Shown one piece after another: positions 1 to 64,000 of a DNA stretch of 64,000 bases (positions are counted from its first letter, which is position 1; the number at the start of each line of letters is the position of its first letter). The position numbers and the translations under genes were made by a program. The notes beneath the pieces were generated by a model, which had not been told where the DNA came from, made no database searches, and worked only from the letters and a program-made list of their open reading frames with translations. The DNA comes from Escherichia phage ECML-117. The DNA lies in the sequence record JX128258; one strand, written 5' to 3'.

Positions 1-94
1 TGATGTATTTATCAATTGTGCCGACGGTCTTAACCCTATGCTGACATTTGAGCGTCGCACCATCCGTGTTGCAACGTTTGGAGGGAAGTTATGA
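1..94 (+). CDS. 3' end of an upstream gene (partial; start lies outside window)
   Basis: Open frame from the window edge (frame of position 2) with no stop until TGA 92-94, overlapping the next start codon. Confidence 0.3.
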   Translation, partial: DVFINCADGLNPMLTFERRTIRVATFGGKL

Positions 95-276
95 GTACCG
101 AAGTCCACAACGCATCAGCCTTGGTTAGCTTTTACCGTAACAAAGGCGTGTCGCTCGTTAAAACGCCGCAAGGGATGTTGTTCTTTGGCACGCGATTCCT
201 GAAAGCATCGGAGCGTGAAACGCTGTCCAAGTTCGACCAGAAAACATTGCACGCAGTTTGGAGAAGACAACAATGA
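91..276 (+). CDS. hypothetical protein (61 aa)
   Basis: ORF-track ORF; GGAGGG Shine-Dalgarno just upstream of ATG 91. Confidence 0.5.
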   Translation: MSTEVHNASALVSFYRNKGVSLVKTPQGMLFFGTRFLKASERETLSKFDQKTLHAVWRRQQ

Positions 277-566
277 GACTAAGCCTAGCGCAAATTCAAA
301 CATTGTACCGGATGGAAGACGGAACGCCATACATGCTGCGCGGCGACCGCAAGAAGGCTTATGAAAAGCGGCCATCACTGTTTCACGACATCAATGCGCC
401 ATCAATCCCTGTCTTATTCCGGTTGGGCCTTGTTGATTGGGCGGCGCCAGGAGAGAAAGACCCGACGCGCTATTCATCCGTGGTGATGACAAAAGCAGGT
501 CGCGCGGCATTAAAAGAGATTAAAGAAAATATGGCTGGAGGTAAATATTATGACATCAAATCTTAA
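273..566 (+). CDS. hypothetical protein (97 aa)
   Basis: ORF-track frame 258..566; internal ATG 273 preceded by GGAGAAG chosen as start. Confidence 0.45.
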   Translation: MRLSLAQIQTLYRMEDGTPYMLRGDRKKAYEKRPSLFHDINAPSIPVLFRLGLVDWAAPGEKDPTRYSSVVMTKAGRAALKEIKENMAGGKYYDIKS

Positions 567-714
567 AGCCCGTTTATTATTCATCAAGCCGCATGTGCCA
601 TATAAGATTAGTAAGCGCACCTGGCTTAACATTTACAACCGCAGCGGCGACCGTTGTTTGTACAAGGCAAAGCGGCGCAAGAAGGTATATTCTTACACAA
701 CATCCATCAAATAA
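550..714 (+). CDS. small basic protein (54 aa), possible nucleic-acid binder
   Basis: ATG 550 preceded by GGAGG (536-540); K/R-rich; below ORF-track size cut-off. Confidence 0.3.
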   Translation: MTSNLKARLLFIKPHVPYKISKRTWLNIYNRSGDRCLYKAKRRKKVYSYTTSIK

Positions 715-732
715 GACTAGGAGAAGAATAAA

Positions 733-1245
733 ATGAAAATCGAACAACTCGAAGCAGTATTGGAAATGGCCGTAAAGGCAGGCGCAATCAAAAGCTATCG
801 TCGCGAGAAGTCAGATAGCGATAAGGTGTTTTGTCGCAACTTCTATATCGTTGGCAACCTTAACGACCACTACACCATCGAGTGGTATACTAACGTGATG
901 ACCCTTAAGTCGCGCACCATGGAGCTTTGGTGTGATGACATCTGTCTTTCGAATACTCACCCAAGCTATGATGTCGCCCTGGCATTCTATCACGGAAGCC
1001 GTCAACCTGTCGCCCACATCGGTGAGAAGCATGAGCATCTTAAGGCACGACCAGAGGAATCAATGGAAGGTTGGATTGAATGGGCTGGCGGAAAGAATCC
1101 GGTGCCTGGTAAGATGGTCGAATACAGGCTGCGCAATGAAGGGGATAAAGTGCTGTCAAGACTCTCTGACCATCTGCACTGGGCCCATATAGGAGGACTA
1201 AAAGGTAGTGACATCATTGCTTATCGGGTCGTTAAGGAGGGATGA
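733..1245 (+). CDS. hypothetical protein (170 aa)
   Basis: ORF with AGGAGAAG RBS; no motif recognised. Confidence 0.55.
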   Translation: MKIEQLEAVLEMAVKAGAIKSYRREKSDSDKVFCRNFYIVGNLNDHYTIEWYTNVMTLKSRTMELWCDDICLSNTHPSYDVALAFYHGSRQPVAHIGEKHEHLKARPEESMEGWIEWAGGKNPVPGKMVEYRLRNEGDKVLSRLSDHLHWAHIGGLKGSDIIAYRVVKEG

Positions 1246-1694
1246 TGGGTAAACGCCTTATCGCCGCTGGTTGGGCCATACCGAAGTGGGGTCATCGTGC
1301 GCATTACTTTGACGAAGGAGAAGTGCAAAGCCTTTGTGGTCGCGCAACGTATTTCGGTGATGAGCGCGTCAGCGGCGATTATATCGACTCGCTTTTAGGC
1401 AAAGGTGATTGCAAGAAGTGTCAGAATATATTAAGGGATATTCTTACGCAAAAAGGATTGCTTGAGCTTGATGAATCGGAAGAAGTAATTGAACTTAAGC
1501 TGGAAGCCAATCACCTTATTAATATGTTCAAGAACTATTACGCAACTAATATGCGCTCAAAAATGAGCGAGGAAGTAATAGAAAAGGTGTTCACCTACAA
1601 TCCGCTAAGGATGAATAAAACCAAATTGAAGAAGTTTAATATAATGTTAAGGAAAGAATTTAAAAGGCTAGGGGTGAAGAATTTTATATTTTAA
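1242..1694 (+). CDS. hypothetical protein (150 aa) with N-terminal Cys cluster
   Basis: Start overlaps previous stop (ATGATGG); Cys at C32/C57/C60 suggests a small metal-binding domain; AT-rich C-terminal half. Confidence 0.5.
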   Translation: MMGKRLIAAGWAIPKWGHRAHYFDEGEVQSLCGRATYFGDERVSGDYIDSLLGKGDCKKCQNILRDILTQKGLLELDESEEVIELKLEANHLINMFKNYYATNMRSKMSEEVIEKVFTYNPLRMNKTKLKKFNIMLRKEFKRLGVKNFIF

Positions 1695-1711
1695 TAGTGA
1701 TTAATGTTAAG

Positions 1712-1735
1712 AGGGCCGATTGGCCCTTTTTGTTT
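1712..1735 (+). terminator. rho-independent terminator
   Basis: AGGGCC-GATT-GGCCCT hairpin followed by TTTTTGTTTG, directly after the 1242..1694 stop. Confidence 0.6.
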
Positions 1736-2019
1736 GCCCGTGGGGTGTGAGTCTTTATTATCGGATAAAGCGATTGATTTGTGTAAATCTATTAGAGGAT
1801 GGTGGGGAATGAGGATTGTGACGTGATTTGTGTGTCTTGAATATGTGTGCGGATTTGGAAGAATATTGTACTGTGGTGCTGTGGGATTGGAGAGGGAATC
1901 ACTAGGTTTTGGGGCGTGTACCGTGGTGTGTGGGCCTGTAGGCTGCGCCGTCTCTGGGATTGCCGCCTGAAATTTAAAAGGAGATATAGTTAGCTGGCTA
2001 ACCTTACGTATAGAATTTA

Positions 2020-2310
2020 AGCGTATAATGACGTAAGATTTGGACCTATCCGTAGTTCACTCCACACACTTCTATGGTGCGCCGCGACTGGGTTCAGTGG
2101 TACATCTTACGGATGATACGGATGATACGCGTCGCCGCTATACTTTATACAACTTTGAAAAAAACAATTAACTCCATTTTGAATTAATTTAAATTAATTT
2201 TTTTCTACATCCTCATACTTATACTAAACTTATGTTTATACGTATTATCCGTAAGATATAAGTAAAAACAAAGACTTGCGGCAATACGGATGATACGTCA
2301 TGATACGCTT
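2020..2310 (+). promoter_or_regulatory. iteron/AT-rich regulatory element, copy A (candidate origin or operator-promoter module)
   Basis: CGTATAATGACGTA at 2022-2035; 45-nt block at 2104-2150 containing tandem GGATGATACG 9-10-mers; AT-rich core 2150-2250; further CGGATGATACG copies at 2285-2306; near-identical block at 18102-18148. Confidence 0.6.
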
Positions 2311-2535
2311 CAACCAGCCAGCAGCGGCTAAGTCATTGATTTGCATAACAAGCGGCGAAAGGGATGGATTTCTTTTATACGTATCAAACAGTACACCACG
2401 CACCACGGTCCGCTATTCATTCAGCACTATGATTTGTGTACTTTTACAGCCAATTTGAACATCAATCTGCACTTGAATATAATGTTCATTCATTGTATAA
2501 TTCACACTATTAATTTGCACTATGGGATTTGCACT

Positions 2536-3009
2536 ATGAGTCAAGATTATGTAGCAATGCCTGAAGACTTTGAAGACCCGCGATTTGCAGAGCATAATCA
2601 GGCATTATTCGATGAGTTCATTGACCTTGTTATTCAGGGCCATGACATGCGCGCAGCTTTTGCACTAGTATTTGGCATGGAGGTTGCGACCGATAACTAC
2701 ACTGGCCAGCGAATCCTCTGCACGCAACGCAATCCGTACTACAAGATGCGCTACAAAAAGCGTATGGAAGAGATGCCATTGAAGGAATTGTGGAGTGTAA
2801 AGAGTTCCATCCACAATTTAGTGAAGCTTGTGCGTGATCCAGAAGTCGCAGCATCAGCCAAGCTTAATGCCATTCGTGAACTGAATATCATCTACGGCAT
2901 CACGATGATTGATGAGAATGGCAATAGTAAAATGGGCCGTTCCATGGACGATTTCTACAAGGATTTTGGAGAGGCAGCCAAAGAGGGTGAGCAATTCTCC
3001 CGCCACTAG
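2536..3009 (+). CDS. hypothetical protein (157 aa)
   Basis: In-frame ATG 2536 inside ORF-track frame 2341..3009; the upstream part of that frame is AT-rich repeat DNA; no clear SD; start overlaps repeat copy 2. Confidence 0.45.
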   Translation: MSQDYVAMPEDFEDPRFAEHNQALFDEFIDLVIQGHDMRAAFALVFGMEVATDNYTGQRILCTQRNPYYKMRYKKRMEEMPLKELWSVKSSIHNLVKLVRDPEVAASAKLNAIRELNIIYGITMIDENGNSKMGRSMDDFYKDFGEAAKEGEQFSRH

Positions 3010-3028
3010 CCAATTTGCACTATAAAAC

Positions 3029-3062
3029 GGCCCTAGAACACATTTTCTCCACTTCTAGGGCC
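3029..3062 (+). other. perfect 10-bp stem-loop (possible terminator or RNA element)
   Basis: GGCCCTAGAA ... TTCTAGGGCC with 14-nt loop, 20 nt after the 2536..3009 stop; no T-run. Confidence 0.45.
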
Positions 3063-3407
3063 ATCGGTAATACGACGGGGAAGGTTACAACCATAAACGC
3101 TTTAGAAAGTGTATTATTATAAGTCATCTTTTAGTCACTTTACGTAACAATTTACGACCTTCCGCCGTCCAGTCGAACGACTCCACCAGCAGATTTGCAC
3201 TATAACCTAAGACGATGCGCCCTTTCTCGTTATCGACCCGCCAACAAGTCTCGAATAGCATTCGATTTGCACTATTAACTATCGCCGCAACGCGCGTTGG
3301 GTAAGCGCAATTTGCACTATGGTCGTAAAGGGATAAGGTGCGACCACTTCCGATGGACAACGTAGCGATGAGAATAAGCGTATTCATAAGCCACCAATTT
3401 GCACTAT

Positions 3408-3431
3408 GAAAAGCGACCCCGAAGGGCCGCC
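3408..3431 (-). terminator. candidate rho-independent terminator (minus strand)
   Basis: On the minus strand GCGGCCC-TTCG-GGGTCGC imperfect hairpin followed by TTTTC, just after the 3438..4064 stop. Confidence 0.4.
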
Positions 3432-3437
3432 ATTCGA

Positions 3438-4064
3438 TTAGATAATCTGGAATGTGTAGGACTTGTTGCCGAACTCAAAGGTCAAGCGTCCAGCTTCTTT
3501 AAGCTTCATGCGGAAGCGAATGTGCTTGCTATCCGGTAATCCCAGCGCGGCGAACGCTACGCGGACCGATTTGAACTCGCCTACACCTTCGACCATGACG
3601 CCGTTACGGGTGAGACGCTTTTGCGCCACTTCCTTGTTATCCCAACTTTTTGCAATACCTTCGCTATTCGAACGGCGATGGGAAGGACTGGCAATTTTAT
3701 CCGCGCCAACCGGAGCATCATTCAGGCCGCTTTTAACGAAGGCTTCATATTCTTCGTCGGTCATCGCGTCGAGTTCTTCCTGGGTCGGCTCCGCTTTTTT
3801 AACGACCGCACGCGCTTTGTGCGTTTTTACATCGCTGGACACTTCCTCGCGCGGCTTCGCGTCTGGGATGGGCGATTCGTTGGACGGCTCATCGAGCGCG
3901 TTTAAGGACTCGATTAACGCGATGACGCGAGTCTCAGCGGTGCGACGGTCCGCAAACTTCTTAATCGGTTTTGAGCCGGAGTTAGCGTTATAGAATGCAA
4001 CGAGGTCGGCGGTCTTAGTTGCGATAACGTCGCCGCTAGTAGAGAAACGATTCAAGCTAACCAT
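3438..4064 (-). CDS. hypothetical early protein (208 aa) with acidic/lysine-rich linker
   Basis: ORF with AGGAG RBS; driven by the leftward promoter at 4134-4161; CpG-rich codon usage unlike the structural genes. Confidence 0.6.
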   Translation of the reverse strand: MVSLNRFSTSGDVIATKTADLVAFYNANSGSKPIKKFADRRTAETRVIALIESLNALDEPSNESPIPDAKPREEVSSDVKTHKARAVVKKAEPTQEELDAMTDEEYEAFVKSGLNDAPVGADKIASPSHRRSNSEGIAKSWDNKEVAQKRLTRNGVMVEGVGEFKSVRVAFAALGLPDSKHIRFRMKLKEAGRLTFEFGNKSYTFQII

Positions 4065-4133
4065 AATAAACTCCTAGTTTGGGAGCGGCGTTAACGACCT
4101 ATTCGCTAACTCATCCCGTCCCGATATGAGTAC

Positions 4134-4161
4134 ATTATAATATAGTGTAGAAAAAAGTAAA
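4134..4161 (-). promoter_or_regulatory. sigma70-like promoter (leftward)
   Basis: Minus strand: TTTACT (-35) - 16 nt - TATAAT (-10); -35 embedded in CGAAAAAGTGCTTTACT, the same 17-mer that precedes the promoter at 4604. Confidence 0.5.
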
Positions 4162-4205
4162 GCACTTTTTCGATAAAAATGCGATAAATTATTTTATCTT
4201 TTTTC

Positions 4206-4233
4206 TTTACTTCTTCGTACACTCGCGTATACT
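4206..4233 (+). promoter_or_regulatory. sigma70-like promoter (rightward)
   Basis: TTTACT - 16 nt - TATACT upstream of gene 4290; shares CTTTACTTCTTCGTACACT with the promoter at 4604. Confidence 0.5.
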
Positions 4234-4289
4234 TGTTTATATCGAGACGGGCGATGGCCCTTCCTTCTACTAGCATCGGGAGCTTTATT

Positions 4290-4592
4290 ATGACTACTTT
4301 AATCTCTTCCATCCTTACTTACGACGAAGACCGTTTAACCGTTCGCTCTCTTATCGCCGCCGTTAACGCGGAACTAGAATCTAGCGCCATTAAGGTCCGC
4401 GCGGTCGCCTTCATCGGCCTTTCCTTCGACGATATGAAGTACGCCGAACGTAGCGCCATCCGCTTCGCGAAGACCGACGACGAAGCCGTTACCCTTATCG
4501 AGACGGTTACGCCGCGCGGCGAAGCGTTAATTATCGTCGAGTATATCGACGTAGAAGGCGATAAATCTTATAAACATTTTATCGCAGAATGA
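4290..4592 (+). CDS. small acidic protein (100 aa), early gene
   Basis: ATG 4290 with GGGAG RBS; net acidic; N-terminus MTTLISSI resembles the next gene's MITLAAI. Confidence 0.55.
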   Translation: MTTLISSILTYDEDRLTVRSLIAAVNAELESSAIKVRAVAFIGLSFDDMKYAERSAIRFAKTDDEAVTLIETVTPRGEALIIVEYIDVEGDKSYKHFIAE

Positions 4593-4603
4593 CGAAAAAG
4601 TGC

Positions 4604-4632
4604 TTTACTTCTTCGTACACTAAGACTATAAT
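4604..4632 (+). promoter_or_regulatory. sigma70-like promoter (rightward)
   Basis: TTTACT - 17 nt - TATAAT; preceded by CGAAAAAGTG upstream element. Confidence 0.55.
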
Positions 4633-4699
4633 GTTTTATATCGAGAGGGGATGAGGTAGCGAATAGGTCGCTACCCTCCCGACTAACTAGGAGAATATT

Positions 4700-4990
4700 A
4701 TGATTACTTTAGCCGCTATCCGTTCCGCTCGCGTCGAAACTTCCGAAAACTCTAACGTATTTGGCGAAACCTTAGAGAGCGTTTATCTCTCTAACGTAGA
4801 CGCAACTATCGAGTCTATTTATGAGCCGATCAACTTTCTCGACCTTTACAAGTATCGCGACGAGGACATCGTATCCTACCGCGTAACGATTAACGGCTTC
4901 GTTTATACGATCACCGAAATCGGCGGCGAATATATAGCTGTACCGCAACTCGGCGGCGAAGTAACTTACTTTAAAATCGTAAGCCTTTAA
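4700..4990 (+). CDS. small acidic protein (96 aa), early gene
   Basis: AGGAGAA RBS; net acidic; possible paralogue of the 4290 gene. Confidence 0.55.
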   Translation: MITLAAIRSARVETSENSNVFGETLESVYLSNVDATIESIYEPINFLDLYKYRDEDIVSYRVTINGFVYTITEIGGEYIAVPQLGGEVTYFKIVSL

Positions 4991-5001
4991 GGAGAAGAAA
5001 G

Positions 5002-5211
5002 ATGACTAATATGAATAACTCTCTTAACGCGCGCGCCCATCGCACCGCCGTAATCGATATGTTTCGCGAGCTTAAGGAATTATGCGATAATATGAACGCG
5101 ATGTTATCCATCGGCGGCTGGGGATACGAAGAAGAAGTTAAATACGCGGTTATGCGTCGCCGTCGCGATAACGTCCTTGGACAAATTAAACGCGCCGGAT
5201 TATTCCTTTAA
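5002..5211 (+). CDS. small protein (69 aa)
   Basis: AAGGAGAAG RBS; followed by a terminator. Confidence 0.5.
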   Translation: MTNMNNSLNARAHRTAVIDMFRELKELCDNMNAMLSIGGWGYEEEVKYAVMRRRRDNVLGQIKRAGLFL

Positions 5212-5237
5212 TTATAATCACCCACCGTTACTAATAG

Positions 5238-5262
5238 GCCGCGCTTAGTCGCGGCTTTTCTT
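5238..5262 (+). terminator. rho-independent terminator
   Basis: GCCGCG-CTTAGT-CGCGGC hairpin followed by TTTTCTT. Confidence 0.55.
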
Positions 5263-5381
5263 CGTCCCTATCTCAATGCGCTTCTCCGCGAAAATTCCTT
5301 TATCCTTCCCTTCGTCGTCGCATAATCTTCGTCGAGATGCTCCTTAGTTCGCATAACGGGTATTACGTTAAATGGAGAACA

Positions 5382-5457
5382 TCGCGTAAGTCCTTGTTTT
5401 ATATAGACACCTATATCGGACCGTTAAGGCGGGTCGCGTAAGTCGTTGTTTTATAAA
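5382..5457 (+). repeat. direct repeat, 2 x 24 bp (TCGCGTAAGTCNTTGTTTTATANA)
   Basis: Copies at 5382-5405 and 5434-5457 in non-coding DNA. Confidence 0.6.
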
Positions 5458-5733
5458 GGCGCAAAACTTTCCCTTCGTTCCGAACTAAAACGAGAAATAT
5501 GCGGACCCTTCGCCCGAAAATAGTACGCATGCGAAATTACCGACATCTAGAATAATCCCCGCCGATATTATCCTACACGCAATCATTAGCCTTCGAATCA
5601 TTATGCTTCATATTATTATGCATCGAATCATTCGCTTTCGAATTGTAACGCTGGAAACTGTAACGGCGATTGATTATTGCGTTCGTGTGGTTTTTATGGC
5701 ATGGGTCTTTTGGTGCGTTTTGGTACTTGATGA

Positions 5734-5845
5734 AATTTGCAGTACACTAATCAAAATACGACACATTTGGTCCACTAACTTTTCAAAGAAAAAGTCCTAG
5801 ACAGTACCGTACTATTTTGTGCCCACAGTAAATTTGCAGTACACT
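5734..5845 (+). repeat. direct repeat, 2 x 16-mer AAATTTGCAGTACACT
   Basis: Copies at 5734-5748 and 5830-5845; core ATTTGCA shared with the 11-mer array at 2513-3407. Confidence 0.6.
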
Positions 5846-5913
5846 CCTGCGCGGCAGGCAAAGAAAGGGCCGCCACAGCGACCCACGATTCACGGTTAAA
5901 TCAGCAACACCCA

Positions 5914-6324
5914 CTATTCGCTCTTATGGGCATCACCAAAGCCATCCGCAATCTGGCTGATCAATGATTCAATGGACACAGTTTTACCAATTGATCGAGC
6001 GGTAATAGCAAGCATATTATCAATCAAACCATGATTGGATGCATATGGTCCAGGTTTTGAATCATCTTCAGGACAGCCAAAAAGCTGGTCGCGCAAACTT
6101 TCGAGAGAACGCTCAATATTTTCCAGCTTCTCTTCTAAATCAGATTGGCGACGTAAAACCCATGTTAAGTCTCGGTTGCCGACTTCCAACCCATCAGAAT
6201 CGCAAGCTGGAACGTCAATTTTGATGCTGCCACCAAAGGCCATTCCGCTGCCTTTAGTATATGTGTTGTGAATAGAATCATTCTTATTTGACATATCATT
6301 ACCTTTCATGAGGGTGATTAACAA
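5914..6324 (-). CDS. hypothetical protein (about 126-136 aa)
   Basis: ORF-track ORF; start probably at internal Met (MSNKND...). Confidence 0.5.
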   Translation of the reverse strand: MLITLMKGNDMSNKNDSIHNTYTKGSGMAFGGSIKIDVPACDSDGLEVGNRDLTWVLRRQSDLEEKLENIERSLESLRDQLFGCPEDDSKPGPYASNHGLIDNMLAITARSIGKTVSIESLISQIADGFGDAHKSE

Positions 6325-6354
6325 TAACTATAATAAAGCCGCATAGCGCGGCAT

Positions 6355-6615
6355 TCAAATCGGTTTGTTAATTGTAACGATTGGATTCATCAATCGATAC
6401 CAACTGTGCTGGGTCGCCGGATACGGTCGAGCCAATGATACCCATCTGCTGAAAGAACTCTGAATAAACTTCCTTCCAGTATCTACGCGCTGCTTTCTGA
6501 GCCTGCCTTTGCGCTTGAAGCTTTTACCTTGAAAGATGAAACGGTCGCTTGCCGCTCGATACTCCACCACACCTTCCAGCCATTGTAAGAACGCTACTGA
6601 TTCATTCTGATTCAT
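6355..6615 (-). CDS. hypothetical protein, possibly frameshifted
   Basis: N-terminal part looks protein-like in the ORF-track frame; around 6520-6535 an alternative frame gives a more protein-like C-terminus (…KEVYSEFFQQMGIIGSTVSGDPAQLVSIDESNRYN). Confidence 0.35.
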   Translation of the reverse strand: MNQNESVAFLQWLEGVVEYRAASDRFIFQGKSFKRKGRLRKQRVDTGRKFIQSSFSRWVSLARPYPATQHSWYRLMNPIVTINKPI

Positions 6616-6622
6616 GTTAACC

Positions 6623-7018
6623 TCAATATTTTAATAAGAAAGCACCCAACCAACTTTCCTCAATCTCGCGGCCAGTAGCCACACGGTCGGTCTTTGCTAT
6701 GGGTCTGGATTCGCCGCAAGGTAATCCGTCTTGCAGTTGTGTACTATTGCCAATTCTCACCATGACCTTTCCATCAGGGTCGATATAAGCGCGACAACCC
6801 ATGATTTCGAGTCGTTGTAGACACTGGCGAATCGTTTTCAGCCTTTCACCGGACCGGATAGAGCGCGGTCGCGACCGCTGACCGTTCTTATTCACTGTCC
6901 GCTTAACGACCGGAATCTCATTGGTGCGTTTCGCTTTCGGTCGGTAATAGGCTTCTTCGCCAGGAGTCGCACCTGGCGTCAATTCACGCTTGAGCGCCTT
7001 TTCAATATCGATGATCAT
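6623..7018 (-). CDS. hypothetical protein (131 aa)
   Basis: ORF-track frame 6623..7078; start placed at internal ATG (MIIDIEKAL). Confidence 0.45.
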   Translation of the reverse strand: MIIDIEKALKRELTPGATPGEEAYYRPKAKRTNEIPVVKRTVNKNGQRSRPRSIRSGERLKTIRQCLQRLEIMGCRAYIDPDGKVMVRIGNSTQLQDGLPCGESRPIAKTDRVATGREIEESWLGAFLLKY

Positions 7019-7111
7019 AATTATGCCGCAGCAGCGTGGATGATTACGTAAACTATGCCAAATAGCGCGGCAATACATACCGTGCCCCAGAATGCAAAGC
7101 GTCGTGACTCT

Positions 7112-7321
7112 TTATCCATTGTCCACCGCTCCAATATCCTTCAAGAACTTGTGCAAGTCACCTTTCTTATTAAGCTTTTGCATAGTTTTGATATCATCAA
7201 GTGATATGCCTTGATCGCTTTGTTGTTTGTCAATGCAGACAATGCCGCCTTTCTTGGCCTTGATTGTCATGCCTTTGGCTTCAATACTTTTTACGAAATC
7301 GGACAATAATTTAATTTCCAT
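7112..7321 (-). CDS. hypothetical protein (69 aa)
   Basis: GAGGTG RBS before ATG (MEIKLLSD). Confidence 0.45.
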   Translation of the reverse strand: MEIKLLSDFVKSIEAKGMTIKAKKGGIVCIDKQQSDQGISLDDIKTMQKLNKKGDLHKFLKDIGAVDNG

Positions 7322-7402
7322 AATACACCTCACTTGTTAACGTATAATGAGTATAACTTAATAGCGCATAAAGTAAAGGCGCTTTTCAGCGCCTTGAGTG
7401 AA

Positions 7403-9760
7403 TTATTTTGCTGCTTTCAGCGCGGCTATTTCTGCCTTTAGTTCATCTATCTGATCCATCAATGCAAGAATTGCCTCGTGATGGAGTGCTGCTGCAACGC
7501 CAGAAGTGTTTACTGACTTTACGTCATCCAGAATTGACCCATCACGCAGGGTGACTGGTGATGATTTTGTTTCTGATACGGCTTCAGGGAAGTCTTTCTC
7601 TACGTCCTGCGCGATGAATCCGTATCCGATTGAGCCATTTGTCTCCAGGACCCATGTGACCCCTTTGATGTTTCTCATCTTGGAGAGCGGATTACTGATG
7701 CGCTCAATGTTGCTTTTAATTCTTTCGTCAGATGTGCTTCGCCATTCCTGGCATCTTGCTATGCCGTCAGCACCAAATAGATAAGAGGCACTGCTGCCAA
7801 TGCCATTCAAAATGTTAAGTTGCGCACGGTCCAATGCTGTTGTGCCACTTCTGACTCCGCCAAGCATCCAATTCCCGTCATACCAGTCGCCGCCAACGGA
7901 GTTTATATAGCCTCCTTCTGGCACATTCGCGTAGTTGATCATCCTGATGGCATTTCTTTCTGAAGCTGCCACCCCGACTGAATTCAACGGTTGTGCAACG
8001 ACATCCTTGGGCCTTACGTATGCGTCAATGTGTAATGCGCCGTCAGGCCTTAGTGTGCCAATTTGAGTCTCTGCGCTTGGGAAGTACAAAGTCCCAGCTT
8101 GGTTGAATGACCATTCTTGCACCCCATTAGATATCACCGCACCTTGTTCAGATGTTAATCCATCAATTTTTCCGTATGCCTGCAAGAATGCTTGATACGC
8201 AACGTTCGTGCCAATCTTATATTCAGATTTTACACTACCGCCTCTGACAAGCGTTCCGGCTGCAGGTTTTACTGCGTCGCCGTTAATCACACTCCAAGAA
8301 GTATTCGCGGCAACAAATCCACCCGATGCACGAATCACCCAAACGCCAACAAAGTTGCGACCCATGATTTCGTCAGTTGCCGCTCCATAAATCGGGCTTG
8401 ATCTGGATGCATCAATATTTATTGTATTGAGACGCCCCTCCACTGCCCCGCTTCCAACAGGTATGGTGTCGCCGCCGCCTTGGGGGTACAAATCGTTGTT
8501 TGTGTAAAAAGCACCTCGGACGGCTGTGCCAAAGATTTGCGCATAAGTGCCTGCCGATACACCAGCAGCTGAGCCTGTGATGTTTGGTGCAGCAGATTCA
8601 AATATTTGACCGTTCGCAGTGGAGTTGCCGCCATCACCGCGCCCGTAAAGCGCCCGTACAGAGCCTGTCTGGACACCGTTAAGGTCTGGGACACGGAATG
8701 TCGTTGTGCCGTTACCTGAAGAATATTTTGCACGTTTGAACTTATCCGCAAGCCAGTCGGCATCTGCGATGGGTGAAAGCATCTGCGCATACGCCCAAAG
8801 TTCAGGCCAGTCAGCACGGTTTAGCAATTGCCCGTCTGCAACGACTTCGTATGGCTGAATATATGATCTACTATTGCGAAGATGGAAATCGCCAACACCA
8901 TAGTTCATGACACCGTTCATACTTGGGCCAACGGTGCCTGTGTTTACTAAGTTTTCAACCCAACGCTTAGTCGCGGCATCATAATCATTTACAGGGTCGC
9001 CAGCGAGCGGCGTTGATCCTTGTGGACGGATGTTTAGCCACGCCTGAGCATTATCTGCAGAGCCTGTGCCGCCCATTGAAGTTGGAACGATGCTCTGATC
9101 AGCAACAGGGCCGAATCCGAAAGCAGTCTTCATTCCTTGAATGGTGGTCTGCCCAGTTCCGCCATTTGCAATTGGAATCGTGCTTTGCGTACTATACATT
9201 TGCACCCAATCCGACCAGGATGATGAGCCAGCATTGTATAGCCTTTGGTATATGGCGTTGATCCAATAAGGCGTATATCTTTGGACGCAGCTTTCTCCTG
9301 CGACGCCAGTATTGTAAACTTCAAGAATACCAGCTTGTGAGACTGGATAGTTCAGCGCCGATGATGCACCAGCATTTGCTGATTGATGATATTGACCAAA
9401 CCATGAACCAGTCAAGGCATTGAGATTTATTCCGTTAGGAATCTCTCCAAAGTTTCGGACAGTACCCGTCAAAGTTGCGGCAGTGGTTCGAATAGAAAGC
9501 ATGTCGCCAGCCGCCCATGCACGCGCTGCAGTCCCTTCTTGTGCACGCTGCACGGTCAGGACGTTTCCAACAACGGCTGTTACTGTGACGATTTCGAATT
9601 GGAGGCCTGTTGCAGCGTCGACGATTGTCGCCACTACACGCTCGTTTGCGCCCAAGGTCGGAAAGCCCGACCCTGAGCGAATTGTGATTGTGGTGTCTGA
9701 AGTCGTCGTTGGTTGAGCCAGCGCGACCTCAAAGTTGTTTTTGAATATTAGCCTTGGCAT
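7403..9760 (-). CDS. tail fibre/tailspike protein with C-terminal intramolecular chaperone (peptidase S74-like) domain
   Basis: 785 aa; fibre-type motifs (IPIANGGTGQTT; collar-like FRVPDLNGV); C-terminus STSDERIKSNIERIS...GVTWV matches the SDxRxK auto-cleaving chaperone signature. Confidence 0.75.
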   Translation of the reverse strand: MPRLIFKNNFEVALAQPTTTSDTTITIRSGSGFPTLGANERVVATIVDAATGLQFEIVTVTAVVGNVLTVQRAQEGTAARAWAAGDMLSIRTTAATLTGTVRNFGEIPNGINLNALTGSWFGQYHQSANAGASSALNYPVSQAGILEVYNTGVAGESCVQRYTPYWINAIYQRLYNAGSSSWSDWVQMYSTQSTIPIANGGTGQTTIQGMKTAFGFGPVADQSIVPTSMGGTGSADNAQAWLNIRPQGSTPLAGDPVNDYDAATKRWVENLVNTGTVGPSMNGVMNYGVGDFHLRNSRSYIQPYEVVADGQLLNRADWPELWAYAQMLSPIADADWLADKFKRAKYSSGNGTTTFRVPDLNGVQTGSVRALYGRGDGGNSTANGQIFESAAPNITGSAAGVSAGTYAQIFGTAVRGAFYTNNDLYPQGGGDTIPVGSGAVEGRLNTINIDASRSSPIYGAATDEIMGRNFVGVWVIRASGGFVAANTSWSVINGDAVKPAAGTLVRGGSVKSEYKIGTNVAYQAFLQAYGKIDGLTSEQGAVISNGVQEWSFNQAGTLYFPSAETQIGTLRPDGALHIDAYVRPKDVVAQPLNSVGVAASERNAIRMINYANVPEGGYINSVGGDWYDGNWMLGGVRSGTTALDRAQLNILNGIGSSASYLFGADGIARCQEWRSTSDERIKSNIERISNPLSKMRNIKGVTWVLETNGSIGYGFIAQDVEKDFPEAVSETKSSPVTLRDGSILDDVKSVNTSGVAAALHHEAILALMDQIDELKAEIAALKAAK

Positions 9761-9798
9761 TTTACGGTCCTCGTTTTGTCGACAACCGTATTATAACC

Positions 9799-10140
9799 TT
9801 AATTTCTTTTGAGAGGAATATGACGGTGGCTGCCATTATCTGGTTTAATAATGAGCATAAAAACGATTAGAAAGATGATGGCTGATATACTTAATTCAAT
9901 CAGCGCGGCCTGAGATATGGATTGATCTTCGTGATACTGCTTTTGCATTTCTGCTTTCTTCTGAGCGCAAACTTCAGGCGATATATAATCACCTTTTGAG
10001 TTGCCATAATAAATCTCGCCATTCTCAGAAATAAGTCTGCCGCAAATATCCGTATCGGCCTTTGCGCTTGACATCATAATAACAGTGCCGATGATAGCAG
10101 CAATTGTCCAGATTAGCAGTTGTGATAAAGTATTGTTCAT
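9799..10140 (-). CDS. small membrane/periplasmic protein (113 aa)
   Basis: Start at internal ATG with AGAGG RBS; N-terminal signal/TM, two Cys in the central domain, C-terminal TM. Confidence 0.5.
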   Translation of the reverse strand: MNNTLSQLLIWTIAAIIGTVIMMSSAKADTDICGRLISENGEIYYGNSKGDYISPEVCAQKKAEMQKQYHEDQSISQAALIELSISAIIFLIVFMLIIKPDNGSHRHIPLKRN

Positions 10141-10336
10141 GATAACCTCTTTAAATTCCCTTCCCATATCGGGAAGGGCGAATGTTATTTTACGCGAAAG
10201 AATAGGCGCGTGCCACACAGCGAGTCCCAACGGCCCTCACCATCCCATATCGACCCAACACCAGCGGTGATTGGGCCAGCAGAATTGGCGGCATTGGCCC
10301 AGGCGAGACGTTTCAACTTCCAACTGCACCAACGAT

Positions 10337-10570
10337 TCACAGTTCACCTCCAGATTGCAAAACAAGTCCCGCATAGAGGATTGCTAAAGCTAAAGGCGCA
10401 CCACTTCCAGCTTCTCTATTCTCTTTGATTTGAAGAGTGTCCTTAAGGAATTGCAGCTGAACGTTGAATTCATTTTCAATTCCAAGCACTCCAGCTAATT
10501 CTTTTACAGAATCTGCATATGCCTTGTCTAGCACTTCTTTTGGTACTGTTAAAGTCAATTCATTTGCCAT
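10337..10570 (-). CDS. hypothetical protein (77 aa) with C-terminal hydrophobic segment
   Basis: Internal ATG (MANELTL) preceded by GGAGTGG. Confidence 0.45.
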   Translation of the reverse strand: MANELTLTVPKEVLDKAYADSVKELAGVLGIENEFNVQLQFLKDTLQIKENREAGSGAPLALAILYAGLVLQSGGEL

Positions 10571-10781
10571 TTTCTTTCCACTCCACAAATGTGCTGCCAC
10601 TTGTTTCTCTATTTAGCAGGTATCTGCCGCGCATTCCATGAAGGCTGAATTCAACCGTCGATGGATTAGATTTTGAAAGCCACATCGCTTGACCGTCGAA
10701 TGGTCCGCCAACGCATGTGTATTTGGCTTTTGGCTCACTCCTTTTGGGCCGTTTTGCCCGCTCTTTGATTGATAGTCTCAT
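10560..10781 (-). CDS. hypothetical protein (73 aa)
   Basis: ORF-track ORF in a tightly packed leftward operon. Confidence 0.4.
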   Translation of the reverse strand: MRLSIKERAKRPKRSEPKAKYTCVGGPFDGQAMWLSKSNPSTVEFSLHGMRGRYLLNRETSGSTFVEWKENGK

Positions 10782-10996
10782 CAGTCTTCACCTTGAGATT
10801 CAAGACAAGTAAGAACAAGCCATGTCATCGGAAGAATCAAAACCAGAGAAATAAGGGACCAGATGGACCAGCACAAGATGACAGACTTGAATGTGTGAAC
10901 GTCGCCAAACGCAGCAGTGAAACAAAATCCCATCACGAAAGCAAGCGCGGTGGAGTGGTTATCAATGGCTTTGATGGCACGGTCGATGAGTTTCAT
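10781..10996 (-). CDS. small membrane protein (71 aa), holin-like candidate
   Basis: Two predicted hydrophobic helices and a charged C-terminus. Confidence 0.4.
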   Translation of the reverse strand: MKLIDRAIKAIDNHSTALAFVMGFCFTAAFGDVHTFKSVILCWSIWSLISLVLILPMTWLVLTCLESQGED

Positions 10997-11085
10997 ATTA
11001 CCTCCGGTTTTGAGTTAATATGATTATAACGCAGAGCTTCAGAAAGGCAAACTTTTTGTGAATTTATGCCGTCCATGGCAAATGA

Positions 11086-11316
11086 TTAGTGAGAAGACAC
11101 GACTAATGTGCCGCTTCCTTTCGCGAAAATCTCAACACCTGGCGGGATTGTGACCGTGCCAACCACTGCGATTCCGATCAACTTGTCATCGGCTTTTTCT
11201 TCGAAACAGATCTCTGCGCCACCGCCGCGAACTTGAATAAGTGCGCCTGATACGTTTTCAGCAACAGAAAGAACGGAAGTGTAAGATGGAGTGAGTTGAA
11301 TATTTACTAGGGCCAT
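11086..11316 (-). CDS. hypothetical protein (76 aa)
   Basis: AGGAG RBS; first gene of the leftward operon. Confidence 0.45.
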   Translation of the reverse strand: MALVNIQLTPSYTSVLSVAENVSGALIQVRGGGAEICFEEKADDKLIGIAVVGTVTIPPGVEIFAKGSGTLVVSSH

Positions 11317-11330
11317 GATTTACTCCTGAT

Positions 11331-11357
11331 AAAAAAATGGCCAGAAAGAATCTGGCC
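11331..11357 (-). terminator. intrinsic-terminator-like hairpin in the leader of the leftward operon
   Basis: Minus strand: GGCCAGA-TTCTT-TCTGGCC hairpin followed by T7, ending about 6 nt before the RBS of gene 11086..11316. Confidence 0.4.
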
Positions 11358-11404
11358 GAAAAGATCACCCTTTATCCACTACTAAGCTGGAATCATAATT
11401 TTAC

Positions 11405-11434
11405 TTGATATAGCTGTCGCAAGCAAACTATAAT
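11405..11434 (+). promoter_or_regulatory. sigma70-like promoter upstream of the terminase gene
   Basis: TTGATA - 18 nt - TATAAT; the -10 abuts ATG 11435, so the true start may be Met at 11468. Confidence 0.4.
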
Positions 11435-12895
11435 ATGAATAAAATATTAACACATAATTGGAAAGTCATGTACCAGTTGAATCCTGCTTTAAGAGAAGTC
11501 TGGAAGACGAAAGCGCGATACAAAGTAATATACGGTGGTCGTGCATCTTCCAAATCGCATGATGCCGCTGGTTTTGCTATTTATTTGGCGGCAAACTTTA
11601 AATTAAAATTCCTTTGCGTTCGACAATTCCAGAACAAGATTTCTGAATCAGTATATACGCTATTAAAAGACAAAATAGAAATTTCTGATTTCAAAGATGA
11701 GTTCAACTTATTAAAGAACTCCATTGAACACAAAAGAACAAAATCTGAATTCTTATTTTACGGTATCGCACGCAATGTTGACGAAATCAAATCAACAGAA
11801 GGCGTTGATGTTCTTTGGCTTGAAGAAGCGCACGCACTTACTGAAGAGCAGTGGGACATCATTGAGCCGACAATTCGTAAGGAAGGGTCAGAAATATGGA
11901 TCATATTTAACCCTGATGAAGAGGCTGATTTCGTCTACCAGAACTTTGTTATGCGACCGCCTAAAAATGCCATCGTTAAGAAGATTAACTGGCAGGACAA
12001 TCCATTCTTGTCGCAAACAATGCTGGACGTTATCGCTGGCATGTATGAGCGCGACCCGAAAAAGGCAGAACACGTTTATGGCGGAGTACCGAAGACAGGC
12101 GGCGACAAGTCGGTCATCAACCGTGCATTCGTCAAGGCCGCGCTAAACCTCCACAAACACCCTACGTTGGGATGGAGCTTGTCAGGGTCTAACCGTATAG
12201 GCTTTGACGTGGCAGACGACGGCGACGACTTAAACGCCACAGCATTTGTCACGGGCAACGTATTGCGCGGCATCAAGACATGGGAAGGTCTGGAAGATGA
12301 ATTGCTTAAGTCCGCAAGCGGAGTTTGGAAAGATGCATTAACATTCGGCGCATCAATTACCTATGACGCCATCGGTGTTGGTGCATTTGCTGGTTCAAAA
12401 TTTGATGAGCTTAATGAGTATGCAATCCATGAAAATCCAACATTCCCAAGAATCGAATTTAATGCGTTCAACGCGCAAGGTGCTGTTGATGATCCTGATG
12501 ACGTCTTCCTTGAGTTACCACACGTTGAAATACTCAATAAAGACCATTTCGCAAACATAAAAGCGCAAAAATGGACTGAGATTGCCGAACGATTCAGGAA
12601 GACATATGAGTATGCAACAGGGCAGGCCGTATACCCGACTGATGAGCTGATTTCCATCGACACAGACGGCATTCCAGAACTTGGGATTCCTGCTTGGTCT
12701 GCGGAAGAAATTGAGACATTTCTTTTTGAGATGTCAGCGCCGCGCAAAGACACGTCTGTGCTTGGTAAGTTTAAAGTTGAATCGAAAAAGGATATGGCAA
12801 AGCGTGGAGTCAAATCGCCTAACAAAGCGGACGCAGCAATCATGGCGTTGATGAAACCAATTGTTGCAGCATCCGGCTTCTTCTCTAACCTTTAA
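11435..12895 (+). CDS. terminase large subunit
   Basis: Walker A GGRASSKS, Walker B VDVLWLEEAH, C-terminal nuclease acidic motif FDVADDGDD; alternative start 11468. Confidence 0.9.
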   Translation: MNKILTHNWKVMYQLNPALREVWKTKARYKVIYGGRASSKSHDAAGFAIYLAANFKLKFLCVRQFQNKISESVYTLLKDKIEISDFKDEFNLLKNSIEHKRTKSEFLFYGIARNVDEIKSTEGVDVLWLEEAHALTEEQWDIIEPTIRKEGSEIWIIFNPDEEADFVYQNFVMRPPKNAIVKKINWQDNPFLSQTMLDVIAGMYERDPKKAEHVYGGVPKTGGDKSVINRAFVKAALNLHKHPTLGWSLSGSNRIGFDVADDGDDLNATAFVTGNVLRGIKTWEGLEDELLKSASGVWKDALTFGASITYDAIGVGAFAGSKFDELNEYAIHENPTFPRIEFNAFNAQGAVDDPDDVFLELPHVEILNKDHFANIKAQKWTEIAERFRKTYEYATGQAVYPTDELISIDTDGIPELGIPAWSAEEIETFLFEMSAPRKDTSVLGKFKVESKKDMAKRGVKSPNKADAAIMALMKPIVAASGFFSNL

Positions 12896-13713
12896 CAATT
12901 AAAGCATTCCGTGCTGAAGGTCGAGTTTTCTTGCGGCAAACGACCTGGCACGGAATCGCTTACCCGCCCTTACTGCCTGTCGAATCTTCTTTTGCAAACA
13001 CTTACGATCAAAATCGTTGCGGTCGACGGCTTCGAGTAAATCACGACGCAGAGCACCCAGTGTCGACTTTTCAGAGACTTCAACGCCCAGCGCCGCTGCA
13101 ACGTCTTTCAAAACATCGAGTTCGGTTAAAGTTCTCATTTGATAATCCCCTTGATGTCTGATTCTGCCATAAAGATTGGAGTTCCGCCGCCAGGAACAAT
13201 CGAGCGCGTGACTTTATCAAACATATCGTTTTCTTCAACTTGAATACGATAGAATTTATTTTTGGATGAAGATGGGCACAATCCCATAAATTTGCCGATT
13301 CCGCGAACGCATTCATCTTCAAAGTATACTGTTTCACCTTGGATGGAGTCGATGTCGTCTACTGGATAGACCTTGCGACCCAATAGCCACTCGTCCATAG
13401 TCGCCTGCAAGACGTTTCGCGCATCTAAAATCCACGGGTCAATAGTAGCACCTTCGTATCGCGCAGCAGTGGCCTTTGCCAGTTCTTCATATTCGCATAC
13501 GTTAACGACTTCGCCGTTGTGCAAGACGACAAATACAATTGTTGTGCTCATTTCAATCTCCTTTCGTTTGGTTAACTAAAATATAACTCAAAATGATGCA
13601 AAAGCAAAATATTTTATGAACTATTTATGATCACCATACATATCATTTGCTTACAAACACATGAATATTTATAATATAGATTGATTCCCTTTCACTGTCA
13701 GGTGGCGTTAACA

Positions 13714-16089
13714 ATGAAAATTCTTGGCATAAAACTCTGGGAGAAGACGCAACCAGAAGCCGAACCAGCGGAGATGCCGCCAGGCGACCCATTGGCACCG
13801 TTTGAACGCCTTGAAAGGCGCGGCAGCGGTCAACGCTGGGAAAAGACTGAAAGCAATCGACCTACCTTTAAGACGGTTGATGACTTCCCTTTGTATGAGC
13901 CTGATATTAATGGCGACGGTGTTGCTATCATAAAAGGTCGTTCAGTCGATTCCGCAACAGTATCCAAAAAAGTTATGGATAATGCCTTGAAGAACATCAG
14001 TTCAGAAGGGCAGGTCAACCCATACACAGTACCTATTCAACTTCAAAACTGGTATTTGTCACAGTCATTCATCGGCTATCAAGCTTGCGCAATCATCGCG
14101 CAGCACTGGCTGGTGAACAAAGCGTGTTCCATGGTAGGCCGCGATGCAGTCCGTAAAGGCTGGGAAGTCAAATCCAGTTCTGAGTCCGAATTATCAGTGC
14201 AGGCCAGCGAACGCCTAAAGCAAATTGATAAAGAATTTAATATCAAAGAGCACTTAGTTGAAGCCGAACGATTCAAAAATATTTTTGGTATCCGCGTCAT
14301 CATATTTGATGTGCGTAGCGATGACCCAGAATACTACAGTAAACCTTTTAACATTGATGGTGTGACAAAGGGGTCTTATAAGGGAATCATTCAGGTTGAC
14401 CCTTATTGGATGATGCCGTTTCTGACGTCTGAAAACACAGCAGACCCTGCATCACAGCACTTCTATGACCCAGAATATTGGGTAATCAGCGGACAACGTT
14501 ATCATCGCAGCCACCTCATAATCTTGCGCAACGATGAGCCAGCTGATATTCTCAAGCCGACTTATATTTACGGCGGCATTCCTCTGACTCAGCAGATTTA
14601 TGAACGCATCTATGCCGCTGAACGTACCGCCAACGAAGCGCCATTGCTGGCGATGTCCAAGCGTACAACGACGCTGCGGACCGACGTTGACAAGGCTATT
14701 GCCAATGAGCGGTCTTTTGCAGAACGTCTGATGATGTGGATCAAGTACCGCGACAACTATGCAGTCAAAGTGCTTGGCCAAAAAGAAGAGATGGACCAGT
14801 TTGACATCAACTTGTCAGACTTCGACAGCATCATCATGAACCAGTACCAGCTTGTGGCCGCAATCGCAAAAGTTCCGTCGACCAAACTGCTTGGGACTTC
14901 GCCAAAAGGCTTTAACGCCACTGGTGAATTCGAGATGGTCAGCTATCACGAAGAGTTGGAAACGTGCCAGCAGCATGACCTGACAAAAATTCTCGACCGC
15001 CATTACAAAATCCTTCTCAAATCAGAAGGGGTGGATGTCGATGTTAAGGTTGCATGGGAACCAGTTGGCTCACTTACTGCTACTCAACTTGCAGAAATCA
15101 ATGATAAGCGAGCCAACACTGGCAAAACTCTTATTGATGCTGGCGTCATTTCTCCTGATGAAGAGCGCGACCGCATCAAAGACGACAAAAACAGCGGCTA
15201 CAACCGTCTGCCGGAAGACGCAGCAGAAGAAACCCCAGGGATGTCTCCAGAGAATATGGCATTGCTTGGCAAGTCTGCTGGTGAAGTCCTGCAAGGTAAG
15301 GCCGATATTGAACAGGCGAAGGCTGATGTCGTTAAGATGGGCGGCCAGTTCTATAGCGAAACAGGTATTATGCCAGAGGGTGCCGCGCGTGGTGAGTTGG
15401 CGGAAAACCCTGACAAAGCGCCTGTCGAAATCAACATGGACGACACCGATGATGAATCAAGCCATCAGGTTGATGTCCTAACGCAGTTGAAAGAAGGGCT
15501 GGAGGGCATTGCGGATTACTACCTGAAAGAAGGTCAGGATGTGGATTTTGACCCTCAAAAAGATTCACGGTCGGTGCAACCGTCTACCCTTCCAAGCGTT
15601 AAAGGACACGTCGTCAACTTACGCCACAACGTGGGTAAAATGGACGCAGCATCATTACCTAAGATGAAGTTGCACGGAATGATTCTTGGCATTGAGAATC
15701 CGCGAAACAGCATTCGTAGAGGAAACAGCCTTGACGGTGAATGGGCCGTGAAGATGCCGCACCACTACGGATTCATCAAGGGCACCAAGGGCGCAGACGG
15801 TGATGAAGTCGACTGCTTTGTGGGTCCAAATCTGAAGTCGCCGAAAGTCTTTATCGTGAACCAAAACGATAACTACTCTGGCGAGTTTGATGAACACAAG
15901 TGTATGCTTGGATTCGATTCAGCAGAAGAAGCGAAAGAAGCTTATCAAGCATCATTTGGTAACGGTTGGAACGGATTCGACTCAATCCACGAATTAGATG
16001 TGAACTCATTCAAGGAGTGGTTGAAGGGTGATTGCTCTCAAGCATACGGAGCACTCAATAATCCTACTAATTCACCGAAGCAAGGTTGA
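13714..16089 (+). CDS. portal protein with long C-terminal extension
   Basis: 791 aa directly downstream of terminase; ATG 13714 with GGTGG RBS; C-terminal ~250 aa form an acidic linker plus an extra domain. Confidence 0.55.
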   Translation: MKILGIKLWEKTQPEAEPAEMPPGDPLAPFERLERRGSGQRWEKTESNRPTFKTVDDFPLYEPDINGDGVAIIKGRSVDSATVSKKVMDNALKNISSEGQVNPYTVPIQLQNWYLSQSFIGYQACAIIAQHWLVNKACSMVGRDAVRKGWEVKSSSESELSVQASERLKQIDKEFNIKEHLVEAERFKNIFGIRVIIFDVRSDDPEYYSKPFNIDGVTKGSYKGIIQVDPYWMMPFLTSENTADPASQHFYDPEYWVISGQRYHRSHLIILRNDEPADILKPTYIYGGIPLTQQIYERIYAAERTANEAPLLAMSKRTTTLRTDVDKAIANERSFAERLMMWIKYRDNYAVKVLGQKEEMDQFDINLSDFDSIIMNQYQLVAAIAKVPSTKLLGTSPKGFNATGEFEMVSYHEELETCQQHDLTKILDRHYKILLKSEGVDVDVKVAWEPVGSLTATQLAEINDKRANTGKTLIDAGVISPDEERDRIKDDKNSGYNRLPEDAAEETPGMSPENMALLGKSAGEVLQGKADIEQAKADVVKMGGQFYSETGIMPEGAARGELAENPDKAPVEINMDDTDDESSHQVDVLTQLKEGLEGIADYYLKEGQDVDFDPQKDSRSVQPSTLPSVKGHVVNLRHNVGKMDAASLPKMKLHGMILGIENPRNSIRRGNSLDGEWAVKMPHHYGFIKGTKGADGDEVDCFVGPNLKSPKVFIVNQNDNYSGEFDEHKCMLGFDSAEEAKEAYQASFGNGWNGFDSIHELDVNSFKEWLKGDCSQAYGALNNPTNSPKQG

Positions 16090-16090
16090 T

Positions 16091-16942
16091 ATGGCTTTTA
16101 AAGCTTCGAAAAAACGTGAACGCCGCTCACCCGATAGAATTGGGCGCGGCAGTCCGATAATCCCATCAAACGCTATTGCGATGGCCTACCGTCGTGAGAT
16201 GAAAGGTCTTTGCTATGCGATGATTGATGACTATCAGGCAGGAATTTCAGAGTGGCTTGAAAAGAAGCAGGTGCAGAAGTTCTTTGCGCAAGACTCTGCT
16301 GATTCAACATTCCAAACTCTTATGAAACGTCTGCAGCTGAAATGGGCAAAGGCGTTTGCTCGTGTTGGGTCGAAGATTGCCGCTGATTTTATCAAATCGG
16401 TTGAAAAGGGTGCTACTTCTGCTACATTCGCCAGCCTTAAGTCCGCAGGCATAGAAGCGCCAAAGGCCACATATAACAAATTCGTTGAGAACACTCTTAG
16501 AACAAGCGAGACGTTTAACACGACTCTAGTGACTAAGGTCGGCGAGGATATTCACAACAGAGTGTACGAAGCAGTCATGCTTTCGCTGACTTCGCCCGAC
16601 CCAGCCCAGCAAGGCACGTCAGGCATTCAGGCGGCGTTGCGAAACGTAAAACACTTCTCTGCAAAGAGAGTCGACTTAATCGCTAAAGACCAGACAAGCA
16701 AATTGTATTGCGTTCTAAGCGATGAAAGGATGCGCCAGAATGGAGTCGAAGAATTTGAGTGGGCGCACTCAGGAGCAGGAAAGGAGCCGCGAATCTCTCA
16801 TGAACACGTCGACGGAATGAGATTCAAACTTGATGACAAGCGCCTATGGGAAGTTGGCGGCGAATTGAAGTTCAAAAAGGGTGACATCGGTCCTCCTGGA
16901 TGGGCAATACACTGCAAGTGCAGAAAAATACCAATCATTTGA
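16091..16942 (+). CDS. head morphogenesis protein (MuF-like position)
   Basis: 283 aa, starts 2 nt after the portal stop; assignment by synteny and size only. Confidence 0.4.
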   Translation: MAFKASKKRERRSPDRIGRGSPIIPSNAIAMAYRREMKGLCYAMIDDYQAGISEWLEKKQVQKFFAQDSADSTFQTLMKRLQLKWAKAFARVGSKIAADFIKSVEKGATSATFASLKSAGIEAPKATYNKFVENTLRTSETFNTTLVTKVGEDIHNRVYEAVMLSLTSPDPAQQGTSGIQAALRNVKHFSAKRVDLIAKDQTSKLYCVLSDERMRQNGVEEFEWAHSGAGKEPRISHEHVDGMRFKLDDKRLWEVGGELKFKKGDIGPPGWAIHCKCRKIPII

Positions 16943-16949
16943 GGTCATT

Positions 16950-17870
16950 ATGACGATACCAATCAGCACGTTTCCTCTATCTGGACAAACGCCAGTATTG
17001 CCTGCTGTATATGCTAACGGCTTGGCGATTGTTTCAGAATTTACATCTGATAAAAACCTGATTGTTCCATTGAGTCCGCCATTGGCGTCTGGTTACAACT
17101 CAGTTGGTCAATTCTTTATGATCGGTAATGATGGCGATTCTACCAGCAAGCCGAATCTGACACTTTCAGTTCCCAAAATGAACATAACAGACGTGCAGAC
17201 TGGTTTAACTGCATCTACAATCACCATCGCTTTTGGAGAAGCAGTGATTATAGGTATGGAGTCTGGAGGGTCAAAGAATGCTGTCGCCGTTAAAGTGGTA
17301 AAATCAAGCGGCAACCAATACACGTTACCAGCGGCAACGGCTTCTGTTCTCGGCGGCGTCAAGATAGGAAGTGGCATAAGTGTTGCAGGCGACGGTACAA
17401 TTAGTGTTACTCAATACTCGTTACCGATTGCATCAGCATCAACCTTGGGTGGCGTAAAAGTAGGAACGACACTATCAATTGATGGTTCTGGAGTTCTCAA
17501 TGCTGCTGCAAGCAATGTGCAAAACACAAGCAATAGTGTAAGCAATCCTCCGACAACTCTGGTGAATCTGGCAACATTAAACCTGCCTGCAGGGAAATGG
17601 CTTGTGACAGCAAGTCAGTTGACTGTAGCAACAGAAGGAGTTCAAGCGAATACCGGAATTACAGTAAAATTGTCAACAAGTAATTCAGATATTACGGATG
17701 ATGCATTTACGATGTCGGCTGGCATTCGGGCTGCAGGTCGTTTCGGCGGCAATATTCCAACAAAGATAATTACTCTTGCCGCGCCTGGCAACGTGTATCT
17801 AAACTATCAATGCACAGACGCATTGACATCTACCGTTTACGGACAGATCACCGCAATTAAGTTGAACTAA
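16950..17870 (+). CDS. virion protein with fibre-type repeats (putative head fibre/decoration)
   Basis: Tandem LGGVKIGSGISVAGDGTISV / LGGVKVGTTLSIDGSGVLNA repeats typical of phage fibre proteins; GAGG RBS. Confidence 0.4.
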   Translation: MTIPISTFPLSGQTPVLPAVYANGLAIVSEFTSDKNLIVPLSPPLASGYNSVGQFFMIGNDGDSTSKPNLTLSVPKMNITDVQTGLTASTITIAFGEAVIIGMESGGSKNAVAVKVVKSSGNQYTLPAATASVLGGVKIGSGISVAGDGTISVTQYSLPIASASTLGGVKVGTTLSIDGSGVLNAAASNVQNTSNSVSNPPTTLVNLATLNLPAGKWLVTASQLTVATEGVQANTGITVKLSTSNSDITDDAFTMSAGIRAAGRFGGNIPTKIITLAAPGNVYLNYQCTDALTSTVYGQITAIKLN

Positions 17871-17880
17871 AGAGGAAGTT

Positions 17881-18018
17881 ATGCAAAAGATTATCCAGTC
17901 ACGTTACGTTAAAGTGCGAAATATTAATTGCAACTCTTTGCTTTCTTGGAAATGGGCTGTTTACGACTCGATGCTGATTGGCGTTTTAGTTGCTGGAGTG
18001 CTTTTTAATATTCACTGA
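17881..18018 (+). CDS. tiny membrane protein (45 aa)
   Basis: AGAGGA RBS 6 nt before ATG; one hydrophobic helix. Confidence 0.35.
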   Translation: MQKIIQSRYVKVRNINCNSLLSWKWAVYDSMLIGVLVAGVLFNIH

Positions 18019-18049
18019 ATCGCCTGGCAATGGATTGTCGCAGGATTTT

Positions 18050-18330
18050 ACGCGTATAATGACGTATCATCCGTATCAAGTAAGTAGTTGTTTTCAAAAG
18101 AATCTTACGGATGATACGGATGATACGCGTTGCCGCGATACTTTATAGGAATTCAAATAAATTAATTTAAAATTATATATCTAATTTAATTTTATTTTTT
18201 TATAAACTCTTATATATGAAAAGTATCCGTATCATCCGTATCATCCGTAGCACACCAGTGATAGCGCGGCTTATACACCGATACGGATAAAAAATACGCC
18301 TCATCTTATCCGTATCATCCGTATCACACT
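18050..18330 (+). promoter_or_regulatory. iteron/AT-rich regulatory element, copy B
   Basis: CGTATAATGACGTA at 18053-18066; 45-nt block at 18102-18148 (about 44/47 identity to 2104-2150); CCGTATCATCCGTATC arrays at 18063-18077, 18225-18248 and 18309-18326; AT-rich core 18146-18225. Confidence 0.6.
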
Positions 18331-18383
18331 AATTAAGGCGCGGCTATATCGGCTGTTATACATATTCAAACCATAATTATTGT

Positions 18384-18412
18384 TTGCCTAAGTTTTTTTC
18401 ATTAGATATAAT
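18384..18412 (+). promoter_or_regulatory. sigma70-like promoter for the capsid gene block
   Basis: TTGCCT - 17 nt - TATAAT, 24 nt upstream of the RBS/start of gene 18436. Confidence 0.5.
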
Positions 18413-18435
18413 ACACAATACTTATTTGAGGGTGG

Positions 18436-19854
18436 ATGCGAATGCAAACGGCACGCGAAATTGACAAAAATGGATTCTTGACGATTGTGGGTTGTCCCAT
18501 TTCGTCATTTGGCATTTTTGATTATTCTGCAGGTCAGGTTGGACTTGATGGTGATCCGAATCGCATCGTAAAAGTTTATCGCCCAGAGTCAGCGGTGAAA
18601 GACCCCGAAGCGATAGATTCATTCAAAAATATCCCTTTCATCGACAATCACGAAATGCTTTCTGGATTCGAAGGTGATGAGGATAACACAGCACCCGAAG
18701 AGTATGGCGTTGATGGCGTTCTAACTGGCAATGTTTATTATGACAAGCCATGGATGCGCGGCGACCTTAAAGTTTTTAGCCGTCGTCTGAAGAAGGCCAT
18801 CGACTCTGGAAAGGTTGACTTGTCTTTGGGCTATGACTGTGAATTCATCATACAGTCTGGAGAGTTTGACGGGCAGCCGTATGAAGTGGTACAGACAACT
18901 CTTCGCGGCAACCACATTGCTCTCGTGGACGTTGGTCGAGTACCAGGTGCACGGGTGCTGGATGGTCGTTGCTTTGACCATCTTTGTTTGACGACTGTAA
19001 CACCATCCAACGAGGATTTAGACATGCCAAAACCGTTAAAAGGTAAAGCGCGTGATAATGCTGTTGAACAGCTGAAATCACTGATCCCTGCGCTCGAACA
19101 ATTTCTGAATGAAGAGAGCACCGAAGCTGCTCATCAGGACGAAGTTGAAGTGAAAGCAGAAGAGAAGGATTCAACCGAAGAACGTGAAGAAGTGATGGTT
19201 GATCCAGAAGTCAAAGCAGAAGCTGAAGAGACTCCAGAAGGTGAAGAGAAGTTTGAATTTGAAACTGAATCTCACGCTGGCGGCGAGCTTCCGCAACTGA
19301 TCAGCCAAATCGAAGCACTTATTGCAAAACTGAAAGGTGGCGCGGTAGGTGATGAAGAAGAAGTTGAAGCCGAAGTCAAAGACGAAGAAGTTGAAGTCAA
19401 GGCTGAAGATGTATCACCTTGCGACAAAGCTGAAGATGTGGTTAGCGGCCTGCAAAACAGCAACGTAAAGGGGGCTTCGGTCGAAAAAGATGACAAACCG
19501 ACAAAAGCGGCGAAAGCGTCGCCAGGTCCAGCAAAAGGGGAACACTCAATGGCATCTGATTCAGCAGTTGCTGCTTTCTACGCTGATTCTGCTCGTAAGA
19601 ATAGCCTCTACCAGCGCCTGTCTAAAGTTGTTGGTGCCTTTGATCATGCAACTATGGACTCCAAGTCCGTAGCGAAATATGGCGCTAAAAAGTTAGGCTT
19701 GAAGTGCGTTGATGGTGCTGAGTTTGACGTGGTGGATAATTATCTGCGCGGCGTTGAACACGGTCAAAAACAGCGTGTAGTCGCAAAACAAAAGGCCGCT
19801 GCGGATTCTGCAGCAACTGACGAAGCGTTTGAAGCTTGGTTGAAAGGGGAATAA
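18436..19854 (+). CDS. prohead protease/scaffold-like protein with acidic C-terminal region
   Basis: 472 aa; Glu-rich low-complexity C-terminal half typical of scaffolds; sits before the major capsid gene. Confidence 0.45.
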   Translation: MRMQTAREIDKNGFLTIVGCPISSFGIFDYSAGQVGLDGDPNRIVKVYRPESAVKDPEAIDSFKNIPFIDNHEMLSGFEGDEDNTAPEEYGVDGVLTGNVYYDKPWMRGDLKVFSRRLKKAIDSGKVDLSLGYDCEFIIQSGEFDGQPYEVVQTTLRGNHIALVDVGRVPGARVLDGRCFDHLCLTTVTPSNEDLDMPKPLKGKARDNAVEQLKSLIPALEQFLNEESTEAAHQDEVEVKAEEKDSTEEREEVMVDPEVKAEAEETPEGEEKFEFETESHAGGELPQLISQIEALIAKLKGGAVGDEEEVEAEVKDEEVEVKAEDVSPCDKAEDVVSGLQNSNVKGASVEKDDKPTKAAKASPGPAKGEHSMASDSAVAAFYADSARKNSLYQRLSKVVGAFDHATMDSKSVAKYGAKKLGLKCVDGAEFDVVDNYLRGVEHGQKQRVVAKQKAAADSAATDEAFEAWLKGE

Positions 19855-19856
19855 AC

Positions 19857-20474
19857 ATGACTTTCCAAACTAGTGTAGGCCGTCAATATACAACTGGCTT
19901 TCCTGGCGACATCGTTCGCGACGGCCCACAGCGTGGGAAGCCAGGCCGAATTGCCAACGCTAACGAAGGCGCAAACGTAAACGCCATCAGCCGTGTGTTC
20001 GGTTTTAAGACTGACGTATCCTTAATGGGTACTGGTCAAACCAAAACTTTGGGCGCGCAGGACTTTGAAGTTGAGCTGGGCGGCACTAACTACTACGGCA
20101 TCCTCGGCAATAGCAAGCGTTACGCGCTGTATGGCAACTCTACTGGTCCTTTGGGTGCCAGCATGGTTCTGCCTCAATATAGCGAAGGCGAGTTCTATGA
20201 TATGTGCACGGGCCTCGTAGTTGAAGTATTCAACCCAAGCACCAGTCCGCAGACGCTTAACTATGGCGACCTGCTTGCTTATGTACCTAAAGGCATTTCC
20301 AGCGGTAACAACCCGAACAACTTGCCTATTGGTGCAATTATCGCCTATACTGGCTCATTGCCAACTGGCATGGTTGCCATCCCAGGCGGTATTGTGATTG
20401 ACCCGACGACTATTGCCCTTTCCGGCCCAAGCGTCCAGTCTTCCACTTATACCATTGTACAATTGACTCGTTAA
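19857..20474 (+). CDS. head protein (205 aa), possible decoration/auxiliary capsid protein
   Basis: Internal ATG 19857 with AAAGGGGA RBS; lies between scaffold and major capsid genes. Confidence 0.4.
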   Translation: MTFQTSVGRQYTTGFPGDIVRDGPQRGKPGRIANANEGANVNAISRVFGFKTDVSLMGTGQTKTLGAQDFEVELGGTNYYGILGNSKRYALYGNSTGPLGASMVLPQYSEGEFYDMCTGLVVEVFNPSTSPQTLNYGDLLAYVPKGISSGNNPNNLPIGAIIAYTGSLPTGMVAIPGGIVIDPTTIALSGPSVQSSTYTIVQLTR

Positions 20475-20488
20475 TAGGCAGGTGAATA

Positions 20489-21628
20489 ATGACTCGCATT
20501 AGCCAAACACACTCTCGCCTCCCAGCGAGCAAGGTGCGCCCTTTTGATATGCAATCCGTGACCGACGCGGCTGTTTCCCAGCTTGCGCGTATCGGTATTG
20601 TGTTTGATTCCGCGATTGTGCGTGATCAGATTGAGCACTTAAACCGTGCAGGCGCTTTCCGCGTAGGTGACGCCGCATTTACTGCGCCGCAAACCACGCC
20701 ATCAATCCCGACCCCGCTGCAGTTCCTGCAACAGTGGCTGCCTGGCTTCGTCAAAATCATGACCGCTGCCCGTAAAATTGACGAGCTGGTTGGTATTGAC
20801 ACCGTTGGTCAGTGGGAAGATGCAGAAATCGTTCAGGGCATCGTTGAACCAGCTGGCACCGCAGTTGAATATGGTGATTTCACCTCTATTCCTCTGGCAA
20901 GCTGGAACGTGAACTTTGAACGCCGTTCCATCGTTCGCGGTGAAATGGGCATGGCAGTCGGCATGCTGGAAGAAGGCCGCGCGTCTGCGATGCGTCTGAA
21001 CTCTGCAGAGACCAAGCGCCAGCAGGCTGCTGTATCTCTGGAAATCATGCGTAACGCAATCGGCTTCTATGGTTGGTATAACGGGAACAACCGCACGTTC
21101 GGCTTCCTGAATGATCCAAACCTGCCAGCGGCAATGACTTCAAACACCACTTCCGGCTGGGCTACTGCGACCTTCCAACAGGTGACTGCAGACATCCGTT
21201 TGATGGTTCGTCAAATCCGTGTCAACTCTCAGGACCAGATTGATCCAGAGAAGGTTGATATGACTCTGGCGCTGCCGACCAACTCTATTGATTGGCTGTC
21301 AAACACCACCGACTTCGGTATTTCTGTACGTGACTGGATCACCCAGACTTATCCGAAGATGAAGATCAAATCTGCACCGGAACTCAACGGCGCACTTGGC
21401 AGTGACCCGACTTTCCTGAACGTGGCATATCTGTACGCTGATCACATCGATTCCTCAATTGATGGCTCAAGCGATGATGGTTCCGTATTCAGTCAGCTGG
21501 TCCAGACTAAGTTTATGACTCTGGGCGTTGAGAAACGCGCTAAGAGCTACGTTGAAGACTACGCAAACGCAACAGCAGGCGTTCTGCTCAAGCGTCCTTT
21601 CGCAGTCGTCCGTATGACTGGTATCTAA
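20489..21628 (+). CDS. major capsid protein
   Basis: 379 aa, canonical position after protease/scaffold; followed by a strong stem-loop. Confidence 0.6.
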
Positions 21629-21653
21629 TTGCTGTGATTACACAGTAAAACAC

Positions 21654-21682
21654 ATGGGGCGTGGTCGAAAGGCTTCGCCCCA
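21654..21682 (+). other. stem-loop 3' of the major capsid gene
   Basis: ATGGGGCG ... CGCCCCAT 8-bp stem with 13-nt loop; no T-run. Confidence 0.4.
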
Positions 21683-21743
21683 TATCAATAGACCTCAAGG
21701 GCTGTAGGGGCTTATCTGAGGCTTATATAAATAGGACTACAAA

Positions 21744-22208
21744 ATGCCAAAATACATCGTTTCAACTATGTCTATGTCAGTCAACTACACTTTCTATACG
21801 GAAGTGAAAGAAAACCCGAATGCAAAAGCTGGTTCAGGCGCTCTTCCAAATATTCGCAAACAGATTCTGATCAAGGGCGGTGCTGGTCTTACTTCGGCAA
21901 CTTCCGGCTTTGGTGAAATGGCAAAAGGCGCTGATGGTGCACCTTTGTGGACTCCTGAAGGAATCGTCACCGTTGTAAGCGATGCTGATTTTGAACATTT
22001 AAAAGATCATCACGTATTCAAGCAGCACCTTGAAAAAGGTCTGGTTAAAGTGGTTAACCACGACATCGTTGGCAATCATAAAGCTGTCGCTAAAGAAGTG
22101 CGCGGCATGTCAGATGACCCGTTCGCACCTATGACGCGTGAGACGGCTGACAAGCGCATCAAGGTTAAATTGAGCGGCGAACAAGAAGATGATTTGTTCC
22201 GCGTTTAA
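21744..22208 (+). CDS. hypothetical structural protein (154 aa)
   Basis: ORF in the head-to-neck gene block. Confidence 0.45.
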   Translation: MPKYIVSTMSMSVNYTFYTEVKENPNAKAGSGALPNIRKQILIKGGAGLTSATSGFGEMAKGADGAPLWTPEGIVTVVSDADFEHLKDHHVFKQHLEKGLVKVVNHDIVGNHKAVAKEVRGMSDDPFAPMTRETADKRIKVKLSGEQEDDLFRV

Positions 22209-22213
22209 ATAAG

Positions 22214-22678
22214 GTGAATGCCATGTCATTAGATTACGAAAAGTTCAGAATAAAATTTCCACAGTTTGCTGATCAGGTAAAATTCCCTGACACAACGCTT
22301 CAAGTATTCTATGACATGGCATGTGAATTTATTGAATCACAAGACAGTCCTTGTCGTGTTTTAAATGGCAGTAAATTGGAGCTGGCATTGGAATATATGA
22401 CGGCTCATCTTTTATGCATAGCCACAGACCAACAGGTGTCTGTGTCTTCTGGTGACGGAGTTGAACAAGGCGGCTTCGTGACTGGTGCAACAATCGGTGA
22501 CATCACCGTGAATAAGGTAGCGCCGCCTGCAAGTGATGGTTGGGAATACTGGCTTTCAAGCACTCCTTATGGCATGGCGCTTTGGGCGCTTCTGCAAGCA
22601 CTGGCTGTCGGCGGCTTGTCGTTTGGCGGTCTTCCAGAGCGCGAAGGATTTCGTAAAATTGGTGGGGTATTCTGGTGA
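22214..22678 (+). CDS. head completion/connector protein (putative)
   Basis: 154 aa; synteny only. Confidence 0.35.
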   Translation: MNAMSLDYEKFRIKFPQFADQVKFPDTTLQVFYDMACEFIESQDSPCRVLNGSKLELALEYMTAHLLCIATDQQVSVSSGDGVEQGGFVTGATIGDITVNKVAPPASDGWEYWLSSTPYGMALWALLQALAVGGLSFGGLPEREGFRKIGGVFW

Positions 22679-23061
22679 GGATTCCTGGCGTAAACTTATA
22701 TCGAGTTGCGACAAAGGTCATCGGTCGCCAACCGATTCAATATTACATGTACAAGGGGCGTACTCTTGATAAAATGCGCAACTACGTTACCACTTATGAA
22801 GAGCCAATCACCCTGCTTGCTTCGGTGCAGGCTGTGCTTCGAAATCAATACGTCGAGCTTGGATTAGAGCTTCAAAAGAACTATGTCAAAATCTGGGTGG
22901 ACAAAGACATCGTTGACCTTGACCGCGACGCTTCCGGCGACTATTTTGTGTTTGGTGGGAAAACGTATAAAATGGAAGACGAAACGACATGGTTTGACCA
23001 AGATGGTTGGACGTCTTGCCTTGCCGTGGAAGTAAAACAAAGCTTTCCAGTGTCTACTTGA
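22675..23061 (+). CDS. neck/head-tail joining protein (putative)
   Basis: 128 aa; translationally coupled to the previous gene. Confidence 0.35.
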   Translation: MRIPGVNLYRVATKVIGRQPIQYYMYKGRTLDKMRNYVTTYEEPITLLASVQAVLRNQYVELGLELQKNYVKIWVDKDIVDLDRDASGDYFVFGGKTYKMEDETTWFDQDGWTSCLAVEVKQSFPVST

Positions 23062-23062
23062 G

Positions 23063-23644
23063 GTGCATATGACAGATGTCGACCTGATTGACATGCTGGC
23101 AACGCGAATTGAAGAAGGTCTGGCGGCGTATAGTCGTGCAGACCTTTCTGCTGTTCCGGTCCAGAAAAAGTATCAACCGACTCAACAGGGTATTCCGACT
23201 GGTGACCAAATTTGGTTTAACCTTTTATTCTCAGTTCCTTTTGGTTGGTCCATGAGGAAAAGTGAATTTGTCAATGATGAGTCTCAATTCGTAAACGGAA
23301 AATTCAAGGATATTGAAGATCAAATATACGCTACACGTTTTCAAATTAGCGGCTTATTTCCAGAAGTCCCTGGCAATCCAGAAAAGCCTACTGCTAATGA
23401 CGTGTTGACTTATTTGGCAAGATTCATAACTCATAAAGCTAATCTGAGAGATTGGTTCAAAAAGCACCAAGCTTCAGTATATCGAATCGACATGAATAAT
23501 AATGAAAAGTTTTATGATGACATGTCGCAATTTGAATCATTCCCTTCTTTTGATTTAGTAATACTTCACAGAAACGCAATTTCAATTGATACTCCTGCAG
23601 TTGCAAGAGCTGTTAATAATGACTTGGGTGACGTTCCGGTGTAA
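23063..23644 (+). CDS. hypothetical structural protein (193 aa)
   Basis: ORF in the neck region. Confidence 0.4.
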   Translation: MHMTDVDLIDMLATRIEEGLAAYSRADLSAVPVQKKYQPTQQGIPTGDQIWFNLLFSVPFGWSMRKSEFVNDESQFVNGKFKDIEDQIYATRFQISGLFPEVPGNPEKPTANDVLTYLARFITHKANLRDWFKKHQASVYRIDMNNNEKFYDDMSQFESFPSFDLVILHRNAISIDTPAVARAVNNDLGDVPV

Positions 23645-23645
23645 T

Positions 23646-24131
23646 ATGACAAAATCAAAAATGATAGAAAAACAGATTAAGGCACTTCAATCTATGAAGG
23701 GTCTTACTGTTGAGGCAGGATGGTTTGATTCAACAAGATACCCTTCAGAAACTGGTGGAGAAGGAATGTTGGTGTCAGAAGTCGCGCGGCTTAATGAATT
23801 TGGTCACATAGCCGTTTTGAACTTTGGGCAAGGGCCAGTCAGGGTAGAAGTTCCACCCAGACCATTCATGAGATATGCCTATGAATTATTCGTTAGTGAG
23901 CGCAGTGAAATAGAGAATAAAATTGCTAAAAAGATTTTTTCCGGTAAAATAGACGCTAGACAGGCATTAGGTCAAATTGGGCTTGCGATGGAAGCAAAGA
24001 TTGTCGAATCAATTAAAAACGGACCGTGGCAACCAAACGCCAGATATACTGTACGTGTGAAGGGATTCGACAAGCCTTTGATTCACACTAGCCTCATGTG
24101 GCAATCTGTCAGCAGCCAAGTCATTAAATAA
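23646..24131 (+). CDS. tail completion protein (putative)
   Basis: Internal ATG 23646 in ORF-track frame 23586..24131; directly upstream of the sheath gene. Confidence 0.35.
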   Translation: MTKSKMIEKQIKALQSMKGLTVEAGWFDSTRYPSETGGEGMLVSEVARLNEFGHIAVLNFGQGPVRVEVPPRPFMRYAYELFVSERSEIENKIAKKIFSGKIDARQALGQIGLAMEAKIVESIKNGPWQPNARYTVRVKGFDKPLIHTSLMWQSVSSQVIK

Positions 24132-24143
24132 GAGGACACCGAC

Positions 24144-25682
24144 GTGATCAGTCAATCTCGTTATATTAAAATTGTATCAGGGGTCGGAGCAGGCGCGGCT
24201 GTTGCAGTTCGCAAACTGTCGCTTCGCGTCATGACTTCTAATACAGTTCTGCCGCCAGGCATTGTAGCAGAATTTTCAACGGCTGATGCTGTTGGATCAT
24301 ATTTCGGTTATTCTTCCGAGGAATATAAGCGCGCAGCATTATATTTTGGATTCATCAGCAAGCAAATTAACTCGCCTGATTCAATCAGCTTCTCGCGTAT
24401 TGTTTCAACTGCGATTCCAGCAATGGTAATCGGTGATACTGAGCCTAAAGTGCTTGCTACGTTTCAAGCATTCACTGGCGCTATATTAAGCATCACTTAC
24501 GATGGCACAGACTACCTGACTGACGCAATTAACCTTTCAGCGGCGACAAGTCTGGCGAATGTTGCTGAACTTCTGGAGACGGCAATCAATACTAAATTTG
24601 CAGCAGAAGGTGGCACATCGGTGCCTGCACTTGCTGATGCAGAGGTGTATTGGAATGCTAATACTCAGCAGTTCACGCTGGAAGCAGCGCCGTCTACCGC
24701 TGGTGCAGGCAACCTGTCTATCAACGTCACAGGCCAACCGACCGACCCGTCTCAAGCGTTGGGTTGGACCACCACTGGCACCGTAACAGTTGCAGGCCAG
24801 GGCGTTTCAAGTCCGGTAGAAGCAATCGCAGCATCTGTGGAAATCTCCAACAACTTCGGCTCATTCCTTTTCGCTGGAGCAGACCGAACTCTGGAAGAGA
24901 TTACCGCTGTGGCAGCGTGGACTCATTCGCAGAATAATATGTACATGTATTTATTCTCGACTTCTTTTGCTAATATCGGGTCATACTACACCGCTCTGAA
25001 AGGGTACTCAGGCGTTGGCATGATGATTCGCGCAACTAACCTTGCAAACGATTACATCGACCAAGCACCTGCTGAAATCCTCGCGGCAACAAACTATAAT
25101 ACTGTGAATGCAACTCAAAACTACATGTATTATCAGTTTGACACTCGCAACGTGACTGTTTCAACTGACTCTCGCGCAGATACTGCTGATCAAAACCGTG
25201 CCAACTACATCGGCGCTACTCAGCAGGCAGGACAAACATTGGCGTTCTTCCAGCGCGGTGTATTGATGGGCGGGTCAACTGCAGCAGTCGATATGAACAC
25301 TTATGCCAACGAGATGTGGCTCAAGTCCGCTATTACATCTCAGCTGTTCAGCATGTTCTTGAATCTTGGTCGCGTCCCTGCTAACGAAGAAGGGAAAGCG
25401 ACTGTACAAGCCATGATTCAGGTTGCTGTGGATAACGCAAAAGTAAACGGCACCATCTCTGTTGGCAAGGCGCTGACTGAGATTCAGAAACAATACATCA
25501 CGCAAACTTCCGGTGACAACACTGCTTGGCGGCAGGTTGAAACTATCGGTTACTGGCTGACTGTAGATTTTGATACTGAAACCACTTCCGATGGGCGCAC
25601 CGAATACTATGCAACATACACGCTAATCTACTCTAAAGATGATGCTGTGCGTCGCGTTGAAGGTCGTGACGTTCTTATCTAA
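24144..25682 (+). CDS. tail sheath protein (putative)
   Basis: 512 aa, GTG start with AGAGGA RBS; directly upstream of tube-like gene; GCCGCC..GGCGGC hairpin after the stop. Confidence 0.5.
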   Translation: MISQSRYIKIVSGVGAGAAVAVRKLSLRVMTSNTVLPPGIVAEFSTADAVGSYFGYSSEEYKRAALYFGFISKQINSPDSISFSRIVSTAIPAMVIGDTEPKVLATFQAFTGAILSITYDGTDYLTDAINLSAATSLANVAELLETAINTKFAAEGGTSVPALADAEVYWNANTQQFTLEAAPSTAGAGNLSINVTGQPTDPSQALGWTTTGTVTVAGQGVSSPVEAIAASVEISNNFGSFLFAGADRTLEEITAVAAWTHSQNNMYMYLFSTSFANIGSYYTALKGYSGVGMMIRATNLANDYIDQAPAEILAATNYNTVNATQNYMYYQFDTRNVTVSTDSRADTADQNRANYIGATQQAGQTLAFFQRGVLMGGSTAAVDMNTYANEMWLKSAITSQLFSMFLNLGRVPANEEGKATVQAMIQVAVDNAKVNGTISVGKALTEIQKQYITQTSGDNTAWRQVETIGYWLTVDFDTETTSDGRTEYYATYTLIYSKDDAVRRVEGRDVLI

Positions 25683-25729
25683 ATAATTGCCGCCGTAATT
25701 GGCGGCCATCTCTCTGAGAGGAATCTGTA

Positions 25730-26197
25730 ATGATTAACGTTTCCGGTTTTGGCGCTTCGATTCGTTTAGTGGCATCAAACACTTTTCCAAATGGTGTAAC
25801 CCTTTCTGATTTCGCAGATGATGCTGATCCGATTGACGCGCCTGATCTTCAAATCTCTGAAGCGGCAATGGGATTGAACGGTGACTTGGTAGTCTGGAAC
25901 CGTGCCAACCCTCTTGAAGTAGGCGTCAACATCATCCCTACTTCTGAAAGCGATGTAAACTTAGATGTTCTGGCAGCAGCTAACCGTGTAGGCAAGCGCA
26001 AGAACTCTGCGAAAGACGTGATCACCCTTATTCTGACCTACCCTTCTGGCATGGTCATCACACTGAACAAGGGCACTTTGACGACTGGTTCAGTGATTCC
26101 TGGCATCCAGTCTCAGGGTCGTGTAAAAACACGTCAATATCGCTTTAAGTTTGAGAACGTAGTCAAAACTGGCGTGAGCAACCAAGAGATTTTATAA
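25730..26197 (+). CDS. tail tube protein (putative)
   Basis: 155 aa after the sheath gene; paralogue at 27148..27645 with shared N-terminus. Confidence 0.45.
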   Translation: MINVSGFGASIRLVASNTFPNGVTLSDFADDADPIDAPDLQISEAAMGLNGDLVVWNRANPLEVGVNIIPTSESDVNLDVLAAANRVGKRKNSAKDVITLILTYPSGMVITLNKGTLTTGSVIPGIQSQGRVKTRQYRFKFENVVKTGVSNQEIL

Positions 26198-26526
26198 TGT
26201 ATCAAATACCACTTGACAGCGTACCTAACCAGAATATCAGCTTTAACGTTGACGGTGCTTATTGGCAGCTGCACATATTCGCCGCAATTGAGCACATGTG
26301 CGCAGATGTTTACCGCAATGGCGAATTGTTGATTCAAGGGGTGCGCTGTTTTGGTGGTGTACCAATGGTGCCTTATAAATATCTCATGATTGGGTACGGC
26401 AACTTTATTTTTGACAGCGTACCCGATTATGAGAATTTTAACTCTGGCGGCTGTAATTTATATTACATGTCAGAATCTGAGTTGGCTGAATTCCAGAAAA
26501 CTGCTGAAGCGGAGTTTGCAATTTGA
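26197..26526 (+). CDS. hypothetical tail protein (109 aa)
   Basis: ORF, translationally coupled. Confidence 0.4.
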   Translation: MYQIPLDSVPNQNISFNVDGAYWQLHIFAAIEHMCADVYRNGELLIQGVRCFGGVPMVPYKYLMIGYGNFIFDSVPDYENFNSGGCNLYYMSESELAEFQKTAEAEFAI

Positions 26527-26879
26527 CAACTCTAACGATTGAAGTTAATGATAACAACGACCTGTTTCTGCCTGATGGAAGAAATTTGAATATTCTGTCA
26601 GGAGAAAAGGCTATGGTACAAGTTATCAAGGCAGCGCATCAAATGCGACTTGGTGAAGACTTGTACGATGTTGAAAACGGAGTCGATTATTTGGGCACTG
26701 TTTTCAAATCGCCCGTTGATGAAGACGGTGCGAGAAAGTCGATTGCAGATGCTATTCTGAAGAAAGCAGACGTTGCCGGAATCGACTCATTGACTGTCAC
26801 CATCCAAAACGGTATTCTTGGATTTACCGCTGAAGTGGTGACTATTTATGGCGAACGTATAAAGGTGAGTAATCAATAA
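26523..26879 (+). CDS. hypothetical tail protein (118 aa)
   Basis: ORF-track ORF with non-ATG start; true start uncertain. Confidence 0.35.
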   Translation: MTTLTIEVNDNNDLFLPDGRNLNILSGEKAMVQVIKAAHQMRLGEDLYDVENGVDYLGTVFKSPVDEDGARKSIADAILKKADVAGIDSLTVTIQNGILGFTAEVVTIYGERIKVSNQ

Positions 26880-27145
26880 TGGCACAAGTAATTCATTTTG
26901 CTAATGGCGTCATGAAATTTGGCGAAAAATTTGAAGACGCATCGGAATTATTTAACAAGACTTCAAAGCCTGTTGCGGAGAAGAAAGAACAGGTCGAAGA
27001 GAAGACATTAGAGTCGAAAGTTGATTTTGATTCAATGAGCGTCTCTGAATTGAAGGCTTATGCAAAGGAACATGAGATTGACATCAAAGGTCTTTCTTAT
27101 AAGGATGAAATTCTTGCGGCAGTTAAATCTGCATCTGCGGAGTAA
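26879..27145 (+). CDS. small protein with helix-extension-helix (Rho-N/SAP-like) motif
   Basis: 88 aa; C-terminal MSVSELKAYAKEHEIDIKGLSYKDEILAAV resembles HeH/Rho-N motifs. Confidence 0.4.
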   Translation: MAQVIHFANGVMKFGEKFEDASELFNKTSKPVAEKKEQVEEKTLESKVDFDSMSVSELKAYAKEHEIDIKGLSYKDEILAAVKSASAE

Positions 27146-27147
27146 AC

Positions 27148-27645
27148 ATGGTCAATATTAGTGGATTTGGCACAAGCATTAGAATTGTCGCTCTCCAATC
27201 TTTCCCTGTTGGGCTGAATATCAGTTCTTTGTCTGATGACCAGGATTCGCTAATTATTGAGGAAGTTGAATCAGTAGGCTATCAACTTACTTATGACGGC
27301 GGCATTTGTATTTATGATAAGGCCGCCGTCGTTCGCGTATCCATTGCGGTGATCCCAAACACTGAAGACGACATAAACCTAAAGCTTTTGCTTTCCGCTC
27401 GTAAAGGCGGATTCAAGTGGCTTCCTATACAGGATGTCACGTCAATGCTTATTACATATCCTGATGGCGGCAGAGTAGCATTTTCGAACGGGACCATAAT
27501 CAGCGGTCCGCTTGGCGACTCCATTGAGCAATCCGGTCGCCGTAAGACAAACAGATACACATTCGTGTTTGCCAGCTACGGCGGCGCACAGAGCACATCA
27601 CAAATTGCAAAAGGCGTGGTGCAGAGTATATTGGGGTCAATTTAA
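27148..27645 (+). CDS. tail tube-like paralogue
   Basis: 165 aa; N-terminus MVNISGFGTSIRIVA parallels MINVSGFGASIRLVA of 25730..26197. Confidence 0.45.
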   Translation: MVNISGFGTSIRIVALQSFPVGLNISSLSDDQDSLIIEEVESVGYQLTYDGGICIYDKAAVVRVSIAVIPNTEDDINLKLLLSARKGGFKWLPIQDVTSMLITYPDGGRVAFSNGTIISGPLGDSIEQSGRRKTNRYTFVFASYGGAQSTSQIAKGVVQSILGSI

Positions 27646-28178
27646 TGGCTATCGATTTATTGTCATATAGTCTTTCCAACAGAAGCTTCACAATAAGAAG
27701 CTTCAACCTTGGGGAAGTGTCAACGCTTGGTTGGGCGATTGTTAACGTTAAAATAAGACTCCAAGCAAAGATATTCAAGAACCAAAGGGAGGATGGGAGC
27801 TATATTGTCGATGGCAGGGTCAAAATGCCTAGAATATTGACTGTGACTGTAATAGCACAGACAAAAAGCGCGTCCGAAGCAATCGCAAAGATGCTGCAAA
27901 ATAGGTCCACTATATACACAATAAATTCTCGTGGGCTAATATTTGAACGTATGGTGCTGCAAAATAACAATTTCAGCCAAGATGCTGACAATATAACTTC
28001 ACAACCCATACAACTGGTCTTCCATGAGATATTAACACAGCAGGATGTGTCTATTCAAACAGCGCAAGCAGCCGACTCCACTGTCATTGAGCGCGGCATC
28101 GCTTATATAAAAGAGACTACTGCCAGCGTCACTGGCGTTGCAACAAAGGTGATGAATGGCATCAAGGGGATGTTCTGA
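27645..28178 (+). CDS. hypothetical tail protein (177 aa)
   Basis: ORF, coupled start. Confidence 0.4.
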   Translation: MAIDLLSYSLSNRSFTIRSFNLGEVSTLGWAIVNVKIRLQAKIFKNQREDGSYIVDGRVKMPRILTVTVIAQTKSASEAIAKMLQNRSTIYTINSRGLIFERMVLQNNNFSQDADNITSQPIQLVFHEILTQQDVSIQTAQAADSTVIERGIAYIKETTASVTGVATKVMNGIKGMF

Positions 28179-28738
28179 TGGACTTTGTTTCGATTCTGCT
28201 TTCTGGTCAATCTCTGACCATAACGAATGAGTCGACAGGGCTTCCTGTCTGGACAAGGCTTTCTCCAGTGTCTGCAGAAATAACATCACCAGCAGAAACT
28301 ACTCAATTTCCCCTTGCTGGAACGGCGATGCAGGTGGTGGAAGTATCAAGCACATCCTCAGTAAGCAATTTACAGGCGGCAAAAGTAATAATGCCAGCGC
28401 ACATGGCGCTAAACGTAATTTGCAACGACCAATCGACTATTGAAAACATAATTAATACATTCGACAATGATGAAGTCACATTTTCGATAACTTCTCGAAG
28501 CATAATTGCAAGCAAAATGTCGATGTCTGATGTCGAAATAACTCAGTCAGAAGAAAACCTGAATGGAGTCTCAATTGTAATAACATTTGAACAGACGTCA
28601 TTTAGTATTCAAGGAAGCTTTGACCCTAAACAGTCCGCAGATGAATCGTCAAATGGCGTGGCTATTAAAGAGCCAGTCAGTTTGACTACAACTGTGAGTT
28701 CGTTATATAATAAAATAAAATCAACAGTAGGAATATAA
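28178..28738 (+). CDS. hypothetical tail protein (186 aa)
   Basis: ORF, coupled start. Confidence 0.4.
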   Translation: MDFVSILLSGQSLTITNESTGLPVWTRLSPVSAEITSPAETTQFPLAGTAMQVVEVSSTSSVSNLQAAKVIMPAHMALNVICNDQSTIENIINTFDNDEVTFSITSRSIIASKMSMSDVEITQSEENLNGVSIVITFEQTSFSIQGSFDPKQSADESSNGVAIKEPVSLTTTVSSLYNKIKSTVGI

Positions 28739-28739
28739 A

Positions 28740-29156
28740 ATGAAGATCACCAATAAACAAACTGGTCGCAAAGTAGAAATTAAAATCAGCAAAATGACTG
28801 CGATGGAAGGTTGGAACATACAGCGCCGATTCATCGAATTTGCGATGTCAAAAGACCCTGCCTTTCGTTCAGAATACACAATGGAAGTATTAAGCTTTGC
28901 GAAGGTTGAACTTGATGTCGGGCAAGAAATTCCTCTGAGCACTGGCGCACTTATTGACAACCATCTTGGCGACTGGGAAAACTTGAAATTGGTTTTCGAA
29001 GCAGTATTGATGGAAAACGGAATCAACCCAGAGACTCACGCTGAACGTGAAGGATACTGGGAACAAGCTGGCGGCGAAATGGCTGCAGCATTTATTGGCG
29101 AATCGATGCGATTAATCGCGCCATTCCTCAGCGGCGAGACTCCAAACAAGGGGTAA
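28740..29156 (+). CDS. tail assembly chaperone (putative)
   Basis: 138 aa immediately upstream of the tape measure gene; synteny only. Confidence 0.35.
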   Translation: MKITNKQTGRKVEIKISKMTAMEGWNIQRRFIEFAMSKDPAFRSEYTMEVLSFAKVELDVGQEIPLSTGALIDNHLGDWENLKLVFEAVLMENGINPETHAEREGYWEQAGGEMAAAFIGESMRLIAPFLSGETPNKG

Positions 29157-29159
29157 ACT

Positions 29160-31340
29160 GTGTCTGACTCATTAGAAAAATTTGTTCTTCAATATACGGT
29201 GGACTTGAAAGAGTCCATCAATCGTCTTGAGCAATTGCAAGATAAGGTTGATCAGACAAACAAAAAGGCAAAGTCCGCTGGTAAAGACTTCACCGGAGCA
29301 TTCAAAGATGTGTTTGGTGAGTTGAAGCCTCTCACAGCTGAACTGGGGTCTATTGACGGAATCCTTGCGCGGCTTACTTACCGCTTTGCCGCGCTCGTTC
29401 CTGTTGTCGCAGGATTGGCTGTCGTCGTCAAATCCATTGTTGATGTTCGAAAAGAATACGAAGCGCAAAGGAAGCTGGGATTTGAAGCAGGACTTTCACC
29501 AATTGGCGTGGAGCAATTACAGCGACAATTGAATGAGAGTTCAGGCGGAGTTCTTGGTGCGCAAGGGTCAAGGGATTTAATCAGCAAGGCTTCTAATCTC
29601 GCATTCAACGCATACACCAACCCCGATGTGATGAACAAGGACAACTTGTTGCTGAACAAGATGGGGACCAGTCCTTTCAACAGTAACGGCGGCATAAAAG
29701 ACACGAACCAGCTGCTTGATGAAATTGGCACAAAGCTGAGAAGTGTGAATGAGCAAACCGCTCGTGCTATTGGTGCTCTGGCAGGTTTTACCGCCGATGA
29801 AGTCCGTGCGCTTCGTGAGCGAAATCAATCAGTCAAAGAAAGCACCCGTATAAGCGACGAAGAAACCGCGAAGCTGCAAAGACAGCAGGCTGCGCTTGAA
29901 ACGATACGAAACAGCATGGGGCAAATTCAAGAAGACTGGCGACGCATTGAACTGGTAATCGGTGAGAACGTGATGCCAGCATTCTCGACGCTTGTCAGTA
30001 AAACCGCCGATACAGTCGAAGGATTCCAGATGATGTTCCAAAGAATGTCTGATGGATGGTCCGAATTTGTCGACAATTTCATTGCTGACTTGAAGCACCC
30101 GTTTGATAAACAGGCGGCTGTTAACGAGCGCCACGAGCGCGCCGTTGATAGATGGATCACACAGATGGCAGACGGCGATGTGAAACGCCAGAGGAACCAG
30201 GAGCAAAACGCGGCTGAACAACGTTCTGCGCAAGCACTTTTCACTCGCGACATCAACCTGTTTTCAAGTGCCGTTTCAACCTTTGCTGGAGTCATTGATG
30301 AGCGACAAGCATGGGCTGCATGGGCTGGTGAGATAGGACGAAGCGCAGGCCAATCCGCAATGCCTGGCACGCCAGCACTAAGCACTGGTGCGACCGTAGG
30401 CAACAACTTGGGGTCAGGAAATCCGACTGCATATGACTCAATCTATGAGGAAGCCTCCAAGCGTTATGGAATCCCTGTTGCGATGATGAAGGCCGTCACA
30501 GAAGTCGAATCTGGATTCAACCCTAATGCCGTAAGCGGAGCAGGTGCGACCGGATTGATGCAAATAATGCCTTCCAACTTCAAGGGGCTTGGCATTACAG
30601 ACGGTAACGACCCAAGACAAAACATTATGGGCGGCGCTCAACTTCTCAAGGAATATTTAACTGCTGCCAATGGCGATTGGAATCTTGCGCTGACTATGTA
30701 TCACGGCGGATATGACCGCAGCGGATGGGGGAAGAACACCCGTGCATACCCTGGCAAGGTAATGGCCGCTCTCGAACGACAGGCAAATGGAGAATACGCC
30801 ACGGGAGCGCCGCAAGGTGCACCAGTGACTCCAGTCCTTAGCGGTAGCGGAGTAGAAGCGCCGAAAGGAAGCTATGCACCAGTACAAGGCCAATCCCGCC
30901 AAACGGTGCAATACAGACAGTTGCAAGAAGCCATTGCAGGATACCTAAACGTGCCAGTTGAGCAGTTGATGCAAGGGCAAGTTAACAAAGGCGATATTGA
31001 CTTTGCTCAAACTTACCTTAAACTTGGAACGCAAAGGGATTATATTAAAAACATGCAGCTGGCTTCAACTCCAGGCGTAAGACCGAACATTCAGGCCGAA
31101 GCGATGAAGAATGCTCGTCTTGCCGCATTCCAGCTTGAGGCGTTCCAGAAATACGGCGGCGACCTCTCCGCGAATAGTCGACCTGGTGGGCGTGATATTA
31201 CTATGGGTCAGAAAAACGTTGTCATCAACGTCAACGGCGCTCAAGACCCACGAAGCACGGCTATTGAGACTAAGCGCGTGCTTGAACAAGATGATATCAA
31301 CGACATAAACAACCTTACTGCTACACCTTTGAAGTGGTGA
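29160..31340 (+). CDS. tail tape measure protein with lytic transglycosylase (SLT) domain
   Basis: 726 aa, GTG start; SLT-like motifs ESGFNPNAVSGAGATGLMQIMPSNF and GGAQLL. Confidence 0.75.
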   Translation: MSDSLEKFVLQYTVDLKESINRLEQLQDKVDQTNKKAKSAGKDFTGAFKDVFGELKPLTAELGSIDGILARLTYRFAALVPVVAGLAVVVKSIVDVRKEYEAQRKLGFEAGLSPIGVEQLQRQLNESSGGVLGAQGSRDLISKASNLAFNAYTNPDVMNKDNLLLNKMGTSPFNSNGGIKDTNQLLDEIGTKLRSVNEQTARAIGALAGFTADEVRALRERNQSVKESTRISDEETAKLQRQQAALETIRNSMGQIQEDWRRIELVIGENVMPAFSTLVSKTADTVEGFQMMFQRMSDGWSEFVDNFIADLKHPFDKQAAVNERHERAVDRWITQMADGDVKRQRNQEQNAAEQRSAQALFTRDINLFSSAVSTFAGVIDERQAWAAWAGEIGRSAGQSAMPGTPALSTGATVGNNLGSGNPTAYDSIYEEASKRYGIPVAMMKAVTEVESGFNPNAVSGAGATGLMQIMPSNFKGLGITDGNDPRQNIMGGAQLLKEYLTAANGDWNLALTMYHGGYDRSGWGKNTRAYPGKVMAALERQANGEYATGAPQGAPVTPVLSGSGVEAPKGSYAPVQGQSRQTVQYRQLQEAIAGYLNVPVEQLMQGQVNKGDIDFAQTYLKLGTQRDYIKNMQLASTPGVRPNIQAEAMKNARLAAFQLEAFQKYGGDLSANSRPGGRDITMGQKNVVINVNGAQDPRSTAIETKRVLEQDDINDINNLTATPLKW

Positions 31341-31344
31341 TCAT

Positions 31345-32217
31345 TTGAAAAAGAGAATCCTTAAAGTCACCTTATCCATGCCGGATGGCACAAGCCAAGT
31401 GCTTGACGAAGGATTGATGCTTAGATGCCGAATCAAAAAGGCAGCACTTTCCGTTCAGAATAAGGCCACGATTGAAGTTGCAGGATTAACAGGGTACTTG
31501 AGAGAGTACCTGCTTTCCAACTTCACGGCATTCAACAAACGTCTGCGTGATCAAGGCCAGCTGGCGGCGAACTACGTCAACGTGACTATTGAAGCTGGAT
31601 ACAGAGAAGGGAGTGTAATCAGCAGCAACTTGGTATACAAGGGACAGGTGACGACAGTTGAGATAACAGCGCCGCCGCCGAATATTGTCATCAGAATCAC
31701 TTGCTACACCAACCAAATAAACAGAACTAAGTTCATCACTCAAGCTGCGCCATCCAACCCGACTTTCAAAGAGTTTGTGGAATGGTCTGCAAAACAAATG
31801 GACATCGATACTGTTATTTGTGATACGTCGATTAACAATCAGCGACTTGTGAATCCAGGAAGAACGACATATGTTGCTGCTGCGCTGCTGCTTGAGATCC
31901 AGAACTATCAACGCAACTCCATCGCGGCATACATTGATGACGATACGTTAATTGTCAAGGATAAAGACAAAATTCTAAATCCAGACCAGATTACGGTCAT
32001 TGAGGAATTTGTCGGAATACCGATGTGGAACGAGTGGGGTGCAGACTTCACTTGTATGTATAACGCAGATTTGAAGCTTGCACAAGGTGTTAAATTCAAA
32101 TCAGTCTTAAACCCAAGCTTGAACGACACCACATTTGTCATCATGCAACTTGAATATGATTTAGCAAGTCGTGATGATATATTTACGGTGACGGGCGGCG
32201 TTGCACCATCGGCATAA
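31345..32217 (+). CDS. tail/baseplate protein (putative)
   Basis: 290 aa downstream of tape measure; synteny only. Confidence 0.35.
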   Translation: MKKRILKVTLSMPDGTSQVLDEGLMLRCRIKKAALSVQNKATIEVAGLTGYLREYLLSNFTAFNKRLRDQGQLAANYVNVTIEAGYREGSVISSNLVYKGQVTTVEITAPPPNIVIRITCYTNQINRTKFITQAAPSNPTFKEFVEWSAKQMDIDTVICDTSINNQRLVNPGRTTYVAAALLLEIQNYQRNSIAAYIDDDTLIVKDKDKILNPDQITVIEEFVGIPMWNEWGADFTCMYNADLKLAQGVKFKSVLNPSLNDTTFVIMQLEYDLASRDDIFTVTGGVAPSA

Positions 32218-32219
32218 AT

Positions 32220-32741
32220 ATGAGAAAGAATAAAATAATCGACTTGTTTGGCGTGACTTATGAAATTCATCAATTCAGTGCAATAGATGCATTTGAAATG
32301 GTGGATGACATAAGCATATTGACTCCACTTGAATTATTAAGTGAATGTTATGTGATCAAATATGACGGAACTAAAGTCAGATTAAATTCTGAGAAGGCCA
32401 TCAGTGAAGAAGTGAAAAGTGTGCCAAATCACTTGCCGCCCAACCTTGTATTGAAAGTTCTAATGGAAGCGGTGAAGAAGCACAATTTTGGATTCCTCAG
32501 TGATTGGAAAGGCACTAAGATTCCAAATAGATTCTTGGCTGACGTACCGACCGTAGAGCCTAATTATCTTGAGCCGATGGTTGCAAGCCTAATAAACAAT
32601 GGTCTTGCTTCGTTAAAAGAATTGGAAGAATATTATTCATTGCGTGATGCATTCGCTATGTTTGATGGACTAATAGCAAAATCACTTAATGAAGCCTACT
32701 CAAACGAAGCTGCCATTAAAGAATCAAAGTCAAATCGCTAA
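32220..32741 (+). CDS. hypothetical baseplate-region protein (173 aa)
   Basis: ORF. Confidence 0.4.
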   Translation: MRKNKIIDLFGVTYEIHQFSAIDAFEMVDDISILTPLELLSECYVIKYDGTKVRLNSEKAISEEVKSVPNHLPPNLVLKVLMEAVKKHNFGFLSDWKGTKIPNRFLADVPTVEPNYLEPMVASLINNGLASLKELEEYYSLRDAFAMFDGLIAKSLNEAYSNEAAIKESKSNR

Positions 32742-32798
32742 AATATTGCTTATAGACTCCTTATAGATTATAATTTGTTGATCAGATATAAGGAGTCT

Positions 32799-33527
32799 AT
32801 GATGGCAGAAAAGTTAACCCAACTTACAAGCCCCAACCAAACTGACAAATCAAGTATGTTTGCCGCGCTGCAGGGAATGCTGGACCGTGGCAAGTATACC
32901 ACTGACGGCATGATTCCTGCACAAGTAATATCTTATGACCGCAAACAGAATTTAGCAGTCATAAAGCCTGTTATTCATTTCGTAAGTCTTGATGATAAGC
33001 CAGTGGAGCGTCAACCTTTGGTGTCAATTCCGGTACTGGCAATCGGCGGCGGCGGCTTCGTGATCAACTTCCCTTTGAAGGAAGGGGACTTGGGCTGGAT
33101 ATTCGCTGGCGACCGAGAGTTGTCGACATTCCTTGAAGAATTGAAGCCGACTGCGCCTACCAATGGCCGTGTAAAAACTTTCGCTGATGGACTGTTCATA
33201 CCGGATGTATTCCGAAAATACACCATAAGCGGAGAGGATGCAGGGTCAATGGTAATTCAATCCCTCAGCGGCGCTGTGAGAATTGCACTAAGCGATGACT
33301 CAATAAACATAACTGCGTCTGCTGGAGTAAACGTCAAGACCCCGATAACCACTATCGATCAACAATTGATAGTAAATGGAAAGGCAACATTCAATGGTGG
33401 GATAGAAGGCAAAGAAGGAACGACGGCAACGCTTCCGACTGGCACAACGGTCGGCGGCATTGATGTATCCACTCACGGGCATATCGGTAACGGGCCTGGA
33501 AACAGAACTGGGAATATGATAGAATGA
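32799..33527 (+). CDS. baseplate spike/assembly protein (V-like, putative)
   Basis: AGGAG RBS then ATG 32799; 242 aa; position before the J-like gene. Confidence 0.4.
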   Translation: MMAEKLTQLTSPNQTDKSSMFAALQGMLDRGKYTTDGMIPAQVISYDRKQNLAVIKPVIHFVSLDDKPVERQPLVSIPVLAIGGGGFVINFPLKEGDLGWIFAGDRELSTFLEELKPTAPTNGRVKTFADGLFIPDVFRKYTISGEDAGSMVIQSLSGAVRIALSDDSINITASAGVNVKTPITTIDQQLIVNGKATFNGGIEGKEGTTATLPTGTTVGGIDVSTHGHIGNGPGNRTGNMIE

Positions 33528-34795
33528 GTGCACAATATTCTTACATAGTAAGCACTGGTGTGATCACCATTGACACGGCAGATTTATTGGCTGATGTTCA
33601 AGGTGAATGGATTGAGTCTTTAGGGGTCGGGCTTGATGTTGATGCTTCGACGCCGCAAGGCACGCTAATCGCAACAGAGACATTGGCAAGAACTTCAGTG
33701 ATGAAGAACAATGCCGAATTGGGAAGCCTCATCAACCCTAACTACTCATATGGAGTATACCTTGATGCAATCGCGGCGCTTCTTGGCATCGAGCGCACAA
33801 AGAATGTAAGCACAATGTTGAAAGGTGTGACTGCAGAGGGAACGCCTCTGCTGGAAATTCCTGCTGGAAGTCTTCTTACTGATTCAAATGGTACATACTG
33901 GTATGTGCTGGAAGACGTTCAAATCACTTCGACTGGCAAGACAAGTAATATGACTCTTGCGTCAAAAGATTATGGATCATTCACTGTTGCGCCTGATGAA
34001 GAGTTTACAGTGGTGCAAGGTTATGACGTCATCGGATGGTCAAGAACTTATTCAACGTCGGCAACAACGACCGTGCCAGGAACACAATACATGAGCGACG
34101 GAGCATTAAAGGCCGCTCGCGTTAAGCGTCTTTACCAGCAGGGCATTGCATCACTTGGTGCCATTCGCGCTCGCGCCATGTCGGTCGACGGTGTAGAATC
34201 TGTGATGGTCGTGGAGAACGACACAGGAGCGCCTGGAACGGTGCGCGGCATCACCTTCTCAACGCCTAACGGTGTTTGGGTGTGCGCAAGCGGAACATTT
34301 GACAAGCAAGTTTTTGCGGAGACGATATTCAAGGCGAAGATGGGCGGTCAACCTTGGGACTTTGGCGCTGCTAATCAAGGTGATCCGGTAAACTCTCCTG
34401 ATGGAATCGAAGTGGTCGATGCAGAATCACAGCTGTCTTATTTCGTCAAATTCAACAATGCAGTGATATATGATTTGTATGTTGATATAACCGTTTCAAG
34501 AGGAACGGCTACCGCTGATGCTGAGTCTATCATTGCCGCTGTGCTGAATTACGGCAATGGCAATTTTAACGGTGAGCAGGGATATACAGTAGGTCAATCT
34601 CAATCTTCTTTTGAAATCGCTTCAGCAGTATCCTGTGAATATCCAGGACTTTATATCAAAGATTGCAAAATTGCAGCAGTCAAAAGCGGACAGGCAGCGC
34701 CAACTTATCCTTCCGATTATGGCAGCGAGTGGATTGCCAATCCATGGGATAAGGCCAATACTATGCGCGGCTTCATCAACGTTAAATTTGTGTGA
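33524..34795 (+). CDS. baseplate J-like protein (putative)
   Basis: 423 aa; synteny and size. Confidence 0.4.
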   Translation: MSAQYSYIVSTGVITIDTADLLADVQGEWIESLGVGLDVDASTPQGTLIATETLARTSVMKNNAELGSLINPNYSYGVYLDAIAALLGIERTKNVSTMLKGVTAEGTPLLEIPAGSLLTDSNGTYWYVLEDVQITSTGKTSNMTLASKDYGSFTVAPDEEFTVVQGYDVIGWSRTYSTSATTTVPGTQYMSDGALKAARVKRLYQQGIASLGAIRARAMSVDGVESVMVVENDTGAPGTVRGITFSTPNGVWVCASGTFDKQVFAETIFKAKMGGQPWDFGAANQGDPVNSPDGIEVVDAESQLSYFVKFNNAVIYDLYVDITVSRGTATADAESIIAAVLNYGNGNFNGEQGYTVGQSQSSFEIASAVSCEYPGLYIKDCKIAAVKSGQAAPTYPSDYGSEWIANPWDKANTMRGFINVKFV

Positions 34796-34801
34796 GGAAC
34801 T

Positions 34802-37540
34802 ATGCAAAAGTTTGACACAAACCTGTTGCAAAACCTTAAGTGGATGCAGAACAACGCGCCAAACATCACATCTTTGGTTCAGAAGAAGAGTGACTGGTAT
34901 GAGCGATATCAAGATCAGTTTTGGATTGACTGGTACAAGAACATATTCAACATTGATACTTGTGATGCAATGGGCATCTATATTTGGTGTGACATACTAT
35001 GCATACCAAGGGATTTTGTTGACTTAAGCAACTATGAGCACAACTGGGCATTTGGACCCACACGCGACAACTTCGAAGGGCCGGACAATATCGGCGGCAA
35101 CTTCTTTGGTGCTGGCGGAAAGGTTGTGAAAAACATCGAAGAAGCCCGCATCCTTCTGAAGCTTCGTTATCTGACGCTTACAAGTGATGGCCGCATAGAA
35201 AGCATCAACCGTATGCTTAAGTGGATTTTCAACCGTGGAGAAGATTGGGATTACTCTTCATCGCGCTACGCATATGTGACAGATAATACTCAAGGCGCGG
35301 TGTCTTCTTCTGAAGCAACAAACGGCTCATTCCTTCTGTACGACTGGCAGGGGTCAACTGAGATTCAGCACGATTATAAACAAGTTCTTTTGAGCCACGG
35401 CAACAACGCAGGACTTACCATAAGTGGGGTGGCAGGGACCGTTTCGCGAATGGCACACCCAGACTGGTATTCATGGGGTAATGGTTCCGGCGCTGGTATT
35501 GTCGGCGGTGATACACGACAATATGGCGGCCCTGACTATTACGGCCAACTGTGCGGTGACTACCCAGGAGAGGCCATAGAGAATTTCGCCAACGCAGTAC
35601 GGGTCATCAAGACCGCTTCCAGCGGCGAGCCTGTGTATTCTTTGGCCAATAATCCAAGCGCCAAATCTATTGCTCTTCCTTCTCAGGCTGGTGTAAACGT
35701 TTGCTATAGCTTCTACATAAAAGTGCTTTCTGAAAACGTGGCTTCTGTTTCCGTAACAGAGAACAGTGATGCATCGAGTAATGGAAAACTTTTCGACCCA
35801 GTGACTGGGCAGTTCAACCTTGACTCTTCTTTGAGTTATTTCATCACAGGCAAGTTCGACGGTGTGAGAAGGGAATCAAACCGTGGTGGCATCAAGGCAA
35901 TCGGCGGCGATTGGTACAGAATCTGGATTGTAGAGCAAACTGCAAACGCGACGGCTGGGGTGAAAACAAGCTTTTCAATTGAGTTGAAAGCAACTGCCGC
36001 TGGATCAACCCAGACTCGCGAATTGCCTGAAGGGTCTGATGCGCTTCTTTTTGGATACTCCATTTGTGTTTGCGACCCTGTTCAAAATCCTAATGGACCT
36101 GAGCCTTATTTCTATGGGACTCAAAATCCTCCTGCAGATGGAACGGCAATCCTGTCTGTTACGGCAGGAACGCTCAACAACATATCTTGCGCAAACGGTC
36201 CGTTGACAACAAGGGATGGCGTGGTAGGTGAATCATTCATGCAGCCTGGTTCATCGCTTGCATACTCTGGTTCAATCGACGGCTACCCGTACCCAGGAAA
36301 CGCAACATTGATTGCAGAGACTGACGGCATCAGACGCTCATGGAACGTTAGCCGATTGGACGGCGTACCGCCGCCGCCGACCGCTGACTATTACATGGAA
36401 TATGTCATCGGGCCTTATTTCGCCAACAACTTATCCGACAACTTTAAGACGCTAGTTGGCGACAGGAATGAAGGATTCTTGCCAGCAAATGCCGGAATAC
36501 GTTGGCAGCTTTACCAAGAAGTCGCAGACTTATCTGATATTGATTTGACTGTCAGCAACATAACAGACACGCGAGTAGGATTCGAAACGGAAGGTGTCGC
36601 ATGGATTAACACTGACGGCATCATCAGAGTTGGCGGCATAAACGAGTGGCCGTTGAACAACTTCAAAGGTGTTATACGACAGCTTGAATCTTTGAAAGGT
36701 GTGAACCAAGTTATCGACGGCGCACTTGTCAACGACTATTCAATCTCAAAAGCATCAAGAGATGACTTTGGTCGTGAAATCCCACGTGCCGCGATCACAA
36801 ACTACTGGCGATACACACAACCCAATGACGGCACATCTTTTGGCAATATCGTCAAGGACGGAGATAACACGGTAACGGCGACGCCAATCAGCGGTGTGCC
36901 CAACCAGTTCCCATCATTCAAGCTTTCCGCTACAATAGGGACTGTGCCAGCATCCGGCTATGCACGTGCTGTACTTGCTACTAAATACACTGGCAACCTG
37001 ACTGGTCCTTTGTCATTTATCGCAATAGTTAAAAACAACACGGTAAACGGTCAAAAACTTTTCGTAACCGTACCGGATGGTATGGGCGGCTATATCCCTA
37101 AATTCTACAGCATAGGCGCAGGTGATTTGCAACGTATCGAAATTGACCTTGCCGCTGAGATTGTTGCAGGAACGACTTGGGATGGTTCGACAGGTGGAAT
37201 CAGCATTGGTTTGATATCAGGGAAAGACTTGCCGACCGAAGTTGGTACGACTCTTGAACTTGATATTTTAAGCTTGATGCTTGTTTCTGGTAATACGATG
37301 AATGCGCTTGCGATTTCAACAAGCGAAGACTTTGCAAAGAAAACTGCAACTTCTATATACATCAAAAACCCAGGGTCACTGGCGACTGGAGTTCAATTGA
37401 TAGCTTCGAATGGGGATGTTGTAGCGACAGTAAACTTTCCAAGAAGTGCTGCTGGCGGTTATGTTTCAAGCATGAATATAACTGACTTAACTGGTGATTG
37501 GGCATCAACCCTTTTATCAAAAATTAAATACATCGTGTAG
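34802..37540 (+). CDS. large baseplate wedge/tail fibre protein
   Basis: 912 aa, Gly/Ser/Thr/Asn-rich beta-type composition; precedes the distal fibre gene. Confidence 0.5.
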   Translation: MQKFDTNLLQNLKWMQNNAPNITSLVQKKSDWYERYQDQFWIDWYKNIFNIDTCDAMGIYIWCDILCIPRDFVDLSNYEHNWAFGPTRDNFEGPDNIGGNFFGAGGKVVKNIEEARILLKLRYLTLTSDGRIESINRMLKWIFNRGEDWDYSSSRYAYVTDNTQGAVSSSEATNGSFLLYDWQGSTEIQHDYKQVLLSHGNNAGLTISGVAGTVSRMAHPDWYSWGNGSGAGIVGGDTRQYGGPDYYGQLCGDYPGEAIENFANAVRVIKTASSGEPVYSLANNPSAKSIALPSQAGVNVCYSFYIKVLSENVASVSVTENSDASSNGKLFDPVTGQFNLDSSLSYFITGKFDGVRRESNRGGIKAIGGDWYRIWIVEQTANATAGVKTSFSIELKATAAGSTQTRELPEGSDALLFGYSICVCDPVQNPNGPEPYFYGTQNPPADGTAILSVTAGTLNNISCANGPLTTRDGVVGESFMQPGSSLAYSGSIDGYPYPGNATLIAETDGIRRSWNVSRLDGVPPPPTADYYMEYVIGPYFANNLSDNFKTLVGDRNEGFLPANAGIRWQLYQEVADLSDIDLTVSNITDTRVGFETEGVAWINTDGIIRVGGINEWPLNNFKGVIRQLESLKGVNQVIDGALVNDYSISKASRDDFGREIPRAAITNYWRYTQPNDGTSFGNIVKDGDNTVTATPISGVPNQFPSFKLSATIGTVPASGYARAVLATKYTGNLTGPLSFIAIVKNNTVNGQKLFVTVPDGMGGYIPKFYSIGAGDLQRIEIDLAAEIVAGTTWDGSTGGISIGLISGKDLPTEVGTTLELDILSLMLVSGNTMNALAISTSEDFAKKTATSIYIKNPGSLATGVQLIASNGDVVATVNFPRSAAGGYVSSMNITDLTGDWASTLLSKIKYIV

Positions 37541-37550
37541 AGGAACGGCA

Positions 37551-39335
37551 ATGCCAACACTTATTAACAGACCTTTCGCGCAAAGCGGTGATGTATCCGT
37601 GGTGCCGGATGCAAGCCCAAGCGGTTATGTGAACTTCCAGCGCGGCTACACTCCTGACTATGCGCTTGCGCTGGAGGCCGGAAACGTCGCCGCGAAAGCT
37701 GTTGAGCGCGAATCGATGAACTGGTTGCTGAATTTGATTACAGACAACCTTATGTTTATTCAAGATCATGGCGCTCAACAATATTTCTCTTCTGACTTGA
37801 AGCCGGATGGATACCCGAAAAACGCCATTGTTGTCAGCAACTCTGGAACGCCTTCAGCACCTGAGTGGCGCATCTTTCAAAGCGTGGTCGACGGCAACAC
37901 AAGCGCCGTACCAGCTAACGGAGAAACGGAATCTTGGCAGGAATTAACACTGCCCAGCGAAGCGCGAAAATACATTCCTATGCCTGCTGGCGGCGATGCG
38001 CAAAACCCGTACTTCGTTCGCGGATTGATTTCAAGCTTTGTTGACTTCGATAATATTACGACTTCCACAACTATCGTCATTCAATCCGATGCCGTCGCCG
38101 CTCTTTGCTCTAACATCCCGAATGCGGTTGGCGCAACGAAGGTTGCAGGTCGACTGCAGGTCTGCGCTTGGCAGGTCAATGCGCAGACCTTTGCTTTGCA
38201 GCAATATACATCAATGAATGGCTATTTGTTTACTCGCTCTTATACTTCTGGTGCTTGGAGTGCTTGGATTCAAAATGCCACTGTTCAAGACGTGCAAATC
38301 GGAACTCCAAACCTTGCATCTGGTAAAGGCGCGCAAGATATAATCCTCACCGTTCCAGCAGGGTATTCATGGCCGCCTTCTGCGGGTAGTCGTTTGACCA
38401 TCGTCAATGACGTGACTACTACCGGACCTGTCACCGTGACCATTGGTGTAAACAAAGTTGCCGTTCTTGGATTCGACGGCGGCGAGTTACCAGCTGGCGC
38501 TATCGTAGGCTTGTTGCCATTCACCATCATTTATGACGGCGCTGTTTGGCGTCTCCTTCAGGCATTTGGCGCGGCGCAAATCGGCGTTGATGCTACTGAG
38601 CCGCAACAGTTTGTTACAAAGCGCCAACTCGATGCTTTGGCTGCGAAGTTGATCACTATGGGTGACGTATTCGAAGTCGGTGAGACTCGATTCCTTACCA
38701 ACGGAACCAACCCAAATACTAAACTGGGCGCTTACGGTCAGGTATGGACACGACTGCCTGATAACATGGTCATTAGAACATCTGGAACGTCGCGGAACGG
38801 TCTTGCCACTGGCGGCGCGGACTCTGTCACCCTTACCGCTGCCATGCTCCCTCTTCACAACCACAGCGTAAACATAACTACGCGTCAGAGCGGCCCATGG
38901 TCCAATACTACTGGAGATGCTGGAAATCACAACCACACAGGCGATACCAGTCAGAACGGCGCTCACTCTCATGGTATGGATGCAGCAGGAAATCATTACC
39001 ATGACAGCGGTTGGGGAGAGGCGTATGCGGACCAAGCGCGTTACGGAGTTTATGACGGTACTCACAACAACCTTGGGAGTGCAAGGTCTGATTATGATAA
39101 CTACAAATACAACACTTCAACTAATGGCAACCACGTCCATAATATTCAATCTTCTGGATCACACACTCATGGTTTGAATATAAATTACGCTGGCAATCAC
39201 AGCCATGGCTATACCCTTCCCGCTCACACTCACGATGTGGTCGGTAATACTGGCGATGCAGGGCAGTCGGTGCCAACGGCTGTTGCGACTTTGCCGCGAT
39301 ACGTTGTTTTGAATGGCTGGTACAGAAGCGCATAA
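37551..39335 (+). CDS. tail fibre protein with C-terminal HxH metal-binding repeats
   Basis: 594 aa from ATG 37551 (GAGGAA RBS); C-terminal GNHNHTGD, AHSHG, GNHYHD, GNHVHN, SHTHG, GNHSHG, AHTHD motifs as in receptor-binding fibre tips. Confidence 0.6.
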   Translation: MPTLINRPFAQSGDVSVVPDASPSGYVNFQRGYTPDYALALEAGNVAAKAVERESMNWLLNLITDNLMFIQDHGAQQYFSSDLKPDGYPKNAIVVSNSGTPSAPEWRIFQSVVDGNTSAVPANGETESWQELTLPSEARKYIPMPAGGDAQNPYFVRGLISSFVDFDNITTSTTIVIQSDAVAALCSNIPNAVGATKVAGRLQVCAWQVNAQTFALQQYTSMNGYLFTRSYTSGAWSAWIQNATVQDVQIGTPNLASGKGAQDIILTVPAGYSWPPSAGSRLTIVNDVTTTGPVTVTIGVNKVAVLGFDGGELPAGAIVGLLPFTIIYDGAVWRLLQAFGAAQIGVDATEPQQFVTKRQLDALAAKLITMGDVFEVGETRFLTNGTNPNTKLGAYGQVWTRLPDNMVIRTSGTSRNGLATGGADSVTLTAAMLPLHNHSVNITTRQSGPWSNTTGDAGNHNHTGDTSQNGAHSHGMDAAGNHYHDSGWGEAYADQARYGVYDGTHNNLGSARSDYDNYKYNTSTNGNHVHNIQSSGSHTHGLNINYAGNHSHGYTLPAHTHDVVGNTGDAGQSVPTAVATLPRYVVLNGWYRSA

Positions 39336-39343
39336 GGTGATTT

Positions 39344-39988
39344 ATGATTAATGCAAACGTAATATCTAAAGGGACCGGATGCAGCATGGATGTTGCAGAG
39401 AAATGGGTGGACCCTTTCAAGCAGGCTTGTGAGCACTACGGAATCAAAAGCAAGAATGCCATCGCGGCATTCCTTGCAAATGTAGGAGTAGAGACAGGCA
39501 GCTTGAAGACATTTGTGGAAAATCTCAATTACTCCGCTCAAGGTCTTGCCAATACATGGCCTAGTCGTTACAGCGTCAACGGTCGCTCTGGAAGCGCCCC
39601 GAACTCATTGGCCCTGTCTATTGCCCGTAAACCTGTGGAAATCGCCAATAATACATATGCAAACCGCATGGGCAACGGTTCAGTAGCATCTGGCGACGGT
39701 TGGAAGTACCGTGGCCGTGGTGCCATTCAGCTGACTGGTAAGGCGAACTATGCGGAATATACGCGCCAATCAGGTTATGATGCATTGAACAATCCTGATA
39801 TTCTGACTGAACCAAAATACATCGCTGACAGCGCGGCATGGTTCTTTAAGAATAGCGGCTGTATTCCTCTTGCGGATGCAGGAAATTTTGATTCAACCGT
39901 TAAGCGGATTAACGGGGCCGCGCCGAACGCAGCAAACCACGGTGAGTTGCGAAGAAAGCGTTACAAAGATGCACTAGCAGTTATGTAA
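39344..39988 (+). CDS. endolysin, glycoside hydrolase family 19-like
   Basis: AAFLANVGVETGSL and YRGRGAIQLTGKANY match GH19 lysozyme/chitinase catalytic-region signatures. Confidence 0.75.
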   Translation: MINANVISKGTGCSMDVAEKWVDPFKQACEHYGIKSKNAIAAFLANVGVETGSLKTFVENLNYSAQGLANTWPSRYSVNGRSGSAPNSLALSIARKPVEIANNTYANRMGNGSVASGDGWKYRGRGAIQLTGKANYAEYTRQSGYDALNNPDILTEPKYIADSAAWFFKNSGCIPLADAGNFDSTVKRINGAAPNAANHGELRRKRYKDALAVM

Positions 39989-40020
39989 GAAAAAGGCCCA
40001 TATGGGCCTTTGTTTATTTT
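39988..40020. terminator. bidirectional rho-independent terminator
   Basis: AGGCCCATATGGGCCT palindrome flanked by A-run upstream and TTTGTTTATTTT downstream, between convergent genes. Confidence 0.65.
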
Positions 40021-40244
40021 ACGGCTTCAACTTGGACGGGCGGAGCGGAACTTGTATCAATGTCTGGTAAGTCGAAATAATACCCCGCCATACCAATTGC
40101 ACCCACAATCGCGGCCCGTGCCACCTTGTTGCTAATTGACTCCCCAATAAGCTTTACCAACAGGGACAAGATTTGAGACGTCAAAGCCTTTTTCAGCCTT
40201 TTGTTTTCTTCCAAATCTTTCTGCATAACTACCACCCATGTCAA
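40014..40244 (-). CDS. small membrane protein (76 aa)
   Basis: One hydrophobic segment (AAIVGAIGMAGYYF); low-GC codon usage. Confidence 0.4.
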   Translation of the reverse strand: MTWVVVMQKDLEENKRLKKALTSQILSLLVKLIGESISNKVARAAIVGAIGMAGYYFDLPDIDTSSAPPVQVEAVK

Positions 40245-40783
40245 CGCACTTCCTGTGTCTTAACATTACCTGAAGCATCTCTCAAGGGCAGTGGATAGTA
40301 GGCCATTTGGTAGTCTGATACGCCTTCAATGTGATAAAACACGATTACGTCTTTGCTGTTGATGAGCATGTTAACGACATCTGATTTATCTTCTGGAGTG
40401 AGTATTAGTGCGCCGCCTGTCCTGCTGTCTACTGCAACAGGGTATGTCTTGTCGACAAGGCCGCTGTCCAATGTATTATACCTGACAACGATTTCAGGGG
40501 CATCAACTTTTGCCATTGACATTCCGAACACAAACGACACGACTTGTCGACCGCGATCATTCATTACGCACATCTTTTCTTTGTCAAATCTTTCTTTTAT
40601 TACGTCGTATTTGTTCCAGCAGAACTCAAAGGATTGCCCATTGTTGAAATATCTCGTCAAAACTTTCGCAATTCCATTCGGCGGAGTAAACATATTTTCA
40701 GCCGATGCAGTCTTGGTGAAGAATATAACTGTCAGCATGGCCATGATGATGATCAAAACAATCTTTAATTTGTTAGCTTTCAT
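40241..40783 (-). CDS. secreted/periplasmic protein (180 aa)
   Basis: N-terminal signal peptide (KLKIVLIIIMAMLTVIFFTKTASA); AT-rich codon usage distinct from neighbours. Confidence 0.5.
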   Translation of the reverse strand: MKANKLKIVLIIIMAMLTVIFFTKTASAENMFTPPNGIAKVLTRYFNNGQSFEFCWNKYDVIKERFDKEKMCVMNDRGRQVVSFVFGMSMAKVDAPEIVVRYNTLDSGLVDKTYPVAVDSRTGGALILTPEDKSDVVNMLINSKDVIVFYHIEGVSDYQMAYYPLPLRDASGNVKTQEVR

Positions 40784-40844
40784 TATAATTCACCTTTTGA
40801 TTATGAATATTAATAGTATAGGCTTAAGGTTTTGAAAGTAAATA

Positions 40845-40884
40845 CGCCGAAAGTAAATAAAAGAAAAGCCGGAAATTTCCGGCT
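40845..40884 (-). terminator. rho-independent terminator (minus strand)
   Basis: AGCCGGAAATTTCCGGCT hairpin followed on the minus strand by TTTTCTTTTATTT; ends the leftward replication-gene transcript. Confidence 0.55.
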
Positions 40885-40957
40885 TATGTATACACTGTAT
40901 ATTAAATTCTATAAAACGGCGCGATAGATTATACGCAACAATTATTTATCCAGTGTG

Positions 40958-41932
40958 TTAAAAATACTCCATATCGGTAATATCACGGAAGCACTTATAC
41001 AAGGCAGAGCGCGGCACGTCAACGATGCCAAAGTTAAAGAATTTATATGTCAGATATTTGTTGCGATAGTTCTCGCGATTCTCCCAAAGCATTTTTCTCT
41101 CTGCCATAGGCATTGAACCAGCGGAGACGCGGAAAGGAATCATTTCGCCTTTCTCATCAACATATTTTGGATTGACAACCACAAATGATCCAAGGTATCC
41201 TTTCGCAACTAAGCCTTCAGCCTCTTTCGAACGCTTAGTGCGACCCAACTCATCAATGAATGCCTCGTTGTTGTTCTCCATCATCTCAACGAAGTCTATG
41301 ATCAATCCTTCTTCATCGGTCCACGGCTTGTCCTTCCACACATCACGTGACTTTGGCGTCGCGCGGCCATGCTTGTATTTGCCCGTCCAAGACTTGCCAT
41401 ACAAGCCTTCATAGCCAAGCTGGTCTGCTTCGATTTGCATTGCCGCGTACTGTTCCATATTTTCGATGTTTCGATATTCGAGAGCGCGAAGGAATGGGCG
41501 TCGACCATGGTTGATGAGGTGCTGATTGACTTCAGCAACTCTAGCGCGATAGTTTGCATAACGCTTTTCAAAAGGCAAATCAGGGTCGCTGAAGTCATCA
41601 AACACCCACCATGTAAAGTTAGTGATTGCATCAGTATTCATGCAGGCTGTATAGGCTTGCTGCATGACGTTCTTGTCGTTCGGATTGCCGTCAATAAGCT
41701 CTCCATCAAGGCCATGAATCAATTCACCCAAAAAGAGGAACTCTTTTTTGATTTGAATGTTGCGCAGAGCCATGCCGGACGTGCCCATTGGCAAGTTGTC
41801 ATACGCCATCGCGCGTATGCCATCGACCTTGAAGGACAACCCGCAAGGCAGCGGCACATCTTCGCCGCGCTCGATAATTTGCTTACGCTGGCAACCCTTC
41901 ATTGGTTTTAATGCTTTGATTTCCCCTGCCAT
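40958..41932 (-). CDS. ATP-dependent nucleic-acid ligase
   Basis: 324 aa with nucleotidyltransferase motif I KVDGIR (KxDG). Confidence 0.55.
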   Translation of the reverse strand: MAGEIKALKPMKGCQRKQIIERGEDVPLPCGLSFKVDGIRAMAYDNLPMGTSGMALRNIQIKKEFLFLGELIHGLDGELIDGNPNDKNVMQQAYTACMNTDAITNFTWWVFDDFSDPDLPFEKRYANYRARVAEVNQHLINHGRRPFLRALEYRNIENMEQYAAMQIEADQLGYEGLYGKSWTGKYKHGRATPKSRDVWKDKPWTDEEGLIIDFVEMMENNNEAFIDELGRTKRSKEAEGLVAKGYLGSFVVVNPKYVDEKGEMIPFRVSAGSMPMAERKMLWENRENYRNKYLTYKFFNFGIVDVPRSALYKCFRDITDMEYF

Positions 41933-42525
41933 TATTCGCGACCCTCATTCATTACTTGTTCCATTGCGTAGGCATAAGCCTGATCAGTCGATTTGATGAA
42001 CGTGCCGTTGTACATCACCCCTTTACGGTCCTTGATGTCTTCATAGGCGGCTTGAGCGCAATCAGAAAGTCGAAGTCCATAATCATGCGCTACGCCGGAA
42101 AGATAATCCACAGCGGCCATGATGGTGACATCAATATCCATGCTCTGATTTTTAGCAATGGCGTCGCCAAGTCGTCCGAGCGTCTTTGCCAAGCGAAGGA
42201 TAAAGGAATGAGGGTGAGCGCCTTTGTCAGCGCAACCGCCGCCGTTAATGTCTTCGATTTTTGCGCCATTTTGCGCGGCAAGAATAGTTAACACAACAAG
42301 GCAATCGCCGATGTCGTCCTTGATGGCGGCTTGTAAATCACAGATGGCCTGCTCTGTATATCCGATTTCAGGGTCAAAGAACACAAGGTCATGTAATTGA
42401 TCAACGTGGTCGGTCAACTCCCCAAACTCGCTAATAAGCTTCGGGTATTGGTCTTTAAGGCCGCAACCTTTGATGATGTTACGGTCAGAAGCCCACTGGC
42501 GAATGTTTGCATAAATCTGGTTCAT
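41932..42525 (-). CDS. MazG-like nucleotide pyrophosphohydrolase
   Basis: 197 aa all-alpha with EFGELTDH and acidic metal-binding motifs. Confidence 0.5.
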   Translation of the reverse strand: MNQIYANIRQWASDRNIIKGCGLKDQYPKLISEFGELTDHVDQLHDLVFFDPEIGYTEQAICDLQAAIKDDIGDCLVVLTILAAQNGAKIEDINGGGCADKGAHPHSFILRLAKTLGRLGDAIAKNQSMDIDVTIMAAVDYLSGVAHDYGLRLSDCAQAAYEDIKDRKGVMYNGTFIKSTDQAYAYAMEQVMNEGRE

Positions 42526-43040
42526 TTATTTTCCTTTGATGCGTTGAATTGGTCGATTTTAATTTTAGCCTGATTATAAGTATCAATCAAGCTATTAACT
42601 TTCTCTTTTAATCGGTTCGTTTCTGCGGCGAACTGAACAAGAAATCGGACATCCTCTTCTGATAGTCCACAGTTTCCTTCTGGGATAGAGAGGCGTCCAG
42701 TGGTCGCAGAGTCGGGCACACTCCTGAGTAATTCACGGGAGCAGCTGAGTTGCTCGCGCAGCTTGATATTCCCAGACTTGTAACGAGCAATAGTGTCATC
42801 AGCAACCAGTTGCGCTTCCTGGCGACCCTTCTCATATGCCGATGCCGATTCAACCTGTAAAGATGCAATTTGCTCTTCGAGTGCATTTATCTTGTCCTTA
42901 CGCTCATTAAGCGATGTCAGATATTGATTATCCTTGGCCAGTGATGCGTTGGTTTGCTGAAGGTCTTCAACGTATGATCCAGCGGCGAACGCGCCAACAA
43001 GGGCCAGAATTTTCAGAAGCGGCACAATTCTTTCTATCAT
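42522..43040 (-). CDS. Rz-like inner-membrane spanin
   Basis: 172 aa; N-terminal TM (IVPLLKILALVGAFAAGSY) followed by coiled-coil-like periplasmic domain; embedded lipoprotein ORF in another frame. Confidence 0.55.
   Translation of the reverse strand: MIERIVPLLKILALVGAFAAGSYVEDLQQTNASLAKDNQYLTSLNERKDKINALEEQIASLQVESASAYEKGRQEAQLVADDTIARYKSGNIKLREQLSCSRELLRSVPDSATTGRLSIPEGNCGLSEEDVRFLVQFAAETNRLKEKVNSLIDTYNQAKIKIDQFNASKENK
42608..42835 (-). CDS. Rz1-like outer-membrane lipoprotein spanin (embedded)
   Basis: Entirely inside 42522..43040 in a different frame; signal MRRVARKRNWLLMTLLLVTSLGISS-C with lipobox, Pro-containing mature part with a second Cys. Confidence 0.5.
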   Translation of the reverse strand: MRRVARKRNWLLMTLLLVTSLGISSCASNSAAPVNYSGVCPTLRPLDASLSQKETVDYQKRMSDFLFSSPQKRTD

Positions 43041-43097
43041 GATGCACCAGATAAATAAAAGGCCGCCAATCGGCAGCCTTGTTGATTTGATTGTCGA

Positions 43098-43958
43098 TTA
43101 AAACTCTTCTGCGTCAGTCGGAGTTTCGTTGACAGGACCAGCGGCACCGCTTGCTTCTTCCTGCTTGCTGCGGTCAATGTTAACGTTGCCGCCAACTACG
43201 TCGTTGTGGAATGCTTTGGCGACTTCATACAGACCTTTGTCCTGCACCAGACCTTCCAGCTCAAACTTCAGAACTGACCAGGTGTTGCCGTCTTTGGACT
43301 GAGACGCAGTACCCATGCGAACGATGTTCATAAAGGTCGGCGGAGTTTTCAGGCCCTGCGGAGTCTGAACTTTCTTCTGCTGCAGAGCGGTCATCAGCAT
43401 GCGAGACGGCTTGATCATGGAAGAAGTCAGAGACAGCATTGCGCTACCAAATTCACCAGTTTCTTCGTTTAACAGGATCACAAAGTGGTTACGTGTATCT
43501 GCGTAGTAAGGTGATTTCTTCTCGTGCACTTTGCCGTTTTCATCCGGCACAAACACCTTACCGTTGATCTCAACAGCGCGGCCTGCCGCGACTTCTGCAT
43601 CAACGTGCTCTTTGGTGAATTCACCTTTAAAGCCTTTATCGTCTGACTCGCGACCGCCCCAAAGGATGAAGGTGCGTTTGAATGCGCAAGGGATGATCTG
43701 CACGCCTTTCTTGCCGTCATACAACTCACCAGTAACTGTGTTGTACAGCATACCAGCTTTTGCGCCAGGCACGTGTTTTGGATCATCTTCGTCGACCATC
43801 GGAGACATCTTTTGCAGTACAACGATAAAAGGAATGGCATAAGCGTCGGCATCGGCACCTTCAAAACCAGCGCCAAAATCGGTCATATCGACAAAATCAG
43901 CCATAGCGGACATCTGGGTGTTTTTCACTGCAACTTCGGTAGTTTCTTTCTTAGACAT
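43098..43958 (-). CDS. hypothetical replication/recombination-module protein (286 aa)
   Basis: ORF in the replication module; acidic C-terminal tail; no motif recognised. Confidence 0.4.
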   Translation of the reverse strand: MSKKETTEVAVKNTQMSAMADFVDMTDFGAGFEGADADAYAIPFIVVLQKMSPMVDEDDPKHVPGAKAGMLYNTVTGELYDGKKGVQIIPCAFKRTFILWGGRESDDKGFKGEFTKEHVDAEVAAGRAVEINGKVFVPDENGKVHEKKSPYYADTRNHFVILLNEETGEFGSAMLSLTSSMIKPSRMLMTALQQKKVQTPQGLKTPPTFMNIVRMGTASQSKDGNTWSVLKFELEGLVQDKGLYEVAKAFHNDVVGGNVNIDRSKQEEASGAAGPVNETPTDAEEF

Positions 43959-44017
43959 TTGATGTTTTCCTATAGTATCAAGTTTCGTGGCAACCTGATT
44001 TCAAGATAAAGGTTAAA

Positions 44018-44575
44018 TTACTTTTTGCTTTTAGGCAAGGTTATTTTAGCTTCTTTATACTCAAAAACGCTAATATCTTCACTAACTGGATTACCCGCTT
44101 CCAGCTGTTCTTTTACAAATGACTTCAGTGTAGCAGAATGAACGCCTTGTTTCAACGTGGCTTCAACACCGTCTTCACGCAGCGCGGCAACAATCTCTTG
44201 CGCTTGCTCGATTTCTTCGCGACCGAACTCAGCCGTGACGCTGGACTTGATCAAGCCGCCGTAACCGTTGTTGACAAGCCAATCGAATACTTTCAATTCA
44301 TTTTCTTTCTTGATTGAAGCATTGACTTTTGACTCTACCTTGATTTTGGTTTTGTCTTCAAGCTTGATTTCGGACACGCCAAGCTCATCCATAACGCCAG
44401 GAAGCAGAACAGTTTTGATTTCACTGATGCGCTGCTTTTGCATATCAGCTTCATCTTCAAGCTCTGTCAAAGCTTCTTGGCGTTCTGCCAATTCCGATAC
44501 TAAGCGCGCAAGGCGCTCTTGAATGCTCTCAGGAGCGACCTGCGGCAAATCATCTTCCCAATTAATATTGCTCAT
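44018..44575 (-). CDS. hypothetical replication/recombination-module protein (185 aa)
   Basis: Coiled-coil-like acidic N-terminus; position next to SNF2 helicase. Confidence 0.4.
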   Translation of the reverse strand: MSNINWEDDLPQVAPESIQERLARLVSELAERQEALTELEDEADMQKQRISEIKTVLLPGVMDELGVSEIKLEDKTKIKVESKVNASIKKENELKVFDWLVNNGYGGLIKSSVTAEFGREEIEQAQEIVAALREDGVEATLKQGVHSATLKSFVKEQLEAGNPVSEDISVFEYKEAKITLPKSKK

Positions 44576-44835
44576 ATTTTACCTTCTTGCATTAGCCCTT
44601 CAACACGGGTCATTTGATAACGTTCAGGTTTCCAAGCCGCCAAAGCCTTCTCAGCGCCTTTTAAAGTTTTATATGCCTTGATGCCAGGCATAATAACGGT
44701 ATTCACCCCAGCACCGTTGCCATAATCAAACTCTTTTACAACGCGGAATATGCCGTCAATTTCTTTGACCAAAAGACGTTTGAACGCGATTGCGCCAGTA
44801 GCTTCATTTTTGTAACGTTCAAGGATGCGTACCAT
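44572..44835 (-). CDS. hypothetical protein (87 aa)
   Basis: ORF coupled to the downstream gene. Confidence 0.4.
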   Translation of the reverse strand: MVRILERYKNEATGAIAFKRLLVKEIDGIFRVVKEFDYGNGAGVNTVIMPGIKAYKTLKGAEKALAAWKPERYQMTRVEGLMQEGKI

Positions 44836-44909
44836 TTTGTATTCCTCTGTTTCGTTTCGATGAAGTAATTATGACTCATCTTCCCTGACAAGTCAAATTA
44901 TTTTTGATA

Positions 44910-46433
44910 TTAATTCATCTTTTTGCCGTCGAGGATGTGATCAGCAAGCATAGACTTCATACTTAGTGAACGCTGAATTTCTTCGTCGATGGTATCAACA
45001 CCAATAAAATCAACATACAATACGCTTGATTTTGTTCCGATGCGGTGATTTCGGTCTTCGGATTGCTTGCGCAACTCGTTGTCATAGTTGCAAGAATAGT
45101 AGATTGCCAAGTCAGCGGCGGTAAGCGTGATGCCGATGCCTGCCGCTGCAGCGTGGCAAACCAATACCTGTGTTCCGCCATTCGCCACTGTGTTCTTCTG
45201 GAAGTCATCAATTAAGAACTCGCGTTGCTCTTTTGACGTTTCACCGTTGTATACACCAGTGACCACGCCTTCAGACTCAAGCCAATCCTTAATCTGGTTC
45301 ATCTCTTCCTTAAAGATGGCCCAAACAATGAATTTGCGCTCTGGGTCATCTTCCAACACCCCTTCCACATAGTCCTTAAATGCCGTGAATCGTGGGTTGT
45401 CTTCCATGTAGACCATCTCATCATACACCTTAACAAAGCCGGATGTCACCTGCTTCATCTTAGTGCGCGACGCGATCATCTCAAACTTGACGTTTTCTTC
45501 TTCGCCTTTGTACTCCATCAGATAGTTGTACTCATTCTTGAGTTCATCGTAAACATCGCGTTGTTTAGGCGACAACTCGAAGTCAATAAACTTGTACACC
45601 TTCTCTGGAAGGTCCGGCAAGTATTCCGCTTTTGTCGCACGAAAATAGTGCGGTTCCATCAGCCGGATAAGCTTGTCAAGGTTTTTGTACATCGGTCGGC
45701 CAAACTGGTCTTTGCGCGGCACTTGCGGAATCCCATGGCCATTGCCGCCGATTTTCTTGAGGATGGCTTGCATCTCTGGGTCGTGCGCTTCAAGTAGCAC
45801 CGTGAATTCAGAGTTGAATGCACGGAATGATTTGGTGCCGAGCAAGCCTGCTTCAAGGAAGTGGTATTGCATGTAAATATCCGCAGGCGAGCGCGGCAAC
45901 GGCGTGCCAGAAAGGATTCGACGGGCCTTTGCCAGCCGTCCCAATTCCACAACCTTGATGGAGCGTTTTGCTGTGTTATTCTTGATTCGCGTTGATTCGT
46001 CGATAATCATCAGGCAGCGGTATTTCTTCAAGACCGACTCGATGTGTTGATAACCGACTGGTGTGTTGACTGTGTCGATGTTGAATGAGAAAATGCGCGC
46101 AGGCACTTCGCCTTCAGGGTAGTGATCAGCAAACATCTTCTCCCAAAGCGCCTTGCCCTTTTTAGTCTTCATCTTGTCATTGCCGCGCCAGTAGTGCCCA
46201 ATCCACTTGATGGAAAGGTGTTCTGGTGCTTCACGACGAATCCAGTTTGAGTGGACACCGTTTGGAGCGATGACGACCATGGCATCGAACGCGCCAGCGA
46301 CGAAGTGCTTTTCAAACTCTGCCAAAGCGGTCCAAGTTTTACCAAGACCCTGTTCCATGAAATAGGCAAAGTATTTTCTGCGGCCTGCTTTATCAAGCGC
46401 CAGAAGCTGGTGGCGCATCCCTTGTGTTTTCAT
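44910..46433 (-). CDS. SNF2-family helicase/ATPase
   Basis: Walker A GLGKTW, DEST box (DESTRIKN), C-terminal helicase motifs. Confidence 0.75.
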   Translation of the reverse strand: MKTQGMRHQLLALDKAGRRKYFAYFMEQGLGKTWTALAEFEKHFVAGAFDAMVVIAPNGVHSNWIRREAPEHLSIKWIGHYWRGNDKMKTKKGKALWEKMFADHYPEGEVPARIFSFNIDTVNTPVGYQHIESVLKKYRCLMIIDESTRIKNNTAKRSIKVVELGRLAKARRILSGTPLPRSPADIYMQYHFLEAGLLGTKSFRAFNSEFTVLLEAHDPEMQAILKKIGGNGHGIPQVPRKDQFGRPMYKNLDKLIRLMEPHYFRATKAEYLPDLPEKVYKFIDFELSPKQRDVYDELKNEYNYLMEYKGEEENVKFEMIASRTKMKQVTSGFVKVYDEMVYMEDNPRFTAFKDYVEGVLEDDPERKFIVWAIFKEEMNQIKDWLESEGVVTGVYNGETSKEQREFLIDDFQKNTVANGGTQVLVCHAAAAGIGITLTAADLAIYYSCNYDNELRKQSEDRNHRIGTKSSVLYVDFIGVDTIDEEIQRSLSMKSMLADHILDGKKMN

Positions 46434-46852
46434 GACAATTCCTCTAAATACTTGATGATGTGGTGAATAGTTCCCTTCACGATTATCTCACGTTGAACGT
46501 CTGCAATATTATAACGCTTTAATTCAATCGAAGGGTGGACTAAATAAAACATCTTCTCAGAATCGACTTTAAGCAAAACAAATGATGGGTATTTCCAATC
46601 ATTCCACGAAGAAAGAAAGCTGCACTGACCTTTCTCAAATGCATTTCTGAAAGGTGCAGTGGTGGCCCTTGCAGGCCACGATTCAAAGAACTTCATTTCA
46701 AGCCAAAAGCCGCGCCCTTTCCGGTTGGTGCCGATTACGTCCGGCACGCCATCACCCGTCATCGATTCGATTCGTTGAAGCTTCAATATTGATTCTGAAT
46801 GTTTCTTCAAAGGAACGAAAATGTATTTTTGTTCACGGTTATTTGTTGCCAT
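46430..46852 (-). CDS. VRR-NUC-like nuclease
   Basis: 140 aa with PD-(D/E)xK-like GVPDVIG...WLEMK; overlaps the SNF2 start, a common pairing. Confidence 0.5.
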   Translation of the reverse strand: MATNNREQKYIFVPLKKHSESILKLQRIESMTGDGVPDVIGTNRKGRGFWLEMKFFESWPARATTAPFRNAFEKGQCSFLSSWNDWKYPSFVLLKVDSEKMFYLVHPSIELKRYNIADVQREIIVKGTIHHIIKYLEELS

Positions 46853-49736
46853 CTGGATACACCTGTTTGATCACGTCGACGATAAACATGTCAATGCCTT
46901 CAAGCTTGCGGCCTTTCATCAGGAAGAATGCACCGTTCCCAACGTTCTCTGCGATGTATTTCCCGTACTTCTGGAACTTCTCTGGGCGAATCCTGAAGCG
47001 CATTGGCGAGTCTGTCGAATCATCCTTGCACATAAGGTCGATGAACTGGGTCTCAATCTTGTTTCCAAACTTATCCTTATCCGCATAGCGGCCATCAGCT
47101 TGAAGACCCTTTTTAAGTTTGCCGTGCTTTGTATAAATGCCGCGCTCAAGACGTTTACGGATGCGTGTTGCTTCGTTTTCATCTGCCAGCACTTTCTTGG
47201 TCAACTTGCCGATTACTATTGCACGCTCGTCATCGCCGACTTCCTTCATCTGGCGTATTGAAGCACCGGAAGTAACGCCAATCAGATATGGGTCATTATA
47301 CGCCCAACCGAACTTGGTGTGCATCTCTGTAAGGTCGCCGTATTTGACTTCAGCATTTGCCAATGCGTCCTTTTGTTTTTGCGTTAAGGTTCCGGCTTCA
47401 CGTGCTTCGATGTACTTCATCGCCTTCACCATTCCGTACCCTTTAGCGTTCATTATGCCGCCAATTAGCTTTCCGTTAGCGATGGTCCAGTTCATTGAAG
47501 AGTGATCAGGGTCGATTGGCACATAATCCACGCCTTCCTTCGCAAGTTCACGTAATATCGCAATCGTCTGGTCTTCGTCCTTAGCAGCGCGTAAGCAAGC
47601 AGCAGCAAATTCCAACGGGTAGTGTCGTTTAAGCCACAAGGTCCAGTAGGTCACGACCGCGTATGACACGGAGTGTGACTTGTTAAAGCCCCATGACCCG
47701 AACGTCGCCATCGCCTGCCAAAGCTTTCTTGCATCCGCTTCCGGTACGCCGTTATTTATTGCGCCTGCAACGAAGTCTTCGCCAAGCTTGTTAAAGTATT
47801 CCTCACCCTTACGACCTGACATCGCCTTACGTACAGCGGATGTTTTCGCCCAGTCAAATGAACCAATCTCTTTAACCACGGCCATGATTTGCTCTTGGTA
47901 AAGAAACACGCCGTAAGTCTCTTTTAAGTACGGCTCAAGTTGCGGTACGTCGTACTCAATCGGCGCACGTCCTGCCGCGCGTTCAATGTATTTCTGGGCC
48001 ATACCGGACGACAACGGGCCAGGTCGGCCAAGTGCTGTCAGGTTATCGATTTTGTTAAAGTTATCAACGTGCACAAAGTTGGTCACTGAGCGTACAGCGT
48101 CGCCTTCAAACTGGAAGATGCCTGACATCTTGTTTTCGTTAAGGATGTCAAGGACGCTTTGGTCATCAAGCTTGATTCCGTACAGCGTTTCAGCATCTAT
48201 CACACCAGTATCAGAAATGATTCCGAGGGTACGAAGACCCAATGCATCAAGCTTCAAAAGGTTAAGGTATTCGCTGTCAGGCTTATCAATTTGCGCAATC
48301 CCTTCCGCCGTCACTGTACAGTAATCAGAGATTGGGTCATTACACACGATGATTCCCGCTGCGTGAACGCCAGTGTGGGAAGGGTGAATCTCAAGGTCAC
48401 CCATGCATCGCGCGGCATCGGGATATTTAGCCACAAACTCTTGGCCCGTGGTCGTTGTTGCAAAGGTATCCTCCAGGCCGTGACCATAACGGGCGTCACC
48501 AGATGAGTATTCAAGCAATGCGTTTTTAATGTTGGCCGTTTCGTGATATCCAATGTTGAATTTCTTACCAACTTGAGCCATTACTGAGTTGGCCTTAAGC
48601 GTGTTGATGTTGCCAAGCTTTGCAACGTTCATTTCGCCGTATTTTTCTTTAAGGTAATCAAACACCATATAGCGTTTGGTATCCTCAAAGTCAATATCAA
48701 TATCAGGAAGGTCGGCGCGGCTTACGTCGATGAATCGGGCGAACAGCAGCTTATACGGGATTGGGTCAACTTCCGTGATGCCGAGGCAATAACAAACCAG
48801 TGAACCAGCCGATGAGCCGCGAGCGGGTCCGACGAGCATTTTTGTTTTTGCAAATCGTACAAGGTCCGCTACCACCAGAAAGTATGAGTCGAAATCTTTC
48901 AGCTGAATCTGGTGAATCTCTTCGTTGAATCGGTCCTCATATTCCTGAGTCCATTCTTTGATGTGACCTGCCTTAAGGCGGTACTCCATACCCTCACGAG
49001 CAAGCTTTACCATGTCACCAGCAAGGTGGATAATCGGTGCCTTGCGCAGCTTCAGGTCAAGTCCCACGATTCCGTTTGCAATATCAACCGCATTGGCAGT
49101 TGCTTGATTCAACTCATCTTCGGTCAGGATTCCTTTAAGCTGTTTGCGCAAGTCTTCCGCGTCAACAATGCAGTGCGGCTTGACCGTGTCGCGAACTTCC
49201 CAAGCATAAGCAAAGTCAACGTGCTCAGGTGAAGGCATGTGGTTGTATCCGGTTAAAACCAGCGGCCTTCCGTTGCTGCGGTGAGCCAATACCTGGCGCT
49301 TGGCCAAAAGGAACGATGATGGGTTGACGTCTATATAATCGTAGTCCTCTGGCCGCAGCAACTCCACGGCACCGCCACAGAATTTAACGACTCCATCGAG
49401 CGCCCCGAACTCTGCACGGGTCAGTCCGCCGCGTTGTGTTGCAAGCGTGGTCGCGTTGTAAAAGGACTTCAGGTCAAGCGCCAATATCCAAGCCTTCGGT
49501 TTGAATCCATTTTTCGGGTCCGCATCAGGGTCGATGATTGGAATTTCCATGCCGAACATAGGCTTGATATCATTCTTCTGACATTCCTTTTCCCAGCGAA
49601 CGTGACCCCATGTATTATTATCAACTAATGCCGCGACTTCGCAGCCCAACTCTTTGAGCCGTGCTATAATTTCAGGATGCCGTCCATATACTTCTTTGAA
49701 CGTGTAACCGCTGCGAACTCTCAATTGTGGAAACAT
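46839..49736 (-). CDS. dnaE: DNA polymerase III alpha subunit homologue (DnaE-type, with PHP domain)
   Basis: 965 aa; N-terminal PHP-type region; LLKLDALGLRTL palm motif and overall C-family polymerase organisation. Confidence 0.8.
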   Translation of the reverse strand: MFPQLRVRSGYTFKEVYGRHPEIIARLKELGCEVAALVDNNTWGHVRWEKECQKNDIKPMFGMEIPIIDPDADPKNGFKPKAWILALDLKSFYNATTLATQRGGLTRAEFGALDGVVKFCGGAVELLRPEDYDYIDVNPSSFLLAKRQVLAHRSNGRPLVLTGYNHMPSPEHVDFAYAWEVRDTVKPHCIVDAEDLRKQLKGILTEDELNQATANAVDIANGIVGLDLKLRKAPIIHLAGDMVKLAREGMEYRLKAGHIKEWTQEYEDRFNEEIHQIQLKDFDSYFLVVADLVRFAKTKMLVGPARGSSAGSLVCYCLGITEVDPIPYKLLFARFIDVSRADLPDIDIDFEDTKRYMVFDYLKEKYGEMNVAKLGNINTLKANSVMAQVGKKFNIGYHETANIKNALLEYSSGDARYGHGLEDTFATTTTGQEFVAKYPDAARCMGDLEIHPSHTGVHAAGIIVCNDPISDYCTVTAEGIAQIDKPDSEYLNLLKLDALGLRTLGIISDTGVIDAETLYGIKLDDQSVLDILNENKMSGIFQFEGDAVRSVTNFVHVDNFNKIDNLTALGRPGPLSSGMAQKYIERAAGRAPIEYDVPQLEPYLKETYGVFLYQEQIMAVVKEIGSFDWAKTSAVRKAMSGRKGEEYFNKLGEDFVAGAINNGVPEADARKLWQAMATFGSWGFNKSHSVSYAVVTYWTLWLKRHYPLEFAAACLRAAKDEDQTIAILRELAKEGVDYVPIDPDHSSMNWTIANGKLIGGIMNAKGYGMVKAMKYIEAREAGTLTQKQKDALANAEVKYGDLTEMHTKFGWAYNDPYLIGVTSGASIRQMKEVGDDERAIVIGKLTKKVLADENEATRIRKRLERGIYTKHGKLKKGLQADGRYADKDKFGNKIETQFIDLMCKDDSTDSPMRFRIRPEKFQKYGKYIAENVGNGAFFLMKGRKLEGIDMFIVDVIKQVYPDGNK

Positions 49737-50278
49737 TATTTACTCCATATGTCATATACGCCAATTTGTTGGCAGACTTTGTGCAGTAATATTACGTCGT
49801 CTAATGCACGGTGCTTCTGTTCATATTTTCCGAAATATAATTCATACAGCTCTTGAAGCTTAACTCTTCGGCCAAAAATAGGCAAGGTTTGCTCGACTGT
49901 ACAAATGTTTATTTCTGGAAAATTAACATCACCAAGTGTAAGACCTTCGCGCTGTAATGCATAGTCAAGAATGTTTTTATCAAACGCATGGTTGTGCGCG
50001 ATAGTTGCATCCGTCTTCTTGAAGATTTCTTTTAGTTGCGGAACGAAATGGATGAAGGGTGGATTACACTCAAGGTCTTCGTTGGTTAATCCGGTAATCT
50101 TTGTGATGATTTCTTCAATCACAATTTCAGGATTAATTATGAACTCGAACGTTTCAAGAATCTCTTTGCCGTCCGTCAGCAGTCCTGCAAATTCAATAGG
50201 GCGCGGCTGCATTCCAAGCGGCGCTTTCGGGTGCACGGTTAATCCGGTTGTTTCGAAGTCATAAGGGAGAAATAACAC
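49736..50278 (-). CDS. DnaQ-like 3'-5' exonuclease
   Basis: Exo motifs DFETTG, HNHAFD, HRALDD; AGGAGG RBS; coupled to the polymerase gene. Confidence 0.75.
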   Translation of the reverse strand: MLFLPYDFETTGLTVHPKAPLGMQPRPIEFAGLLTDGKEILETFEFIINPEIVIEEIITKITGLTNEDLECNPPFIHFVPQLKEIFKKTDATIAHNHAFDKNILDYALQREGLTLGDVNFPEINICTVEQTLPIFGRRVKLQELYELYFGKYEQKHRALDDVILLHKVCQQIGVYDIWSK

Positions 50279-50332
50279 ATTGGCCTCCTACAAAAAGGCC
50301 GCCCATTAGGACGGCCACAGATTCACGATTCG

Positions 50333-50884
50333 TTATGCAGTGTACGGAGTACCGTCTTGATTCAAGCGCACGATAAACTTCAAATCAACGCCGATGATTT
50401 CACGCGTATCAAAGATCACATAGTTGTAACGACGCTGACCAGCAATATTTGGGTTGGTGTGAGAGTCGGTCACAACTTCCTGCGCAACCTGAATGCCTTC
50501 TTCTTTAAAGAACTTGCGCCATTCAGCAAGTTCAGCGGCAGTCACGTGCATACCAAGATGGCTAACCTGATTGTCGTGCGCATCGATGTATTCGATGTTT
50601 TCGTGAATCCAGTTGCAACCTTTTGTATAGTCAAGAATTTCAAGCTCAAGAGGCTTACCAGCGCCGCCATCGGTGCCGTTGCCAGCCTGATAGTTGAAGC
50701 GCAAGTCAGCTTCGTTGGTGCAATCGCCGCGCTGACCCTTAAAGACATCAGCTTCAAATACGCGACCAGTAGCAACAACGTGATCATGGAACCATTCTGT
50801 CAGGCCGATTTTAGCCAGGAAATTCTGTGCGCGCTGAGCACCTGGAATTGACAGGGCGATTTGTTCAATTTTAAAGTGTGGCAT
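50333..50884 (-). CDS. VOC/glyoxalase-fold-like protein (tentative)
   Basis: 183 aa with two beta-alpha-beta-beta-beta-like modules (FKIEQIAL...; SHLGMHV...); weak. Confidence 0.3.
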   Translation of the reverse strand: MPHFKIEQIALSIPGAQRAQNFLAKIGLTEWFHDHVVATGRVFEADVFKGQRGDCTNEADLRFNYQAGNGTDGGAGKPLELEILDYTKGCNWIHENIEYIDAHDNQVSHLGMHVTAAELAEWRKFFKEEGIQVAQEVVTDSHTNPNIAGQRRYNYVIFDTREIIGVDLKFIVRLNQDGTPYTA

Positions 50885-50980
50885 TTTGTTTCCTTAATTA
50901 AATATTATTGATTAATTACTGTGTTATCTTCGTCCTGTTTCTTTTCAGGAGCGGGTGTGACAACTTCAAATGTTCGTGAT

Positions 50981-51664
50981 TTATTTCCCAAATGGAATAT
51001 CAGTACCAGACATAAAACGCCATGCGCCCGTAATTAAGATATGGCGAATGAAGTCAGCAATTACTTGCGGCTCAGTCTCCAATCCATTCATCAACGCCTT
51101 TTTCTGGTATTCAGCAGCATACTCAGGAGTCCAGCCGCGAGTCGCGCAAACAGCATCTTCAATCTGTTTGGACATACCAGTGCCGCGCAACTTGTTAGGA
51201 CTAATAGAAAATACCGTGATCCCGTATTTAGGCGTAAGCTCGTGAGCCATCTGCTTGCTAATCATGAGCGCAGCAGCCTTGGAAGCATTATAACACAAGC
51301 TGGACGTCATAGGAATATGCGCAGCGTTGGAAACGATATTGATCACAAAACCTTTGTTGTCGATAAGACTTTTCAGCGCGGCTTGAGTCGTGTTGACGAA
51401 AGAGAAGGCGTTGGTGTGCATAACGCGATTGAACTCTTCGTAGTTAACATCTTCAAACCAGTTGTTGGAGTTGACGCCAGCACAGTTGATCAAGCCTTCT
51501 ACATCATATGGGCTTAAAATTTCTTTCATCTGTTTCGCGTCGCGGACGTCATATCCGTATGCTGAATCGATTCCAAGCACGTTATGACCGTAAGCGCCAA
51601 GGGTGTCAAAAATAGATTTACCAAGACCGGAATTGGAACCTGTTACAACAATTACTTTTTTCAT
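50981..51664 (-). CDS. short-chain dehydrogenase/reductase (classical SDR)
   Basis: N-terminal VTGSNSGLGKS cofactor motif and catalytic YNASK (YxxxK). Confidence 0.7.
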   Translation of the reverse strand: MKKVIVVTGSNSGLGKSIFDTLGAYGHNVLGIDSAYGYDVRDAKQMKEILSPYDVEGLINCAGVNSNNWFEDVNYEEFNRVMHTNAFSFVNTTQAALKSLIDNKGFVINIVSNAAHIPMTSSLCYNASKAAALMISKQMAHELTPKYGITVFSISPNKLRGTGMSKQIEDAVCATRGWTPEYAAEYQKKALMNGLETEPQVIADFIRHILITGAWRFMSGTDIPFGK

Positions 51665-51729
51665 TTATTTATCCTTTTTGGACTTCGTTTCGATGAGATA
51701 AATATAACTCATCGAAACGCACAAGTAAA

Positions 51730-52602
51730 CTATTTATTGAAATTAATATTGTGGGTGTTGACGAGACGTTCACACATGGCGCTGTAAACACCATCGTCGT
51801 GTATAGAGTCTTCGTGCTTCAGGCCGCTGATTGCAAAGCGTGTAAGCTTGACAATCTTAAGCTCGAACAGATGCCACATGTGGTAGTCTTCCGGCGTTTT
51901 CAACGTTACGCCATTAGGGAAAAGCACCTGCATAACCTGGCCAACCATCACGGCATTATCGCCATAGACAGCGTTGCGCTCACGGAAGGTTGCTGCCATT
52001 GCATCAAGAATATCGGCGGCAGTTGCCGGAGATTGTTCAACTTCCACAGTCTTAGTCTCTTCTTGTCCTGTTGCGCTTGGATCAATTGCTAATTGTTGCA
52101 CCACTTCACCTGCCTTGCAAAGATTAAATGTAAAAGCGATTTTATTTTGAGCAACGGAATTATAATACAATGCTTCATCTTGCATCCGCGCGAGCACGTC
52201 TTGTCGGTCGTCGAATACATTGATGATTCGATAATCGCCGTGCCGCAATGCGTGCGATAGCCATGCAGATTTCATAATAGTTGATGGACGTTTGTCGCCA
52301 TAGTCTCTCATCTTGATTGTAAATTCATCAAAAGGAAAAACATTGTCCAGACGTTCAAAAGTCACTTGTCTGTATTTTTCTGGCCTTGCAGTCCAATATT
52401 CAACCGCCTCACCGCGAAGAGATGCCGACTCTACTGCTGATGCAATGCGAGGATAGAACTGATCATAACCAATACCGCTGTGATAGTCATCATAGTCTGA
52501 CAACGGACCTGCCACCTTTATGCGGTCCAAGCGCCAACGGTCATCAAACAGCGTTCCGTCAAGGTCGAATACGTTTAATATTTGGTTATTTTTAATACTC
52601 AT
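51730..52602 (-). CDS. HAD-superfamily phosphatase/nucleotidase with extra C-terminal domain
   Basis: Motif I FDLDGTLFD near the N-terminus; additional ~110-aa C-terminal domain of unknown type. Confidence 0.55.
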   Translation of the reverse strand: MSIKNNQILNVFDLDGTLFDDRWRLDRIKVAGPLSDYDDYHSGIGYDQFYPRIASAVESASLRGEAVEYWTARPEKYRQVTFERLDNVFPFDEFTIKMRDYGDKRPSTIMKSAWLSHALRHGDYRIINVFDDRQDVLARMQDEALYYNSVAQNKIAFTFNLCKAGEVVQQLAIDPSATGQEETKTVEVEQSPATAADILDAMAATFRERNAVYGDNAVMVGQVMQVLFPNGVTLKTPEDYHMWHLFELKIVKLTRFAISGLKHEDSIHDDGVYSAMCERLVNTHNINFNK

Positions 52603-53402
52603 CCCTTTGACACTCCATCTTTAGCAACTGGATTGTTGGTGATTGGCGCGGCATCCCAAAACTGGATGCGCAACTCTTCTTGCTGTGCCGTGGTATCCAT
52701 CCAATCACGATACCAAGGGCAATGGGCTTTGCCATGACGAGGAAACGCGCATTTACCCATACCGATGCATTGCGGCTGTAGTAAAGGATTAGCCCACGGG
52801 TGCACCTTGAGGACTTCCGCAACCATTGCGCGAAATACTTCTTGATACTCGCCTTGGGTGCGCGTGCACAAGCGGTTGGAAGCCATCTGTTGCAGCGTGC
52901 GCAAGTTGAACTTTGCCATGATATGCGTTTGCATATTAGAAGGCAACACGGCACGTGCATCTTGAATCTCTGCGCCAGCCGCGCGAAGTTCTTGGTATAG
53001 GGCGTCAATGGTCGCCATTGCATCATCCCAGGTGTTAGCCAACTTCAAACGCTGCTCGTCGATTCTCTCGCCGATAACCCTGTCAGGGTCGTCATACTCA
53101 AACGCTTTCGGACGAATCGCATCAAACGCAGAAGACTCCTGAGCGCGGCTGGTGCGTTCTTGATATGCGCCTGTGCGTGTGCGTACCATCTGATGGGTCA
53201 TGTTCTTTGATACATCTGTGATATCAAAAATATAGTCCACAAAGTCAAAAGGTGACTTGATTGTATCGAGCATGTAGCGCCAATGCTCTTGCTTCTCTGA
53301 TTCCGTCATCTCAGAGACAGGCTTACCAGTCATGCGCGTGTTCTTTGTTTCCAGCAAAAGGTCAAGTGCATCTTGGGTGTATCGAATTAATTCAACTTTC
53401 AT
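52599..53402 (-). CDS. ThyX-like (flavin-dependent thymidylate synthase family) protein, divergent
   Basis: VRTRTGAYQERTSR aligns to the ThyX RHRxxSxxxxSxRY motif with His replaced by Thr; NLRTLQQM...EYQE resembles the ThyX NARSLxNL...E motif; extra Cys-rich C-terminus. Confidence 0.45.
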   Translation of the reverse strand: MKVELIRYTQDALDLLLETKNTRMTGKPVSEMTESEKQEHWRYMLDTIKSPFDFVDYIFDITDVSKNMTHQMVRTRTGAYQERTSRAQESSAFDAIRPKAFEYDDPDRVIGERIDEQRLKLANTWDDAMATIDALYQELRAAGAEIQDARAVLPSNMQTHIMAKFNLRTLQQMASNRLCTRTQGEYQEVFRAMVAEVLKVHPWANPLLQPQCIGMGKCAFPRHGKAHCPWYRDWMDTTAQQEELRIQFWDAAPITNNPVAKDGVSKG

Positions 53403-53415
53403 TTTAATTATCCTA

Positions 53416-53862
53416 TTAACGGTAATTCACTAGTTGCTGATCACCAGAGAAGGTGCAATGATAAACGAATTGTGCGTTATAAAGCAACTGAAAACTTTTC
53501 TTTGGTTCACTATTAGCACTCATCGATGTGAATACTTCTGCACCGGAACGGTTTTCACCGATTAAGTTGACAAAGCCGCCAGTTGTGCGAGGTTGAACGA
53601 AAGTGAAGCGTTGCATCCACGGAGTCCGGTTGGCACCTTTACCTGTGAATCCTTGAATCTGAATATTCAGACCTTCTTGCTCGTTCACACCGATGTAAGT
53701 GGTAATCTTTGCACCAGTCGTTGCTGCGGTCTTCCCGTCCATCGCTTCGCAATCGTAAACAGCGATTGAATCGGAAGTGCGGATGGCAGCTTCAGTCGCT
53801 TCCATATACATGGTGCCGAGAATAGCAGTTGCGGCAAGCGCGATTCCAGTGATTCGTTTCAT
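53416..53862 (-). CDS. secreted protein (148 aa)
   Basis: N-terminal signal peptide (ITGIALAATAILGTMYMEATEAA). Confidence 0.45.
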   Translation of the reverse strand: MKRITGIALAATAILGTMYMEATEAAIRTSDSIAVYDCEAMDGKTAATTGAKITTYIGVNEQEGLNIQIQGFTGKGANRTPWMQRFTFVQPRTTGGFVNLIGENRSGAEVFTSMSANSEPKKSFQLLYNAQFVYHCTFSGDQQLVNYR

Positions 53863-53927
53863 TTTCGTTTCCTCTATGAGTTCTGCTTCAATGATTAAAG
53901 TATACGCCCATTGAAGCAGAAAGCAAA

Positions 53928-54923
53928 TTATTTATTAGCAATATAAGCAAATTTTTGATAGTTATTTGCTTTGATGAGTTTTTCGACTTCAACAAGGTCA
54001 TGAGCGACGTCATCAAGCAAAATGTTTCGCCAGGTAGCGAATCTACCGACACTAAAAACGTTCAAATCCATAGTCAGCTGCAGGAGTAGGGCGTGTCGCA
54101 AGTCTTTCGGAATGTCGACAATCTTGCCATATTTCTGGTCGACCTTTTCAACTTCTTCAAGAGCGATATCACTCCATGAAAGGCCAAATGCCGTCAACAC
54201 TTCGTCGACTTCTGCGCGAAGCTTCATGTCACGGTAACGAGTGATGCCTCCAGCGGCTTCAACTGCAGCTTCACTTACGCTGACTAAAGGAATTGTTTCA
54301 ATGATAAGCGTGTCACCAGTAATTGATGCGCGGTAAGTTCTGACGGAGTAGTCAGGGAAGTAAATTGTCTGATACAAATCACACTTACGTTTAATCTTAA
54401 AGCGGTAAACGCGAATGTTTGCTTTATCAAATGAAAAATCAAGCTTTTGATCAATTCCAGCAAGCTTCATCATGACTGGCAGCGGCGACGTGTTGATGAT
54501 TGGCGTCTCGCTATAGCCGCAAAGAGTATCAACAGGAGTATTAAAGAATATGCGGTCACCCAGTTTGTCGACAAGCTGATCATAAAAGTCATCAGGCGCA
54601 ATATAACGCGTTGCAGTCTTAAGCTTCATGATTGAACGGCTGCCAAACTGATTGGTGACCTTCATGGAATACATATTGGCAAGGTTAATTGGGCAATGGT
54701 CATGGTAGTAGTTGCCGCGAAAATACACAGCCTTGTCAACTGTCACGGCCTTAAAGGGGATTCCGGTAATACGGCTTACTTCTTCGCCACGGAAGCGTAG
54801 CAATGCCTTGTGCTGTTGCGCTCGTTCCCCTGCTTCGTACACAACAGAGTTCGGGAAGTGACACGCTGTGATAAGTCCTGCCAGTCCGCCGCCGATAATC
54901 ATTACAGGTTGTTTCATGTTCAT
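53928..54923 (-). CDS. FAD/NAD(P)-binding flavoprotein oxidoreductase
   Basis: N-terminal dinucleotide-binding motif VMIIGGGLAGL; C-terminal GRFATWRN resembles the GR(L/F)A motif of UDP-galactopyranose-mutase-like enzymes (tentative). Confidence 0.5.
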   Translation of the reverse strand: MNMKQPVMIIGGGLAGLITACHFPNSVVYEAGERAQQHKALLRFRGEEVSRITGIPFKAVTVDKAVYFRGNYYHDHCPINLANMYSMKVTNQFGSRSIMKLKTATRYIAPDDFYDQLVDKLGDRIFFNTPVDTLCGYSETPIINTSPLPVMMKLAGIDQKLDFSFDKANIRVYRFKIKRKCDLYQTIYFPDYSVRTYRASITGDTLIIETIPLVSVSEAAVEAAGGITRYRDMKLRAEVDEVLTAFGLSWSDIALEEVEKVDQKYGKIVDIPKDLRHALLLQLTMDLNVFSVGRFATWRNILLDDVAHDLVEVEKLIKANNYQKFAYIANK

Positions 54924-55055
54924 TTGTCCTTTGTGGGTGATATGAGAAGTATAATAGCTAAATTATTTTACAGCAACAAGTCATTTTATTTAGTACAGAT
55001 GAAAAAAGACCCACAACAAGTGTGGGTCAATTACCGCTGCATAACCGTCCTAAGG

Positions 55056-55901
55056 TTATTCCGCTTGATCACCGTCTTCGGCATCGTCGTTGGATTCAAC
55101 ATCGACAAACTCGATGTGACCCATCTCTTCCAGCTTGCTCAGGTAGGAGCGAACGGAAGCGCCAAACAGTTGATCTTTAACTTTTTCGCCCAGCTCATCG
55201 ATAGACTGCGCCACGCCAACTTCGCCTTCTTTGATCGCCGCCAGAACGCGTCCACGGGTGGAGTGCTCTTGCGGCTGGCTCAGGCCATTGCCAGTGTAGA
55301 TGAAGTGAGTAGCTTTTGCACGACGCTGACCGTTTGCCTTTTTAGCGGCCTTACGTTCTGCGATGGCTTTGCGACGTTCTTCAGCTTCTTTCTTACGCTG
55401 TTCTTTCTGCTGTTCTGCAGCTTCTTTCGCCGCAATCTTAGCAGCTTCACGCTCTGCCTTGCGTTTCGCTTTAGCTTCTTCTTTAGCCTTCTCTTTTTCG
55501 GCCTTCGCTGCAGCACGGGCTTGATCACGCTCTGCTTTCTTAGCAGCAGCTTGCTCAGCTTTCAGACGCTTGGCTTCTTCTTTAGCCTTCGCCTTTTCGA
55601 TTTCTTTTGCTGCTTTAGCGGCTTCACGCTCTGCCTTCTTAGCAGCAGCCTTTTCTGCACGCTCTTTGGCTTTCTTCGCTGCTTCTTCAGCACGTTTCTG
55701 AGCCTTCTCATCAGCAGCCTGCTTACGTTTCAGTGCAGCTTCTTCACGCTTGGCTTGTTTTTCCTGCTCACGCTTTTGGCGTTTTTCTTCGGCTTCTTTC
55801 TTTTTAGCCAGGCGTTTTTCTTCAGCCACGCGACGACGTTCTGCTGCAGCTGCTTGTTTTTCTTCTTTAGATAATACTTTGATTGCTTCGGCCATGTTCA
55901 C
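55056..55901 (-). CDS. Lys/Ala/Glu-rich coiled-coil protein with C-terminal globular domain
   Basis: About 190 aa of AEEKR/AKKA low-complexity repeats, then a ~80-aa non-repetitive acidic C-terminus; DNA shows internal tandem repeats. Confidence 0.55.
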   Translation of the reverse strand: MNMAEAIKVLSKEEKQAAAAERRRVAEEKRLAKKKEAEEKRQKREQEKQAKREEAALKRKQAADEKAQKRAEEAAKKAKERAEKAAAKKAEREAAKAAKEIEKAKAKEEAKRLKAEQAAAKKAERDQARAAAKAEKEKAKEEAKAKRKAEREAAKIAAKEAAEQQKEQRKKEAEERRKAIAERKAAKKANGQRRAKATHFIYTGNGLSQPQEHSTRGRVLAAIKEGEVGVAQSIDELGEKVKDQLFGASVRSYLSKLEEMGHIEFVDVESNDDAEDGDQAE

Positions 55902-56054
55902 AGTCCTTAAATAAATTAGTTTATTTTATATTCCCCGTTTGGGATAACTTAATTATGCCTTCAGTCGCCGCCAGTAGCAACTAAAAACTCTGGCGGCAAT
56001 GCCACTTTAATTAAACTGATTTTCAGTTTTATTTTTCGTAAATTTACGTCAACA

Positions 56055-57239
56055 TTAACGCGCTTTCAAATCACGGTACACAGTCAGATTCTTCTTAGCG
56101 CGGGTAATAGCCGTATACATCATCTTGGCATACGGAACGCCGCGCAAGATTTCTTCCAGCACGCACACATTGTCCCACTCGCTGCCTTGCGATTTGTGCA
56201 CCGTTATGACATAGCCATAGTCCATTCCTCCAACAGCGCGTTGGGCCTCTTTGCGCACTTCCTGATCAGTAGAGAAGGAAAGAGGATTTATCTTCACCTT
56301 TATATCTTTGCCATCGGTAAGCGAGCGCAAATTGACATACATTATTTCATTAGACTCATCTTCATCCCTTTCAAAGTCCGGCACTGGCTCATAACTAATA
56401 ACAATTCCTTGTTCGCCATTACAGAATCCTGGCCCGTGTTGGTTGAATGTGCAAATAACTTTCTCGCCGATTCCTGGCATTGGCGTTATACGTCCGCTCA
56501 CTTGTCGCAATAATGAATTCCATTTATCTTTGGTGCTATTATAAGAGCAAATAATTTGATCATCTTCGCCCATAAATTTCTTCAGAGCGGTAACGCGCGG
56601 CGATTCAGCCAACACCTTTACATCATCATATTCACGCGGAGGAAGTCGGTTGCCCTGTCGCACGAAGAAGGAAGCGCGGATTATGTTGGACTCTTTCCCC
56701 TGCCGCATGATTTCGGTCAACAGTACGTCAACTGCATCTTCAGTAAAGTAGGCAGCGGCTTTTACCGGAGGGACTTGTCCAATGTCGCCTAATGCCAGCA
56801 CAGGGATGCGGTGATCAAGAAGGCGTTCTGTGTCCCACTCACCGACCATTGAAGCTTCATCAAGGACGACAAGATGCGGCCTTTCATCAAGAGTTGACTT
56901 TCTTGCGAATATTGGTTCATTGTCATCGTTAACGCCGCGCACGTTATAGATGAACTGGTGAAGGGTCTTAGCGCCACGACACCCTTTCTGCTTCAATCGG
57001 CTGGCTGCCTTTCCGGTCGGCGCAATATAAATGGCACCGTACTCACCGACACAACGGCGCACAATCTCACGCGCAATAGAGGTTTTACCTGTTCCTGCAT
57101 AGCCAGCGATGAAAAATACGCGCTTCGTTGTTTTACCGTCCTGCAATCGCTTGTACCATGCAACGGCCTTTTCGATGGCATCAATTTGTTGCGCGTTGAA
57201 CTGAATCACCGGCTCATCATTAAATTCTGGAATGTTCAT
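56055..57239 (-). CDS. Dda/RecD-like superfamily 1 DNA helicase
   Basis: Walker A GYAGTGKTS, Walker B VVLDEASMV, C-terminal VITVHKSQGSEW motif. Confidence 0.8.
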   Translation of the reverse strand: MNIPEFNDEPVIQFNAQQIDAIEKAVAWYKRLQDGKTTKRVFFIAGYAGTGKTSIAREIVRRCVGEYGAIYIAPTGKAASRLKQKGCRGAKTLHQFIYNVRGVNDDNEPIFARKSTLDERPHLVVLDEASMVGEWDTERLLDHRIPVLALGDIGQVPPVKAAAYFTEDAVDVLLTEIMRQGKESNIIRASFFVRQGNRLPPREYDDVKVLAESPRVTALKKFMGEDDQIICSYNSTKDKWNSLLRQVSGRITPMPGIGEKVICTFNQHGPGFCNGEQGIVISYEPVPDFERDEDESNEIMYVNLRSLTDGKDIKVKINPLSFSTDQEVRKEAQRAVGGMDYGYVITVHKSQGSEWDNVCVLEEILRGVPYAKMMYTAITRAKKNLTVYRDLKAR

Positions 57240-57565
57240 TATAACTCCACTACGCTTTCAAGGTCCAGATATACTGGAATAAAATGGCAATCTTCTTTTC
57301 GTTCAAACATCTCACCGTCAACTCGGCTGAAGAAAACAGTCGTGTTTGGTATCTTCCACCCTTGCTCGTCGCGCACCAGGTACGCCATGGATTCAACAGG
57401 GATGTAAAGTGATACCGGATTTGCGGCAAAGATGAATTTGATTCTGTCTGGTTGACCCAGGAATCGCATAATTGTAAGACTTGAATTCAGTCTTGTATTA
57501 AGGAAGGACTCAACGATGCCGACGTGTGTTGCACGTTCGCGTTGCTTCGTATCTTTTTCGTTCAT
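57239..57565 (-). CDS. hypothetical protein (108 aa)
   Basis: ORF coupled to the helicase gene. Confidence 0.4.
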   Translation of the reverse strand: MNEKDTKQRERATHVGIVESFLNTRLNSSLTIMRFLGQPDRIKFIFAANPVSLYIPVESMAYLVRDEQGWKIPNTTVFFSRVDGEMFERKEDCHFIPVYLDLESVVEL

Positions 57566-57668
57566 TTCAGGCGACCTTTGTTAGTGCGGAAATATTTTCT
57601 GATAGTATAATTGCAGATATAGTATAAAGCAAAGTAAATCGAAATTGTGAAATAAATGGTAAATATTG

Positions 57669-57696
57669 TTGACTTTGTATCACTCAATATTATACT
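57669..57696 (+). promoter_or_regulatory. sigma70-like promoter for the primase operon
   Basis: TTGACT - 16 nt - TATACT, 30 nt upstream of ATG 57726 (RBS GGAAAG). Confidence 0.55.
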
Positions 57697-57725
57697 GCAG
57701 GTATTGATCACCGAAGGAAAGAAAG

Positions 57726-58808
57726 ATGGCTAGTTTAAGAGAAGAAGCAAAAATAATTGAAGAGTTTTTGACGGAACTCCAAAGAGGCATTCCAGAAGAT
57801 GAACGCGTCATGACCGTGTTTGCGCCTGAAGCAACGGTGCAGACCGACGAGCGCGGCAAAAAGATTAACAGCAGCTTCTGGCCTAAGCCTTGGAAGCTTG
57901 GCAAGCCGCTGATGCAACATCAGAACGGTTACGCCTGCATAAGTTCAATGCGTAAGTCTCCCAACCCCAAGACAGGCGAGATGCGATACTGGCGCACGGA
58001 ATCGGCTTTCGGTCATGGCATGGCGATGATGGTCGACGACATTGGTCACGGTAAAGGGTCCAAAGGCGATTTAGATTTGGAATTCTTTTTCGAGCGCCTG
58101 AAGCCAACCGTCATTGTCGAGACTTCACCGAACAACCACCAGCTGTGGTATTTCTTTAAAGACCCGATTGACCATCTTATCCAGTTCAAAGCATTCCTTG
58201 GGTCTTTCGTAAACATGGTACTCAAGAAGGGCGGCGACAACACGATTAAAGATGTAACGCGCGTGGGCCGTGTTCCTGGGTGCATCAACAACAAGCGTGT
58301 GACTCACGACGGCCCCTATAAATATGTCGATGAGAACGGCGACCCGTTCCGCTGCCGACTTGTTCATGCAGACTATTCTTTGCGCTACACAATCGAAGAG
58401 ATTTGCCAAGCCTTCGGTTTCCACGTCGTTATGCCGCAAAAGCGTGAAATTCAAATCGACGTTGACGAATACAAATATGACGCTGTTTGGTATAAGATAG
58501 CCCAGCAAATCCTTGCGCGCAATAAGATGGGCGAAGGGTCCGATGGCGATGTGGTTGAAAATATGTCAGGTAAATGTCGCATCATCTGTCCTTGGGGTGA
58601 AGAGCACACCAACGGCGACCCATACGGCGCTTATTTTCGCGGCCCAATCCCTGGCGCTGAACATGAATTCGTTTTCGGTTGCGCTCACGACTGTCACCGG
58701 AAAGGGGAAGGCAAGAAAGGATGGACCGCTTTTGTTGAAGCAGTAGTCATGCCTTATATTGAGAATCAACTTGATATGATAAATCGTCGCGCAGGTGGCA
58801 TAAAATAG
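57726..58808 (+). CDS. DNA primase (primase-polymerase fold) with C-terminal zinc-binding region
   Basis: AEP-like motifs (MVDDIG; NNHQLWYFF; RVGRVPGCINNK) and a Cys/His cluster (CRIICPWGEEH...CAHDCH). Confidence 0.5.
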   Translation: MASLREEAKIIEEFLTELQRGIPEDERVMTVFAPEATVQTDERGKKINSSFWPKPWKLGKPLMQHQNGYACISSMRKSPNPKTGEMRYWRTESAFGHGMAMMVDDIGHGKGSKGDLDLEFFFERLKPTVIVETSPNNHQLWYFFKDPIDHLIQFKAFLGSFVNMVLKKGGDNTIKDVTRVGRVPGCINNKRVTHDGPYKYVDENGDPFRCRLVHADYSLRYTIEEICQAFGFHVVMPQKREIQIDVDEYKYDAVWYKIAQQILARNKMGEGSDGDVVENMSGKCRIICPWGEEHTNGDPYGAYFRGPIPGAEHEFVFGCAHDCHRKGEGKKGWTAFVEAVVMPYIENQLDMINRRAGGIK

Positions 58809-58809
58809 T

Positions 58810-58837
58810 TTGCTTTTATTTTTCTAGCAACTATAAT
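58810..58837 (+). promoter_or_regulatory. sigma70-like promoter
   Basis: TTGCTT - 16 nt - TATAAT directly after the primase stop. Confidence 0.45.
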
Positions 58838-58866
58838 CATTTTATGAACTGAAGCAGAGGTGATCT

Positions 58867-59013
58867 ATGCAAAGCGAAGAATTGAACATCGAGCTTGAAG
58901 GTCTGTTAAATTCGTTAGAACCTAAGCACGTAGAGCTTCCCACCCTTGAAGGTGTCATGGCTCACAACCAATCGGCTGCGGCCAAACACTACTTTGAATT
59001 TGTTAAGGAATAA
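58867..59013 (+). CDS. small protein (48 aa)
   Basis: AGAGGTG RBS before ATG 58867; below ORF-track cut-off. Confidence 0.35.
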   Translation: MQSEELNIELEGLLNSLEPKHVELPTLEGVMAHNQSAAAKHYFEFVKE

Positions 59014-59015
59014 AA

Positions 59016-59306
59016 ATGAACGAACCAAAAATGATGACTCCTGAAGAAGCGCAAAAACTTCGCGTGGAGAACGAGCTTAAGCTTGTCAATGAAATTCTTC
59101 CTCTGTTTAAAGGCTATGCGGTTGAAGAAGTCGTTGGCGCAATCCTTAATGTGTCGACGCACGTAGCGATGAATCTGAATGCAGAGCGTTTCAATACTTT
59201 GCTGACGATCAACAAATTTACTGTCAGTGCAACATTCACCGTTGAGCCAGTAAATTTTGAAGAAGCTGCAGCCGCAATTCAACAACAGCGAGATCAAGAG
59301 GTGTAG
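59016..59306 (+). CDS. hypothetical protein (96 aa)
   Basis: AAGGAA RBS; ORF-track ORF. Confidence 0.45.
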   Translation: MNEPKMMTPEEAQKLRVENELKLVNEILPLFKGYAVEEVVGAILNVSTHVAMNLNAERFNTLLTINKFTVSATFTVEPVNFEEAAAAIQQQRDQEV

Positions 59307-59307
59307 C

Positions 59308-59571
59308 ATGGGCGCTTTCCGCAACGAGTTTATTTGGAACGTCACAAGCAGTCTTTCGACTTGTCCTAACTGTGCGAGCGATGTGATCAAGGTGCGGCAG
59401 CATCGCAGTGCAGAGGAAGGTGCCTGGGAGGACGGCGACCTTGTAGAGTGCCAGTGCTGCTCTCACGAAGGCGTGGTGGAGCTTTACGCAGGAGAAGGTT
59501 GTCCACCAGCAGAACGTTCAGCACGCGTTGAATGGGATGCGACAGACTCCATCGGTGATCCTCAACAGTAA
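59308..59571 (+). CDS. Cys-rich small protein (zinc-ribbon-like, 87 aa)
   Basis: CPNC ... CQCC Cys pairs; GAGGTG RBS before internal ATG 59308. Confidence 0.45.
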   Translation: MGAFRNEFIWNVTSSLSTCPNCASDVIKVRQHRSAEEGAWEDGDLVECQCCSHEGVVELYAGEGCPPAERSARVEWDATDSIGDPQQ

Positions 59572-59589
59572 ATTTAGGTATAGATACAT

Positions 59590-59694
59590 ATGAAAGCCGT
59601 AAAGAAATACACATTAATCATTTCCCTTGTTATCATCCTGGGGCTATTATATGTATTGGATATGGCATATTATTTGGCAGGGGTGAGTAAATGA
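59590..59694 (+). CDS. tiny membrane peptide (34 aa)
   Basis: Single hydrophobic helix; stop overlaps next start (ATGA). Confidence 0.25.
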   Translation: MKAVKKYTLIISLVIILGLLYVLDMAYYLAGVSK

Positions 59695-59981
59695 ATATTG
59701 TAATTCTTTATGGTGAGAATATCAGCGATGACGACATCGAAGTTGCCGTTGATGTTTACGGTATCGATGAGGTGAAACGTGTTGAAGAAATTAATGGCTC
59801 AAATCTTAATGAGATTGCCAAAGAAGCTGGTTGCCCTTCGGAAGAGATTTTGGTGGTTACTAACGATGACCTGTCTTCTATGGATTGTTTGCGCCGCATC
59901 TTCACCGATTGCCAATACCTTCATTCTGTTCAGTCAGTAAACAAATTGAGAAAGGCATACGCTGACCAATTTCCTTGCTGA
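59691..59981 (+). CDS. hypothetical acidic protein (96 aa)
   Basis: ORF-track ORF with GGGGTGAG upstream. Confidence 0.45.
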   Translation: MNIVILYGENISDDDIEVAVDVYGIDEVKRVEEINGSNLNEIAKEAGCPSEEILVVTNDDLSSMDCLRRIFTDCQYLHSVQSVNKLRKAYADQFPC

Positions 59982-60033
59982 TAGTTCACCAGTTATATTG
60001 CTTTAAACTGAGTTTTACTATATTAATATACAA

Positions 60034-60060
60034 CGCCAGATTTCTGGCGTTTATTTACCG
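60034..60060 (+). terminator. candidate terminator
   Basis: AACGCCAGA-TTTC-TGGCGTT hairpin followed by TATTTACC. Confidence 0.4.
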
Positions 60061-60117
60061 CACCCTGAAAGGATATATCCATGCAACAATATAACAAAGC
60101 CGTATCAGGAGGATTAA

Positions 60118-61788
60118 ATGTCAATTGAACATGACAATCTTCCAGAGGATACAGGTGATGAATTTGGTGCAATCTTTGACGAAATTCAAGACGCTGGTGT
60201 TTCAGAAGAGATGCAAGCGGCAGAGCAGCAAGGCACCAGAGCTAAAATCAGCCTCCAGCATAAGGCTGTTGAGAAAGATGCAGAGCGCATGGAATGCTAC
60301 GGTGAAGAAGACTTGGTTGAAAGAGCACGCTTGCTCGCCTCACTTCAGGTAATCAAGTTCCCTCATTATAAACCGACGAAAGATGATTTTGTTCTTCAGG
60401 CGGACCGGACGAGTGACATGAACCGTTATGCGGTTTTCGACGCGTTGTTTGATAAGGGAAGCGGCATTGTCCCATTCCCTCACAAAGATACTTTTCGTGG
60501 ACGCTTAGTCGACCATCGCGGAGAAACATTCACCGACCGGACGTTGGAAGTCACAGAGATAGTTGCCGCTGTCGACGCAGCAGGCCTGTCCAACCCAAAC
60601 TCACGTCAGGTCGCTCAATCCTATAAGGAATGGGCCATGCGTTATCAGCGCGACGACCTGATGGACTTCTTCTACAAGAAGCTGCCTGAATGGGACGGTA
60701 CTGCGCGCATTGAAAAATACCTTATCGAGCTATTCCGACCGTTCGATACAGAGTTAAACCGACAAATCGGTGTGTATTTTTGGCTATCGCTCTATAACCG
60801 CCTGACCAATCCTGGCTGTCAAGCGCCAATCTCCATTGCGCTAATCGGCGGCCAGAACGCAGGGAAGAGTTATTTTAGTAAGCTACTTTGCGAAGCTATT
60901 ATGAACGACCGCCACGCAACACCGATTCCGTTGAACTTGGCCGCGCAAAACTTCAACCCGTTCTTGCGAGCTATTACGGGTCGCTCAATTATCGCGAACG
61001 TTGGCGAGATGACAGGCTTTAAAAAGGCTGACATCGAAAACATGAAAGCATTCCTGACTAAGACGGAAGATGACCTGGACTTCAAATTTGAAGACACGCA
61101 GGTTAAACCACGCCAGTGGATTGCTATCATGGACGGCAACGAATACGCAGGCATGCAGCGTGACGATACGGGCAACCGTCGTGTTTACCCTATCTTTGTT
61201 GGCCAACTTGCTGACAAGGACGGGCAACCGAACTGGTCTAAAGACTTCCAAGCTGACCTTTCCACTTTGAAAGAAGATGTTTGGCAGCTTATGGCTGAGT
61301 GCGCTGCGTGGATGGAGAAGCACGGCGAAGCAGGTTACAACGCCTTTGTTGGTGAAACGTCTCGTATGCTTACTGAGTTCAGCAAGAATGAAATGGAACG
61401 CGCTCGCGGCGTTATCCGTGATGAGATGGTCGACAACGACCTTGTTGAAGTCGTCATTACCGCGCCTTATGACCGACATCACAGCGGACGCTGGCACATC
61501 ACCAGTGGTGCAATCGCTATGGGATTCAGAGCTAAGTGCGGCAAGTCGCCTTTCTCACGCACCCTTGCGCCGCACATGTCGAAGCTTGGATTTGAGCCTG
61601 CCACCTATCGCAACCAGCGCGGCTACTTCACGCCACTGATTAAGAATGAAGCAGGGGAATACATTTCTGACTTGATGACTATCTTGGCGTATCTTATCCG
61701 CGACGAGTCTGACCCTGAAGATATTGAATTCTTGAAGAAGGTTATTGAGCGCAAACGTTCTTTAGGAAGAGATAAGGATGAATTCTGA
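60118..61788 (+). CDS. SF3-type (P4/D5-like) replicative helicase
   Basis: 556 aa; P-loop IALIGGQNAGKSYF in the C-terminal half; strong AGGAGG RBS. Confidence 0.55.
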   Translation: MSIEHDNLPEDTGDEFGAIFDEIQDAGVSEEMQAAEQQGTRAKISLQHKAVEKDAERMECYGEEDLVERARLLASLQVIKFPHYKPTKDDFVLQADRTSDMNRYAVFDALFDKGSGIVPFPHKDTFRGRLVDHRGETFTDRTLEVTEIVAAVDAAGLSNPNSRQVAQSYKEWAMRYQRDDLMDFFYKKLPEWDGTARIEKYLIELFRPFDTELNRQIGVYFWLSLYNRLTNPGCQAPISIALIGGQNAGKSYFSKLLCEAIMNDRHATPIPLNLAAQNFNPFLRAITGRSIIANVGEMTGFKKADIENMKAFLTKTEDDLDFKFEDTQVKPRQWIAIMDGNEYAGMQRDDTGNRRVYPIFVGQLADKDGQPNWSKDFQADLSTLKEDVWQLMAECAAWMEKHGEAGYNAFVGETSRMLTEFSKNEMERARGVIRDEMVDNDLVEVVITAPYDRHHSGRWHITSGAIAMGFRAKCGKSPFSRTLAPHMSKLGFEPATYRNQRGYFTPLIKNEAGEYISDLMTILAYLIRDESDPEDIEFLKKVIERKRSLGRDKDEF

Positions 61789-62435
61789 TGAATAAAGCAA
61801 TCAACATCGCTAAATTCTTTCAAAATCTCGGTGAACTGAACAAAGATAGTGACGTTCACGGAGAAGAAATGAACCGGATGATTTCAACCGTGTTGCGTGG
61901 TTTTGGGTACGATAAGGACTCCATCACCTGTAAACGCACGAAGCTTGTCGATGAGACATACCTTTACTACGTTGAATTGCGCGTAGGCAAAGATTTGATG
62001 ATCATCGACCCTAAATTGGAAGGGGCACATTGTTTTGGCGCTCACCCTCGTGCAAGTGAATTCAAGGGGCGCGGTCGCAACCGACTCCAGAAGCTTGATG
62101 ATGCAGGCGACCTGAACATCTCAATGTTCCTCAAAGAGTTCCTTGCGCTGCCGAAGGTCGCATCTTCAACGGGTCGTGATGACCTGTGCAAGATTGGATT
62201 CAGAACTAAAGATTTGCGCAATGCGCTACGCAAGAAGGGATTTGTACCTTCTTATGATAACGTCGCCGCGCTGATGGCTTCCATGGAGGAAGCTGAAGCA
62301 ATGGACAAGGTGCGCGGCTATTTCCTGAATACAGGCTACACAATGTATGAGTGGCACACCAAAGGATTGACTGTCGCCGACTTCATCTATTCATTAGAGC
62401 AGAAGTATGTACGCAATATGCAGGCCACAGGATAA
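61788..62435 (+). CDS. hypothetical protein (215 aa)
   Basis: ORF coupled to the helicase stop. Confidence 0.45.
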   Translation: MNKAINIAKFFQNLGELNKDSDVHGEEMNRMISTVLRGFGYDKDSITCKRTKLVDETYLYYVELRVGKDLMIIDPKLEGAHCFGAHPRASEFKGRGRNRLQKLDDAGDLNISMFLKEFLALPKVASSTGRDDLCKIGFRTKDLRNALRKKGFVPSYDNVAALMASMEEAEAMDKVRGYFLNTGYTMYEWHTKGLTVADFIYSLEQKYVRNMQATG

Positions 62436-62474
62436 TTATCATCAAAATATTTGCTTTTCTGACGAGGTGATATT

Positions 62475-62699
62475 ATGATTAATTTAGACAGGATTGAGTT
62501 AGCACTTAGTACCTTAATCAAATATTACCAGTTTGCTTTTAAGGCTAGTTTGTTTGGCTTGTTCAATCCTCATCAAGCAACAAAGGCGCGAAGCAATGCC
62601 AACCGCCTGCGCTGCACTGGTATAGTCATCCACGACCGGATATTGACAGAGGGTAGATTCAGCCATGAATACACAAGGGAGAATAACAAAGCAACGTAG
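62475..62699 (+). CDS. hypothetical protein (74 aa)
   Basis: GAGGTG RBS. Confidence 0.4.
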   Translation: MINLDRIELALSTLIKYYQFAFKASLFGLFNPHQATKARSNANRLRCTGIVIHDRILTEGRFSHEYTRENNKAT

Positions 62700-62874
62700 G
62701 GCTTTACAAGTCCTCATCTACTACCTGACACGCCTTTATCCAACGGCGCACGAGCAGAATCCATCAACGGGTCACCTGTTTAAGCGCCGTAACCTTTCGT
62801 TGAAAACATTCGCTTTAATCCAATACGACCGCTACCTGGACGGGCGCTACTGCGGCCCGAAGGACTCACTATGA
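62665..62874 (+). CDS. hypothetical basic protein (69 aa)
   Basis: ORF-track ORF overlapping previous gene end. Confidence 0.3.
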   Translation: MNTQGRITKQRRALQVLIYYLTRLYPTAHEQNPSTGHLFKRRNLSLKTFALIQYDRYLDGRYCGPKDSL

Positions 62875-63149
62875 TTACTACATACAAAGTATTCTTTGTC
62901 AAATGCACATCATCAATTGATGACCAGTTTACTGCTGGAAAGAATTATCCCGTGATTTCTGAGTCAAGGTTAGATATAATCTTGAACGATCATGAAATAT
63001 ATGAGCCGATGCCAGCAACTGCGTTTGATGTTATCGGTCACGTTCGGATTAAGACGAATGTTGAAACGATGCATGACCCGTTGTTCAAGAAGCAAATTAA
63101 GAATGCCATGCAAGACTTTTGCGCGGCAATGTTTAAATACTATAAGTGA
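62871..63149 (+). CDS. hypothetical protein (92 aa)
   Basis: AAGGA RBS; coupled start. Confidence 0.4.
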   Translation: MITTYKVFFVKCTSSIDDQFTAGKNYPVISESRLDIILNDHEIYEPMPATAFDVIGHVRIKTNVETMHDPLFKKQIKNAMQDFCAAMFKYYK

Positions 63150-63156
63150 GTTGAAG

Positions 63157-63378
63157 ATGAGCAAGAAAACTCTTAAGGTTGGCGACCGTATCCGTTGGGT
63201 GTCAGGACAAAATATGCGCGCAGGCACCATCCTTGAGCTTGATCAGTACCTTACCGATTCGCGCGGTCGCAATCATTACCGTGTTCGAATCGATACGGTA
63301 AAAGAAGATGACAAGTCACTTGTTGGTGAAGTGGTCATCGTTACTCCACGTCAAATTAAGGCGGCTTGTGAAGTATGA
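63157..63378 (+). CDS. hypothetical protein (73 aa)
   Basis: Internal ATG 63157 in ORF-track frame 62992..63378. Confidence 0.4.
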   Translation: MSKKTLKVGDRIRWVSGQNMRAGTILELDQYLTDSRGRNHYRVRIDTVKEDDKSLVGEVVIVTPRQIKAACEV

Positions 63379-63530
63379 ATAAATTTCAGTTCAACGATAA
63401 CAAGATTAGTAAAGCGGACGCAATCAAGCAGCTTCGTCGCGTACTTGAAGCCAGCGGCCATACGAAAGAGCGTGCACGCGTCTTAGCCAAAGAACATTAT
63501 AAACGTTTTGTGTCAAAAACCAGAGGTTAA
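63375..63530 (+). CDS. small basic protein (51 aa)
   Basis: ATG overlapping previous stop; below ORF-track cut-off. Confidence 0.3.
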   Translation: MNKFQFNDNKISKADAIKQLRRVLEASGHTKERARVLAKEHYKRFVSKTRG

Positions 63531-63532
63531 TT

Positions 63533-64000
63533 ATGATCATCCATCGCCCTTTAATGTTAAGTAAATCAGAAGCCGCAATTATTTTAGCGGCAGCAAGTCA
63601 ATGTAACGTCCCAATTTCATTAAGGATGAAAATAAATAAATTTATCGACAACGAGTTTGCAAATGTTGAGTCATTCGATATTGTACCGCCAACCAAAAGG
63701 CATGTTGAAAGACTTGTACACCATCAATCACGTTGCGTAAGAGTTCCTATTCAAACTTATGCTGATAAAAAGCCGCGCCTTAAGCCAATTGACATATTTG
63801 ACATAAAGAACGGCGATTCAATCATAAGCAAGGACGCGGAAGATGGCGCAATTCCTGTCAATGGACGAGTTATTTACGTGTCGCATGACGCTGACCAGAC
63901 TTTAATTCAATGGGTAAGTTTTGATAAAACTAGCGGCGGAAAGTATCGCTACTATGGCGACGAGCGATTCACCACTAAATTTTATAAGGTACTCGACCAT
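63533..64000 (+). CDS. hypothetical protein, 5' portion (continues beyond window)
   Basis: ATG 63533 preceded by AGAGG; open to the window end (over 155 codons). Confidence 0.4.
   Translation, partial: MIIHRPLMLSKSEAAIILAAASQCNVPISLRMKINKFIDNEFANVESFDIVPPTKRHVERLVHHQSRCVRVPIQTYADKKPRLKPIDIFDIKNGDSIISKDAEDGAIPVNGRVIYVSHDADQTLIQWVSFDKTSGGKYRYYGDERFTTKFYKVLDH

Follow-up and report, generated by a model that had tools for sequence, protein, structure and literature searches.

The 785-amino acid protein encoded on the minus strand at positions 7403-9760 of the 64,000-nucleotide stretch of DNA analysed here (the window) is, with a probability of about 0.88, the variable lateral fibre of a Wifcevirus phage. 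It has the sequence of gp24 from ECML-117, a myovirus of that genus applied against E. coli O157:H7. An exact-sequence look-up matched all 785 residues to that protein (PI34_gp24, AFO10457.1 / YP_009101025.1), annotated as "phage tail fiber protein", and PHROG 6921, "tail fiber protein", matches its full length (E=1e-271); an NCBIfam scan of it gave no match. Over 14.3 kb the window is also 100% identical to a 65-kb contig, from an NCBI assembly, on which the gene is present. The gene is real, and the evidence supports the view that its product is a second receptor-binding tail fibre, encoded apart from the first, and the genome's swappable host-range element. The gene is already known -- annotated since 2012, found in virion preparations in 2020, its architecture published in 2025 -- and as a discovery it adds little; its interest is as the putative host-range determinant of a phage genus in commercial use against E. 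coli O157:H7. The features discussed below are these, in positions of the window:

7403..9760, minus strand: variable ("T-shaped") tail fibre gene, 785 aa plus stop, an ATG-to-stop ORF to which 18 published virion-preparation peptides map
9768..9772, minus strand: Shine-Dalgarno GAGGA, 7 nt before the fibre ATG, read from the sequence
9461..9760, minus strand: N-terminal anchor module, aa 1-100, genus-conserved, presumed to serve in baseplate attachment
9065..9460, minus strand: pyocin-knob-like domain and linker, aa 101-232, from R-pyocin fibre matches, AF2 and Foldseek
8192..9064, minus strand: central module, aa 233-523, the Gp12-like RBD1 of the literature, with a DT57C LtfA match
8363..8575, minus strand: hypervariable insert in RBD1, aa 396-466, 20-50% identical to every compared homologue
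7730..8191, minus strand: distal tip, aa 524-677, the T5-like RBD2 of the literature, ending at the cleavage serine S677
7406..7729, minus strand: intramolecular chaperone (IMC), aa 678-785, PF13884, motif S677-D-E-R-I-K682
7376..7395, minus strand: terminator-like hairpin directly 3' of the fibre stop, 8 bp, -13.6 kcal/mol, z -2.5
11086..11316, minus strand: first ORF of the leftward unit, 76 aa, PI34_30 in ECML-117, a small virion-associated protein
34802-37540: 912-aa DUF2612 baseplate-wedge protein, N-terminus homologous to E217 gp45 and Pa193 gp46
37551..39335, plus strand: conserved tail-module fibre, N-terminus homologous to the Pbunavirus fibre, C-terminus gp37-like

The fibre gene belongs to a leftward unit divergent from the terminase gene. 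It is on the opposite strand from the tail module, with 25,042 nt between it and the start of the 34802-39335 block, as the original prediction had it (about 25 kb). It is only 38 nt from the ORF upstream, so that co-transcription is likely, and the annotators of phage WFC place a terminator at the same site as the hairpin. The locus is found at the same position in all of the Wifcevirus genomes examined (vB_Eco4M-7, Bas98, Bas99, FEC19, TH35, WFC and Ro157lw), and no paralogue of its anchor, middle or tip was found elsewhere in the window. Its neighbours had been described as small membrane-protein genes, which holds for two of the five or so small ORFs upstream; only these have TM-like segments. 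The first ORF of the unit, with no Pfam or PHROG match, is itself virion-associated: its peptides GGGAEICFEEK and GSGTLVVSSH account for 49 PSMs in CsCl-purified ECML-117, and its orthologue for 390 PSMs in vB_Eco4M-7.

The 34802-39335 block itself had been taken to hold fibre genes, and this is right for one of its two products. The 37551..39335 product matches 9b45_2, "gp47 Tail fiber" (E 7e-32), with homology beginning at M20 of the listed ORF, is 91-98.5% identical across Wifcevirus, and carries in its C-terminus eight HxH motifs, read from the translation, like the T4 gp37 needle. The other product is not a fibre; it is the baseplate-wedge protein, whose Pbunavirus homologues are shorter by about 400 aa and match it over residues 4-186 only. 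No Pbunavirus homologue of the 785-aa fibre was seen in PDB searches. The same two-fibre arrangement has been described by Humolli et al. 2025 (PLoS Biol, PMC11990801), who place at this locus the variable "T-shaped" Wifcevirus fibre, beside a conserved fibre with a gp37-like tip. On their AlphaFold-Multimer models the variable fibre runs from a conserved baseplate anchor at the N-terminus through RBD1, which is Gp12-like, and RBD2, which is T5-like, to the IMC.

Mass spectrometry of CsCl-purified ECML-117 (PMC7048862) yielded 18 peptides and 109 PSMs of the fibre (listed as PI34_24), and all 18 map within aa 8-669 of the window protein, as expected of the processed N-terminal fragment for which virion proteomics had been proposed as a check. 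The fibre is also detected in CsCl-purified vB_Eco4M-7 (PMC7048862), so that it is present, rather than absent, in preparations of both phages; by protein score it ranks first in vB_Eco4M-7 (7387, with 2013 PSMs) and third in ECML-117. The same datasets include non-structural proteins such as DNA helicase and endolysin (PMC7048862), which means that the preparations are not pure virions, and the abundance of chaperone peptides in the vB_Eco4M-7 sample suggests some unprocessed or free fibre. On these grounds one might suppose that the protein is made and forms no working adsorption organelle, its presence reflecting soluble carry-over or a decoy. We regard this as scarcely credible, given the rank of its scores, a strongly conserved anchor beside a diversifying tip, as is characteristic of a functional receptor-binding protein, and the O-antigen dependence of all four Wifcevirus isolates in BASEL, the T-shaped fibre being the only variable one (PMC11990801).

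A domain search confirms the S74 chaperone and SDERIK motif that had been predicted at the C-terminus. Pfam Peptidase_S74 (PF13884) matches aa 677-728 (E=1.4e-12, 48.1 bits against a cut-off of 22), the motif, aa 677-682, lies at window 7715-7732, and S677, D678 and K682 are invariant in both alignments, of 70 and 60 homologues. The S74 domain is above threshold in 60/60 homologues, and the C-terminus gives profile matches to the IMCs of S16 gp37 (6f45), MYRF (7dc3) and GA-1 (3gud). In an AF2 monomer model aa 681-785 have a pLDDT of 73-92, save for one block at 63, and end in a helix, 752-784. By sequence, then, with a C-terminal profile match and a Ser followed five residues downstream by a Lys, this region is an S74 IMC (MEROPS S74). 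It resembles those of endosialidase, T5 pb1 and S16 gp37 in its C-terminal place, its Ser/Lys(+5) dyad and its terminal helix, and differs from that of endosialidase in its passenger, which is a fibre tip and not a sialidase.

Self-cleavage after S677 is suggested by the distal fibre gp13 of the Gordonclarkvirinae podovirus EP335, which is cleaved after Ser621, as determined by ESI-MS, and whose GFP fusion binds O157/O26 cells (PMC8217332); Ser621 aligns with S677 inside an identical STSDERIK motif. None of the 109 fibre PSMs of ECML-117 lies after S677, a pattern compatible with release of the IMC. In vB_Eco4M-7, six chaperone peptides make up 500 of 2011 fibre PSMs, so that chaperone release is not universal or unassembled protein was in the preparation; retention and release may differ among close homologues. 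That some fibre alleles keep the chaperone on the virion, uncleaved or non-covalently held, for example capping the tip until displaced, would explain why the IMC gives 25% of fibre spectra in vB_Eco4M-7 and none in ECML-117, though we think it quite improbable.

Upstream of the chaperone the domains differ in how firmly they can be assigned. The anchor, aa 1-100, is 94-100% identical among the ten Wifcevirus fibres compared. The fibre in PDB 8jov (chain 1; E 1.7e-7, aa 4-97) has a similar N-terminus, as do fibres and spikes from phages of Ralstonia, Burkholderia, Klebsiella, Yersinia and Pseudomonas; following Humolli 2025 (PMC11990801), the anchor is presumed to attach the fibre to the baseplate. 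The region aa 101-191 matches the R2/R1 pyocin fibres 6ct8, 6cl6 and 6cl5 by both phmmer and profile searches, with phmmer E values for aa 101-190 of 9e-7 and 2e-6 against PA0620 / PALES_06171 and a profile E of 1.8e-7. Its model (aa 103-192) has a pLDDT of 72-89 and aligns with 6ct8 in Foldseek at probability 1.0 and an rmsd of 3.4 A over 102 columns, and NCBI names the homologues "pyocin knob domain-containing S74 family peptidase". Sequence and fold similarity together thus predict an R-type pyocin fibre knob.

The central module, aa 233-523, matches residues 539-831 of DT57C LtfA (E 1e-115), a part of LtfA left unmodelled in the PDB entry, and numerous positions from aa 251 to 508 are invariant in the homologue alignments. 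The "collar-like" motif of the original prediction amounts to a partial Pfam Collar match at aa 345-362, below threshold at 17.8 bits against a cut-off of 24; Collar reaches E<0.01 in only 11/60 homologues. A comparison by hhalign of the fibre family profile with T4 gp12 was negative (probability 0.2), and a PDB profile search with the family reached neither T4 gp12 nor T5 pb1. The AF2 monomer, built from a 70-sequence alignment, has a mean pLDDT of 52 and is poor outside the knob and IMC -- below 50 across most of aa 215-442 and 468-494 -- which makes Foldseek matches in the receptor-binding domains unreliable; that of the distal tip to the T5 pb1 tip (4uw7), in a low-confidence part of the model, is weak in any case (E 0.019, probability 0.38). 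The Gp12-like and T5-like folds are accordingly taken here from the literature, the former (SSF88874 / tail collar fold) from PMC11990801 and PMC8217332, and aa 233-395 are 85-91% identical to Bas98/Bas99, for which the RBD1 assignment is published.

Some of the annotation of relatives might suggest an enzymatic tailspike or depolymerase, such as an endosialidase, that does not simply bind capsule or O-antigen but breaks it down. The SP13 orthologue bears the product name "endo-N-acetylneuraminidase", endosialidases are where S74 chaperones were first described, and in the related phage Kyle an "EPS depolymerase" is annotated in the same genomic slot as the fibre. The SP13 name, however, goes back to what the Pfam family is called, searches of Pfam, NCBIfam and PDB gave no sialidase, pectate-lyase or other catalytic domain, S74 and the sub-threshold Collar are the only Pfam matches across the 60 homologues, and the best structural and sequence relatives -- DT57C LtfA, the R-pyocin fibre, S16 gp37 and T5 pb1 -- are non-enzymatic; an enzymatic role is therefore very unlikely. 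The Kyle protein was also considered as a sharer of the fibre anchor and was set aside, with no similarity (E 0.17) and no Pfam match.

The question of how the fibre is held on the virion carries more weight. Its closest relatives outside Wifcevirus are distal members of branched fibres (PMC4728585), and it may be asked whether it too branches off another fibre or adaptor rather than docking on the baseplate, in the manner of LtfB on LtfA in DT57C or of gp13 on gp12 in EP335. It might then be borne by the conserved fibre, by the 912-aa wedge protein through the long extension at the C-terminus of the latter, or by the 76-aa protein of the leftward unit; the wedge protein is so much longer than its homologues, and the small protein is present in virion preparations. 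The resemblance to such fibres is real: over aa 235-772 the window protein is 78% identical to FFH1 ORF131, of a T5-like branched lateral fibre, and it shares with EP335 gp13 its tip (82-96%), its IMC (83%) and the cleavage site. The N-terminus of EP335 gp13 is nevertheless different (20-36% identity where aa 1-232 can be aligned), and gp13 is thought to hang from the proximal fibre gp12, while the window fibre has its own anchor and pyocin-knob module. DT57C LtfA and FFH1 ORF131, parts of siphovirus L-shaped fibres borne on LtfC or a proximal fibre, likewise lack the aa 1-232 module. Across the genus this extra 232-aa module is strongly conserved, and it also stands at the head of directly tail-attached fibres in unrelated phages, the 18 chains in PDB 8jov among them; direct baseplate attachment is what Humolli et al. 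predict (PMC11990801). Branching, with whichever partner, thus seems rather unlikely, and direct docking of the fibre on the baseplate is preferred.

Comparison of the locus among related phages, another of the checks proposed, shows the same position and a conserved N-terminus, with divergence from about aa 396. Residues 1-395 share 94-99% identity with phage WFC; from about aa 396 on, identity falls to 18-48% even with near-identical genomes (TH35, WFC), yet is 74-96% with fibres of unrelated T5-like and Gordonclarkvirinae phages. The flanks of the hypervariable insert are 62-99% identical in the comparison that gives the insert itself so low a value. Nucleotide identity is back at 90-95% at window 7442-7308 in TH35, Bas98, Bas99 and FEC19, so that the terminator hairpin and the last ~13 fibre codons form a conserved right-hand homology arm of a variable cassette. 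At the level of sequence, the fibre is shown to be a mosaic. The original prediction of a swappable host-range module is well matched by this contrast between anchor and tip, in a genus where the other fibre is conserved.

The nearest published counterpart is Gp114 of ManiWeber/Bas99 (PMC11990801), at the orthologous locus left of the terminase gene and with the same domain order; aa 1-100 are 97% and aa 233-395 are 89% identical. Its RBD1 insert, RBD2 and IMC are of another allelic type (18-35% identity), the host is O157 for the window fibre and O16 for Bas99, and the T-shape of the window protein is predicted only, from its relatives. The tip is only 16-25% identical to those of the O16-dependent Wifcevirus Bas98/Bas99. 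Against O157/O26-binding EP335 gp13 the identity is 82% over aa 524-600 and 96% over aa 601-676, the distal half, and O157 O-antigen is most likely what the fibre binds. This assignment is tentative, since tips of the O16-dependent Bas89 and the O108-host SA126VB are 71-74% identical to it and that of the O157 phage vB_Eco4M-7 is 72-75%. Humolli et al. found RBD2 phylogeny and host recognition to be uncorrelated (PMC11990801). An O157 specificity of RBD2 argued from co-occurrence among O157 phages was downgraded, the O16- and O108-host phages having similar tips.

A possible course of events can be put together from these elements. Expression, to judge by the layout, Shine-Dalgarno and hairpin, would proceed from the leftward unit, divergent from the terminase gene, and end at the terminator after the fibre stop. 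Three chains would trimerise, nucleated as in other members of the family by the C-terminal S74 chaperone, and each would cut itself after Ser677 by means of the Ser677/Lys682 dyad, freeing the 108-aa chaperone; the residues are present, cleavage at the same site has been shown in EP335 gp13, and chaperone peptides are absent from ECML-117. The mature 677-aa trimer would dock on the baseplate by its genus-conserved N-terminal 100 residues and display the knob-like domain, a Gp12-like binding domain with its hypervariable insert, and a T5-like tip. The fibre would most likely bind O157 O-antigen for initial, reversible adsorption. For the conserved gp37-like fibre of 37551-39335 the literature suggests an invariant, more mechanical role. 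Codons ~396-772 would form an exchangeable cassette between conserved homology arms, exchanged, as the mosaic indicates, with T5-like siphovirus and Gordonclarkvirinae podovirus fibres and presumably setting the host range. These bounds mark where engineers could exchange specificity, and the near-identity of the tip to that of O157-binding EP335 gp13 points them to the donor.

The ORF running from 9760 to 7403 on the minus strand has 785 codons and an ATG start, with a GAGGA ribosome-binding site 7 nt 5' of the ATG and a gap of 38 nt to the preceding ORF; 3' of its stop lies a stable hairpin (7395-7376; 8 bp, -13.6 kcal/mol, z = -2.5), at the same place as a terminator annotated in the Wifcevirus relative WFC. 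Every residue of its product is the same as in AFO10457.1 / YP_009101025.1, "phage tail fiber protein [Escherichia phage ECML-117]", and PHROG 6921 ("tail fiber protein") covers it end to end (E 1e-271). ECML-117 is a Wifcevirus that was investigated together with the O157 phage vB_Eco4M-7 (PMC7048862), and over its first 25 kb the window shows 91-97% identity to Wifcevirus genomes, including TH35, WFH, WFC, Ro157lw and vB_Eco4M-7. The feature is already known, as a published member of the variable T-shaped fibre group of Wifcevirus (Humolli et al., 2025; PMC11990801). The fibre ORF, S74 chaperone domain and SDERIK motif of the original prediction are all confirmed: Peptidase_S74 is found at aa 677-728 (Pfam E 1.4e-12, 48 bits, cut-off 22), SDERIK begins at residue 677, and the chaperone is bona fide. 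The collar-like motif also described there is a hint only, a partial Pfam Collar match at aa 345-362 that scores 17.8 bits, under the cut-off of 24.

The first 100 amino acids are 94-100% identical in all Wifcevirus fibres compared; similar N-termini are found on the 439-aa fibre of PDB 8jov (18 chains) and on fibres or spikes of Ralstonia, Burkholderia, Klebsiella, Yersinia and Pseudomonas phages. AA 101-232 include a pyocin-knob-like domain, with sequence matches to 6ct8 and 6cl6, pLDDT 72-89, and a Foldseek probability of 1.0 at an rmsd of 3.4 A. The central region, aa 233-523 (RBD1 in the literature), matches residues 539-831 of LtfA from the T5-like phage DT57C (E 1e-115), a segment absent from the deposited PDB model; it has many invariant residues among homologues and encloses a hypervariable insert, aa 396-466, with 20-50% identity to all homologues compared. 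The remaining parts are:

aa 524-677, distal tip (RBD2)
aa 678-785, chaperone, modelled with a helix at its end (752-784)

The reported Gp12-like and T5-like folds of aa 233-677 were not reproduced, the monomer model having pLDDT <50 through most of both regions; hhalign of the fibre family against T4 gp12 was negative, and Foldseek against T5 pb1 gave a weak match (E 0.019) on a low-confidence model.

An orthologous fibre gene occupies the same place in every relative examined, and the identities change abruptly along it. The WFC fibre is 94-99% identical through aa 395 and 18-48% beyond, except at aa 467-523 (69%). No genome is closer on the whole than TH35 (95.9% nt), whose fibre shares 18-33% identity from aa 524 onward. 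Over that same distal stretch, gp13 of the podovirus EP335 is 82% (aa 524-600) and 96% (aa 601-676) identical, and ORF131 of the T5-like siphovirus FFH1 74-86% over both segments. Nucleotide homology to other Wifcevirus genomes ends near 8620 and returns at 7442, taking in the last ~13 codons and the terminator; the ...EAEIAALKAAK terminus is common to all Wifcevirus fibres, whatever their chaperone type, whereas the FFH1 and EP335 fibres lack it. This looks like a recombination cassette between conserved arms, a pattern of nucleotide and segment identities that supports the swappable host-range module originally proposed.

In EP335 gp13, 11.8 kDa is lost by cleavage after Ser621, as determined by ESI-MS (PMC8217332); its STSDERIK site is identical, and Ser621 aligns to S677 of the ECML-117 fibre, a residue that, like D678 and K682, does not vary among 70 homologues. 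Published peptide lists (PMC7048862, Supplementary Tables S2 and S3), obtained from phages purified on CsCl, were mapped onto the fibres, virion proteomics having been named as a check on the processed fragment. The ECML-117 fibre was found, N-terminal to S677 only: its 18 peptides, with 109 spectrum matches (PSMs), are confined to aa 8-669, and the chaperone (aa 678-785; window 7406-7729) accounts for 0 of the 109. These data agree with chaperone release. Those for vB_Eco4M-7, whose fibre gp27 (L001:6001-8340 in the compared locus) is 79% identical, are at odds with it unless free or unprocessed protein was in the sample: of the 2011 PSMs, 500 (25%) come from six peptides in the chaperone. 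Either the chaperone is retained or uncleaved in that phage, or the preparation, which contained non-structural proteins, was contaminated.

EP335 gp13 shows strong binding to O157 cells and weak binding to O26 cells (PMC8217332), and the closest full-length Wifcevirus fibres are those of the O157 phages vB_Eco4M-7, FEC19 and Ro157lw. Because aa 601-676 are near-identical to EP335 gp13, the sequence weakly suggests that the tip may bind the O157 O-antigen; the suggestion is weak since the tips of Bas89 (O16-dependent) and SA126VB (O108 host) match about as well as that of vB_Eco4M-7, at 71-74% identity. Humolli et al. could not tell which of the two RBDs matters (PMC11990801). One orthologue is annotated as an endosialidase; that reading was rejected for this fibre since Pfam found no catalytic domain in it or in 60 homologues.

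The original prediction placed the fibre genes of the main tail module at 34802-39335. This holds for the second part of that interval; the first encodes a baseplate protein:

33524-34795, Baseplate_J wedge protein
34802-37540 (+), DUF2612 baseplate wedge protein, 912 aa, of which only the first ~186 residues resemble E217 gp45 and Pa193 gp46
37494-39335 (+), true tail-module fibre, N-terminus homologous to the Pa193 gp47 fibre
39344-39988, GH19 endolysin, downstream of the fibre

In Pbunavirus the homologues of the DUF2612 protein are ~500 aa long, and the match is confined to residues 4-186; the remaining ~700 aa are specific to this lineage and may be where the extra fibre docks. The tail-module fibre, which probably starts at M20 (37551), has eight HxH motifs within its last ~140 residues and is 91-98.5% identical across Wifcevirus.

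The variable fibre gene belongs to a leftward set of small ORFs diverging from the rightward terminase large-subunit gene (11435-12895). It had been described as lying among small membrane-protein genes, which is true of two upstream ORFs with TM-like segments and not of the others:

9799-10140 (-), 113-aa ORF directly upstream of the fibre, with a hydrophobic signal-like stretch at its N-terminus (…MMSSAKA/DTD), a TM segment at its C-terminus, and two cysteines
10781-10996 (-), 71-aa ORF, TM-like segment(s) at aa 35-67, one long or two short
11086-11316 (-), 76-aa ORF PI34_30, a small virion-associated protein; first of the unit, adjoining the terminase gene

The 113-aa product is a candidate lysis, spanin-like or superinfection-exclusion protein; its orthologue in Ro157lw is 99% identical, according to the vB_Eco4M-7 annotation table. 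The 71-aa ORF has no family match and could be a holin candidate, since no obvious holin gene adjoins the endolysin (39344-39988). PI34_30 has no match in Pfam or PHROG; its peptides were seen in CsCl-purified ECML-117 (49 PSMs) and those of its orthologue in vB_Eco4M-7 (390 PSMs), so the unit has the look of a small operon for structural and accessory proteins, and not of a random site for a fibre gene. The related Pantoea phage Kyle has in the same leftward terminase-side slot a 611-aa gene (L015:5701-7536) annotated "EPS depolymerase", which bears no recognisable resemblance to the Wifcevirus fibre and has no match in Pfam; this annotation hints that the position may generally house a receptor-binding protein gene in PB1-like enterobacterial phages.

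The divergent gap that separates the first leftward ORF from the terminase gene contains a terminator-like hairpin (11339-11357 (-); 7 bp, T-run); this is an odd location for a leftward-strand terminator. Gene content 3' of the fibre terminator (7112-7333 (-) and 7120-7321) differs among Wifcevirus genomes, homology being broken between ~7313 and ~7120 in several; PI34_23, the 69-aa product of this region, gave a weak MS signal (3 PSMs). Further left, 4058-4194 and 4572-4717 show 75-80% identity to secondary positions in related loci, some inverted, which suggests a putative repeated element in the left arm.

What the first reader, a model, noticed from the sequence alone, without database searches (positions are those of the whole stretch)
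13714..16089. Portal protein carries a 250-aa C-terminal extension
At 791 aa this is far longer than typical portals. After the expected portal core, an acidic linker is followed by an additional domain (…MPHHYGFIKGTKGADGDEVDCFVGPN…GEFDEHKCMLGF…). Extra domains fused to portal or head-morphogenesis proteins are often ejected effectors or enzymes.
Basis: partly seen in the sequence, partly recalled or inferred. Interest (0 to 1): 0.45.

Follow-up and report, generated by a model that had tools for sequence, protein, structure and literature searches.

The report
Phage portal with fused pyrophosphatase-like domain
The portal protein of this E. coli phage (a Wifcevirus) does carry an extra folded C-terminal domain, a pyrophosphatase-like "InPase" enzyme module packaged in the virion, but the fusion is already catalogued and shared by hundreds of related phages, and only its function remains untested.

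Summary

The window is a Wifcevirus, 99.5% identical to phage TH35 over this gene. The same architecture is a PHROG family (phrog_4660) and occurs in Pbunavirus portals. In the cryo-EM structures E217 (8FVH) and Pa193 (9B41), this C-terminal region gave no density. Iyer et al. 2017 described portal-InPase fusions explicitly.

The extension is not part of the portal core. Of the 120 nearest core homologs, 21 carry InPase, 4 carry the anti-CBASS enzyme Acb1 at the same site, and most carry nothing. Published LC-MS/MS of CsCl-purified virions of two Wifceviruses contains peptides covering 89% of the linker and 54% of the InPase domain, so it is a virion component. The conserved acidic and basic residues are intact, and dN/dS is 0.016.

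Not shown: whether it is cleaved from the portal, whether it is ejected, and what it hydrolyses.

Verdict: real and correctly read, but already known. Interest is moderate to low.

The parts
13700..13705 (+). Shine-Dalgarno AGGTGG, 8 nt upstream of the ATG
13714..16089 (+). Portal-InPase fusion gene (791 aa plus stop)
   Evidence: phrog_4660 covers aa 16-777 end to end.
13714..14031 (+). N-terminal region, aa 1-106. Poorly conserved and not resolved in the homolog cryo-EM structures.
   Evidence: Peptides for aa 12-32 and 45-53 were seen in Wifcevirus virions.
14032..15327 (+). Portal core, aa 107-538 (wing, stem, clip, crown and C-terminal helical barrel). Pfam PF06381 matches aa 122-468.
   Evidence: (8FVH and 9B41, E 1e-190 and 6e-251)
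15328..15642 (+). Acidic, mostly disordered linker, aa 539-643. Hypervariable between genera.
   Evidence: Coverage is 89% in virion LC-MS/MS.
15457..15519 (+). Confident amphipathic helix within the linker, aa 582-602. Comparable helices occur in portal tails that lack InPase.
15571..15606 (+). SVQPSTLPSVKG, a V-x-P-[ST]-V-x-G motif at aa 620-631. It recurs upstream of InPase and in InPase-less portal tails. Its role is unknown.
15643..16038 (+). InPase domain, aa 644-775 (Pfam PF18823 matches aa 649-771). Beta-barrel plus two helices.
15766..15813 (+). Core catalytic motif YGFIKGTKGADGDEVD, aa 685-700. Y685, D695, D697 and D700 align to E. coli PPase Y55, D65, D67 and D70.
15889..15900 (+). 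Invariant D726-E727-H-K729. Tentatively equivalent to the PPase D102/K104 region.
   Evidence: The mapping to PPase residues is an inference.
16091..16942 (+). Adjacent MuF-like minor head protein gene. Its start lies 2 nt after the portal stop codon.
18436..19854 (+). DUF2213 head-maturation protease / scaffold (homolog of Pa193 gp24). The only candidate for releasing the cargo.

Best explanation
The gene encodes the portal protein of a Wifcevirus. Its C-terminal helical barrel continues into a flexible acidic tether of about 105 aa, followed by an InPase domain. InPase is a compact, divergent relative of family I inorganic pyrophosphatase that is characteristic of head-packaged phage 'polyvalent' effector proteins.

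Shown here: (1) the domain is a member of the InPase family; (2) the family's invariant metal-binding and catalytic residues are all present; (3) the domain is under strong purifying selection; (4) in CsCl-purified virions of two near-identical phages, the linker and the domain are present.

Inferred from the portal geometry: up to twelve copies sit inside the capsid next to the portal axis. They would be invisible to symmetrised cryo-EM because the tether is flexible.

Inferred from family context only: the domain is an active Mg2+/Mn2+-dependent pyrophosphohydrolase, acting on PPi or on a pyrophosphate-containing nucleotide. It is pre-loaded cargo that works at the very start of the next infection. 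That would require release from the portal ring, presumably by the DUF2213 prohead protease.

My rough confidences: domain identity about 0.95; virion location about 0.85; catalytically active about 0.7; released and delivered into the host about 0.4.
For: Domain identity and fold:
- Pfam InPase 157 bits against a cut-off of 26.8, and portal 296 bits.
- AF2 pLDDT above 90 for aa ~644-784.

Active site and selection:
- Invariant or near-invariant E661, R668, Y685, D695, D697, D700, D726, E727 and K729 across 59 diverse homologs, all present here.
- The YGxI..DGDxxD block aligns to the PPase active site.
- dN/dS is 0.016 for the domain against 0.008 for the core.

Virion location:
- All 22 peptides from ECML-117 gp34 in CsCl-purified virions match this protein exactly. 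They cover all 7 theoretical tryptic peptides of the linker and 5 of 7 in the InPase domain.

Cargo context:
- InPase occurs in DarB-like, DarA-like, ART-PolyVal and internal-head-protein architectures.
- Sister portals carry Acb1 at the same site.
- Some portals are portal-InPase-ADP-ribosyltransferase or portal-InPase-topoisomerase IB.
- Iyer et al. 2017 made the same prediction.
- A head maturation protease is encoded 2.3 kb downstream.
Against: - No enzymatic data exist for any InPase-family member, as far as my literature searches could find.
- Several PPase phosphate-binding residues (E31, R43, Y51, K142) have no identifiable equivalent, and the match to PF00719 is below its cut-off.
- There is no evidence of cleavage. 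Every observed peptide is fully tryptic, the linker is covered continuously, and the one apparently semi-tryptic peptide turned out to be tryptic in that phage.
- A portal-tethered domain cannot reach the host. About 105 aa of extended chain is roughly 370 A, against a tail of about 1300-1500 A.
- Some stand-alone InPase genes lie in non-virion, biosynthetic contexts.
Confidence: 0.5

Rival explanations
1. The domain stays covalently attached to the portal ring for the whole life of the virion and acts inside the head. It might serve as an internal plug, as a sensor that helps organise or retain the DNA end, or as an assembly or docking module. Catalysis in the host cell would be irrelevant.
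For: - The linker is covered continuously by tryptic peptides and no cleavage product has been documented.
- The E217 barrel, which precedes the tether, folds only when DNA is present.
- The tail helix and the VxP[ST]V motif are conserved even in portals without InPase, so the tail has a role of its own.
Against: - The residues that are invariant across thousands of homologs are the metal ligands and general base of a phosphohydrolase, not a surface patch.
- Most closely related portals function without the domain.
- The same site carries unrelated enzymes (Acb1, ART, topoisomerase IB) in sister portals.
Confidence: 0.2
2. The enzyme works in the producing cell late in infection, for example by removing PPi to pull DNA replication or nucleotidyl-transfer reactions forward. 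On this reading, fusion to the portal only provides co-expression, and packaging is incidental.
For: - One stand-alone InPase lies inside a QueC / Asn-synthase / radical-SAM / nucleotide-sugar cluster, whose reactions release PPi.
- Iyer et al. list PPi clearance as one option.
- Wifceviruses are reported to replicate unusually fast.
Against: - Portal proteins are made late, and I would expect them to be low-abundance (12 copies per virion), so this is a poor vehicle for a metabolic enzyme. The host already has an essential PPase (general knowledge).
- The family is overwhelmingly found in virion-packaged multidomain proteins.
Confidence: 0.15
3. The domain is a decaying, non-functional remnant of an old fusion.
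For: It is absent from many sister portals, so it is dispensable for portal function.
Against: - dN/dS is 0.016, with 35.5 synonymous against 3.5 non-synonymous differences.
- All family-invariant residues are retained.
- The domain is 57% identical between Wifcevirus and Pbunavirus, whose cores are 62% identical.
Confidence: 0.02

Closest known systems
InPase domain of phage polyvalent proteins (Pfam PF18823; Iyer, Burroughs, Anand, de Souza & Aravind 2017, PMC5512222)
   Same: Clear sequence membership (E 3e-46). Same conserved acidic residues. The paper explicitly cites a portal-InPase fusion (BcepF1.124) and proposes packaging and injection.
   Different: Nothing essential. This is the Escherichia (Wifcevirus) representative. 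This analysis adds the link to virion LC-MS/MS data and the cargo-swap comparison.
Pbunavirus portal gp19 (E217, PDB 8FVH; Pa193, PDB 9B41)
   Same: Same three-part architecture. The alignment to 9B41 runs from residue 14 to 779 (E 6e-251). The core is about 62% identical and InPase about 57%. The C-terminal 237 residues are unresolved in both cryo-EM maps.
   Different: The linker sequence and length differ. In Pa193 the first 93 residues were not seen by LC-MS, whereas Wifcevirus virions yield peptides from aa 12-53.
Family I soluble inorganic pyrophosphatase (PF00719; e.g. E. coli Ppa)
   Different: Below the PF00719 cut-off (18-21 bits against 23.5). It is about 11 residues shorter between strand 1 and the YG motif, which matches the missing hairpin described by Iyer et al. 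No recognisable E31, R43, Y51 or K142. It is tethered to a portal rather than forming a free hexamer. No activity has been tested.
Portal-Acb1 fusions and T4 Acb1 (anti-CBASS 2H phosphodiesterase, PF23474)
   Same: Sister portals with 50-54% core identity carry this nucleotide-signal-degrading enzyme at exactly the same C-terminal position, after an acidic linker.
   Different: Unrelated fold and chemistry. The Acb1 fusions lack the helix and the VxPSV element of the tail.
Head-protein-effector fusions and packaged effectors (MuF-toxin fusions, T4 Alt, P1 DarA/DarB)
   Same: The same logic of loading an enzyme into the capsid by attaching it to a head component. InPase itself occurs within DarA-like, DarB-like and ART-containing proteins.
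   Different: For T4 Alt and the P1 Dar proteins, packaging and delivery have been shown experimentally (established knowledge; the MuF-toxin fusions are predicted). For the portal fusion, neither release nor ejection has been shown.

Membership tests
Phage_portal_3 (PF06381) portal protein | Profile match above the curated cut-off | tested here: met
   296 bits against 33.8, aa 122-468
Phage_portal_3 (PF06381) portal protein | Homology to a protein seen experimentally as the dodecameric portal at the unique vertex | tested here: met
   8FVH and 9B41, E 1e-190 and 6e-251; descriptions
Phage_portal_3 (PF06381) portal protein | Position in the head module next to the large terminase, MuF, protease/scaffold and capsid genes | tested here: met
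InPase (PF18823) | Profile match above the curated cut-off | tested here: met
   157-161 bits against 26.8
InPase (PF18823) | Conserved acidic residues for two-metal catalysis | tested here: met
   E661, D695, D697, D700, D726 and E727 are invariant or near-invariant in 59 homologs and present here
InPase (PF18823) | Lacks the beta-hairpin insert of classical family I PPases | tested here: inconclusive
   The segment between the IEN strand and YGF is 23 aa here against 34 aa in E. coli Ppa. Model coordinates could not be superposed.
InPase (PF18823) | Phosphohydrolase activity | not testable with these tools
   No biochemical study was found
Family I inorganic pyrophosphatase (PF00719) | Profile match above the curated cut-off | tested here: not met
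   18-21 bits against 23.5; only 25 residues matched
Family I inorganic pyrophosphatase (PF00719) | Same fold | tested here: met
Family I inorganic pyrophosphatase (PF00719) | Full set of PPi-binding residues (K29, R43, Y55, K104, Y141, K142) | tested here: inconclusive
   Y55 is clearly matched, and the K29, K104 and Y141 equivalents are probable. R43 and K142 were not identified, and position 745 is not conserved.
Capsid-packaged ejected effector | Present in purified virions | tested here: met
   Published peptide lists from CsCl-purified vB_Eco4M-7 and ECML-117, mapped here
Capsid-packaged ejected effector | Released from the structural carrier (proteolytic processing) | tested here: inconclusive
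   Only tryptic peptides are reported and the linker is fully covered. The candidate semi-tryptic peptide was rejected.
Capsid-packaged ejected effector | Delivered into the host cell with the DNA | not testable with these tools
   Needs an ejection or infection experiment

The most novel reading that the evidence does not exclude
The C-terminal tail of this portal family is an interchangeable cargo dock. It pre-loads the capsid with counter-defence enzymes that attack nucleotides: InPase in Wifcevirus and Pbunavirus, Acb1 in a sister clade, and InPase plus ADP-ribosyltransferase or topoisomerase IB in others. On this reading InPase is not a housekeeping PPase. It would be released from the portal and injected to destroy a pyrophosphate-containing immune signal or alarmone, or to clear PPi at the point of DNA entry, within the first seconds of infection. 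That would make it an uncharacterised class of anti-defence enzyme present in the Pbunaviruses used for phage therapy.
Probability: 0.2. Interest if true: 0.65.

Novelty: already known. Interest (0 to 1): 0.3.

Why it matters
The fusion occurs in several hundred sequenced phages, including the Pbunaviruses (PB1, E217, Pa193) used therapeutically against Pseudomonas aeruginosa. Two high-resolution virion structures still leave these 237-253 residues unexplained. The InPase domain family is very large (more than 9,000 clusters at 50% identity), yet I found no biochemical characterisation of it. The practical gain here is modest. The analysis links existing virion proteomics to the unresolved density, shows that the domain is selected and catalytically intact, and shows that Acb1 and other effectors occupy the same site. 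Together these points give a concrete and inexpensive experimental programme. As a genome-scan finding, however, it is a correct re-discovery and not something new.

Tried and rejected
1. Semi-tryptic peptide as a cleavage mark. 'TGIMPEGAAR' from vB_Eco4M-7 would follow a Glu in the window sequence, but that phage has Lys at position 549, so the peptide is ordinary tryptic.
2. Separate expression of the domain or of a short portal. No in-frame internal start before the domain has a credible Shine-Dalgarno, and no X XXY YYZ slippery heptamer lies between aa 470 and 660.
3. Full active-site mapping onto E. coli PPase by profile alignment. Only the E20/K29 region and the Y55-D70 block align reliably. 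The downstream alignment is low-confidence and was not used.
4. Pa193 LC-MS tables. The supplements are not held, so peptide coverage of the Pbunavirus C-terminus could not be checked.
5. Literature on experimental InPase function, portal-Acb1 fusions or the portal band size in PB1-like phages. Nothing relevant was found.
6. Gene context of stand-alone InPase genes as a functional clue. The contexts are mixed (near baseplate genes, in a structural module, in a biosynthetic cluster), so this does not decide the question.
7. The VxPSVxG motif as a cargo-specific processing site. It also occurs in tails without cargo and is absent from the Acb1 fusions, so it belongs to the portal tail, and its role is open.

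Full report
**Observation.** The window holds an ORF at 13681..16089 on the + strand. The ATG at 13714 gives 791 aa and is preceded by AGGTGG with an 8-nt spacer. Relatives annotate the same 2376-nt gene. Pfam finds Phage_portal_3 (PF06381) at aa 122-468 (E 3e-88) and a second, independent hit, InPase (PF18823), at aa 649-771 (E 3e-46). When aa 630-791 are scanned alone the InPase hit is as strong (E 2e-47). The coordinates, the length, the acidic linker and the additional domain are all confirmed.

**Identity of the phage and of the protein.** The gene is 99.5% identical to Escherichia virus TH35 and 91-99% identical to 26 other Wifcevirus genomes (WFH, WFC, FEC19, ECML-117-like phages, BASEL Bas98-101). 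phrog_4660 ('minor head protein', profile length 765) matches aa 16-777 in one stretch, so the whole fusion is a catalogued phage protein family. The PDB holds two close homologs, the portal gp19 of Pseudomonas phages Pa193 (9B41, aligned over residues 14-779, E 6e-251) and E217 (8FVH). Both papers modelled gp19 only to residue 528 of 765 and state that residues 529-765 had no discernible density. The E217 paper describes the last modelled part as a C-terminal helical barrel that projects into the head. The extension therefore starts inside the capsid on the portal axis.

**Active site and selection.**
- Across 59 diverse InPase sequences, the invariant or near-invariant positions are G655, I660, E661, R668, G670, G675, W677, Y685, G686, D695, D697 (50 D, 8 E), D700, Q717, D726, E727, K729, A740 and Y744. 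This protein has all of them.
- Y685, D695, D697 and D700 align with E. coli PPase Y55, D65, D67 and D70, which are metal ligands and the general base. A permissive alignment adds E661=E20 and R668=K29.
- D726/E727/K729 probably correspond to the D102/K104 region, but that is my inference.
- Equivalents of E31, R43, Y51 and K142 were not found. The leaving-group phosphate site therefore looks less basic than in true PPases, and the substrate is open.
- Against the Wifcevirus vB_Eco4M-7 (dS 0.5-1.0), dN/dS is 0.008 for the core, 0.02 for the linker and 0.016 for InPase (35.5 synonymous against 3.5 non-synonymous differences). The domain is maintained by selection.

**Is it part of the core of related portals?** No. 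A search with the core alone (aa 107-538) returned 2977 homologs at E <= 1e-10. Among the best 120 (50-66% identity):
- 21 carry PF06381 plus PF18823, with lengths of 671-756 aa;
- 4 carry PF06381 plus PF23474;
- 3 have an N-terminal PF18905;
- several have tails of 160-270 aa with no Pfam match;
- most end within about 30 residues of the barrel.

In a rough neighbour-joining tree of the cores, the presence of InPase needs at least six changes. Among 22 full-length fusions, mean column conservation is 0.66 in the core, 0.57 in InPase and 0.21 in the linker, where occupancy is 0.61. PF23474 is Acb1, the anti-CBASS phosphodiesterase, and it sits at the same C-terminal position after a short acidic linker. 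An exhaustive HMMER scan with the InPase domain found 9,348 clusters (at 50% identity) at E <= 1e-10, many of them proteins of 1,000-6,400 aa. Examples include portal-InPase-ADP-ribosyltransferase, portal-InPase-topoisomerase IB, DarA_N-InPase-DarA_C and ART-PolyVal-InPase. PHROG and tblastn hits add DarB-like, internal-head-protein and ClpP-fusion contexts. The portal tail therefore behaves as a slot for exchangeable cargo.

**Is the extension in the virion?** Necel et al. 2020 (PMC7048862) analysed CsCl-purified particles of vB_Eco4M-7 and ECML-117 by LC-MS/MS and listed the portal at 88.7 kDa with 20-22 peptides. I mapped the complete ECML-117 peptide list onto the window protein. All 22 peptides match exactly. 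They cover 28% of the N-terminal region, 19% of the core (7 of 23 theoretical tryptic peptides), 89% of the linker (7 of 7), 54% of InPase (5 of 7) and 88% of the C-terminal tail. The tail peptide GDCSQAYGALNNPTNSPK spans aa 772-789. The vB_Eco4M-7 list contains the corresponding peptides. The extension is therefore a virion component, although the authors did not comment on it. All the peptides are fully tryptic, so they say nothing about processing. A candidate semi-tryptic peptide was explained by an E549K difference.

**Mechanism.**
- Shown: a portal with an InPase domain of intact catalytic signature, under selection and present in virions.
- Inferred from geometry: up to 12 copies inside the head near the portal axis, on tethers flexible enough to vanish in C12-averaged maps.
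- Inferred from family context, and proposed earlier by Iyer et al. 2017: a metal-dependent pyrophosphohydrolase, acting on PPi or on a nucleotide with a pyrophosphate bond, that is carried into the next host.

The weak point is release. The portal ring stays in the capsid, and 105 residues of extended chain (about 370 A) cannot span a tail of about 1300-1500 A. Delivery therefore requires cleavage. A DUF2213 head-maturation protease / scaffold is encoded at 18436-19854, but no cleavage has been documented. The existence of portal-InPase-ART fusions argues that such tails act on host targets in at least some phages, because an Alt-like ADP-ribosyltransferase has no plausible substrate inside a capsid. 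That last step rests on general knowledge of T4 Alt.

The rival explanations are a permanently tethered internal structural or regulatory module, an enzyme that acts late in the producing cell, and a decaying relic. The relic reading is excluded by dN/dS. No internal start or frameshift signal suggests separate products.

**Comparison with what is known, and novelty.** Pfam PF18823, phrog_4660 and Iyer et al. 2017 already define the domain. Iyer et al. name a portal fusion (BcepF1.124), note the missing hairpin, and propose injection and either nucleotide or PPi substrates. At least one GenBank record (Luteibacter phage Pluto) labels the whole gene 'inorganic pyrophosphatase'. Among isolated phages, 409 records share the core at E <= 1e-30 and 469 hold an InPase domain, about 300 of them Pbunaviruses. 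I found no experimental study of the domain. The finding is a correct reading of a known architecture. What is still open is the biochemistry and the fate of the domain during infection.

**Verdict.** Novelty: already known. Interest 0.3, because the open functional question is real and affects therapeutic phages, but nothing here would surprise a specialist.

Noticed in passing
P0082, P0100, P0140, P0156 (metagenomic sister portals): Portals with 50-54% core identity carry an Acb1 anti-CBASS phosphodiesterase domain (PF23474) at the C-terminus, where this phage has InPase. The four form one clade in the rough core tree.
   Followed up: partly
P0182 and P0186: Three-part 'polyvalent portals': portal-InPase-ADP-ribosyltransferase (ADPrib_exo_Tox) and portal-InPase-topoisomerase IB.
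   Followed up: partly
window 15457-15519 and 15571-15606; also the tails of P0063-65, P0113, P0138, P0150, P0166: An amphipathic helix followed by one or two V-x-P-[ST]-V motifs is conserved in the C-terminal tails of this portal family whether or not a cargo domain follows. It is absent from the Acb1 fusions. Its function is unknown; it could be a docking or processing element.
   Followed up: partly
window 12899-13138 and 13135-13551 (- strand): Two small reverse-strand ORFs (79 and 138 aa, no Pfam hit for the latter) interrupt the otherwise co-directional large terminase-portal pair. The same arrangement is annotated in vB_Eco4M-7 (gp34 and gp35).
   Followed up: no
window 18436-19854 (+): The DUF2213 protease/scaffold protein is one of the most abundantly detected proteins in CsCl-purified virions (852 PSMs in ECML-117). 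The peptides include some from the N-terminal protease-like domain, so much of the protein appears to stay in mature particles, as reported for Pa193 gp24.
   Followed up: partly
phrog_30637: One PHROG profile of 1119 positions matches both this portal (aa 260-514 to profile positions 2-260) and the DUF2213 protease (to profile positions 776-899). This implies that some phages fuse portal and protease into one polypeptide.
   Followed up: no
L002 8001-8669: A stand-alone InPase gene lies inside a cluster of QueC, asparagine-synthase-like, radical-SAM, methyltransferase and nucleotide-sugar epimerase genes. This non-virion context is compatible with PPi removal during nucleotide or DNA-modification chemistry.
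   Followed up: no
window 13747-13872 (aa 12-53): N-terminal peptides of the portal are detected in Wifcevirus virions, whereas the Pa193 study did not detect the first 93 residues by LC-MS. N-terminal processing may therefore differ between the two genera, or peptide detectability may differ.
   Followed up: no
window 7403-9760 (- strand): A 785-aa tail fibre with a C-terminal Peptidase_S74 intramolecular chaperone domain. It corresponds to the abundantly detected PI34_24 in virion LC-MS/MS.
   Followed up: no

Follow-up and report, generated by a model that had tools for sequence, protein, structure and literature searches.

A conserved, apparently uncut paralogue of the packaging site seems to precede the capsid operon in Wifcevirus and related phages

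What is an array of short repeats doing between the head genes of a phage? The stretch of DNA that we analysed (64,000 nucleotides of Escherichia phage ECML-117, record JX128258; hereafter the window) comes from a Wifcevirus, a myovirus of E. coli with a genome of about 68 kb, and it is 99% identical to phages TH35, RCIP0363 and FEC19. Wifcevirus is a distant relative of Pbunavirus (10.1101/2024.09.12.612763). The repeats, which we call copy B, lie in a non-coding gap of 417 bp between the ORF of a 45-aa membrane protein and the prohead protease gene. An earlier note on this DNA had described them as copy B of an iteron element, had placed them inside the head-gene series and had suggested that they control a separately regulated capsid operon. 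The gene order that it gave agrees with the annotated relatives, where portal, a Mu-F-like head morphogenesis protein, head fibre and the 45-aa membrane ORF lie upstream and protease (DUF2213), a structural/scaffold protein and the major capsid protein downstream. A paralogous element, copy A, also exists, at 2013-2313. The features surrounding copy B are:

17881-18018, + strand: 45-aa membrane ORF, conserved, which precedes the copy-B-type element every time
18044-18345, no strand assigned: copy B, the whole repeat element, paralogue of 2013-2313
18384-18412, + strand: sigma-70-type promoter of the capsid operon, TTGCCT-17-TATAAT, 10/12, a consensus match only
18436-19854, + strand: prohead protease gene (DUF2213), whose start in annotated relatives is 18442

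The unit of copy B is an 8-9 bp word of the CGTATCAT type, which recurs with a spacing of 9-10 bp in inverted arrays round an AT-rich core. From left to right, its parts are:

18053-18079, + strand: left outer array, three units (CGTATAATGA, CGTATCATC and CGTATCAA)
18106-18127, - strand: left inner array, two full units and a partial unit, inverted
18130-18149, + strand: box at the left edge of the core, TTGCCGCG...ACTTTATAGG (TTGCCGCGATACTTTATAGG), lineage-invariant
18150-18223, no strand assigned: AT-rich core, 74 bp, 8% G+C, with internal palindromes
18224-18251, + strand: right inner array, three 9-bp units (TATCCGTATC, ATCCGTATC and ATCCGTAGC)
18262-18271, + strand: first CGCGGC box of the right side; the box polarity flips at the core
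18280-18290, - strand: single inverted unit, GATACGGATAA
18306-18327, + strand: right outer array, two units
18336-18345, + strand: second CGCGGC box of the right side

These arrays are non-random and chance is excluded. The word CCGTATCAT occurs 5 times against 0.39 expected, a count reached by 0 of 100 shuffles, and the 10 exact matches of CGTATCAT in the 64 kb all fall within copy A or copy B. Furthermore, phage Bas101 is without exactly one 9-bp unit of the left inner array, which fits an array built of units. The arrangement supports the view that the arrays are organised like putative protein-binding sites.

Regarding the inverted repeats, the reverse complement that the earlier note reported for CGTATCATCCGTATC (18063-18077) is exact, although its right arm GATACGGATGATACG lies at 18113-18127 and not at 18110-18124, 3 nt away; the repeat search gave perfect arms of 16 nt (18063-18078 and 18112-18127). 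The two further arrays that it mentioned are real and are those listed above at 18224-18251 and 18306-18327. A perfect 22-nt inverted pair (18106-18127 and 18228-18249) brackets the core, and the dyad centre of the inner arms is 18177/18178. The proposed cruciform or hairpin has strong scores against shuffled sequences when folded as single-stranded DNA (z = -6.0 for 18050-18135 and z = -8.1 for 18104-18251). Nevertheless, this potential would be a by-product, because inverted arrays of putative binding sites surround the dyad centre, and copy A and all the relatives are alike in this respect. The Rfam scan of the whole window gave no match, and the terminator scan found no intrinsic-terminator-like site (a GC-rich hairpin with a T run) inside 18044-18345.

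A mosaic boundary falls in or near copy B, at 18035-18335, where the identity to phage Bas99 changes from about 87-93% upstream (16.2-18.2 kb) to 99-100% between about 18.3 and 22.3 kb. Other repeats were also seen in the window. Tandem repeats of about 99-102 nt lie at 55423-55658, in a part of the leftward-transcribed replication genes that has a strong AT skew. An element of 58-64 nt (TTCGTTTCGATGAG...ATAACTCATCGAAACG...) is present three times, at 13563-13620, 44851-44914 and 51684-51747, one copy being just upstream of the portal promoter; this may be another class of regulatory site.

Copy A shares the layout of copy B. In both copies, inverted arrays of the lineage-specific 8-9 bp word flank a palindromic AT-rich core about 100 bp wide, and lineage-invariant GCCGC/GCGGC boxes of opposite polarity flank this core. 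The order in copy A is box 1 (GCGTATAATGACGTA), a 46-nt box 2 (ATCTTACGGATGATACGGATGATACGCGT.GCCGC.ATACTTTATA), the AT-rich core, the repeats and an inverted box 1. Box 1 is found in the left outer array of copy B with 15/15 identical positions, and box 2 has 85-96% identity between the copies. The features of copy A and its surroundings are:

2013-2313, no strand assigned: copy A, with nested inverted arms 2101-2123/2238-2260 and 2016-2035/2294-2313
2175-2176, no strand assigned: left physical end of virion DNA (start of the direct terminal repeat), between ...TTAACTCC and ATTTTGAATT
2176-5710, no strand assigned: direct-terminal-repeat region of virions of the WFH/Ro157lw type, about 3.5 kb
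2455-2501: tandem sigma-70 promoters ahead of terS
2536-3009, + strand: small terminase (TerS) gene, homologue of E217 TerS (PDB 7UXE; E = 9e-33)

It is usual for pac sites to sit beside terS. Here terS is the first gene to the right of copy A, 360 bp downstream of the record start at 2175/2176, and it is annotated as small terminase in phage Mansfield. The terminus junction, ...TTAATTAACTCC followed by ATTTTGAATT, corresponds to window positions 2175/2176, and the dyad centre of the inner arms is 4-5 bp away. The records of WFH and WFC (one laboratory) and of Ro157lw (a second one) were deposited with terminal repeats and begin with the same nucleotide, 2176, and the Mansfield record from a third laboratory starts at the same site, opened at the PhageTerm boundary of a 3,673-bp repeat (PMC6753283, PMC6563267); these termini are the depositors' own analyses, by PhageTerm or coverage. 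Since records start there and a terS homologue adjoins it, copy A is the packaging/terminus site.

Some observations were made in passing around the terminal repeat. The right repeat boundary of WFC is 83 bp further right than those of WFH and Ro157lw. Close to the right boundary of the terminal repeat (about 5710), on its inner side, there are two CGAATCAT(T) words 30 bp apart, at 5594 and 5624, one mismatch from the word of copies A and B, together with two TGTAACG words, and AATTTGCAGTACAC is repeated beyond it, at about 5733 and 5832. Within the terminal repeat, a 119-aa ORF (4233-4592) is flanked by long inverted repeats at 4092-4172 and 4593-4673 (arms of 36 nt and 30 nt, 89-90% complementary). 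Clusters of a different repeat, ATTTGCACTAT(A/G)A, lie around and just after terS (2517-2551, 3003-3025 and 3183-3217), and related contigs have 8-9 occurrences of TAGTGCAA in a stretch of about 1 kb.

Also in copy A, the box CTATGGTGCGCCGCGACTGGG (2072-2096) is nearly identical in Serratia phage MyoSmar, which has two inverted copies of it flanking the core, the two genomes sharing only about 17% nucleotide identity. Within this box stands CTGGG, which in Pbunavirus 14-1 is reported as the core of a non-sigma-70 promoter motif. In Wifcevirus, the WFC/Ro157lw subgroup is without the box and has a different left arm of copy A. A search with this ultra-conserved copy-A box matched FEC19 and MyoSmar only.

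The earlier note had proposed looking in related phages for an insertion at this place in the structural operon, but copy B is not an insertion. A gap of the B type, from the small membrane ORF to the protease gene, is present with the same architecture in Pantoea phage PA1 (Kylevirus), in MyoSmar (Myosmarvirus) and in Pseudomonas phage PA8P1 (Pbunavirus). The analogue of copy B is therefore syntenic in four genera, counting Wifcevirus, and uncultured relatives have it as well. Each phage has its own repeat word: AACGGTTAT in 9-bp tandems in PA1, TACTTTTCGTTTT in MyoSmar and (T)TGGTAATT in PA8P1. The parts that do not vary between lineages are the GCCGC...TATA(T)AGG box at the left core edge (seen also in PA1, PA8P1 and uncultured contigs), the CGCGGC boxes of the right side and the TATAAT-type promoter-like sequence ahead of the protease gene.

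Each genus also has an analogue of copy A, with its own word, immediately upstream of terS, and in every lineage tested terS adjoins copy A. In MyoSmar the PhageTerm repeat boundary (3559) falls inside this analogue (PMC6753285). For Pbunavirus JG024, nanopore sequencing gave 161 long reads, 36 of which have their start at 59,376 +/- 5, and a pac fragment of matching position was seen (PMC10913387). That position, between ...CGAAAATC and GATTGCCC, lies in the core of the copy-A analogue and within 2 nt of the opening of the PA8P1 record; therefore the putative pac of JG024 is a homologous site.

Our scan of IMG/VR with protease and TerL profiles gave many uncultured lineages having a B-type element with words of their own (TTATCGGATA, CAACTATC, GAATAACC, GAACTTGCGG, AACTTACC and others). 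Because the TerS profile scan gave only 13 loci, we used TerL-centred loci to reach copy A in new lineages, leaving out several where copy A was more than 10 kb from TerL. In the two uncultured lineages for which both copies were retrieved, A and B share their word. A loose two-unit pattern scan of viral contigs yielded chance matches only among the matches listed.

Altogether, both copies are present in 6/6 lineages tested, and A matches B only within a lineage. The number of shared 8-mers between A and B is 29-50 within the same lineage and 7.5 on average (maximum 15) between different lineages, and the true A-B pairing scores highest among the 720 permutations of the six lineages. Counting the pentamers of the 12 elements of these lineages, there are 21 GCCGC and 3 GCGGC to the left of the core, and 0 and 31 respectively to the right. 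The similarity between A and B is patchy, with blocks conserved and spacers and cores diverged, which argues for selection acting on the words rather than for wholesale gene conversion. We rejected conservation within Wifcevirus as evidence of constraint: the right half of copy B and the neighbouring capsid genes are conserved to the same degree, since they belong to one block of 99-100% identity, and the comparison is uninformative for that reason.

By hand counts on the + strand, GCGGC:GCCGC is 76:43 in the rightward structural genes (13.7-40 kb) and 45:40, not reversed, in the leftward replication genes (40-57.8 kb), so this bias may not be simply a codon effect of the sense strand.

The comparison between lineages thus shows, by position and words, that copy B is an old paralogue of the packaging site, kept in synteny and sharing its repeat words. 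The reading that we put first, tentatively and at somewhat less than an even chance, is that copy B is a conserved, uncut paralogue of the pac/terminus region which may serve as a second binding platform for the pac-recognition protein, probably TerS.

Its main rival is a replication origin. Copy B, and perhaps also copy A, would then bind an initiator or primase-helicase through its repeats, unwind at the AT-rich core, and use the GCGGC boxes for priming or for loading the helicase. The arrays and the AT-rich core fit an origin equally well: direct repeats of one word, with units of 8-9 bp in both orientations, do stand beside an AT-rich region, short tandem and inverted repeats flank a core of 8% G+C, and in the 12 elements the GCCGC/GCGGC polarity flips at that core, with the boxes pointing outward. 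Furthermore, the phage has genes for a polymerase of its own, for helicases and for two primases, of which one is VirE/D5-like. The origins of T7 and T4 consist of a promoter plus AT-rich DNA, which the sigma-70 promoter predicted inside the core in Pbunavirus LMA2 recalls. However, the word iteron used by the earlier note implies replication, and this part of it is not supported. Neither copy contains a DnaA box (TTWTNCACA), and the Pfam and PHROGs scans of the neighbouring genes found no Rep-type protein, so no cognate initiator gene is recognised beside either copy. The scan for the IHF consensus gave nothing in copy B and one non-significant match (2329-2341) beside copy A. The units of 8-9 bp are also much shorter than classic iterons, which measure 17-22 bp, and the sole copy with experimental data, the paralogue copy A, is a packaging cut site and genome terminus. 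We consider the origin a serious but doubtful possibility.

Rather less probable, in our estimation, is a purely transcriptional role, the view of the earlier note, in which copy B would be a control region or long leader of the capsid operon, served by a dedicated regulator shared with terS, the genome end in copy A being unrelated. The near-consensus promoter announced by the earlier note is there (TTGCCT-17-TATAAT at 18384-18412), beginning 58 bp beyond the last array of copy B, and PA1 and MyoSmar have a similar promoter-like sequence ahead of the protease gene. In the record of LMA2 the depositors predicted two promoters, one before the protease gene and the sigma-70 one inside the core. 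Indeed, both copies lie upstream of near-consensus sigma-70 promoters of morphogenesis genes. A box of the TATAGG type is conserved at the core edge in all the lineages, and in Pbunavirus B CTGGG comes after it. In phage 14-1 this pentamer is reported as the core of a non-sigma-70 promoter motif (PMC10914365). Copy B may control the capsid operon, although not by simple occlusion of the promoter, because 58 bp separate the upstream arrays from the -35 hexamer. However, the late operons of TerL and portal have their own sigma-70-like promoters without repeats of the CGTATCAT type, and for this reason we rejected copy B as a general late-gene switch. The sole annotated 'transcriptional regulator' nearby (5002-5211) is absent outside Wifcevirus. 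In addition, a cut in the core of copy A in three genera, at the dyad centre in Wifcevirus, is hardly a coincidence.

Is copy B itself cut? It could be an additional pac site of weak use, where only a minority of packagings involve a cut. In favour of this, its architecture is that of the true site, the short-repeat arrays having the same layout in A and B. Moreover, the record of Pseudomonas phage E215 (MF490241) opens inside the core of the copy-B analogue, some 26 nt past the TATATAG box on the right. Nevertheless, copy B is intact in 27/27 Wifcevirus records and in 294/297 Pbunavirus records. The 3 split ones include at least 2 that are E215 (its GenBank and RefSeq copies), the only genome identified among the 297 as opened in the B core, and we set this opening aside as an assembly break because nothing else supports cleavage. 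The end of a metagenomic contig at the equivalent of window position 18102 was likewise dismissed as an assembly break, at a 46-nt repeat common to A and B. The cut sequence of copy A (AACTCC/ATTTT) is absent from copy B and is not at the equivalent place in Wifcevirus or Pbunavirus, and the long-read study of JG024 reports a single peak of read starts (PMC10913387). A genome end at the cleavage position is found in copy A and not in copy B, which does not lie in or next to the small-terminase gene and precedes the protease gene instead. Copy B is apparently uncut, with no independent evidence for a genome end there, and a cryptic pac site is quite unlikely.

Unlikelier still, to the point of being hardly credible, is a selfish or accidental duplication without function (a MITE-like insertion or a recent gene conversion, which the 85-96% identity of box 2 could reflect), since the comparative data contradict it: position and architecture are the same in lineages sharing <20% nucleotide identity, the words differ between lineages and match within each, and the spacers have diverged.

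Returning to the second binding platform, the words match within and not between lineages, from which we infer that one phage-encoded, lineage-specific DNA-binding protein would recognise both copies. This protein is most probably the small terminase, because it is the conserved protein encoded beside copy A in every lineage and because its ring could wrap about 100 bp. In the B copies of Wifcevirus, PA1 and MyoSmar, about 100 bp separate the inner arms. By a rough geometric estimate, a decameric TerS ring that takes up 9 bp with each subunit would need about this much DNA for a single turn. Against TerS as the binder counts the purified small terminase of E217, whose structure is solved and which nevertheless had no appreciable DNA binding in vitro (PMC9611059).

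Two other proteins encoded near copy A were considered. Every lineage examined encodes, close to terS and copy A, a conserved 208-aa protein (3438-4064, - strand; phrog_4730) for which Pfam and PDB gave no match. It is present twice in MyoSmar and is an alternative candidate reader of the repeats. The 69-aa PHROG 'transcriptional regulator' (5002-5211) was rejected as a family-wide binder because it has no homologue outside Wifcevirus.

As for what a bound complex might do at copy B, we can only speculate that it does not lead to cleavage and that it may tune the promoter of the capsid operon 58 bp away, coupling the supply of proheads to the terminase. Alternatively, copy B and the true pac site may be brought together, in the way that has been suggested for the double rings of T4 gp16 (PMC3012670). 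That TerS or another pac-recognition protein uses a non-cleaved copy of pac at the capsid operon in one of these ways, coupling prohead production to packaging or synapsing two pac-type DNAs, is a proposal to which we would give only a minor share of belief.

The literature searched gave no description of the paired A/B elements; earlier traces in the records are the two predicted promoters of LMA2 and a bare 24-nt 'repeat_region' in a few Pbunavirus records. The position of pac in JG024 was known before (PMC10913387); what is new is a pac-type site with a conserved uncut twin. The A/B pairing across PB1-like (Pbunavirus-related) phages points to an undescribed link between packaging and capsid genes. 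If a pac-recognition protein does use copy B as proposed above, pac sites in this group of phages would have a further role that is conserved and defined by sequence. For terminases such as that of E217, the lineage-specific words provide one concrete candidate recognition sequence per lineage. The packaging site is now placed precisely and has a conserved twin at the capsid operon, which sharpens the questions of how the terminase finds its DNA and of whether packaging is wired to capsid production or to replication. This is also worth taking into account in the engineering and rebooting of these phages, where neither element can safely be taken as dispensable intergenic DNA.

Several known systems resemble this pair in part. 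Terminase sites built of repeats include pacL-pacC-pacR of SPP1, the pac of P1 with hexamer repeats on both sides, and the R-sites of lambda cosB. Copy A fits them fully, with arrays of a short word on both sides of the cleavage region and the small-terminase gene adjoining. However, the present phage has a second full copy 16-20 kb away, before the capsid operon and apparently uncut, which is kept in the six lineages tested; to our knowledge no such partner site has been described for SPP1, P1 or lambda. Among phages closer to ours, the putative pac of JG024 at 59,376 is the homologous site, since it maps to the core of the copy-A analogue of Pbunavirus; that study gave the position only, the repeat architecture and the second copy being additions made here (PMC10913387). 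Headful packaging is the mode of Pbunaviruses, whereas the DNA of Wifcevirus has fixed ends and a terminal repeat of 3.5-3.8 kb. In T4, two separated DNA sites have been proposed to be bound by one assembly of the small terminase gp16, which is like the pairing considered above; nevertheless, the T4 pac sites are within coding sequence, weakly defined and inferred from gene amplifications (PMC3012670), whereas the elements described here are conserved and intergenic.

Two-site replication systems of phages, namely oriL/oriR of SPP1 and ori/crr of P4, have repeats that bind a known initiator. They are similar in having two distant clusters of one repeat beside AT-rich DNA, and one of the SPP1 sites lies among late genes, as copy B does. 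Unlike in SPP1 and P4, one of the copies here is a packaging cut site and an initiator is not recognised beside the copies. Finally, T7, with its promoter-plus-AT-rich origins and the end-proximal phiOL and phiOR, also has similar elements both close to a genome end and some 15-20% of the way along the genome, and its DNA too carries direct terminal repeats, but T7 uses the promoters of its own RNA polymerase, without lineage-specific arrays of 8-9 bp repeats.

Follow-up and report, generated by a model that had tools for sequence, protein, structure and literature searches.

The virulent myovirus T4 carries two genes, imm and sp, whose products are a small inner-membrane-associated protein and a periplasmic protein with a signal peptide; both are read from host-type promoters and both are conserved among the T-even phages. 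A second pair of T4 proteins consists of RI, which is periplasmic, and RIII, a small cytoplasmic two-helix protein. Among the described systems close to the locus analysed here is the "lysis-related protein" PA1-LRP of the Pantoea phage PA1 (Kylevirus). Its over-expression lowered the OD by 13-20%, increased the leakage of beta-galactosidase and resulted in 24.7% dead cells, and a Lys-LRP fusion cut the OD by about 69-75% and made killing by the endolysin stronger (PMC11538084). The experiments consisted of 24-h over-expression and covalent fusions, a two-hybrid assay with the endolysin was negative (PMC11538084), and as support for a role in lysis they are weak. The function of PA1-LRP is known in this way for PA1 alone, and the protein was described without the upstream secreted protein or the wider family (PMC11538084). 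For the orthologue gp48 of the Pseudomonas phage 14-1 (ORF47 of FM897211) an experimentally mapped monocistronic unit, TU021, with its own start and terminator has been reported, and the authors proposed a moron-like origin (PMC10914365).

We analysed a window of 64,000 nucleotides from Escherichia phage ECML-117 (JX128258). The phage is a Wifcevirus (E. coli myophage), and the window shows 98.5% identity with ECP_WGS_SA1/WFH. It contains a gene pair which forms one conserved locus with PA1-LRP and the 14-1 gp48 unit; the three parts of this locus were not linked in either of the two publications (PMC11538084, PMC10914365). The locus has the following features.

39344..39988, plus strand: GH19 endolysin gene, given as context (Pfam Glyco_hydro_19; phrog_181 endolysin, E 3.6e-70)
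39992..40011, both strands: bidirectional intrinsic terminator, 8-pair stem with a T-run after the stem on either strand
40014..40226, minus strand: small gene of the LRP family, 70 aa (open reading frame and start call)
40232..40237, minus strand: Shine-Dalgarno sequence GGGTGG of the small gene, 5 nt 5' of ATG 40226 (sequence reading; RBS in the Mansfield record)
40241..40783, minus strand: gene of the 180-aa secreted protein, signal peptide codons 40700-40783
40791..40796, minus strand: Shine-Dalgarno sequence AAGGTG of the 180-aa gene, 7 nt 5' of ATG 40783 (sequence reading; RBS in the Mansfield record)
40815..40842, minus strand: sigma-70-type promoter TTTACT-N16-TATACT of the two-gene unit (consensus scan)
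40866..40885, minus strand: intrinsic terminator after the ligase gene (-12.7 kcal/mol, z -4.1; annotated in the WFH and Mansfield records)

The original prediction described an independently transcribed unit of two genes between the terminators of the endolysin and ligase genes, and this anatomy was borne out. Two minus-strand open reading frames are present, 40241..40783 (180 aa) and 40014..40244 (76 aa from a TTG codon which overlaps the upstream stop codon as TTGA). For the smaller one the ATG at 40226, with its Shine-Dalgarno sequence GGGTGG and a product of 70 aa, is more likely to be the start than TTG 40244, and this ATG is used in the Mansfield and WFH records. Both flanking hairpins, 40866-40885 on the minus strand and 39992-40011, have z values of about -4. 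The second one (minus strand -13.2 kcal/mol, plus strand -14.7 kcal/mol) separates the small gene from the endolysin gene convergent to it, serves both genes and is annotated on both strands in the Mansfield record. The terminator at 40866..40885 ends the upstream ligase/MazG/spanin transcript and insulates the two-gene unit, which runs autonomously from its promoter through the 180-aa and 70-aa genes to the bidirectional terminator.

The promoter belongs to a distinct class. The pattern TTTACT-N16-18-TATAHT has six matches in the window compared with 0.03 expected by chance, and the promoter of the unit is one of them. In divergent Wifceviruses the hexamers are invariant and the spacer varies, and the orthologous pairs of Kyle and PA1 are preceded by TTTACT-N17-TATAAT, a promoter of the same type. 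The class also occurs at 4134-4632 and 7350-7377, 5' of small genes near the window's left end, and is common to genes of the terminal-repeat region and the replication cluster, a distribution which suggests expression in the early or middle phase. Purifying selection acts on both genes of the unit (dN/dS 0.02-0.14, with a range of 0-0.14 given for the small gene). An antisense open reading frame at 40353..40835 on the plus strand was judged spurious, as the substitutions fit the minus-strand frame and no record annotates it. A search for non-coding RNAs in the region returned only a sub-threshold match to STnc430 (27 bits compared with a gathering score of 47).

The small protein comprises a basic N-terminus, two helices and an acidic Pro-rich tail. 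An AF2 model of low confidence (pLDDT 64) places the helices at residues 2-30 and 34-51, followed by a disordered tail, and contains no beta structure; by this model the protein would have the two-helix architecture of about 8 kDa of the LRP family, in agreement with the Phyre2 result for PA1-LRP (PMC11538084). The family motif LxxLL(V/I)(R/K)L(I/V)GE(S/T)(V/I)K...R...(L/I)(I/V)G is present. Orthologues were identified in Kyle, PA1 (PA1-LRP), MTx, XcP1 and 14-1/JG024, with tblastn values of 7e-11 for Kyle and 2e-4 for PA1 and a BLASTP value of 2e-9 for MTx. A database-wide tblastn search linked JG024 gp48 to the Wifcevirus small gene with 38% identity (E 9e-5), and the match to phrog_5165 has an E value of 1.7e-7. 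The orthologue in PA1 is PA1-LRP itself, since the PA1 locus (L005, 5550-5771; 43% identity) fits the published primers. PA1-LRP shares the motif LLVRLIGE(S/T)(V/I)KD...R...(L/I)(I/V)G...GYY and the two-helix prediction, and its gene is also convergent to a GH19 endolysin gene and located 3' of a homologous secreted-protein gene. The N-terminus of the Wifcevirus protein (MQKDLEENKRLKK) is less basic than that of PA1-LRP (MVRRRRR). The gene of 14-1 gp48, the identity of which was checked by GC and which has a near-identical homologue in JG024 gp48, is likewise homologous, convergent to the endolysin gene and 3' of the ligase gene. In contrast to the Wifcevirus unit, the Pbunavirus unit is monocistronic: the 180-aa partner is absent and a gap of 280 nt is found instead.

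The designation of the small product as a membrane protein did not hold up. Its best 19-aa Kyte-Doolittle window reaches 1.23, below the usual 1.6, and a crude Hessa calculation gave an insertion energy of +7.4 kcal/mol (+3 to +9 across the orthologues), with controls from the same window at -1.1 for the signal peptide, -3.0 for a genuine TMD elsewhere and +4.0 for the i-spanin TMD. The residues G28, E29 and R37 are invariant and lie within the stretch that had appeared hydrophobic, and TMHMM detected no TMD in PA1-LRP (PMC11538084). The protein may insert into the membrane in a marginal, SAR-like manner. With classical holins (lambda S, phrog_1356) it shares the small size, the position next to an endolysin gene and an orthologue that damages membranes, but it has no segment above the TMD threshold, carries invariant charged residues in its helices, has its charged region at the N-terminus instead of the C-terminus, and matches no holin family in Pfam, NCBIfam or PHROG. 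An assignment as a spanin or lipoprotein was rejected, as the protein has no lipobox and the spanins are encoded at 42522..43040.

The prediction of a signal peptide in the 180-aa protein was correct. Its Sec signal is a textbook example with an n-region (MKANKLK), an h-region (IVLIIIMAMLTVIFF; Kyte-Doolittle 3.27 over 15 aa) and a c-region (TKTASA|EN) with Ala at positions -3 and -1 of the cleavage site, so that the product is predicted to be exported to the envelope. The signal peptide comprises residues 1-28 and leaves a mature product of 152 aa; a lipobox Cys is absent. All homologues keep the AxA site and two cysteines, C55 and C72, which are conserved in Wifce-, Kyle- and Myosmarvirus and in the metagenomic homologues and are probably connected by a disulfide. 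Structure modelling suggests a beta-rich periplasmic domain, weakly similar to IalB, from a tiny phage-only family; the predicted fold resembles binding domains and has no catalytic signature. The putative, weak resemblance is to the IalB fold (PDB 3dtd) and the N-terminal domain of a flagellar T-ring protein (8z5n), with a sequence identity of 4-8%, and the IalB family PF06776 was not matched in Pfam at E <= 0.1. Because the mechanism of IalB is itself obscure, no function can be transferred from it. A Foldseek search against the PDB gave no significant match and the BFVD fold search gave uncharacterised phage proteins only, so the fold provides no functional clue. An assignment of the protein as an i-spanin was rejected, as it is beta-rich with a cleavable signal and does not combine a TMD with a coiled coil.

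Searches in Pfam, NCBIfam, PADLOC and PHROGs assigned no function to either protein. The PHROGs results for the pair were weak matches of unknown function, phrog_5165 (unknown function) being the sole family match, and a sequence-profile search of the PDB returned nothing for both. A deep search of 5.8 billion sequences revealed nine clusters per protein, all of them in tiny, phage-only families. For the secreted protein 12 representative clusters matched among 1.84 billion, and those read in their context are phage or phage-like loci. The deep searches yielded no bacterial homologues of the pair, the remote homologues contained no informative Pfam domain, and no homologues were found outside this phage group.

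The position of the locus is highly conserved. The small gene was found in 330 phage records. In five genera (Wifce-, Kyle-, Myosmar-, Carpasina- and Pbunavirus) and several relatives known from metagenomes it occupies the end of the replication-side (ligase-side) cluster and faces the endolysin gene in convergent orientation. Apart from Pbunavirus, the secreted-protein gene accompanies it in each of them. The pair is present in 27 of 27 Wifcevirus records and syntenic in other genera. The arrangement spans four endolysin types: GH19 in the five genera and the metagenomic relatives L017 and L018, an M15-type peptidase in L011 (read from sequence), Peptidase_M15_3 in L021 and a lambda-R-like transglycosylase in L020 (read from sequence). 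In XcP1, L011 and L021 a 2-TMD membrane protein is also encoded in the slot, and L011 additionally has a lipoprotein gene there, which indicates that the interval between ligase and endolysin genes is filled with envelope-targeted products. The claim of an acquired cargo failed on this evidence, as the small gene keeps the same slot across genera and is not a recent acquisition. Judged by these sequence comparisons, the pair has long been part of the PB1-like phage group and is conserved in it, and the unit is an ordinary conserved gene pair from a barely characterised family. The original prediction was thus partly confirmed in what it observed and partly supported in how it was interpreted.

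As the best, still tentative explanation we propose that the unit serves the PB1-like supergroup as an accessory module for lysis, self-contained and conserved. The reading builds on the unit anatomy, export signals, homology, synteny and purifying selection reported here, and on the independent transcription (14-1) and the permeabilisation and endolysin synergy (PA1-LRP) shown by others for orthologues. From these we infer a native function in lysis, an association of the small protein with the membrane and a possible interaction between the two proteins. Host RNA polymerase would read the unit from the sigma-70-type phage promoter, apart from the ligase and endolysin transcripts. The small LRP product, a putative helix-turn-helix with a Gly/Ala-rich, weakly hydrophobic second helix, would associate peripherally or marginally with the cytoplasmic membrane and destabilise it, and the access of the signal-less endolysin to the murein would thereby be aided or timed. 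The 180-aa product would be exported by Sec, cleaved after ASA and present in the periplasm as a disulfide-stabilised, beta-rich binding domain that may modulate the same process from the periplasmic side; since Pbunavirus lacks it, it should be dispensable in principle.

Several observations argue for this accessory role in lysis. The orthologue of the small protein in PA1, PA1-LRP, damages cells and acts in synergy with the endolysin (PMC11538084), and the one in 14-1 is encoded by the mapped monocistronic unit TU021 (PMC10914365). The small gene consistently faces the endolysin gene in convergent orientation, whichever of the four types is present, and the slot holds envelope-targeted products. 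The GH19 endolysin contains no export signal, SAR or hydrophobic segment and can therefore reach the murein only through a membrane lesion, and no Wifcevirus record annotates a holin. The i- and o-spanin genes (42522..43040) are located in the same minus-strand cluster. The reported Wifcevirus life cycle is very short and complete in about 10 min, which makes expression of lysis factors from a host promoter plausible (PMC7048862).

Against the lysis module stand the low hydrophobicity of the small protein, which is too little for a holin, and the invariant charged residues in its putative membrane helices. The metagenomic relative L018 keeps its LRP-like gene although a phrog_1356 holin (E 2.3e-17) is encoded directly after the endolysin gene; equating LRP with the holin would therefore be too simple. 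Better classical holin candidates exist elsewhere in the window at 10781..10996 (minus strand, 71 aa, 2 TMDs) and 9799..10230 (minus strand). Membrane proteins of relatives that were sought in the window, PA1-LVP (201 aa), the DUF7940/phrog_1356 holin of L018 and the "GFSWTT" 2-TMD protein of XcP1, L011 and L021, were not found in it. The "holin" label in Pbunavirus (JJ01 ORF42, Epa13 gp34) was rejected; it was assigned by PHASTER in the publication on JJ01, and in the current RefSeq entry of Epa13 the gene is hypothetical. Furthermore, the PA1 experiments with their over-expression, fusions and negative two-hybrid result are weak, the early/middle-type promoter class fits exclusion or takeover at least as well, the adjacency to the endolysin gene could reflect inherited synteny without a functional link, and the fold of the 180-aa protein is silent on function.

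A more specific version of the lysis reading, which we regard as improbable, is that LRP-family proteins are amphipathic helical hairpins which, without a TMD, breach or gate the cytoplasmic membrane, and that the secreted beta-sandwich partner controls them from the periplasm in the enterobacterial and xanthomonad branches. A functionally proven holin or lysis timer was not found in the records and literature examined for Wifceviruses and their Pbunavirus relatives, and the latter are in wide use for phage therapy against Pseudomonas. Such a two-compartment lysis-control device would be unrelated to the known holin and antiholin families and, if true, would represent a new lysis effector or timer across the PB1-like supergroup, including the therapeutic Pbunaviruses, and might add to the short latent period of the Wifceviruses. 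Since the phages Bas98-101 now propagate on engineered E. coli K-12 (PMC11990801), the pair would offer a tractable system if it controls lysis.

The main and still live rival is superinfection exclusion, as originally proposed, or protection of the envelope; the unit would work in the manner of T4 Imm and Sp with an early host-type promoter, although we consider this rather unlikely. Here the periplasmic protein would block the incoming tail lysozyme or a receptor/O-antigen step and the small protein would block DNA entry at the inner membrane. The autonomous sigma-70-type promoter, whose class is shared with the small genes at 4134-4632 and 7350-7377, would suit this function, as would a predicted periplasmic product with a binding-domain-like beta fold lacking a catalytic signature. 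Neither product is reported among the lysate or virion proteins in the tables examined for vB_Eco4M-7 and ECML-117, and conservation within a virulent lineage is compatible with exclusion. By analogy, the general logic of Imm/Sp is common to the Wifcevirus pair; however, no similarity in sequence, profile or fold was detected, the small protein has no real TMD, unlike Imm, and the T4 genes do not form an operon. No exclusion or defence family was recognised (weak PHROGs matches of unknown function; none in PADLOC, NCBIfam and Pfam), the BFVD and PDB fold searches gave no exclusion protein, and the small gene is kept alone in Pbunavirus. PA1-LRP damages cells and aids the endolysin, which is not a protection of the envelope (PMC11538084). 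The original prediction had named a requirement for lysis as evidence against exclusion: permeabilisation and killing by PA1-LRP approach this point, but over-expression is not a proof of requirement. If the pair does mediate exclusion, it would be relevant to the design of phage cocktails.

That the genes form a lysis-inhibition (antiholin-type) pair like RI and RIII of T4, binding a holin from both sides of the membrane and delaying lysis, appears very improbable. The architecture is similar by analogy, with an exported protein and a two-helix protein of about 70 aa without a TMD, LRP coexists with a canonical holin in L018, and the target holin might be one of the bona fide small TMD proteins encoded elsewhere in the window. 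The analogy is drawn from T4 biology, however, and no homology to RI or RIII was detectable. Over-expressed PA1-LRP increased cell death and leakage, contrary to what an antiholin would do (PMC11538084), and the very short latent period reported for Wifceviruses argues against a prominent state of lysis inhibition.

That the unit is a moron or cargo cassette acquired recently from a foreign source is extremely unlikely. It is bounded by its own promoter and terminator, its GC is at the 8th percentile and the 14-1 orthologue has 51% GC compared with 57-60% in its flanks, but GC3 and codon usage are genome-typical, bacterial homologues are lacking, the distribution is not patchy (27/27 Wifcevirus records), and the small gene has kept its slot across at least five genera and a number of metagenomic lineages (25-50% identity), which points to vertical inheritance. 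The same cross-genus synteny contradicts the moron-like origin proposed for 14-1 gp48 and corrects this reading of the LRP locus. The GC of gp48 is slightly low. For the composition of the Wifcevirus genes we compared gene-wise GC, GC3 and codon-usage likelihood with the 83 genes of the window. The 180-aa gene (GC 0.420, z -1.0, rank 15/83; GC3 0.481, z +0.14) and the small gene (GC 0.455, z -0.07; GC3 z +0.53) are ordinary, and so is their codon usage (log-likelihood z +0.09 for the 180-aa gene and -1.28 for the small one, which is very short); the lower GC and deviant codon usage that had been claimed for them were not found, and compositional foreignness was rejected. The AT-richness applies to the whole 871-nt unit (GC 0.416, 8th percentile, z -1.5) and not to the genes themselves, and is due to low values in the intergenic spacer (174 nt, GC 0.30) and in the codons of the signal peptide (GC 0.37).

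The window belongs to the genus Wifcevirus, E. coli/Shigella myophages with genomes of about 68-72 kb and a development reported to be complete within about 10 min (PMC7048862; see also PMC11990801). Over 39300-41000 the window shares 98.5% identity with ECP_WGS_SA1 and 91-98% with 26 further records, WFH, WFC, Mansfield, FEC19 and Bas98-101 among them. The two-gene unit and its immediate surroundings are arranged as follows:

40866-40885, intrinsic terminator after the ligase gene
40842..40815, minus strand, promoter-like TTTACT-N16-TATACT, located after the ligase terminator and ahead of the first gene
40241..40783, minus strand, secreted-protein ORF, 180 aa
40014..40244, minus strand, small ORF, 76 aa from a TTG overlapping the upstream stop codon
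39992-40011, intrinsic bidirectional terminator common to the small gene and the endolysin gene
42522-43040, minus strand, Rz/Rz1-type i-/o-spanins, one embedded (42608-42886), upstream of the MazG gene

In curated records the small gene starts at ATG 40226 (70 aa), with a GGGTGG ribosome-binding site ahead, and both unit genes are annotated as hypothetical in every record. The DNA ligase, a MazG-like pyrophosphatase and the embedded spanins are located upstream on the same strand, and the convergent GH19 endolysin gene downstream is the last of the late structural gene block. Both unit genes are under purifying selection (dN/dS 0.02-0.14). A 160-aa antisense ORF across the secreted-protein gene, 40353-40835(+), was judged spurious because it is annotated in no record and the substitutions follow the minus-strand frame.

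The original prediction of an independently transcribed unit with its own terminator, set between the endolysin and ligase terminators, held up well. Both hairpins are much more stable than those of shuffled controls (z about -4), and the promoter belongs to a class, TTTACT-N16-18-TATAHT, with six copies in the window compared with 0.03 expected by chance, all of them intergenic and upstream of genes:

4134-4161, minus strand, TTTACT-class copy
4206-4233, plus strand, TTTACT-class copy
4604-4632, plus strand, TTTACT-class copy
7350-7377, minus strand, TTTACT-class copy
40815-40842, minus strand, TTTACT-class copy of the unit
51701-51729, minus strand, TTTACT-class copy

In divergent Wifceviruses both hexamers of the unit promoter are invariant and the spacer is variable; in the Pantoea phages Kyle and PA1, TTTACT-N17-TATAAT precedes the orthologous gene pair. 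The transcript map of phage 14-1 contains a unit, TU021, that comprises only 'gp48' and was singled out as possibly moron-like (PMC10914365). By position and GC content (0.512 versus 0.596 and 0.572 in the flanks) this gene is a member of the small-protein family, termed LRP, and independent transcription of an orthologue has therefore been shown experimentally. As a separate observation, three of the six TTTACT-class copies (4134-4632) are grouped towards the window's left end.

The genes themselves do not have the lower GC and different codon usage that had been ascribed to them. The secreted-protein gene has a GC content of 0.420 (z -1.0, rank 15 of 83 genes) and the small gene of 0.455 (z -0.07), GC3 of both is equal to or above the genome mean, and their codon-usage likelihood is typical. 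The unit as a whole lies at the 8th percentile of GC; the sliding-window dip stems from two stretches, the codons of the signal peptide (0.37) and the 174-nt spacer (0.30).

The 180-aa protein was correctly recognized as carrying a signal peptide, with a basic n-region, a 15-residue h-region (Kyte-Doolittle 3.27) and the site TASA|EN with Ala at -3 and -1. All homologues have retained an AxA site and two cysteines. AF2 gave one confident model of the mature protein (pLDDT 89.5, pTM 0.84; the other four score 60-73), mostly beta with one helix. No catalytic family was indicated, and the protein can be described at most as a putative periplasmic binding or adaptor domain.

For the small product, assignment as a membrane protein found no support. 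Its top 19-residue hydropathy is 1.23, a crude estimate of the insertion free energy gives +7.4 kcal/mol (orthologues: +3 to +9; genuine hydrophobic segments in the window: -1 to -3), and Gly28, Glu29 and Arg37 are invariant mid-way through the supposed hydrophobic stretch. AF2 predicts, at low confidence, helices 2-30 and 34-51 and a disordered acidic Pro-rich tail. The protein is probably not a holin in the classical sense, because it is without a TMD and because the metagenomic contig L018 keeps an LRP-like gene in addition to a 68-aa DUF7940/phrog_1356 holin (1580-1786(-), E 2.3e-17) located immediately after the GH19 endolysin gene. Points in favour of a holin are that the endolysin is without an export signal, that Wifcevirus records contain no annotated holin, and that the ligase-endolysin interval encodes further envelope-directed products in relatives (see below). 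A further point against it is the presence of two stronger classical-holin candidates in the window near the terminase gene:

10781..10996, minus strand, 71-aa protein with two strong TMDs (CPT_Mansfield_019, annotated as hypothetical)
9799..10230, minus strand, ORF encoding at most 143 aa, with a signal or TMD at the N-terminus, two Cys and a C-terminal TMD; Wifcevirus-specific, and interrupted by a frameshift in several relatives

The two products of the unit occur in 27 of 27 Wifcevirus records. The order ligase, secreted protein, small protein and convergent endolysin is kept in Kyle and PA1 (identity 34-37% for the secreted and 43% for the small protein), in the Serratia Myosmarvirus MTx (20% and 31%, colinear; BFVD fold match E 1.6e-7), in the Xanthomonas Carpasinavirus XcP1 and in the metagenomic contigs L011, L017, L018, L020 and L021. 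The facing endolysin is of GH19 type in most relatives, Peptidase_M15_3 in L021 and, as read from the sequence, an M15-type peptidase in L011 and a lambda-R-like transglycosylase in L020. Thus, the PB1-like supergroup has inherited the gene pair as a core feature, and the pair is tied to no single endolysin chemistry. Members of the small-gene family occur in 330 records; in Pbunavirus the gene is without its partner and is preceded by a 280-nt gap (JG024 gp48, 14-1 ORF47: 38% identity to the Wifcevirus gene, tblastn E 9e-5 in the whole phage collection). Exhaustive searches yielded mere handfuls of homologues, none of them annotated, and the contexts inspected were phage or phage-like loci.

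The ligase-endolysin interval consistently encodes envelope-directed products. Between the ligase and secreted-protein genes, Xanthomonas and metagenomic relatives additionally house a conserved 2-TMD membrane protein with the motif RNGATRTIP.GFSWTT, which is absent from Wifcevirus; L011 also has a lipoprotein in this slot:

XcP1 (L006) 2709-3152, 2-TMD protein, unannotated, region labelled promoter
L011 2634-3068, 2-TMD protein
L021 3655-3999, 2-TMD protein

At the spanin position Kyle, PA1, MTx and Pbunavirus encode a 201-aa protein (phrog_1544, 'PA1-LVP') that has TMDs and a glycine-rich N-terminus; the window contains no homologue of it.

The LRP family has been described, though barely characterised, and the Wifcevirus pair is a further member. 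ORF13 of phage PA1, 'PA1-LRP' (PMC11538084), is the orthologue of the small gene (locus L005; the published primers match MVRRR...). Its expression in E. coli reduced growth by 13-20% and led to more beta-galactosidase leakage and 24.7% dead cells, and fusion to endolysin brought the OD down by about 70%; TMD prediction was negative, as was a two-hybrid assay with endolysin (PMC11538084). These data are a suggestive but weak indication of a role in lysis. The best-supported reading, a tentative one, is that the unit is an accessory lysis module, conserved and transcribed autonomously. The LRP-family hairpin would perturb or gate the cytoplasmic membrane, with the beta-rich protein, exported by Sec, working from the periplasm. 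A superinfection-exclusion pair similar to Imm/Sp of T4, favoured by the host-type class of the promoter and the binding-domain-like character of the exported protein, is less likely, and a lysis-inhibition pair of the RI/RIII type is improbable. Recently acquired cargo is effectively excluded by the synteny of the pair across Wifcevirus, Kyle/PA1, MTx, XcP1 and the metagenomic contigs and by the small gene in Pbunavirus. Useful new points are the union of PA1-LRP, 14-1 gp48 and the Wifcevirus genes as one syntenic locus, the recognition of a conserved secreted partner and the correction of the reading as compositionally distinct cargo.

Three further elements were observed. An Rfam match to the enterobacterial sRNA STnc430 at 40782-40896(+) overlaps the promoter/terminator spacer of the unit and is most likely due to chance (27.4 bits versus a gathering score of 47, E 0.13). 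The 9-nt repeat ATCCGTATC forms three clusters (18106-18127, inverted; 18225-18249; 18308-18326) in and just before the AT-rich 287-nt gap preceding the gene at 18436, which opens the long plus-strand block ending with the genes for tail fibre and endolysin; these clusters may represent a regulatory or protein-binding array. The 12-mer CATCGAAACGAA occurs three times (0.5 expected), at 44851-44862(-), 51684-51695(-) and 51710-51721(+), near two sequences of the replication cluster that resemble promoters on the minus strand. The first site is just downstream of the -10 at 44836-44909, the second, with its inverted partner, is within or beside the TTTACT promoter 51701-51729, and the 12-mer may serve as an operator or 5'-UTR element.
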